Shown here: piece by piece, positions 1-25,479 of the stretch
Layout of the letters: each line of letters begins with the position of its first letter
Position numbering within the stretch: the first letter of the stretch is position 1
NCBI GenBank assembly: GCA_013416795.1
Contig: RQSC01000854.1
Location: 1-25,479, forward strand
Length of the DNA: 25,479 bases
Reading direction: 5' to 3'
From: Prasinococcaceae sp. CCMP 1430
Taxonomy: Eukaryota; Plantae; Prasinodermophyta
Notes under the pieces: generated by a model
What the model was told of the DNA's origin: nothing
Database searches by the model: none
Seen by the model: the letters and a program-made list of their open reading frames with translations, nothing else
Position numbers and translations under genes: made by a program

Positions 1-67
1 CCCCCGGCGCCGCCGCGGCCAGCAGCAGGGCGGCCGCGGCCACGAGCTCGCAGCGCGCGCGCGCCAT
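1..67 (-). CDS. 5' end of a secreted or membrane protein (signal peptide), runs off the left edge
   Basis: Minus-strand ATG at 67 reads MARARCELVAAAALLLAAAAPG: a basic N-terminus followed by a hydrophobic h-region. It resembles the start of the TMX gene (MARARHVLLGALAVL). It is not in the ORF track because it is partial. Confidence 0.6.
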   Translation of the reverse strand, partial: MARARCELVAAAALLLAAAAPG

Positions 68-476
68 CTCGTCAGGCGGGAGGGGAGGAGAGGGCGACGC
101 GGTGAACGGACCGCGCGCGCCGCACGGTGTGCCACCTACGCGCGCGCGCGGCGCACACGCACGCCGCCAGCCACCCGCCACGCATCGCCGCGAGCGGATA
201 ATTTCAGCAGCGCTCTACGGAAGCGGAAGCGCCGCCGCCTCGCCCCAACCGCGCATTGATTGTGATGGGGCCGTCCCGCGAAGCGCGAGCGAAGTGCGCG
301 CCGAAACGCGCTCGAGCGGACGGGCGGATCAAAAAGGGTGCTCTCGAAAGAGCGTGGGGTCGGGTTCGGATTTCGATTTCGTCCGAACGCGAGGCCGATG
401 CGGTGATACCATGATGGTACGTACAGTACCATCTGATGGTAAACGGTACAGTACGTACGTTCGAACGTAGATCAAA

Positions 477-1232
477 TTGAAGCCTGATTGGGCGATGCAG
501 ACAGTGCTGTATGTCCGTAGGTCAAAGTGCATGCGAGCGCGCTCGCAGCGTTACGGCGTTTCTTTCGGCGGCGAGAGCGAAGGCGGGGGCGCCAGGAGTA
601 GCACTGGGTCGTGCGGCGGTGCGGGCGCGCGGGCCTGGGGGGCGCGCCGCGCTGCGGCGCGGCCGTCTGAAGGCGGCAGCGCGAACATACCCATCGGGAC
701 CGTTGGCATCCTCCTGTCCCCGACCACAACGGGGTGCCTCGTTGATCTGGTGCACACGACGAAGCTGTTCGCTCCCTGCGTCGAGATCAACGCATGGTTC
801 AAGCCCCTTTCCGCGTTTGACCCCGAGCGTTTCATCGTCACGTATGCGCTCGCGACCAACGGCGTCATCGCAGACCTGGACGCCGCCATGTTCAGCTCGG
901 GCAGGCTCGAAGTCACCGACGGCGCGAATCCGCCACAGCAAGGCGCGTGGACGCGAATCAAGTTTGTTACGGACCAGGCTGGCGCCGAAGGGAACACCGT
1001 CACTATGATCGCCAGTCAAGCTGGACAGTCAACGGTGTTTGACGCAATCACCGGAAGCAATACCTTTGGCTTCGCCACGGATGACATCGAGGTCTCGCTC
1101 GCCAGCTGCAGCGGCGCGCCTGCGCCGAGCTCTGCTGGTGAGGTCGGGGAGGGAGGGCCAGAAGATATCGAGCTGGACATCGACGAGACAGCCAACGGCG
1201 ACGCTGAGACGGCGGGCAGCGACGGCGTCTGA
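477..1232 (+). CDS. Hypothetical protein; true start uncertain (ATG at 495 or 531, or a spliced 5' end)
   Basis: The distal part (ANIPIGTVGILLSPTT...FKPLSAFDPERFIVTYALATNG...WTRIKFVTDQ...FDAITGSNTFGF) has globular beta-rich composition and ends in an acidic tail. A possible 5' intron runs from GTACGT at 417 to CGTAG at 520. No family recognised. Confidence 0.6.
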   Translation: MKPDWAMQTVLYVRRSKCMRARSQRYGVSFGGESEGGGARSSTGSCGGAGARAWGARRAAARPSEGGSANIPIGTVGILLSPTTTGCLVDLVHTTKLFAPCVEINAWFKPLSAFDPERFIVTYALATNGVIADLDAAMFSSGRLEVTDGANPPQQGAWTRIKFVTDQAGAEGNTVTMIASQAGQSTVFDAITGSNTFGFATDDIEVSLASCSGAPAPSSAGEVGEGGPEDIELDIDETANGDAETAGSDGV

Positions 1233-1391
1233 TTGAACGCACGTGCTGTGCCACCGCACGCGGATGCGAGAGCCGCGCAGCCGCGCCTGTGAGCCACGGG
1301 GAGCCACGCTCTTTTCCCTCAGTGTCCGGCAGGCTGCGCAGGGCCGTCAACGTGTTAATTGCTAACCACTATCGCCAACGTGAAAAGTAAA

Positions 1392-1392
1392 N
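1392..1392. other. Single-N assembly gap or ambiguity
   Basis: There is an N at 1392. AT-rich non-coding sequence lies to its left and RGG-coding sequence starts immediately to its right. Confidence 0.9.
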
Positions 1393-1393
1393 G

Positions 1394-1903
1394 CGCGGGC
1401 GTGGCGGCGGGCGCGGCGGCGGGCGCGGCGGGTACGGTGGCCGCGGCATGCCCGGAGCTTTCCCGGGCGGCGGGCCACAGATGGGTCGCAACGCCGGCCT
1501 GTTCATGGGGGGAAACATGCACGCAGGCGCGCGCCAGATGATCAATCAGAGCCTAGGCCAGGGCCAGCGGCAGAGCCAGGGCGGGGCAGGCGCGTCTTTC
1601 CCATCGCAGGGCGCAGCGTATGTGCCGCACGGCATGCCGGCGATGGCGCCACCGCCGACGCAGTACGGCCAGCAGTACGGCCAGCGCCAGCAGGTGCCGC
1701 AGATGCAGATGGGCTACGGCTTCCAGCAGCAGCACCGCCAGCACCAGCCACCGCCGCAGGTCCCCCAGCAGTGGGCTGGGCCTGGGTACGCCGGACAGCA
1801 GGGCGTCATGCCGCCCGGCATGATGCCGCCGCAGCAGTTCCCCCCGCAAGGCGGCTACCCACCGCAGGGCGGCCCTCCACAGGACCCGCGCCGGCGGTTC
1901 TGA
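1394..1903 (+). CDS. C-terminal fragment of an RGG-box plus Q/P/G-rich low-complexity (prion-like) protein, probably RNA-binding; N-terminus lost at the gap
   Basis: The frame upstream of ATG 1448 reads RGRGGGRGGGRGGYGGRG back to the N. It is followed by MPGAFPGGG...QYGQQYGQRQQ...PPQGGYPPQGGPPQDPRRRF*. Confidence 0.7.
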   Translation, partial: RGRGGGRGGGRGGYGGRGMPGAFPGGGPQMGRNAGLFMGGNMHAGARQMINQSLGQGQRQSQGGAGASFPSQGAAYVPHGMPAMAPPPTQYGQQYGQRQQVPQMQMGYGFQQQHRQHQPPPQVPQQWAGPGYAGQQGVMPPGMMPPQQFPPQGGYPPQGGPPQDPRRRF

Positions 1904-1961
1904 GGCGGTGCCGCGGCGACCGGACTGCGCGCTGGAGCTCGCAGCATCGGGACCCTCTCCA

Positions 1962-2005
1962 TCTCTCTCTCTCTAGAGCTAGAGCTAGAGCTAGAGCTAG
2001 ACTAG
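1962..2005. repeat. Compound microsatellite: (TC)n followed by four CTAGAG units plus one imperfect unit
   Basis: The sequence reads tctctctctctctagagctagagctagagctagagctagactag, between two convergent 3' ends. Confidence 0.9.
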
Positions 2006-2085
2006 CCGCAGATCTGATGCCGTGTGTACGACGTACAATAGCCATTAGTGACACCCCATCATGCTGTACAAGTATCTTTCGTTCT

Positions 2086-2090
2086 TTACA
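2086..2090 (-). promoter_or_regulatory. Candidate UGUAA polyadenylation signal of the SOUL gene
   Basis: TTACA on the plus strand (TGTAA on minus) lies about 34 nt past the stop at 2124. The same motif follows three other genes in the window. Confidence 0.5.
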
Positions 2091-2123
2091 ACAACAGTGC
2101 ACCCTCGGAGCCTTAGCGTCGCC

Positions 2124-2750
2124 TCACACGCTTGCGCTGGCGCACGCGCTTGGGCTGAGCGGCAGCAGGATCTCGTTGTGCCTGCCCGAGGGCGTGTACG
2201 GGTCATCGTACTGCGCGACGACGAACGCTGACGCATCGAATACCCACCCGCCGTCTTCCAGCTCCTGCGCGAGTGCAGCGCTCTCAGCGATGATGTTGGT
2301 GTCCTTGGCGTGGCCGCCGAACCCACGCACCGCCACGCACGAGAGCGCTGCGCCCGTGGGCTCGAGCGCCACCTGCGCGTCGGTCGGCTTCGGCGCGTCG
2401 CCTTGCAGTTTGGCGGGCACCGAGAATGCGACCTTGAAATGGCTCTTGCAGAAGGGCCCCGCGCCGGCCTCGATGCGCGTCCACACGGGCGCGGTCATAT
2501 CGATCTTCGTGCCGTCGGCGTTGGCGCCGCTGATGTAGCCGAAGAGGTGCTCGAAGCCCTCGTAGGTGGCCTCCTCGAACGCCTCGCCCAGCTTGTCGAC
2601 GCTGTAAGTCGCCCAGAGATGGTCGGCCGGGTACGCGCGCACGCCGAACCTGGTCGAGTTGGGCGCGCGCATGGTGCGCGAGGGCGGGCACTCGACCGCG
2701 GCGCACTCGGGCGGCTGCGGCTCGCCGCGGCCGGCGGCGGCGCTCGGCGG
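2124..2750 (-). CDS. SOUL/HBP heme-binding family protein; 5' end (start codon and signal peptide h-region) missing
   Basis: Motifs include VRAYP, FEHLFGYISGANADGTKIDMTAPV, VAVRGFGG and AQYDDPY...RHNEIL. The frame extends upstream of ATG 2672 as PPSAAAGRGEPQPPECAAVECPP, the typical C-x3-4-ECP N-terminal motif. No in-frame ATG precedes this segment. Confidence 0.85.
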   Translation of the reverse strand, partial: PPSAAAGRGEPQPPECAAVECPPSRTMRAPNSTRFGVRAYPADHLWATYSVDKLGEAFEEATYEGFEHLFGYISGANADGTKIDMTAPVWTRIEAGAGPFCKSHFKVAFSVPAKLQGDAPKPTDAQVALEPTGAALSCVAVRGFGGHAKDTNIIAESAALAQELEDGGWVFDASAFVVAQYDDPYTPSGRHNEILLPLSPSACASASV

Positions 2751-3106
2751 GACCGTCTCCGTACAACACCAGCCTTGAGGCCACGCCGCTCACCTGCTGA
2801 AGCTCGGCGAGGCCAACCGGCGCGTTCGCGCGCGCCTGTGCGCTCGCCGATTCTCGGCCGTTTGGCGCGGGTTCGTCCTGCTCGCCTCTCATTGCCGCTG
2901 CCCACTGCCTCGTGATCGCCTCAAGGTCCTGGTCACGCTGCGTCTTCCTCTCAGCCGCGCCGGACTGCTCACCGACGGCAGCCCGGTCCTCCTCGGTGAC
3001 GGGCACAAGGTCGAGCGTCTGCAGCCAGGGTACCTTCGCTACGATGGTGGATCTGTAGAGATCCTTCTGCGCAGCTACGACCGCGGGATTGCCTTCGAGT
3101 GCCAGC
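2750..3106 (-). CDS. LRRC49: Internal fragment of an LRRC49-like leucine-rich-repeat protein (LRRcap plus downstream region), truncated at both ends
   Basis: LALEGNP...YRSTIVAKVPWLQTLDLVPVTEEDR is an LRRcap motif. It is followed by LEAITRQW and GLAELQ...RLVLYGDG, in the same order as motifs recalled for animal LRRC49 (NNVARQW, TLSLYGSG). The fragment is bounded by the N at 3107 and the switch to SOUL near 2750. Confidence 0.65.
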
Positions 3107-3107
3107 N
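3107..3107. other. Single-N assembly gap or ambiguity
   Basis: The N at 3107 separates LRR-coding sequence from the GC-rich upstream region of the GT31 gene. Confidence 0.9.
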
Positions 3108-3289
3108 TGCGGCGCGGGCGGGCGCTTGCGCCCCAGCGCGTGCGTAGGAAGGGGGGGGGAGGGGACGTGCCAGAGCTGGAGCCGCGCGCGCGGCGGGCGG
3201 CGGTGCTGCCTGTAGGGCCGAGCGAGGCGGCGGCGCGCGCCGCTCGAGCGTGCTTGCGCTGAAGCGCGCGCAGGCGGGCGGTGGCGGCC

Positions 3290-4603
3290 ATGCCAAGTCC
3301 GATGGGACGGCGCAGACTCGCCGTCAGGGCGGGCGACAGACTGCTGATCGCCGCGGTGCTCGCTGCGGTGGTGGTGGCGTCGGCAGCAGGGGTGGCGAGT
3401 CCATCCGACAGCGGCGTGCGCGAGCTCGAGCGCGCGGATGACACGAGAGGGCGCGCCGCCGTTGCTGGTGAAGGAGGAGGGCCCCTCACGGACGCCTCTG
3501 GGGTGGAGGTGCTGATGCGCGGGGTGGTGAGCAGGGTGTCCAAGCACAAACAGCAGTCTGCAAACGACGGGGTTTCGCGGCGAAGCGCCCTCGGCGAATC
3601 TGTGGTCTGCATGCTGCCTGCCAATCGACATGAGACCAACCTAGGCGCGTGGTTCGCTGCGAACCACCGCTGCACGCGCGTGATCATTCTGATTGCCGAT
3701 CCGGGCGTCTCAGAGGGGGAGCTGCCAGCAAATGCTGAGGGCGAGCGCTGCGCTGCGGCGCAGCGGGCAGCAGAGCGGAGGAGGGCGGTGGGCGCTTCTG
3801 AGCTGCCAGATATTGAGTGCGCGACCGTCAATGTCGTTCTGCCCTCTGGACGCGCCGACTCCTCGCAGAATGTGTGGGAGAAGCTCATGGCGTCGTGGTT
3901 GTGGATGGCGCGCGCACACGCGTCGGGGCACCGCATGCTGCGCGGCTCGAGGTGGGTGCTTAAGCTCGACGTCGATGGCATCGCCCTTCCTGCCAACTTC
4001 GAAAGACTCGCGCGAGAGCAGGGGTGGGACGCAAACGCAACGACGCATCCGTGGTACGTCGGGCACACGCTGACATATCGCGTGCTGATGCAGAACGGGC
4101 CGCCATTCAATGTCGGGCAGTATGCCCTTAGCATCGGCGCCGTGCGCGCAGTAGCGCCTCACCTGCGGAAGGCCATCGCCGCGATGGACGCAATGTCGGT
4201 GAGGAATGACCCCGCGTTCCAGCAGTACAAAGAAGCAGAGGGGCTTGCTCTCATGGAGCCCAACAGCTACTGCGCAAACACGGGGGGGTCGCACGCCGAC
4301 GATTTCATCATTGCCGCCTGCCTGGGCCTCGCGGACATCCGGGCGACGCCTGCTGTCGACTCGCTCGGCCGCCACTACTTCCTGCCCTTCAACCCGCGTG
4401 CTCATCGCTGGCAACCGTACGCCGAGCACGACGCCACAAACCCCATGAAGTCATGGTTCTGGGAAGGCAAGACGCGTGCGCAGTCGGAGGAGGCGTGCTG
4501 CGCGCCGCGCGTGGTTGCAATCCACGGGTTCAAGGAGGAACGCTCGCTCCTCGAATGGGGCTTTGTGATCGACCTTGTCCAGACTTCGACTTCGTTCGAC
4601 TGA
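3290..4603 (+). CDS. Type II membrane glycosyltransferase, GT31 family (C1GALT1/fringe-like), about 437 aa
   Basis: An N-terminal TM segment (LLIAAVLAAVVVASAAGV) precedes WVLKLDVDG (DxD) and PWYVGH. Further motifs are HADDFIIAACL, DSLGRHYFLPFNP and CCAPRVVAIHG, which mirror the C1GALT1 pattern. Confidence 0.8.
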   Translation: MPSPMGRRRLAVRAGDRLLIAAVLAAVVVASAAGVASPSDSGVRELERADDTRGRAAVAGEGGGPLTDASGVEVLMRGVVSRVSKHKQQSANDGVSRRSALGESVVCMLPANRHETNLGAWFAANHRCTRVIILIADPGVSEGELPANAEGERCAAAQRAAERRRAVGASELPDIECATVNVVLPSGRADSSQNVWEKLMASWLWMARAHASGHRMLRGSRWVLKLDVDGIALPANFERLAREQGWDANATTHPWYVGHTLTYRVLMQNGPPFNVGQYALSIGAVRAVAPHLRKAIAAMDAMSVRNDPAFQQYKEAEGLALMEPNSYCANTGGSHADDFIIAACLGLADIRATPAVDSLGRHYFLPFNPRAHRWQPYAEHDATNPMKSWFWEGKTRAQSEEACCAPRVVAIHGFKEERSLLEWGFVIDLVQTSTSFD

Positions 4604-4781
4604 GGAGCGGTGCCGACCGTGGGGCAGTAGACGCTGACATGACAGTGTGATGACTCTCAGGCAAGCGCATCGTAGGATCGACAAACATGGCCGCAGTCCA
4701 TTTGCTCCGGCTCGGTCTTCATTAAAGGATGCTGTGACGCTGTGACGCTCGGGCGCGGTGGCGGCTTAGCACGCGCGGCGT

Positions 4782-5972
4782 CTATGGCAGCGCAAGCGAG
4801 CCAAGCATGGCTTCTCTTGAGGCGCCGGTCACCTCCTGGACGGCGCCCGGCTTGCCGTGCAACCACAGCCAGCCGAGCGCAGCAAAGCACGCCGCCTCGC
4901 GCGCGTCGGGAGGGATGCCGTCGCGCGCGCCGGCGCCCCTGCCCAGCGCTCGGACGGTCCACCGCTCGCCCATCTCCTCCTGCAGATACCGTAGCATCGC
5001 TGCATTATGAGCGCCGCCCCCAGCGACCAGCAGCTCGCGCGGCGCGGCGTCGCCAACGAGCCCAGCACGCCCGCACGCTCTCAACACCGCCTCGGCCGCC
5101 AGCCTGGCCGTCACCCGCGCCAGGGTCGCGCAGCCATCGGCGGCGCTCAGGCCGTCCACGTGGGCCGCGATGAGCGCCTCGCGCCGCGGAGGCCTGTAGT
5201 CCAGGCTCTCGCCCAGCGCCGACGGGCGGCACGCGTCCGCGAGCGCCACCGCGCGCGCCTCGTCGACGCTTCCCGCCAGCGCGAGCATCCCGCCCTCATC
5301 GAAGTCGACCCCGGCGGCTTGCCGGCACCAGTGATCGAGCAGGCAGTTGCCGGGGCCCGCATCCTCAGCCTCGGGCGCAGCGCCACGCTCAGCTGGCGGC
5401 AGCGCGGTCACGTTCGCCACGCCGCCGATGTTCAGTAGCGCGACCGCATCAAGTCGCCGCGAGAAGAGCAGCCTGTCAGCCGCAGGCACCAGGGGTGCGC
5501 CCTGCCCGCCCAATGCGATGTCGGCACTGCGCAGATTCCACAGCACCGGCAGGCCCAGCCTCGCTGCCAGCGCACCCCCATCGCCGATCTGTGCAGTCCA
5601 GCCCGCCGCCGGCGCGTGGCCGATGGTCTGTCCATGCGACACCACGAGGTCTACCTGACCCTCCAGCTCCTCGGCGGCCAGGAAGGCATGCACCGCGGTG
5701 GCCACGAAGCCGCTATATTCGAAGCTGAGCTCGAAGGCGTTGCGCGCGGACCCCTCCCCGGCGGCGGCGAGCCTCGCGCCAAGGCCGCCGTCGCCGCCGC
5801 GCAGCGGAGCGCTGCCGTGCGCGAGCAGCTCCCACGCGCCGCCAGCGGCGGCGGGCGCGAAGCGCAGCACGGCCACGTCCAATGCGTCGCACGAGGTGCC
5901 CGTCATGAGCCCTGCGACGGTGCACGGCTCGGAGCGCGGCCAGCGACAGAGCGATGCCAGCGAGGGCGCCAT
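4782..5972 (-). CDS. anmK: Anhydro-N-acetylmuramic acid kinase (AnmK / levoglucosan kinase family), about 396 aa, intronless
   Basis: The family motifs occur in order: GLMTGTSCDALD, SHGQT, AQIGDG, LRSADIALGGQGAPLVP, LNIGGVAN, DAGPGNCLLD, FDEGGMLA, VAGGGAHN, EAACFAALG. The first in-frame ATG is at 5972 and the stop TAG is at 4784-4782. Confidence 0.92.
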   Translation of the reverse strand: MAPSLASLCRWPRSEPCTVAGLMTGTSCDALDVAVLRFAPAAAGGAWELLAHGSAPLRGGDGGLGARLAAAGEGSARNAFELSFEYSGFVATAVHAFLAAEELEGQVDLVVSHGQTIGHAPAAGWTAQIGDGGALAARLGLPVLWNLRSADIALGGQGAPLVPAADRLLFSRRLDAVALLNIGGVANVTALPPAERGAAPEAEDAGPGNCLLDHWCRQAAGVDFDEGGMLALAGSVDEARAVALADACRPSALGESLDYRPPRREALIAAHVDGLSAADGCATLARVTARLAAEAVLRACGRAGLVGDAAPRELLVAGGGAHNAAMLRYLQEEMGERWTVRALGRGAGARDGIPPDAREAACFAALGWLWLHGKPGAVQEVTGASREAMLGSLALP

Positions 5973-6248
5973 GGAGAGCGCTGTCGCCAGAGACGACGCA
6001 CAGAGGTGGAGGGCTCTAGTCGCCCCACCCTGCGGCACTGCAGCCCTGCCACGGGCGCGTGCGGGCGAGCCCAGGCGCTCTCGCCATGCAGGGCGATGCG
6101 CGGCCTGCGGCCGCGCCGCGCTGCTGGCGGGGGCGCGCCCCGGCCAACGCAGCGCGCGCAGGCCAGGCAGCTGCCCCGCGCCACGGCCGCGGGCCACCGC
6201 AGCTGGTCGCCGAGCGAGTAGGCGGCGGCACCGGTGGCGCGGGGCGTG

Positions 6249-7961
6249 ATGGCAGGGGCGGTGGGCGGCGCCCCACCGCCTTCATGCGAGCTGGACGCGC
6301 TGGCGGACGGCGCGCTGTTCGAGCCGCTCGAGCGTGCGCTCGCGGAGGCGTGCCGCGCCGTCGGCGGCGGCGAGCTCGCAGCGGCCGCATCGCGCAAGCG
6401 CTCGCTTTTGCGGCGGCGCGGCGACGAGGATGGACCCGACTGGGAGTGGCGCGGCGCGCGCGCGGCGTTCATGTGCTTGGCGTCGATGCAGCGGCGCTTG
6501 TACGAGCGAGGAGCTGTCCGCGGAGCTGAGCCGCCGCCGCCGGGTGTGCTGTGCACCGCGGTGTCCGAATTCGGCACACGCCGCGAGAAGCGCTTCGGCT
6601 CCGCTGATGAGCTGGCGTCGGCCATCGTCGACCAATTGAGTGACGCCGTGCAACAGCAGCAAGGCTGGCAGCACGGCCTGCAGCAGCGCGAGCAGCCGGA
6701 TAAGGCAGGCGCACCAGCGGTTCGCATCGCCCGCGCTGCGGTCTGCGCGGGCGGCCTTGTGAAGGTGACAACAGGCGTGCAGCTCGAGCGCCAGCGAGCG
6801 CTGGGCGGGGTCATGTGCGCCGAGTGCGGCCGCTTCCTACGCGGTGAACGCGGACTGCGAATGCACCAGCAGGTGGCGCACGGCGCCACGTACGAGGCGT
6901 CCGCCGCTGAGGCGCGCAACGCGTGCCGCGCCCTCCAGGTGCTCTCAGGGACGGCGGGGGCTGTGCCGGGGGTGGCGGCGCAACCGAGCTCGCGTGCCGA
7001 GGCCGGCAAAGGTGGTTCGCCGGAGGGTGCGGGCACCGTTCCATCGCACGCTGCGCTCACGCAGGCGTGGGCTGCTGAGGCGCGCGCGCGCGAGGCGCGC
7101 CGCGCCTGGCTGCCACCCGCACTTGAGGCGGCGCGCACGAACGACGTGCAAGCGCTTGAGCGCTGTGGTGCCGCGGCCGCGCTCGCTGCGCGCGATCGCT
7201 TTGGCGCGACTGCGCTGCACTGGGCGGCGGGCGCCGGTGCGCTGGGGTGTGTCAAGTGGATGGTCGAGACTGCGGGCGTGGATGCTGGCGAGGCACAAGT
7301 CGGCGGGCGCGGCTGTGGCGTCGGGCGCACCGCCGTGCACTGGGCCGCACGCAACGGACACCTTGACGTGGCGCGCTACCTGGTCGAGGAGCACGGTGCC
7401 ACCGCCAACGCGGTCACCATTGATGGCACCACGCCACTGCACCTGGCCGTCTGGCGCGGCCGCCTCGAGCTCGTGCGCTGGCTCGTGCGCGACGGCGGCG
7501 CAGACCTGCATGCGACCAATGACCACGGCTGCAATGCGGCCCAGTGGGCAGCGCAGACTGGCGATATTCGCACAATAGCTTGGCTGCACGAGGAAGGCCT
7601 GGACCTGCATCTGCTCAATTCCAACGCTCACAGCCTGGTGTATAAGGCCGCCGTCAAGGGGCGCGCGCGCATGTGCCGCTGGCTCCTGCAGACCGCCGGC
7701 CTCGCTGGCGTGCAGCTTAGCGCCGACGCCGACGGTAATACGCCCGCCAAAATGGCGGGGGCGGAGGGCTACGAGCGGCTTGCGGCGTGGCTCGGCGAGG
7801 CCGAGGCCGCCGCGCGCGCGGCGCCGCATCTCGATGGCGCTGCGCTCGTGGACGCCGCTGACGCGATCGAGGGAGCGTGGACAGCAGCTACGGAAGAAGA
7901 GGACAGCATGCCTGACGCCCGCGCTCGCTGCGAAGGCAGCGACAGCGACGGTAGCTCCTAG
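6249..7961 (+). CDS. C2H2 zinc finger plus ankyrin-repeat protein, about 570 aa
   Basis: CAECGRFLRGERGLRMHQQVAH is a C2H2 finger. Ankyrin repeats include GATALHWAAGAG, GRTAVHWAARNGH, GTTPLHLAVWRG, GCNAAQWAAQTG and GNTPAKMA. Confidence 0.88.
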   Translation: MAGAVGGAPPPSCELDALADGALFEPLERALAEACRAVGGGELAAAASRKRSLLRRRGDEDGPDWEWRGARAAFMCLASMQRRLYERGAVRGAEPPPPGVLCTAVSEFGTRREKRFGSADELASAIVDQLSDAVQQQQGWQHGLQQREQPDKAGAPAVRIARAAVCAGGLVKVTTGVQLERQRALGGVMCAECGRFLRGERGLRMHQQVAHGATYEASAAEARNACRALQVLSGTAGAVPGVAAQPSSRAEAGKGGSPEGAGTVPSHAALTQAWAAEARAREARRAWLPPALEAARTNDVQALERCGAAAALAARDRFGATALHWAAGAGALGCVKWMVETAGVDAGEAQVGGRGCGVGRTAVHWAARNGHLDVARYLVEEHGATANAVTIDGTTPLHLAVWRGRLELVRWLVRDGGADLHATNDHGCNAAQWAAQTGDIRTIAWLHEEGLDLHLLNSNAHSLVYKAAVKGRARMCRWLLQTAGLAGVQLSADADGNTPAKMAGAEGYERLAAWLGEAEAAARAAPHLDGAALVDAADAIEGAWTAATEEEDSMPDARARCEGSDSDGSS

Positions 7962-8091
7962 GCCCAACAACGGAAATCTCGCGCGTGAGAACGTGTGTCG
8001 GCGCTCTTGTTACCATACTGTAGTACTATCTTTGACTAGTACTACCCATGCTTAGTCTACCAGTCAGGGTTCCTTGCCCTGCGGGCACAGC

Positions 8092-8932
8092 TCAATCGAT
8101 CCTGAGTTTGACACCACCCGAGACGACGCAGTCAAGCAGGGCAATGACAAAGAGGCCGCATCCGACCGCCACCACCAATGCGGCGGCAACGAGCGAGTGG
8201 TCGCTCCACCCGTTCTCACCCGCCTTGAGCTTGCGGTATATACGGCCCAGCGCGTTCGGAGCCTGCCAGAATATCGACGCCACCCGTCCCACGGCGCTAT
8301 TCGGCGCCTTCCACGCCGGCACGGGGGTCTCGGCCTGCCATCCCCCTCGCGCAAACTTCAAGAGTTTCTTGAGGTCCCTACCAGCGGTGCTGCTGTACTC
8401 GACGAATCGGCCCTCTTGCATGAAGTACAAGCTAGGGAAGACTTGGACGCCCAGTCTGCGCGCGAGGATGGTCTCCTCCGCGCCGTCGATGCGCCCCACG
8501 CGAACCTCTCCGTCGAGCTCCTCTGCGAGCTTGCGCCACGTCGGCTCTAGCGCTTTGCAGTGCGTACACCACGGCGCGTACACCTCGACGAACCACGGCG
8601 ACCCATCCTGGATGTAGTCATCGAAGGTGTCCCACTTGAGGTCCACGACCTGCGCAGCACGCGGCGCGGGGTGCAGGAGCGCCACGCCAACCCGGGCGGC
8701 TAAGTGTCAGCGCGCGGCGGCGGGGCGGGGCGGACCGTGCATGGCGTAGCAATGTGCACATCAGGGCCGGCGCCTGCAAGCCACGCGGGCGGGACTTAAA
8801 GTCACGGTCGACGGGCGCGGCCCCCACCTTATCGACGCCCCCGCTCGCCTTGCTGCCGGCCGTGGCCGCAGCAGCGGCCCCCGCACAGAGGACCGCCAGC
8901 GCCCCCAACAGCACGTGGCGCGCGCGCGCCAT
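8092..8932 (-). CDS. Thioredoxin-like transmembrane / PDI-family protein (TMX-like), 2 exons: 8932-8828 and 8649-8092, about 220 aa
   Basis: Signal peptide MARARHVLLGALAVLCAGAAAA, active site YAPWCTHC, GVQVFPSL, a C-terminal TM segment and a KLRID* tail. A phase-0 intron joins the two exons in frame. Confidence 0.9.
8650..8827 (-). other. Spliceosomal intron (178 nt) in the TMX-like gene
   Basis: Boundaries are AAG|GTGGGG and GCGCAG|GTC, with a CTGAC branch point near 8710-8706. Confidence 0.85.
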
Positions 8933-9431
8933 TGGCGCCGCGCCGACCCTCCGACCCTCCGCGCGGCGCTCAGCGCGACCCTCGCCCGCGCCGCGCACGC
9001 TGGTGTGGCGCCGCCTCGCACGCGAGCGCGCTCGCCGCGGCGCGCGGCGCGTCGCCTGGGCGCTGCAGGAGGGAGGAAGCTCCATAAAAAAGCTGCGCAA
9101 ATCGCAACGCCAACACCCGTCCATTGAGCGAGCACACATCCGTCCGACGAGCGTTTGAAAACTCGAAAGGATGTCCGCGGACGCCCCTGCACATGCGGCT
9201 TTTGATCCTGTGATGAACGGCCGAACGCATTTGCAGAATATGCTCTCCCGTGGTTAAAGAGTATATGATTTTAAACCATATCTGAAGTCCGCAGGTCTGC
9301 AAGCGAGCGGCACGTCACAAGGAAGGGACGTTGGAGGGCGTGCAGTTCTGCATTCGTTTTGATGGAGCTGGCCGTTGTTACTCTCGCGGAGGCGGTGGCG
9401 GTGCGCCACAGCGGGCGCGGGGGGGGGGCGT

Positions 9432-9530
9432 CCCCCTGTCCCCCGCCCCCGCCCCCGCCCCCCGGCCACTCCCACGCGCGCGTTGCCGGACGGCCGGCTG
9501 GCGTCCGCGTCAGAGAGAGAGAGAGAGAGA
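9432..9530. repeat. Five C5 runs (G-quadruplex-capable on minus) preceded by a G10 run at 9419-9428, plus an (AG)n tract at 9512-9530
   Basis: Read directly: ccccc tgt ccccc g ccccc g ccccc g ccccc. The AG repeat ends at the A of ATG 9530. Confidence 0.85.
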
Positions 9531-10864
9531 TGGTTACAGCAGCGGCGACGCGGGCGCTGCTCGGCGACGAGGCGCGGACGACGCAGATCGACGAGTGGCT
9601 CATCGATTGGGGGGCGCGACACGAAGCGGAGGAGACCCTGGAGCTGGAACGCCGCGCACCGCGCGATGCAGACGTGGAGAGGGCGGCGAGGGCGGCTGCG
9701 GTGGCTGGTGCGTCCGCAGACGCCGCAAAAGCGGCGCTTGCTGCGAGGGCGCGCCGGCATGCGCTCGGCGCGCTCGGCGCCGCGCGGCGCATCGGCACAC
9801 GAGAGGCAGAGATCGACCGCGGCACAACGCGCACGCTTGCCGTGCGCGCTGCGCCGCTCGACGATGCGCGCCGTGCTGCGCTCGACGCTCGTGCCGAGCG
9901 GGGCGTGCACGGCGCGGCGTTCAATGCGGACAGTGCTGTCGCTCTGAGCAGAAGCATCGTGGGTGAGTATGACGACGCACCGGGCGGTCTGGACGCCGGT
10001 GTGGCAGCTGACAGCACGGAGGCGAGAGGCAGCAGCGGCAACGGGCGCATCCTCGGCTGGGGTGGCACCGCACAGGACCGTGTAGATGCCCTGCGCATCG
10101 GCGGTGGTACCGCGGGAGCCAGCGCCGAGTGCTACGCCGGAAACATGCGCGCGAGCGAGCTCGTTGGCCGCGTGCGCTGCCTGCGCTCGCGCGGCGAGCG
10201 CTCGCAGGCGATGTGCGGGCCAGGGCTTGAGAGGCGCGGACAGCCGCGGTCGGCTCACCTCGAACTTCTCCACTCCCGACGCAAGGGCGTGCATGCGCTG
10301 ACTGTCGGCGTCGATGGCGACGATGCATACGCAGAGCACGAAGACGAGGATTGGTACACACTCGCCCATGCGATCGCGGACGCCACCGCCGCACCGCAGC
10401 CGCGCACCTCCTCAAGGCAGACGAGCGCCGGCCACATACCCGCAAGGTCCTCCCGATCCGGAAAGGCGAACGATTCCATCGCTCAGAAGTCGGGTCGGCA
10501 CCCGCAGGCCAAACGCACGCAGGGAACGCCTGTGCGAGCTCAGCCCGGCACGATGCAGCGCTCGCAGCACTCCGCATATGGATCGGTGGCGCCCACGCGC
10601 AAGGGGGCCAGTAATGCACACGGGAGGGCCCGTAGCTCAGCGAAGAATTCTTCGAGCGAGGGCACGCTCATCGGCGCAGAAGTTGGCTCGAGCTTCCTAT
10701 TTCTTGGAGGTGACAAGTGGGGGCAGCTGCGAAGAGAGGAGCGCGCCGCCAGGAGAGAAGCTGACGCTCTCCGCAACGGCGCGCACGGCACCAAAGAGGC
10801 GTCATTGGCCAGCTTCGAATTGGCGCGAGCGCGAGTGCAACGCGCAGGCGTGCTATTCGGCTGA
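9530..10864 (+). CDS. Hypothetical (orphan) protein, about 444 aa
   Basis: A long ORF fills the space between the TMX and CTNNBL1 genes and contains protein-like segments (TTQIDEWLIDWG, HEDEDWYTLAHAIADA, LRREERAARREAD). No family recognised. Confidence 0.6.
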   Translation: MVTAAATRALLGDEARTTQIDEWLIDWGARHEAEETLELERRAPRDADVERAARAAAVAGASADAAKAALAARARRHALGALGAARRIGTREAEIDRGTTRTLAVRAAPLDDARRAALDARAERGVHGAAFNADSAVALSRSIVGEYDDAPGGLDAGVAADSTEARGSSGNGRILGWGGTAQDRVDALRIGGGTAGASAECYAGNMRASELVGRVRCLRSRGERSQAMCGPGLERRGQPRSAHLELLHSRRKGVHALTVGVDGDDAYAEHEDEDWYTLAHAIADATAAPQPRTSSRQTSAGHIPARSSRSGKANDSIAQKSGRHPQAKRTQGTPVRAQPGTMQRSQHSAYGSVAPTRKGASNAHGRARSSAKNSSSEGTLIGAEVGSSFLFLGGDKWGQLRREERAARREADALRNGAHGTKEASLASFELARARVQRAGVLFG

Positions 10865-10980
10865 GTGACTCGTGCATGTTGTATACGTGTGTACACGCAG
10901 CTGTAGACCACCTCAAGTTTGTTTGATTACTCCCGCCGCCTGCACACGAATTGTCATTGGCACGTTCGCCACGGCGTCTC

Positions 10981-12847
10981 TCAGGCCTCCACGATTGCAG
11001 CAGCGCGCTCGAGCCTGTCCGCGAGCTCCTGAGCACCTTCGCCGCCGACGCTGGCAACATGGTCTCGCACAAGCGCTGCCACGAAGTCGCGCCCCTTGCC
11101 GCGCAGGTCGAGCAGCTCAGCGATGTGTGCTTGCACACCCTCGTCGCCCGAGGCCCACAGCTGTGCGAGGATGCAGCCGACTAGGCGCACGCTGAAGAGG
11201 CCTCTGTCCAGCAGCTCGACCTCGCGCTGCAGGCACACGCAAGAGCTCACACCGTCAGAGTCAGTGACATCGTGCAGATGGCGCATAGAGACACGTGCCG
11301 ACGCGAGCTTGCAAGGGTATCGCAGGAGCACATGCGGCACGTCCAACACGCACTAAGTAGCAGCTGATGCGCACACGCGCGCGCGGGCGGGCGCCCGCGT
11401 GATGTCGCACCTCGGCCTCGTCGAGCCCTGCTGGCAGCGCCTTCTCCGCCGCGAAGTACCGCTCGAGATACGAATCGAGCAATTCAAACAATCTGTCGAG
11501 CTTTTCGTACTCCTGCTCGACGAACTTGGCAAGCACACGGTCGAGCCTGTCCGTGTCTTCGAGTTCGGTGGCCAGCGATGCCACGAGCGACACGCAGCGC
11601 TCGTCAGAGAGCGCCTCTGTGTCCTCCTCGGTCCTCTTTTTGCCCTTGCCCTTGCTCGCTTGCTTATGTGCTGCAGCGGCCCCCTTCCCCATGAATGCGG
11701 AGAACGTTGTACCCAGCCCACGCACGTCGACCAGGCGCTTGCACGCCGGTGCGTAGCGCGTGCACGCGAAGTCCAGAGCGCGGAAGGCGGCAACTCGCGC
11801 TGCCGGTGCGGCGTCCTTGGACCTGGCGACGATGCACATGAGCTCCATCCCCTCGGCCTCCACGAAGGCGGCCTTACCTTCGGTGCCCATGACGATGCAG
11901 CACAGGCAGTCGAAGAGGTTCTGGCAGTGCTCTTCCTCGTCGCCGCCGGCGGGTGCCTTCCGCTTATAGGGCGCGATTGCGCGCAGGATGGCATCCGTGC
12001 CACCCTTGGCGACCACCGCAGCCTTGGCGCCCTCAGCGCTCTGCATGAGGATCGCGAGCACCTCACTGGTGTACTGCTTGTTAGCATCAAAGCCCTCGGC
12101 GTTCACACGCTTGCAAGCCCAATCCACGAAGCGTGTGCCCTCGCACACAGCGGCGGCATGCTTCGGGTCGATCGACGTGAGGTTCTCCAGACAAGTCAGG
12201 CAGCCATTGGCGCCGGCGGCCTCCTGCTGCTGCGACTCATCAAGTCGCTCGAGCGTCGATATGAGGAGCTCGAGGCCGTTCGCAGCGATGATGGCATCCG
12301 CAAGGGCTACATACGCCTCCTCGTTGTCTTCGTCCTCGTCCGCGTCCTCTGCGTCCGCATCCGTGAGTTCCGCGAGCAGCGAGACGGCGCCGCACGCGAT
12401 GTCGACGTTCTCGTGTGCGAGCAGGCCCACGGCCGTCGGCACCGCACCAAGGCGCACGAACTCGGGGTATAGCTCGGGCGATGCGGCGAGCGCGCCTAAT
12501 GCTCGCACCTCCGCGTCAAGCGCGAGCTCCGAGTCCATGAACTTCTCCGGCTTGTCGGCGTAGCGCATGCGCGCCTCCACGTTGGCGTTGAGCCGTTTTT
12601 CGAACGACACGACGACGCGACGGAGCGCGCGCGCGTCGAGCAGCAGCGTGTCCTCCTCGCCGCCGCCGTCCCCGTCGCCTGCTGCCATGGCCGCCGCGGC
12701 CGCCGCCTCAGCCTCAGCGAGCAGACGCTCACCCTCGCCCTGCGCTGGCGGCGCATCACCACCGAGCACGGTCGCGACGGAGCCGTCGAACGCGGCAGCG
12801 GCCACCGCCGCTGCGGAGCGCGCGCGCTTCGCTGGCGGGCCATCCAT
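10981..12847 (-). CDS. CTNNBL1: Beta-catenin-like protein 1 (spliceosomal Prp19/NTC-associated), 2 exons: 12847-11411 and 11226-10981, about 560 aa
   Basis: Motifs include FEKRLNANVEARMRYADKPEKFMDSELALD, LLAHENVDIA, NKQYTSEVLAIL, EEHCQNLFDCLC and KFVEQEYEKLDRL, and exon 2 carries LLDRGLFSV. A phase-0 intron joins the exons. Confidence 0.95.
11227..11410 (-). other. Spliceosomal intron (184 nt) in CTNNBL1
   Basis: Boundaries are GAG|GTGCGA and CTGCAG|CGC, with two CTGAC motifs 30-40 nt before the acceptor. Confidence 0.85.
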
Positions 12848-13090
12848 CGCGACTAGCCGTCAGCGTTCGGCAGATTGCCCGACCCCCGCACCCCTCCGCG
12901 TTTGCGGCCCCGCGAGCAAGCGCCGCGGACGCCGCGCTGCCGCGCGGTGTGGCAGGATGTGGTGCGAGCGGCAGGCACAAAGTGTTTAGATTTTCCCTGT
13001 CTTTCCGTCTTTCGCTTTGGTGCAGTAGCGGTCGGGGTCGCTGTGCCACACAGCGCATGCGCCCAGCGCGCCGGCGGGCAGGCGGGCGGG

Positions 13091-14177
13091 ATGGCGCTCG
13101 TCAGCATGGCGCCCGCGGCGCGTACCGCGCCTGTGACGATTGCGATCAAGGGCGGCGGCACGCGACGCGCGCAACGCTCTGCGCGCCGCGCAGCGGCGCG
13201 CGCGGCGCAGGAGGACAGGCCGCGTGCGAGCTCCGCGCTCTCGATCTTCTGCCCGCTGCTCAAGCTGCTGGGCGGCGGCGACCCCGCCGCAGAGCGCAAT
13301 GAGTTCGCGGAAACGCTCACCAGTGGCCTCGCTTCAGTCAGCAGACTGCCCTTCGGAGTGCAGGCGGCGCAGCCGGTGCCAGAGCAGCCCAGGTAAGGCC
13401 CGGAGCGCCTCGCTCTCAAGCATCAGCTCTCGGACGCGCTCCACGCGCTATCTTGGGCACGCCGTGCTCGAGCTGACCCCCAGCACGTGGCCCCATCCTC
13501 GAAAACACAATGCTACGGCGAGCCTCTGTTCTTGCAGGGAGATGCTCGTGCTCTACGAGTTCGAGGCGTGCCCATTTTGCCGGCGTGTCCGGGAGGCGGC
13601 AACCGACCTTGACTTGCAGCTGCTTATCAAGCCGTGCCCGAAGGGCGTGCCAGGCGCGCCGCTCGGGGCACACCGCGCGGAGGTCTTGGCGCTGGGTGGC
13701 AAGGAGACGTTTCCGTTCCTGGTTGACCCAAACACGGGCGAGGCGATGTATGAGAGCGAGGACATTGTCCGCTATCTCTATCGCACATACGCGCCGGCCG
13801 GCGCTTCGGTGCCGGAGTGGATTATCAAGGGGACGGCCCTGTCGGGGTGGATGCCTACGTTGCTGCGAGCTGGGCGCGGGATGAGCAAGTACGCGCGCGC
13901 GCGCGCGCAACCGCCCGCTCTGGAGCTCGAGCTGTACAACTACGAGGGAAACCAGTTCGCCCGCCTCGTGCGCGAGGCGCTGTGCGAGCTCGAGCTCCCG
14001 TACATCTGCCGCAGCGCCGGCAAGGGCAGCGAGACGCGCGAGCAGCTGCGCGCGCTGTCGGGAGCTACCACCGTGCCATACCTCGTGGACCCGAACACGG
14101 GAAAGGCCATGGGCGAGTCGCTCGACATCGTGAGGTACCTGTTCTCCGAGTACAGCGAGGAGCCGCAGGAGCCCTGA
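13091..14177 (+). CDS. Tandem GST-N/glutaredoxin-like (thioredoxin-fold) protein, probably plastid-targeted; 2 exons: 13091-13392 and 13538-14177, about 313 aa
   Basis: The N-terminus is Ala/Arg/Ser-rich and transit-like. Domain 1 has LYEFEACPFCRRVRE and GGKETFPFLVDPNTG...YESEDIVRYL. Domain 2 has LYNYEGNQFARLVREALCELELPY and VPYLVDPNTG...ESLDIVRYL. This resembles the plant chloroplast family exemplified by Arabidopsis At4g10000. Confidence 0.88.
13393..13537 (+). other. Spliceosomal intron (145 nt), phase 2
   Basis: Boundaries are AG|GTAAGG and TTGCAG|G, with an internal CTGAC. Splicing restores the frame PR|EMLVLYEF. Confidence 0.85.
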
Positions 14178-14205
14178 GAGGCGAGCGCGCGGCAAATACA
14201 GTACA

Positions 14206-14210
14206 TGTAA
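14206..14210 (+). promoter_or_regulatory. Candidate UGUAA polyadenylation signal of the GST-N gene
   Basis: TGTAA lies about 29 nt after the stop at 14177. Confidence 0.55.
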
Positions 14211-14509
14211 ATGTTGTGCAGAGGTGAGATGACATGGTGGTGGGGCCTGTGAAAGTGCCGCCTCCACCGCGCGCATGCGTCCCACCGCCTCGTACAGTAC
14301 AGTACATATTGATGCGTGCTTTCGTTAAAGCTGCTAAGGTTTACGACTGACGGCGAGGCTGAATGACGACCCGCCCACGTGCCCGAAAGGAAAGGAGTGC
14401 TCGCGGGCGGGGGGCGCCTGCCCACGAGGCACTGCAAAACTAGCACTTGCTGTGACGCCGACCTACGAGGCCACTGGGTGCGATATGCAGGGCGTGCTTC
14501 GGCGTCTCT

Positions 14510-17068
14510 CTAAAAGAACAGCGCTTTCCACGGCGTCGGGATGGGCGCAGGCTCGAGCCAGCCCGTCAGGAAGTCGAGGTGCTCTGTGAAGTTGGTCACT
14601 GCCATCGTGTCCTTCATGCCAGCCTTGTTGCCAATGATGAAGGTGCGCTCCTTGGGGACCTTGGCATTCTTGTAGGCGGACACATCAGTGGCGACGTTCC
14701 CATACGCTGCCCAGCTTTCGACGCCAATGCTCGCGAGGTGGTTCATGACGCCTACCTTAAAGTCGCGCACGAACTGATAGCCCGCGAAGGTACCCTTGCC
14801 CGGCAGCGCCGCCATCTTGCTGGTGGTGAGAATGACGGGCCCAGGCGGGAAGCCGTGCTTCGCGAGCCATTCAAAGGTCAGATTGTAGAAGCTCCCTTGG
14901 CGGCCAGTCAAGTAGACTGGCAGGTAGCCCTTGGCTGCCCAGTAGCGGCACAGACTCAGGCCGTTGGCGCGCGAGACCGCGTCGAACGCGCGGGCCTGGC
15001 CAGCGAAGTCGTAGATCATCTGCCCCACCATCTGCTCGTCGCCCACGTTGATAGTGCCGTCGAGGTCGAGCACGACCGCACGCGTGCCCTTCTCCAGGAT
15101 ATAGAGCGAGCCGTGGCCGATGGTGTTGTCAGATGCGACGACGGCGCGGATGGCATAGTGACCCGGCTGGGTGGAGACGAAAGGCGGGCATTCGTATCGG
15201 AGGATCCCCTTGTCATTCGTGTACACCGTGTCGAGGAAGCGATACGAGTCCATGCTGTCGTGCTGCTTGGCGAAGAGGTGCACGGCCTCGTTCTTGAGGC
15301 GCCGCGATCCATACTCGAATCTCCCCCACACGTACGGCTTGGTGCCCTCGTCGCCAACGCAGAAAACGTTGTTGTGCGAACACAACCAGTGATTGTCCTC
15401 GTTGATGGCGCGAAGCGGGCGTCGGGTCATGTCTCGCAGCCTTCCCTCTATCATCATGAGGTCCGGCCCATTGTAGTTTCCGCCATCGCGCGTGTCGCGC
15501 ATCGGCGTGAGTGTCACGCGTACGGTCATGAGCCCGACCTCCTCGGAGTTAGCGTCCATCTGCGGCTGCACGACGCGTGAGTTGATCCACCCCTTCTTGC
15601 TGGCACTCAGACTCACGCTCTTCTGCGAGCCAGCGTCTTTGACTGTGCCTCGAGCGGGGTCGGCAGACGAGGTGTCGGTGGCGGTGGCGCCCCCGGCGCT
15701 CGTGGTGCTGTCCCGCGCGCTGTCCGTAGCGGAGGGGCCCTGCCTGACCGTCTCCCGGGTCGTTCGAAGAGCCACGTTGTGCAGGACGCCCTCGTCATCG
15801 ATCTCGATGTTCTTGGCCGGAAGCAGCTCCATCTTCAGCGTTTGGGCGCCGTAGTCCAGCTCGCCGTACGGGATGGAGGCGCCGGCGACGGGCGCCGATG
15901 CACTGCCGCCGCACGTGATCGCGTTAAAGCACGCGTGGCACGGGCAGCAAAACACCTTGAGCATGGTGCCCAAGTTGCCCGTGAGGTCGACGATTTTCTT
16001 GAAGAACCCTCCGACAGCCTTTTTAGCCGTGTTGGGCTGCTTGAAGATGATGTGAATGGGCCGGTCGCTCACGTTCACGACAAAGTACGCCGCCCCCTCA
16101 AACTCGAAGTGCGTGTCGAGCCCTGCTTGGGCAAAGGTGTCAAGCTTGCGGAGGGCGCTCTCGTCCTCAATCGATCCCTTGGACGTAACCGCTTGGATCT
16201 TTGCGCTCTTCGCTTTTCCTTTGGTGCTGATTTTTCGCTGCGCGCCGATTTTGGTGTGGCACTTCAGCGCGTTGGCATCGCTCTGCTCACCGCCGACGGA
16301 CACGACCACTCTCGGCTTGCGCAAGCGCGCCGCCGGTACCACGCCGCAGACGTCGAGAATCTCGACCTTGACGAGCGTAATGAAGGGCTCGGTTGTGCCC
16401 ATTTGCTGAAAGTTCAGTTCGGGCAGCGGCACCAAGGCCCTCGTCGCCTTCTTGACCTCGTCGGAGGTGATTTCACCGCTCGCCTCTTCGGCCTCCAGCT
16501 CCTGCTCCGCCTCGAACACGCCGTCTTTAAAATGCCGGAAGGACAAAAGCCGCCCGCAAGGATGCTTCTTGCGCTCCGTGTCCGCGCCATCCTGCGCCTG
16601 TCCGTAAGGCGTCGTCGCGTTGTAGAATGCACACGCAGCGGACATCGGGCGCGAGCGCGCGTTGTGTGCGCGCGCGCACGCGCGGGGAGAGGCGGCAGAT
16701 GTGCGTCAGCAACCGCACCGCAATCAATGCTGACCTCTAGCAAATTGTGGCGAACGGACGTTGCGCCGAGGCCATTGGCACACGATGGAGGCATGGCGAC
16801 CACTCTATTTTGCTAGGCCCACCTCGTCCTTTGCCTTGGTCTTCGTTTCCCCCGCCTCGGCAGTGCCCGGCGGCATGAGCTGCCGCATGAGCTCTTGGTT
16901 CGCCCGCGCCACGCTCGGCGACACCTCGGGCGGGTGTGAAATCTCGGCGGACGCCACGCGGTGCGGCATTGCGTCCGGCGCCGCCGGCGCCGCGGGCGCG
17001 CCACCGCCCGCCGCCCCCGCCCCCGGCGACGCGCTCGCCTCGGGCTCCTTGCTCGAAGCCGCCCCCAT
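14510..17068 (-). CDS. N-myristoylated C2-like plus Nir/RdgB-type LNS2 (lipin-like HAD) domain protein; 2 exons: 17068-16823 and 16597-14510, about 777 aa
   Basis: The C-terminal part has WGRFEYG...NEAVHLF...YTNDKGILRY...GHYAIRAVVASDNT...GTRAVVLDLDGT, YLTGRQ, WLAKHGFPPGP and AYGNVATDVSAY...VPKERTFIIG, the LNS2/PITP signature. Exon 1 starts MGAASSK and is joined by a phase-0 intron. Confidence 0.85.
16598..16822 (-). other. Predicted spliceosomal intron (225 nt) linking ORF 16805-17068 to ORF 14510-16645
   Basis: The donor is GAG|GTGGGC and a CTGAC lies near 16709-16705. There is no AG in the following ~105 nt until GGACAG at 16598, and splicing there is in frame. An alternative in-frame acceptor is at 16592. 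Confidence 0.7.
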
Positions 17069-17161
17069 CGCGCCGCCCGCGTCCCGCCACGCCGAGCAGG
17101 CTCCAAGGCGATGGGGGACGAGACGCAGTGTGGCGGCGCCGCTCGAGCGGCGCGCGACGAC

Positions 17162-17192
17162 GAAAAAATCGCCACCCGCGCGCGATTTTTTC
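17162..17192. promoter_or_regulatory. Perfect 11-bp inverted repeat GAAAAAATCGC-N9-GCGATTTTTTC in the divergent promoter
   Basis: The arms at 17162-17172 and 17182-17192 are exact reverse complements. Confidence 0.55.
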
Positions 17193-17595
17193 CACCGCCA
17201 AACTCAACGACAATTCATCTCCGCCGCTCATCAGAATCATCATCACATCAGGATTTCGTTTTTTTTTGTCAGGCAGCCGACGGGTCAATGCAATGCTCAA
17301 AAGACAGTGCGAGGGACCGCCGATTCGCAGCCGTGGCTTTCCAATTTTCCATGGATTTGATCGAGCGGATTGCCCGCATTGCAACACCCTCCCACCCGCG
17401 CACAGCGCCGCTACCATCGTCGGCGTTGGCACGATATGATGCGCGCCACGCGATACGTGGGCGTCGCCACCGAGGCCGACGCCGAGGGGCCGGTCAGGAG
17501 AAATGCCACGTGCGGGCAGGCGTGCGGGCAAGCGTGCCGGCATGCGTGCGTGCGCGCGTGCGTGCGTGTCCGTGTGTGTGTGTGGTGGTTGTCTC

Positions 17596-17654
17596 CGTGC
17601 GCGCGCGTGCGCACGTGTACGTGTGCGTGTGTGTGCGTGCGTGTGTGTGCACAC
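17596..17654. repeat. 59-nt strictly alternating pyrimidine/purine (GT/GC/AC) tract
   Basis: The tract reads cgtgcgcgcgcgtgcgcacgtgtacgtgtgcgtgtgtgtgcgtgcgtgtgtgtgcacac. A second shorter tract is at 17541-17569. Confidence 0.9.
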
Positions 17655-17798
17655 TCGCGTCGGCGGCATGTGAGCCACAAGGGACGCACGCGTGCGCGTG
17701 CCACAGGGAGCCCATCCGCCAGCACGCCCATCCCCGCGGCACGTGCTGGCCCACGCGCCCGTTACGCGTCGTGGACACCCGCGCGGTCGCGACGCGAG

Positions 17799-19115
17799 AT
17801 GCGAGAGTACAGCGCCGCCGGCGCGCGTGTGGACGGCGGCGACGCGCGCGTGGTCGCCTTCATCAACAAGCGATCTGGGGGGCAGCGCGGCGAGGCGGCT
17901 CACGCGGCGCTCGTGGAGGCCATCGGCGCGGACAACGTCTTCACGCTCGTACCGAAGGAGGGCGGACCCAGGCCCGGCCTGGAGGAGCTCGCGCGGGCGC
18001 ACTACGACAACAAGGGCGCGGGCGACGGGGTGGTGGTGCTCTGCTGCGGAGGCGATGGAACGTTCAATTGGATATCGACGGTCCTGCTGGACCTCGAGGC
18101 GATCAAGCCGGCAGGCGCACCTGCTTTTCGCCCGGAGCTCGTGACTGTGCCGCTGGGCACGGGCAACGACCTCTCTCGCGCGCTGGGCTGGGGAAAGGGG
18201 TACCCGGGCGACGCGGGCCTGAAAAAGTTCTGCGCGGATGCCCGCGCGGCGACGCGCGGGCCGAGTATCGACCTGTGGACGGTGCGCTTTGCCGCCGGTG
18301 ACGCGAAATACCCCCAGATGGAGAACTACTGCTCGGTGGGCGTGGACGCGGAGGCAGCCAGGAGGTTCGCCGAGGCGCGCGAGGCGAATCCGGAGGCGTT
18401 CTCAAGTCAGTGGAAGAACAAGTCGGTGTACGCGCAGACTGGGGCCAAGCTGGCAGTGACGGGCGCGGCCACGCTCAACTACAAGGTGAAGGCGTTGCAG
18501 ATCGCTGGCGAGGACGTACCGCTCCCGCACGGATGCAAGAGCATCGTGGTGCTCAACATCGCGTCCTTCGGCGCGGGGACCGACCCATGGGGCAAGAAAG
18601 GCGTGATCCCGCATAAGAAGAAGCTCGAATCGCCCGCGATCAACGATGGGCTGCTCGAGGTGGTCGCGCTCGGGTCGATCGCAGACGTGCCCAAGTCGAT
18701 GCTCACTAGCAAGATCTTCGGCTACGGCGTGCAGCGCGTCGGCCAGGGCGACTCGGTGCGCATCGAATTCGAGAGCGCGGCGGCCGCCGCGGAGAGCCAC
18801 CCGTCCTGCTGCGGCCTCATGACAAAGAAATCGACGCGCAAGGAGCTCGCTGTGCAGGTCGATGGCGAGGCGTGGGCGTTCCCGTTTGCGGACGAGGTGC
18901 TCGAGATTTCGCTCAAGGGGCGCGTGGGGGTGCGCTTCGGGCCATCGCACGCGCCCGGGAAGGGAATCAGCGCAGGGCAGGCGAAGGCTGCGCCAGAGCT
19001 GGGCTGGGATCCCGCGGCACTCGAGAAGAAGCGCGCCAGCGATGCTGACAAGGCTGCGCAGCCGCACGAAGGGGACGCTGAGGGCGATGAGGACACAACG
19101 ACGAAGAAAGAGTGA
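17799..19115 (+). CDS. DGK: Diacylglycerol kinase (catalytic plus accessory domains, no C1 domain seen), about 438 aa; start may lie further upstream
   Basis: Motifs include VVAFINKRSGGQRG, LCCGGDGTFNWI, VPLGTGNDLSRALGWG, NYCSVGVDA, IVVLNIASFGAG, INDGLLEVV and VQVDGEAW. Confidence 0.93.
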   Translation: MREYSAAGARVDGGDARVVAFINKRSGGQRGEAAHAALVEAIGADNVFTLVPKEGGPRPGLEELARAHYDNKGAGDGVVVLCCGGDGTFNWISTVLLDLEAIKPAGAPAFRPELVTVPLGTGNDLSRALGWGKGYPGDAGLKKFCADARAATRGPSIDLWTVRFAAGDAKYPQMENYCSVGVDAEAARRFAEAREANPEAFSSQWKNKSVYAQTGAKLAVTGAATLNYKVKALQIAGEDVPLPHGCKSIVVLNIASFGAGTDPWGKKGVIPHKKKLESPAINDGLLEVVALGSIADVPKSMLTSKIFGYGVQRVGQGDSVRIEFESAAAAAESHPSCCGLMTKKSTRKELAVQVDGEAWAFPFADEVLEISLKGRVGVRFGPSHAPGKGISAGQAKAAPELGWDPAALEKKRASDADKAAQPHEGDAEGDEDTTTKKE

Positions 19116-19320
19116 AGACGCCCGACTGCGTGAAACTCCTGTGGGCATTGTCGCTCTTGACCGCCGATCACGCAACACTCAGCCGCCTACCCTTGCACCA
19201 AGACGCACTGACGCATAGATGAAGAGAGAGAAGTGCGAGGTGCCGTGGCGTATGCGCAGCAAGACCGCGCCACAGCTACCGTAAGAGTGGCGAACAGGTG
19301 GGAAGGTGGACGCCTATTAC

Positions 19321-19340
19321 TTACATATTATATATATATA
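19321..19340 (-). promoter_or_regulatory. Candidate UGUAA signal of L2HGDH (19325-19321) with an adjacent (AT)n tract
   Basis: The plus strand reads ttacatattatatatatata, and the TGTAA lies 19 nt past the stop at 19344. Confidence 0.5.
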
Positions 19341-19343
19341 CTG

Positions 19344-21387
19344 TCACGCGCGCCAGAGCTTCCACCATCGTCGGCGCTCTGCCACGCCCTGTGCTGCTAC
19401 CTTGCCGACTGGCGCGGGCGGTCGCACGGGCAGGCCGAATGCCTCCGCCGCCTCGTCCGCGATGGCCGCGCCAATTGCGAGCGAGCTCGTCGCCGCGGGG
19501 CTCGGGGCGTTGCGGCAATGCAGCGCCCTTGCCGCGCCGCTCGGCGCGTTTCGTGGCGAGCGGTGGAAGACGAAGTCCTGCGCACATGCACGCACATGCG
19601 CGTTTGCGCGCGCACCCGCCCGCCCCACGCGCTCGCTGAGGCGTTAGCACATTGGCACGAGCTGACAGCAGCCGCACGCTCGCGCACGCGCGCTCGCACC
19701 TCAACGAGCGAGCCGTGCGCATCGAGCGCCTGCGCGCGCACGCCGCTCGGCCCCCTCTTGACGTCCGCCAGCGTGAGCTCGGGTATGTACCTCTGCAATC
19801 TCGCTACCTGCGCGGGCAGGTAGACGGCGCGCCACATCTCGTCTACGCCGAACGCAAGATTCTTCCACGCGAGCGCGCGGAAGCCCTCGAAGGAGAACGC
19901 GTCCCACATGTCCCGGAGCGAGAACGTCCCCATAGTGTATCCCTCGCGCGAGAACGCGAACACGGCGTTGGGTCCGAGCCACATCTCACCGTCGGGCCGC
20001 GGTGTGAAGTGCACGCCGAGGAAAGGGTAGCGCGCATCGGGCACTGGGTAGATGTTGCCTTTGACGAGGTGGCGCTTGCTCTCGTCAAGGAGGAGGTAAT
20101 CACCTCGGAAGGGGACGATTCGTGGCTCGGGGTCGCAGCCGCCCTTGGCGGCCAGCCGGTCGGCGTGCAGGCCGCCGCACACCACCACGCGATCCGCCAC
20201 GATGCCCTCCCCGCTCGATGTGCGAACTATCACGGGGGAGAAAGGTGCCGCCTCGCCCTTTGTGCTCCCCCCGCTGAAGTTGCCACTGCCCTCAGCGCCC
20301 TCGAAGTCGACGACCTCGCGGCGGAGCAGAATCTCCCCGCCGGCCTCCTCAAAGTCGGTGCCGTACGAGCGTGCCACGCGGGCCCAGTCGACCACTCCGG
20401 TCGACGGGCAGCGCACCGCCATCACGCCCGCGCAGTGTGGCTCGACGGCGCGGACCTCCTCGGCTGTTTGCAGCTACGCGCGAGGCCCGACCGCGCACAC
20501 GCGCGGTCGGGGATCGCCGAGCACGGCTCGCGCAGGGTCAGTACAAAATTGCTCTCGCAGGTCCAGCAGGGCGCAGCAAACCGCGCGGGCTGCGGGCACG
20601 CACAAGGCACCAGGGCGCGCTCTATGCCCTGGTTCTCGACGCGAGCGCTCGCTCGTCCATCGTTCTAAGGGCCTGGCGAAGGCGCGCACGCACCAGCTGC
20701 GCGCCCTCGACGCCGTTGGCCTTCGCCCGGTACCACAGCTTCATGAGGGGCAGCATCTCGCTCTCGTCGACCGCGACGATAAGCTTACCCACGCGATCGT
20801 ACGGAATGCCATGCGCGTCGCAGTACTCGTACCTGAGCAGCGCGTAGGCGCGAAATCGGGCGCGGAAGAGCGCGCAGCGGTGTCAGCAGCACGCGTGGGA
20901 CCCCTCCGACGCGTTCGCGCTGAGACCCGGGGGAGCGCGCGCGTCCCCCTCCGTTCGGGTGCGACCACCAGCGCGACATCGAGGGAGCGTGAAATGGCGG
21001 GCGGGCGTGCACGCTTCGCGGTCCGTACGTCTTCCTGTTGCCCTCAACGCATAGCTTCGCCTTGAGCGTCCCCGGCGTGTAGTACACGCCGCTGTGGATG
21101 ACACCGCTGTTGTGGCCTGTCTGGTGTGTGGCGAGCTCGCCCTCCTTCTCAAGCAACACCATGGAGAGCGAAGGGTGCCGAAGCTGGAGCTCGCGCGCGG
21201 CGGCTAGCCCCACAATACCACCACCGACGACGGCGACGTCATAGCGCTCGCGACGGGGGGGCGGCGGCCTCCGCGCGGGCGACGCGTCCGCAGCGACCAA
21301 AGCGGGCGTGTCGCGTGCGCCCACCGCGGTGGCGGCGAGCGCTCCCGCGGCTGCCGCCGCAGCCGCTGCGCGCCGCAGGAGCGCCAT
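19344..21387 (-). CDS. L2HGDH: L-2-hydroxyglutarate dehydrogenase (FAD-dependent, LhgO/L2HGDH), 4 exons: 21387-21029, 20832-20694, 20473-19700, 19577-19344; about 501 aa
   Basis: Motifs include [39 protein letters not shown]...[21 protein letters not shown]|DFVF and [15 protein letters not shown]. The introns at 20833-21028 (phase 2), 20474-20693 and 19578-19699 (both phase 0) are all GT-AG with CTRAC and restore the frame. Confidence 0.95.
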
Positions 21388-21606
21388 TGGCGCTGGCCTC
21401 CGGCAGTGGGAGCCTGCGACGCACGGCGTGCGCCGCGTGCCCGAGAGGCACCTCTGGCCGTGCTGCGCGCGTGGTGTGGTTGTGCGCGCGGGCTCGCGTC
21501 ACCACACCACTTAAGTACGTACTGTAGTGCAGTGAACAGTGCGCGTGGCATCTGCGCCTGGGCCACACGTAGCGATGGCTGCATTCATGCACGCCCGGGC
21601 TCCTTC

Positions 21607-21611
21607 TTACA
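21607..21611 (-). promoter_or_regulatory. Candidate UGUAA signal of the 21671-23155 gene
   Basis: TTACA on plus lies about 60 nt past the stop at 21671. Confidence 0.45.
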
Positions 21612-21670
21612 TGATCTGAAAATAAGTACACGGCGCGCGAGCCCGTCGCACACACGTGTGACGACGTTCA

Positions 21671-23155
21671 TCAATCGTCACCCTCCTCGTCAGCCTCCCA
21701 CGGAAGCACTCCGTCCACCGGGGGCAACCTTGGCTCTCCGCGCCTCGAAGACGCAAGCGAGGCGGCACCAGCAGCGGCCAGTCGACCGACCTCGTGCAGA
21801 AAGCCACCCTCACCAGCCCGGTCCTGTCGCCTAGCAGCAGCTGCAGCGATGAGAGCGGTCACCTGGCGGGGCAGCTGCGGGAGGGAATAGCGGAGCCGTC
21901 CGTCCTCGCGTCGCAGCCGCAGAGTCACGCACTCATCCGCGTCAATATTTCGCAGGCTGGGCACCAGCTTGAGAGTTTGCGACGGCACGCCAAGCGTGAC
22001 GTCGTACGCCGCCAGCCCTTTCGTCGGCTCCAGCGACACACCCAACCTCTGCGCCTCGCTCCACGCGTCCAAGTCAAGCCGCGCCTCTCCCCAGGTGCAG
22101 AGATGCGTGCGGCTTCCTACCAGCGCGTCCGAGCGTCGCAGCTCTATGCGACCGCCGGGATGGAGCTGCAGCCTCATGGGAGCCAGCTGGGCCCGCACGC
22201 CACGCACTCCGTTGCTCTGGCGGTCCCCATCGCCGTCGCGTCGCGTCTTGCTGCCACCTGCCTCTGCTATCGCCGCCAGCTCTCGCGCCACTCTTGCCGC
22301 CACGCTGTCAGCCTCAAGCTCCAACGCGCCGCGCGCATCAACCACTGCGCGCATTGTTGCCTGATCCAGCCTTGCCACGGGCCATACGGGCATGTTCGCC
22401 TGTTCCAGGCATACCGTCACGTACTGGGGCGCGCCGCCCACGCCTTTCGCCGCCACGGAGCCAAGCAGCGGGAAGAGCGTCCGCAGGGATGCGCGCAGCG
22501 CGTTCCTTCCGTCCAAGGAGAGCGCGAGCTCGAGGGGCTCAACGAGCTCGACGCTAGCAGTAGGCAGCACCCGGGATATCAACGAGCCAGATTCCGCCTG
22601 CCCTCCTCCGTTCTCGCCCTTGGATTCCTCTCGAGGTGTCTGCGAGCCATCCTGCGCGTCCTGGGGGCCCTCGCGTCCGCCGCGTTGCTTGTGCCAGCTA
22701 AGGTGCAATGCGGCCGAACCATTTACGGTGCTGGAGTCGACCGAGAAGCGCACGAGCGTCCCACGCACCAGCGAGCTCAGCACGCCTTCCTGCGATTCCA
22801 AGCTCACATACAGGGTCTCGACCTCCACGGGCGCTACCTCTGCTCCCTCCGAGGCGGCGGCGATGTGTGGGAGCGTCACCTCCAGCGCCAACCTTTTCTC
22901 GTTCTCCACCCGAACCTTGACGAGGGCCCCGTCCGGCAGCCAGGGCATGGCCGCCCGAGCGACGTTTCCAAGGATGTCGTCCAGGCGGGGGTGGTGACCC
23001 GCGCGTGGCACGAGCACCACCGCGGCAACAGCCACGCCCCCTGCTGCTGCGACCGCGGCGGCGGCGCGGCGCGCGAGCTTGCCGCGGCGAACACCCCCGC
23101 TGCGTCCGCCCTGCCCCCCCGCGCCCGCCGGCGGCACCGCGCCGCGGGCGGCCAT
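21671..23155 (-). CDS. Membrane-anchored beta-rich protein, possibly AsmA/TamB-like C-terminal type; about 494 aa
   Basis: An N-terminal hydrophobic segment (AAAAVAAAGGVAVAAVVLV) precedes alternating beta-strand patterns. The C-terminal part reads MRLQLHPGGRIELRRSDALVG...LCTWGEARLD...YDVTLGVP. The CDS is well supported; the family call is tentative. Confidence 0.7.
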   Translation of the reverse strand: MAARGAVPPAGAGGQGGRSGGVRRGKLARRAAAAVAAAGGVAVAAVVLVPRAGHHPRLDDILGNVARAAMPWLPDGALVKVRVENEKRLALEVTLPHIAAASEGAEVAPVEVETLYVSLESQEGVLSSLVRGTLVRFSVDSSTVNGSAALHLSWHKQRGGREGPQDAQDGSQTPREESKGENGGGQAESGSLISRVLPTASVELVEPLELALSLDGRNALRASLRTLFPLLGSVAAKGVGGAPQYVTVCLEQANMPVWPVARLDQATMRAVVDARGALELEADSVAARVARELAAIAEAGGSKTRRDGDGDRQSNGVRGVRAQLAPMRLQLHPGGRIELRRSDALVGSRTHLCTWGEARLDLDAWSEAQRLGVSLEPTKGLAAYDVTLGVPSQTLKLVPSLRNIDADECVTLRLRREDGRLRYSLPQLPRQVTALIAAAAARRQDRAGEGGFLHEVGRLAAAGAASLASSRRGEPRLPPVDGVLPWEADEEGDD

Positions 23156-23523
23156 AGCTACGTCTGGATGCAAGGCGCTGCCGTCGGAGGGGCTCGGGCC
23201 GCCCGCATCTACACCGCACAGGACGCGCTGCGTCGCTCGTGCGGTGTGTGACGCCTCCAGCGCTCGCGCACCGGGTTTCTGTGACGGGGCAAGCAAACGA
23301 AGGCGAAAACGGATTGAGTTCGCAGATTCGCTGACATGGCGCCAGCGCGGCCGCGCGCCAGGACTTTGAACCCTATTACGACCCCAAACATCCGCGGGCC
23401 AATTGCTACAGTAACCTTAACATCCCACTCCATCTCCATCCCAACACCCCGCGCGCTGGCACCAGTTGACTGACAGTGTGTGACAGTTGGCGAATGTGCG
23501 AGCGCCGGCGGCACTCCGCGTTC

Positions 23524-23556
23524 GGGGGGCGCGCGAGGGGGGGGAGGGGGGGGGGG
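23524..23556 (+). repeat. Poly-G runs (G6, G8, G11) just upstream of the GT8 start codon
   Basis: Read directly. The last run ends 17 nt before ATG 23573. Confidence 0.85.
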
Positions 23557-23572
23557 CGCTGAGTGCGACGAG

Positions 23573-25201
23573 ATGGGCTGCACGCTCAGAGCGGCGCTCG
23601 GCGCGCTCGCGCTGTGCCTCGCCGCTGCAGGCACGGCCACGGTGGCTCTCTTTGGCAGCCAGCGGCACCAGTTTCAGCTGACAAGCACCCAGGGTGATCG
23701 AACTTATGGCGCCCGCTACGGAGCTCTCGTCGCTGCGGCGCGCAACGCTGTTGCGTCGCCTACTAACACGACCAGCACTGAGGCCACGAGTGGGACCTTC
23801 GCGACCGGCTTCGAGCAGGCGACAGCGCGGGCGCTCGGACGGCATGGACACGGGCGCGTCGCCGTCGTGCACGTCAGCAACCAGGTGACAACGCTCTCAG
23901 GGGTCCTGCAGGCCGCGTCTTCCCTGCAATCGCTGCGCAACGGCAGTGACGCAGATGCTGCGGCCGGCGCGCCATTGGTGATTGATGGCGTCGTTCTCGA
24001 GCACTGCCTGGTGATGACGCCACACACCCGCAAAGACATGATCACCTCAGAAAGTGCCTTTGGGTCAGATCATCGCTTGTATGAGGCCGCGGCCCTCGCG
24101 GCGGGAGTGGATCGAGTCCTCAAAGTCGAAAAGGAAGACCTCGCGCAGATCCAATCGGCATATGCCCGTGGCCTAAAGACAGGCTCGGATAACACCTGGT
24201 TTCCGGTGCTCATGTATATCGCAGCGATGCCAAGGCTCGAGCAGTTGTACGATCGCGTGCTGGTCATCGACAACGACGTGCAGATCATGCAGCCCCAGGT
24301 AGTAGCGCGCGCTATTTTGGACTACACTCCGCCCGCGTACGCATTCTGGAAGACTGACCTTAACGGTGGCGTGGGACTGATCGAGCCCAGCCGCGAGTAC
24401 AGCGACGCGCTCTGCGACTACATCGCGCGCGCGGGAGGTGGGACGCATCATCGCCAAGGAATGCTGAAGGCCGCTATGGGTGGCGCGCGTGCTGCGCAAT
24501 CGGCCAACGCCACGCTAAGGCTCGGGGCAGAGGACGACCCGCGATCGTTTGGCAAAGGGGAGCAAGCAGTCGTCGAAGCGTTCCTGTCGAGCCCCGCCGC
24601 AGAGGCTCGATGGCCATTGACTGTGCTGCCAACGACGCTGAACTATCGCTCGACGGATCTCGAAGCGTCCGATTGGGCCCTGGCCTACCGGGCCTACTTT
24701 CGCAGGCACAGCATTGCGATGGCGCACCACACTCTCGGCAAGCCCTGGGCCGATGACGCGATGGCCAAATCAATAGGCTTGGCACTCGATGCGGCGGAAG
24801 CAACCCGCACCGACGAGGCATCCACGCCTGATGCGCGCATAATGACGCTTGCCGAGACCAAAGCTCTGGTGAATGACCCAAAAATGGCCTCCGCGACCAG
24901 GCGCACGCAGGAGCAACGGTCCCAGGTGAAGCGAAGCACGGAGCCGATCCGCGAGTCTCTTAACTTCGAGTGGTGGCTTAACATTGGGCGCCTGAGGACG
25001 CTGGGGGCCGTGGAGCAGGTGCTGCTCAATGCTTCACAACAGAACTACACGGCGAAAGAAAAGGAGTCGTCGCCTTGGCTATTGCACCAGGCTGCAACCT
25101 TGCAAGAACAGCTTAAGCTCGCTCGGAGGTGTCAGGCCGCGCGCGACGAGGCGGGGCTCAGTGTGACCGCCGTCGAGTGGTACCGCGGGCTACAAGACTG
25201 A
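23573..25201 (+). CDS. Type II membrane or secreted glycosyltransferase, GT8 family (glycogenin/PGSIP-like fold), about 542 aa
   Basis: An N-terminal hydrophobic anchor precedes YDRVLVIDND (DxD), LNGGVGLIEPS, GEQ, LPTTLNY and HHTLGKPW, which are GT8 hallmark motifs. Confidence 0.82.
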   Translation: MGCTLRAALGALALCLAAAGTATVALFGSQRHQFQLTSTQGDRTYGARYGALVAAARNAVASPTNTTSTEATSGTFATGFEQATARALGRHGHGRVAVVHVSNQVTTLSGVLQAASSLQSLRNGSDADAAAGAPLVIDGVVLEHCLVMTPHTRKDMITSESAFGSDHRLYEAAALAAGVDRVLKVEKEDLAQIQSAYARGLKTGSDNTWFPVLMYIAAMPRLEQLYDRVLVIDNDVQIMQPQVVARAILDYTPPAYAFWKTDLNGGVGLIEPSREYSDALCDYIARAGGGTHHRQGMLKAAMGGARAAQSANATLRLGAEDDPRSFGKGEQAVVEAFLSSPAAEARWPLTVLPTTLNYRSTDLEASDWALAYRAYFRRHSIAMAHHTLGKPWADDAMAKSIGLALDAAEATRTDEASTPDARIMTLAETKALVNDPKMASATRRTQEQRSQVKRSTEPIRESLNFEWWLNIGRLRTLGAVEQVLLNASQQNYTAKEKESSPWLLHQAATLQEQLKLARRCQAARDEAGLSVTAVEWYRGLQD

Positions 25202-25336
25202 CTTGGAGCACGGATCAGCGATGGCGCCGACCACAGCGCCCTCAACGCATGGACTGCCGCACTGCGCTCCTGCCTCCGCCGACCGAAGACTCTTGGGTCA
25301 TTTTAACGGTTACGATGAGGGTTCGTACCATGCGGT

Positions 25337-25370
25337 CGCACGTGCATACCATCAGGATGGTACACGTGCG
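25337..25370. promoter_or_regulatory. Compound palindrome CGCACGTG-ca-TACCATC-ag-GATGGTA-CACGTGCG (two CACGTG G-boxes flanking a TACCATC/GATGGTA core)
   Basis: It forms 15 paired bases with a 2-nt bulge. The core also occurs at 427-441. Confidence 0.5.
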
Positions 25371-25479
25371 CTCTCGCGCGCGTGCGTGTGTGCGTGTGTG
25401 CGCCCCGGCAGCGCACGCGCCGTGCACGCGTGGGGAGCCACAGTGCGCGCGGCGAGCGCGGCGCCGTGGCGCCGCGCCG

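Follow-up and report, generated by a model that had tools for sequence, protein, structure and literature searches.

The window analysed here, a 25,479-nucleotide stretch of DNA from Prasinococcaceae sp. CCMP 1430 (contig RQSC01000854.1), was found to carry an intact, intronless gene of the AnmK family on its minus strand (4782..5972), an assignment confirmed by the open reading frame and its translation, the Pfam match, the solved relatives and the predicted fold. The gene is nuclear and algal, and is not a contaminant. Taken as a whole, we consider it reasonably probable that this is an expressed and functional nuclear gene, gained horizontally and encoding a cytosolic AnmK-family anhydro-sugar kinase that would salvage a peptidoglycan amino sugar; within this reading, the substrate, its physiological source and the compartment are the elements that we infer.

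An intact AnmK-family gene in algal nuclear DNA

The coding sequence starts with an ATG at 5972, comprises 396 codons and ends with a stop codon at 4782-4784, giving a product of 396 aa. This product scored 230 bits with the Pfam AnmK model PF03702 (E 6.1e-68; curated cutoff 24 bits), the match taking in positions 3-364 of the model's 367, and its best solved relatives were those of P. aeruginosa AnmK (E 7.7e-40), among which 3qbw was used for alignment. An AlphaFold model of the algal protein (pLDDT 74.8, pTM 0.77) showed the two-domain ASKHA-type fold and superposed on AnmK structures 8bre_A and 3qbx_B (TM 0.80/0.87, E ~2e-22). When this model was used in a structure search, the top 18 matches were all AnmK, with levoglucosan kinase further down. 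No intron interrupts the gene: the frame is unbroken, and the transcript contigs at 4360-5759 and 5879-6057 run colinear with the genome. As the original prediction had proposed, the AnmK-family motifs were all found in this single intronless frame, including D204 within D-A-G-P-G-N and E359 within the E-A motif, and 19 residues were counted ahead of the G-L-M-T-G-T-S phosphate-binding motif, where some 15-20 had been estimated. The protein missed the equivalog cutoff of every NCBIfam AnmK model (best NF007148, 257 bits against 387), and the Myxococcota relatives described below likewise fell under the NF007148 cutoff (291-299 bits).

The surroundings of the gene are those of a eukaryotic chromosome. 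Only two Ns are present in the window, both single-base (1392 and 3107), and one N-free stretch joins the AnmK gene to CTNNBL1 (11264-12847; PF08216, E 2.6e-121), to a eukaryotic diacylglycerol kinase (DGK) gene and to a thioredoxin-domain gene (8095-8685; PF00085) whose intron (8648-8825) was spliced out in two RNA assemblies; an LNS2 gene also lies in the window. The gap-free linkage to intron-containing eukaryotic genes that had been claimed from the letters alone was thus borne out. On its 5' side lies an ankyrin-repeat gene on the plus strand (ATG at 6249, from the ORF list and Pfam ankyrin matches), arranged head-to-head with the AnmK gene across a divergent intergenic region of 276 bp (5973..6248). 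GC content here is 67-69%, in keeping with the 69.8% published for Prasinoderma coloniale, which is very probably the species concerned, and the third-position value (GC3) of the AnmK gene (0.84) is close to that of the adjacent gene (0.80). Moreover, a Tara Oceans scaffold showed the identical gene order at 99% identity, the head-to-head ankyrin-repeat neighbour included, and a second algal lineage was found whose AnmK is 83% identical (dN/dS 0.16) and is encoded on two independent marine metagenome contigs, 22-31 kb long, next to UFD1, ABA4-like, HSCB and DUS3L genes. The two protein clusters contained 13 and 9 environmental variants. From these data, purifying selection appears to have maintained the gene since its acquisition, in two algal lineages at the least.

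An intronless gene with bacterial relatives could, in principle, have come from an associated bacterium through contamination or a chimeric assembly. This explanation was rejected as having a negligible probability: the gene is linked without Ns to eukaryote-only genes and a spliced intron, its GC3 is host-like, the Tara scaffold independently repeats the arrangement, and in the second lineage the gene again sits between eukaryotic genes on two independent contigs. In addition, its identity to bacterial proteins did not rise above 49% anywhere in a set of 1.84 billion representatives. The independent scaffold and the neighbours in the second lineage agree on the linkage that the original prediction had left to be verified, and the location in algal nuclear DNA that it proposed stands.

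Transcript, N-terminus and probable compartment

The gene is transcribed: it was covered by contigs assembled from culture RNA and from marine metatranscriptomes, colinear with the genome. At the 5' side, the culture contig (5879-6057) and the marine contig (5878-6048) ended within 10 nt of each other and defined a 5' untranslated leader at 5973..6057 (minus strand). At the 3' side, a contig spanning 4360-5759 with 0 mismatches joined the coding sequence to a flank (4360..4781, minus strand) into which the 3' end of the convergent neighbour (stop 4603) reaches, this neighbour being itself covered by another contig (3400-4740); since RNA contigs carry no strand information, these positions place the 3' end of the AnmK transcript only inexactly.

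The frame remains open for 75 codons upstream of the ATG at 5972, a stretch in which no in-frame ATG was found. Similarity to the 83% identical relative begins exactly at this ATG and is lost upstream, both as DNA and as protein. The first beta-strand of the kinase, according to the model, lies at residue 17, as in the bacterial homologues. No transit peptide was recognised: conservation sets in at the ATG, the kinase core follows from residue 17 on, and no splice joint was seen further upstream. The enzyme is hence probably cytosolic, as judged from the start of conservation with its relative; this agrees with the earlier remark that no plastid transit peptide was evident, the cytosol being the default reading.

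It could be argued that the enzyme acts instead in the chloroplast interior, alongside the Mur enzymes, after import without a classical transit peptide or by means of an unannotated upstream exon. The probable substrate would arise at the chloroplast envelope, and the 75 upstream open codons are rich in Ala, Arg and Ser. We consider this very unlikely, because that stretch has no ATG and is not conserved in the relative, the two genome-colinear RNA assemblies end some 80 nt upstream of the start codon without a splice joint, and the position of the first beta-strand matches that of the bacterial enzymes.

Active site, gating loop and candidate role

Bacterial AnmK (E. coli b1640, P. aeruginosa PA0666; EC 2.7.1.170; PDB 3QBW, 8BRE, 8CPB) belongs to the same Pfam family as the algal protein and shares its two-domain fold (TM 0.80/0.87), with a similar length and no added domains on the algal side. 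The algal protein differs in being only 32-33% identical, nuclear-encoded and under the NCBIfam cutoffs, and in lacking the P-K-S-T-G-R-E gating loop. The residues reported as critical in P. aeruginosa AnmK for ATP binding, 1,6-anhydro-N-acetylmuramic acid (hereafter anhMurNAc) binding and catalysis are S12, D14, T97, R129, N168, D182, D191, F202 and E326, with T97 contacting the N-acetyl group and R129 the lactyl carboxylate of anhMurNAc (10.64898/2026.03.13.711553). All nine were kept in the alignment (S27, D29, T116, R148, N187, D204, D213, F224 and E359, respectively). The codon of D204 (5361..5363, minus strand) corresponds to that of Asp182, the catalytic general base (PMC10570956), in a column that was 100% conserved across 171 bacterial AnmK sequences, and that of E359 (4896..4898, minus strand), in R-E-A, corresponds to Glu326, which binds Mg2+ and the gamma-phosphate (PMC10570956), in a column conserved in 99% of them. 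The ATP-site set is present (S27, D29, D213 and F224, plus the G-G-G-A-x-N motif at G318-N323). Of the 52 columns at least 90% conserved in those 171 sequences, 51 were kept, the one exception being a serine replaced by A252, inside the gating loop.

The equivalent of that loop spans codons 247-259 (5196..5234, minus strand) and aligns with L229-241 of P. aeruginosa AnmK, which in the closed state of the enzyme occludes the anhMurNAc site (PMC10570956). The canonical P-K-S-T-G-R-E was kept in neither algal lineage, where another sequence was found instead, and in the Myxococcota relatives the loop takes yet a third form, G-x-S-L-A-R-E. Model confidence was low at residues 257-262. The loop being so divergent, the alternative that the original prediction had allowed for, namely that another anhydrosugar is the substrate, has to be weighed.

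According to this alternative, the same fold and chemistry would serve a 1,6-anhydro sugar other than anhMurNAc, be it levoglucosan, anhydro-GlcNAc or some unknown product of algae or bacteria, with no role in muramic acid metabolism. Besides the loop, divergent in both algal lineages, the score below all AnmK equivalog cutoffs would fit with it, as would the levoglucosan kinases among the fungal family members and the tick enzyme discussed below, from which it seems that a transferred enzyme can shift in specificity. Against it, T116 and R148, which would hold the N-acetyl group and the lactyl carboxylate, were kept, although these two and N187 are also kept in levoglucosan kinase and appear to be required by the family, so that they do not discriminate between the two enzymes. 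G156, H119, Q128 and the C-terminal T-G-A motif are of AnmK type in the algal protein, and levoglucosan kinase differs at each of them in pairwise alignments. The fungal enzyme (Lipomyces starkeyi LGK, PDB 4ZLU, 4YH5) has the family, the fold and the catalytic Asp and Glu in common with the algal protein but matched it more weakly (E 6e-30, against 8e-40 for AnmK; target TM 0.70 against 0.87), and in neither sequence, fold nor site residues was the algal protein closer to it than to AnmK. Judged from the alignments and the model, the protein resembles AnmK and not levoglucosan kinase, in its score as well as in its fold and residues. Furthermore, bacterial sister proteins with a related loop variant sit in ordinary bacterial genomes. 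We therefore regard a different substrate as rather unlikely, though the most probable of the alternatives considered.

Based on the conserved residues, the enzyme would bind ATP and a 1,6-anhydro sugar, most probably anhMurNAc. D204 would activate a water molecule, the anhydro ring would be opened and the gamma-phosphate would be transferred to O6 with the aid of E359 and Mg2+, yielding MurNAc-6-phosphate. Its role would be the salvage of the amino sugar freed by lytic transglycosylases from a presumed chloroplast peptidoglycan or, less likely, from bacterial wall fragments in seawater. All ten core peptidoglycan synthesis enzymes have been reported for P. coloniale, in a genome paper that does not mention AnmK (PMC7455551). 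In bacteria, AnmK-MurQ fusions were found inside NagZ-containing operons, which reflects the usual coupling of the pathway. As a tentative proposal, possible but less than even in our estimation, the host would salvage the chloroplast's own peptidoglycan in its cytosol, with AnmK performing one step: envelope lytic transglycosylases would release anhydro-muropeptides; after trimming of these, anhMurNAc would be phosphorylated by AnmK; and through a GKRP/MurQ-type etherase the amino-sugar pool would regain GlcNAc-6-phosphate. Peptidoglycan itself is not known to have been demonstrated in this alga. A cytosolic kinase would also require the sugar to leave the chloroplast envelope, a step for which no transporter is known.

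Work on chloroplast peptidoglycan has dealt almost wholly with synthesis genes, and a 2023 review of the plastid wall mentions neither recycling nor turnover nor AnmK. An AnmK that is intact, expressed and selectively kept, in a green lineage among the earliest to branch off, offers a concrete marker of wall turnover that can be assayed. Use of anhMurNAc by the enzyme would imply that products of lytic transglycosylases exist in the cell, and would be indirect evidence of a real, dynamic chloroplast wall. Should the salvage route prove true, it would be the first evidence that a plastid wall undergoes turnover as bacterial walls do, with recycling by enzymes from non-cyanobacterial donors.

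Origin of the gene and related acquisitions

An exhaustive search of 1.84 billion representative proteins retrieved as close relatives only Myxococcota-type clusters (47-49% identity) and a protein of Mesostigma (48%), all others being at or below 42%; a search of the Atlas with the window protein returned generic AnmK clusters only. The nearest relatives form an AnmK subfamily of marine Myxococcota metagenome-assembled genomes (MAGs; e.g. JBDQPD010000098, JAYZBQ010000056, CAXGWI010000062; 40-49% identity), which shares with the alga the rare signature residues C28, V111, L-W-N-L at 144-147 and L291. In a mixture-model tree, the alga and this clade grouped with 97/80 support. The algal pair was sister to the Myxococcota clade and not nested inside it, and the alga holds just 8 of the 19 clade-signature residues, on a long branch. 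The bacterial members sit in conserved bacterial synteny, a string of accD, Mur-ligase-like, AMIN protein, GATase, AnmK and sigma-70 genes that is not shared by the algal locus. Compositional attraction behind the grouping was considered and judged unlikely because of the GC values (MAG loci 56-64%, picocyanobacterial contigs 60-64%, alga 69%) and the rare residues shared within the grouping. On these comparisons, the gene was most likely gained horizontally from marine Myxococcota-like bacteria, or from a recent source common to both, and since the algal pair is sister to the clade, the transfer may have gone either way. Horizontal acquisition, which the original prediction had raised as a possibility, is the best-supported origin, and suggests that picoalgae exchange genes with marine Myxococcota-like bacteria.

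Alternatively, the gene could descend from the cyanobacterial ancestor of the chloroplast, as several further wall genes of the alga do, with the Myxococcota proteins as recipients or only apparently close. Two FastTree runs (24 and 32 rows, local support 95-96) placed a picocyanobacterial AnmK group, identified by NCBIfam NF007145 above cutoff, Atlas taxa and synteny, just outside the alga and Myxococcota clade. In the mixture-model tree, however, this neighbourhood was unsupported (56/20), compared with 97/80 for the Myxococcota grouping, and picocyanobacterial identity was no higher than that of many other bacteria. Constraining the algal pair to picocyanobacteria gave a tree 34.9 log-likelihood units worse, which did not reach formal rejection (AU p = 0.056) in a test that is weak both ways, picocyanobacteria being the only cyanobacteria sampled. 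Thus, of the phylogeny originally envisaged against bacterial and cyanobacterial AnmK, the bacterial part gave a well-supported placement and the cyanobacterial part an indecisive one. A tblastn search of a plasmid collection for labelled cyanobacterial AnmK gave 122 records, none of them cyanobacterial among the matches listed. Altogether, with picocyanobacteria as the cyanobacterial sample, a cyanobacterial origin is disfavoured by these trees and identities, and we consider an endosymbiotic descent of the gene unlikely.

With the alga, a phototroph joins ticks and anaerobic ciliates among the few eukaryotes that have an acquired anmK. Tick AnmK was horizontally acquired from Chitinophagaceae and is expressed; the recombinant enzyme yields MurNAc-6P, its site is almost intact and its activity is lower by a factor of about 500, and the authors of the study suspect that the substrate has changed (bioRxiv 10.64898/2026.03.13.711553). 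In tick and alga alike, a eukaryotic nucleus harbours a domesticated bacterial anmK that is expressed and whose active site is largely intact. They differ in the donor lineage, and the tick gene gained an intron and altered the Asn that corresponds to N187, which the intronless algal gene retains; the tick, moreover, has no peptidoglycan-bearing organelle. Anaerobic ciliates, likewise eukaryotes with a bacterial anmK, laterally acquired a NamZ, anmK and murQ set that was read as serving the digestion of bacterial prey (PMC13198582). In contrast, the alga is a walled, non-flagellate phototroph with wall-synthesis genes of its own predicted.

Closer to the present case, the streptophyte alga Mesostigma viride, for which a full peptidoglycan gene set has been reported (PMC7455551), encodes an AnmK of the same subfamily (EP00899_P013388). 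Unlike the Prasinoderma-type protein, it was nested inside the Myxococcota clade (98/94) and holds 15 of the 19 signature residues, and a single green-algal AnmK clade was rejected (AU p = 0.007). These comparisons suggest either that Mesostigma acquired its gene separately or that its assembly is contaminated. The Mesostigma gene model is 664 aa long and contains long inserts, which are probably unspliced introns.

Family membership and active site

The AnmK open frame spans 6197-4782 on the minus strand, with its first ATG at 5972, and encodes a protein of 396 residues that matched the Pfam AnmK family (PF03702) end to end (E 6.1e-68; 230 bits vs a cutoff of 24). The closest solved structures by sequence were the AnmK enzymes of P. 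aeruginosa (E 7.7e-40) and Shewanella (5e-37), with a weaker match to fungal LGK (6e-30). The protein scored under every cutoff of the NCBIfam AnmK equivalogs, the best being NF007148 (257 bits vs 387). When family conservation was scored in an alignment with 171 bacterial members, the common residue was present in the algal protein at 51 of the 52 columns conserved at 90% or more.

In Pseudomonas AnmK, Asp182 is the general base and Glu326 holds Mg2+ and the gamma-phosphate (PMC10570956). Asp182 aligned with algal D204, inside D-A-G-P-G-N, and Glu326 with E359, inside R-E-A; the open frame, the PF03702 match and this alignment to solved AnmK confirmed the original prediction of an AnmK-family gene with these Asp and Glu motifs at 4782-5972. 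Nine residues have been structurally shown to be important in the Pseudomonas enzyme (S12, D14, T97, R129, N168, D182, D191, F202 and E326), T97 being assigned to the N-acetyl group and R129 to the lactyl carboxylate (tick AnmK preprint 2026, 10.64898/2026.03.13.711553). All nine were kept in the alignment to that enzyme, as S27, D29, T116, R148, N187, D204, D213, F224 and E359.

An AlphaFold model built from an eight-sequence alignment (pLDDT 74.8, pTM 0.77) had AnmK structures as its first matches (8bre_A and 3qbx_B; TM 0.80 by query, 0.87 by target), LGK ranking after them with a target TM of 0.70. Fungal members of the family are levoglucosan kinases, and in pairwise alignments the algal protein carried the AnmK-type G156, H119 and Q128 and the C-terminal T-G-A motif, positions at which LGK differs. 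The single unconserved column of the 52 (S to A252) falls within the substrate-gating loop. This loop matches Pseudomonas L229-241, which covers the anhMurNAc site when the enzyme closes (PMC10570956), and its canonical P-K-S-T-G-R-E is replaced in the algal protein. The variant is common to both algal lineages, the present one and a second known from marine metagenomes, and Myxococcota relatives carry a third version.

Nuclear context, transcription and protein start

Eukaryotic neighbours of the kinase gene in the window include CTNNBL1 (PF08216, E 2.6e-121), a diacylglycerol kinase with accessory domain, and genes for LNS2/PITM-type, ankyrin-repeat and thioredoxin-domain proteins. In the last of these (PF00085 at 8095-8685), a 178-nt GT-AG intron on the minus strand (8648-8825) was skipped in two assemblies from the organism, showing them to be RNA-derived. 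Ns in the window were single bases at 1392 and 3107, with no gap runs, so that the predicted gap-free linkage to intron-containing eukaryotic genes was borne out. GC3 was 0.84 in the kinase gene vs 0.80 in the adjacent ankyrin gene, and overall GC was 67% in the window, which fits the 69.8% published for Prasinoderma coloniale, very probably the species at hand. On a 10-kb Tara Oceans scaffold (L001), the gene is 99% identical and has the neighbours found in the window, in unchanged order (thioredoxin, ankyrin, AnmK, 437-aa ORF). In the second lineage (83% protein identity), two marine metagenomes supplied the gene on contigs of 22 kb and 31 kb, in a eukaryotic context with synteny unlike that of the window (UFD1, ABA4-like, HSCB, 2-oxoacid dehydrogenase E2 and DUS3L-type genes). 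The two algal protein clusters held 13 and 9 environmental variants, and dN/dS between the lineages was 0.16 (dS 0.66, dN 0.105), indicating purifying selection. Taken together, the eukaryotic context, spliced intron, uninterrupted sequence, GC3, Tara synteny, second lineage and dN/dS make a contaminant or chimeric origin of the kinase gene very unlikely.

Transcripts matching the locus were found both in a culture-derived RNA assembly (a 1,400-nt contig matching 4360-5759 colinearly and without mismatch, and a second at 5879-6057) and in a marine metatranscriptome (4691-5116, 5097-5276 and 5878-6048), these assembled contigs showing presence, and neither level nor strand. The 5' contigs of both RNA assemblies end at most 10 nt apart, some 80 nt before the ATG, with no splice joint. 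No in-frame ATG was found upstream of 5972, though the frame stays open for 75 codons. Aligned to its 83% relative, the locus becomes near-identical, with synonymous differences, from exactly the ATG onward; upstream of it the two are unalignable as DNA and their translations are unrelated. The model places the first kinase beta-strand from residue 17, a position preceded by 0-27 residues in bacterial homologues. Conservation from the ATG, the short 5' contigs, the lack of an upstream ATG and a core starting at residue 17 therefore leave no room for a transit peptide, as originally proposed, and by default the kinase would be cytosolic.

Several minor features were observed around the gene. 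A 23-codon uORF (6017-6088, minus strand) starts from an ATG that precedes the kinase start and is out of frame with it; it lies just past where the two RNA contigs end on the 5' side (6057 and 6048) and may thus be untranscribed. The ankyrin-repeat gene (6249-7961, plus strand) is expressed and head-to-head with the kinase gene, at an ATG-to-ATG distance of 276 bp; several of its RNA contigs have loose sequence at their ends (6467, 6909, 7080 and 7823), as if from paralogues or variants. In the shared promoter region, the alignment of the window (about 6150-6260) with L001 (6665-6800) breaks down some 180 nt before the kinase start codon, in what looks like a structural variant; the kinase coding sequences of the two differ at 6 of 1,191 bases. 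Convergent with the kinase gene, a 440-aa ORF (3281-4603, plus strand) has no Pfam match, a 1,342-nt RNA contig covering it (3400-4740) and the 437-aa counterpart on the Tara scaffold; its product is an expressed protein of a family unassigned by Pfam. Loose RNA contig ends were also seen at 3126 and 3249, near the N at 3107, and the LNS2/PITM-type and diacylglycerol kinase genes are head-to-head at 14510-19115.

Relatives and origin

A word-based search returned the 99% and 83% algal-type matches, followed by a drop to a 42-45% set including a Myxococcales MAG protein; a Mesostigma viride protein was also among the matches. Searched exhaustively with HMMER, a set of 1.84 billion representative proteins yielded 7,491 family members, with three close clusters besides the alga's own, two Myxococcota-type (47% and 49%) and one from Mesostigma (48%), the rest being at most 42%. 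Among 185,579 species genomes, the best loci belonged to five Myxococcota MAGs (40-51%), ahead of those in Calditrichota, Elusimicrobiota, Planctomycetota and others (27-39%). The Myxococcota-type genes belong to a conserved, compact string (accD, Mur-ligase-like, AMIN-domain protein, GATase, AnmK, sigma-70) and are thus genuinely bacterial. In three contigs of marine Myxococcota MAGs (L085, L086 and that of protein P0004), anmK overlaps the GATase gene and lies between the genes for the AMIN-domain protein and a housekeeping-type sigma-70; neither murQ nor nagZ was adjacent to anmK there.

In a 64-row phylogeny (IQ-TREE, LG+C20+F+G4), the two algal lineages paired with full support (100/100) and grouped at 97/80 with a clade of Myxococcota plus Mesostigma (itself 100/96), within one sub-clade of which the Mesostigma protein was nested (98/94). 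A single green-algal clade was rejected in a test made after the tree was seen (AU p = 0.007). The bacterial clade has 19 rare signature residues, of which the alga shares 8 and Mesostigma 15. On these sequences, our reading is that horizontal exchange with Myxococcota-like marine bacteria probably occurred, separately for Prasinoderma and Mesostigma, with either direction of transfer on the Prasinoderma branch compatible with the tree. An endosymbiotic origin from cyanobacteria is disfavoured. Picocyanobacterial AnmK sequences (recognised via NF007145 above cutoff, Atlas taxa and synteny) lay nearby in FastTree, but this neighbourhood lacked support under the mixture model (56/20), and forcing the algal pair together with them cost 34.9 log-likelihood units, a difference short of formal rejection (AU p = 0.056). 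The endosymbiotic reading keeps some probability because the cyanobacteria in the tree are a single group, picocyanobacteria only. The horizontal acquisition originally suggested thus stood in the grouping with Myxococcota, whereas the deeper placement relative to picocyanobacteria was without support.

The Mesostigma protein (P0019, EP00899_P013388) is a 664-aa AnmK model in which three long insertions, shared by no homologue, are probably introns left unspliced; its nesting in a marine Myxococcota clade points to an independent transfer or a contaminated assembly.

Likely function

Because the active site is conserved, standard AnmK chemistry is the likely activity of the algal enzyme: an Asp-activated water would open the 1,6-anhydro ring as O6 is phosphorylated by ATP, with MurNAc-6-phosphate as the product. 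An altered substrate in place of anhMurNAc is nevertheless in play, given the divergent gating loop and the precedent of a tick AnmK that is about 500-fold less active and whose authors suspect a substrate shift (10.64898/2026.03.13.711553). According to the same preprint, eukaryotic anmK transfer was previously unreported before that acquired by ticks; anaerobic ciliates acquired anmK with NamZ and murQ, which was read as prey digestion (PMC13198582). The alga's anmK is likewise probably acquired, here in a phototroph whose chloroplast is predicted to be walled. The gene is a domesticated bacterial AnmK in that setting, the mechanism not being new, and it makes plastid-wall turnover testable. 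In the literature covered, which is incomplete, neither AnmK nor recycling of the wall was mentioned for P. coloniale or, more generally, for plastid peptidoglycan.

The reported gene content of P. coloniale includes the full set of ten core enzymes for making peptidoglycan (PMC7455551), a biological setting that fits an AnmK role with standard chemistry. In the proposed route, envelope transglycosylases would release anhydro-muropeptides, which would then be trimmed, and cytosolic AnmK with an etherase would return GlcNAc-6-phosphate. Bacterial wall fragments taken up from seawater are a possible second source of the sugar. The coupling of kinase and etherase is well grounded in bacteria: murQ adjoins anmK in Deinococcus, and in several bacteria AnmK and a GKRP/MurQ-type SIS etherase domain are fused in one gene (686-728 aa; L094 6001-8103, P0024, P0085 and P0237). 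In the bacterial locus L094, the operon that holds the fusion also encodes a peptide-binding protein, a GH3 (NagZ-type) hydrolase, an acetyltransferase and a beta-lactamase-fold protein.
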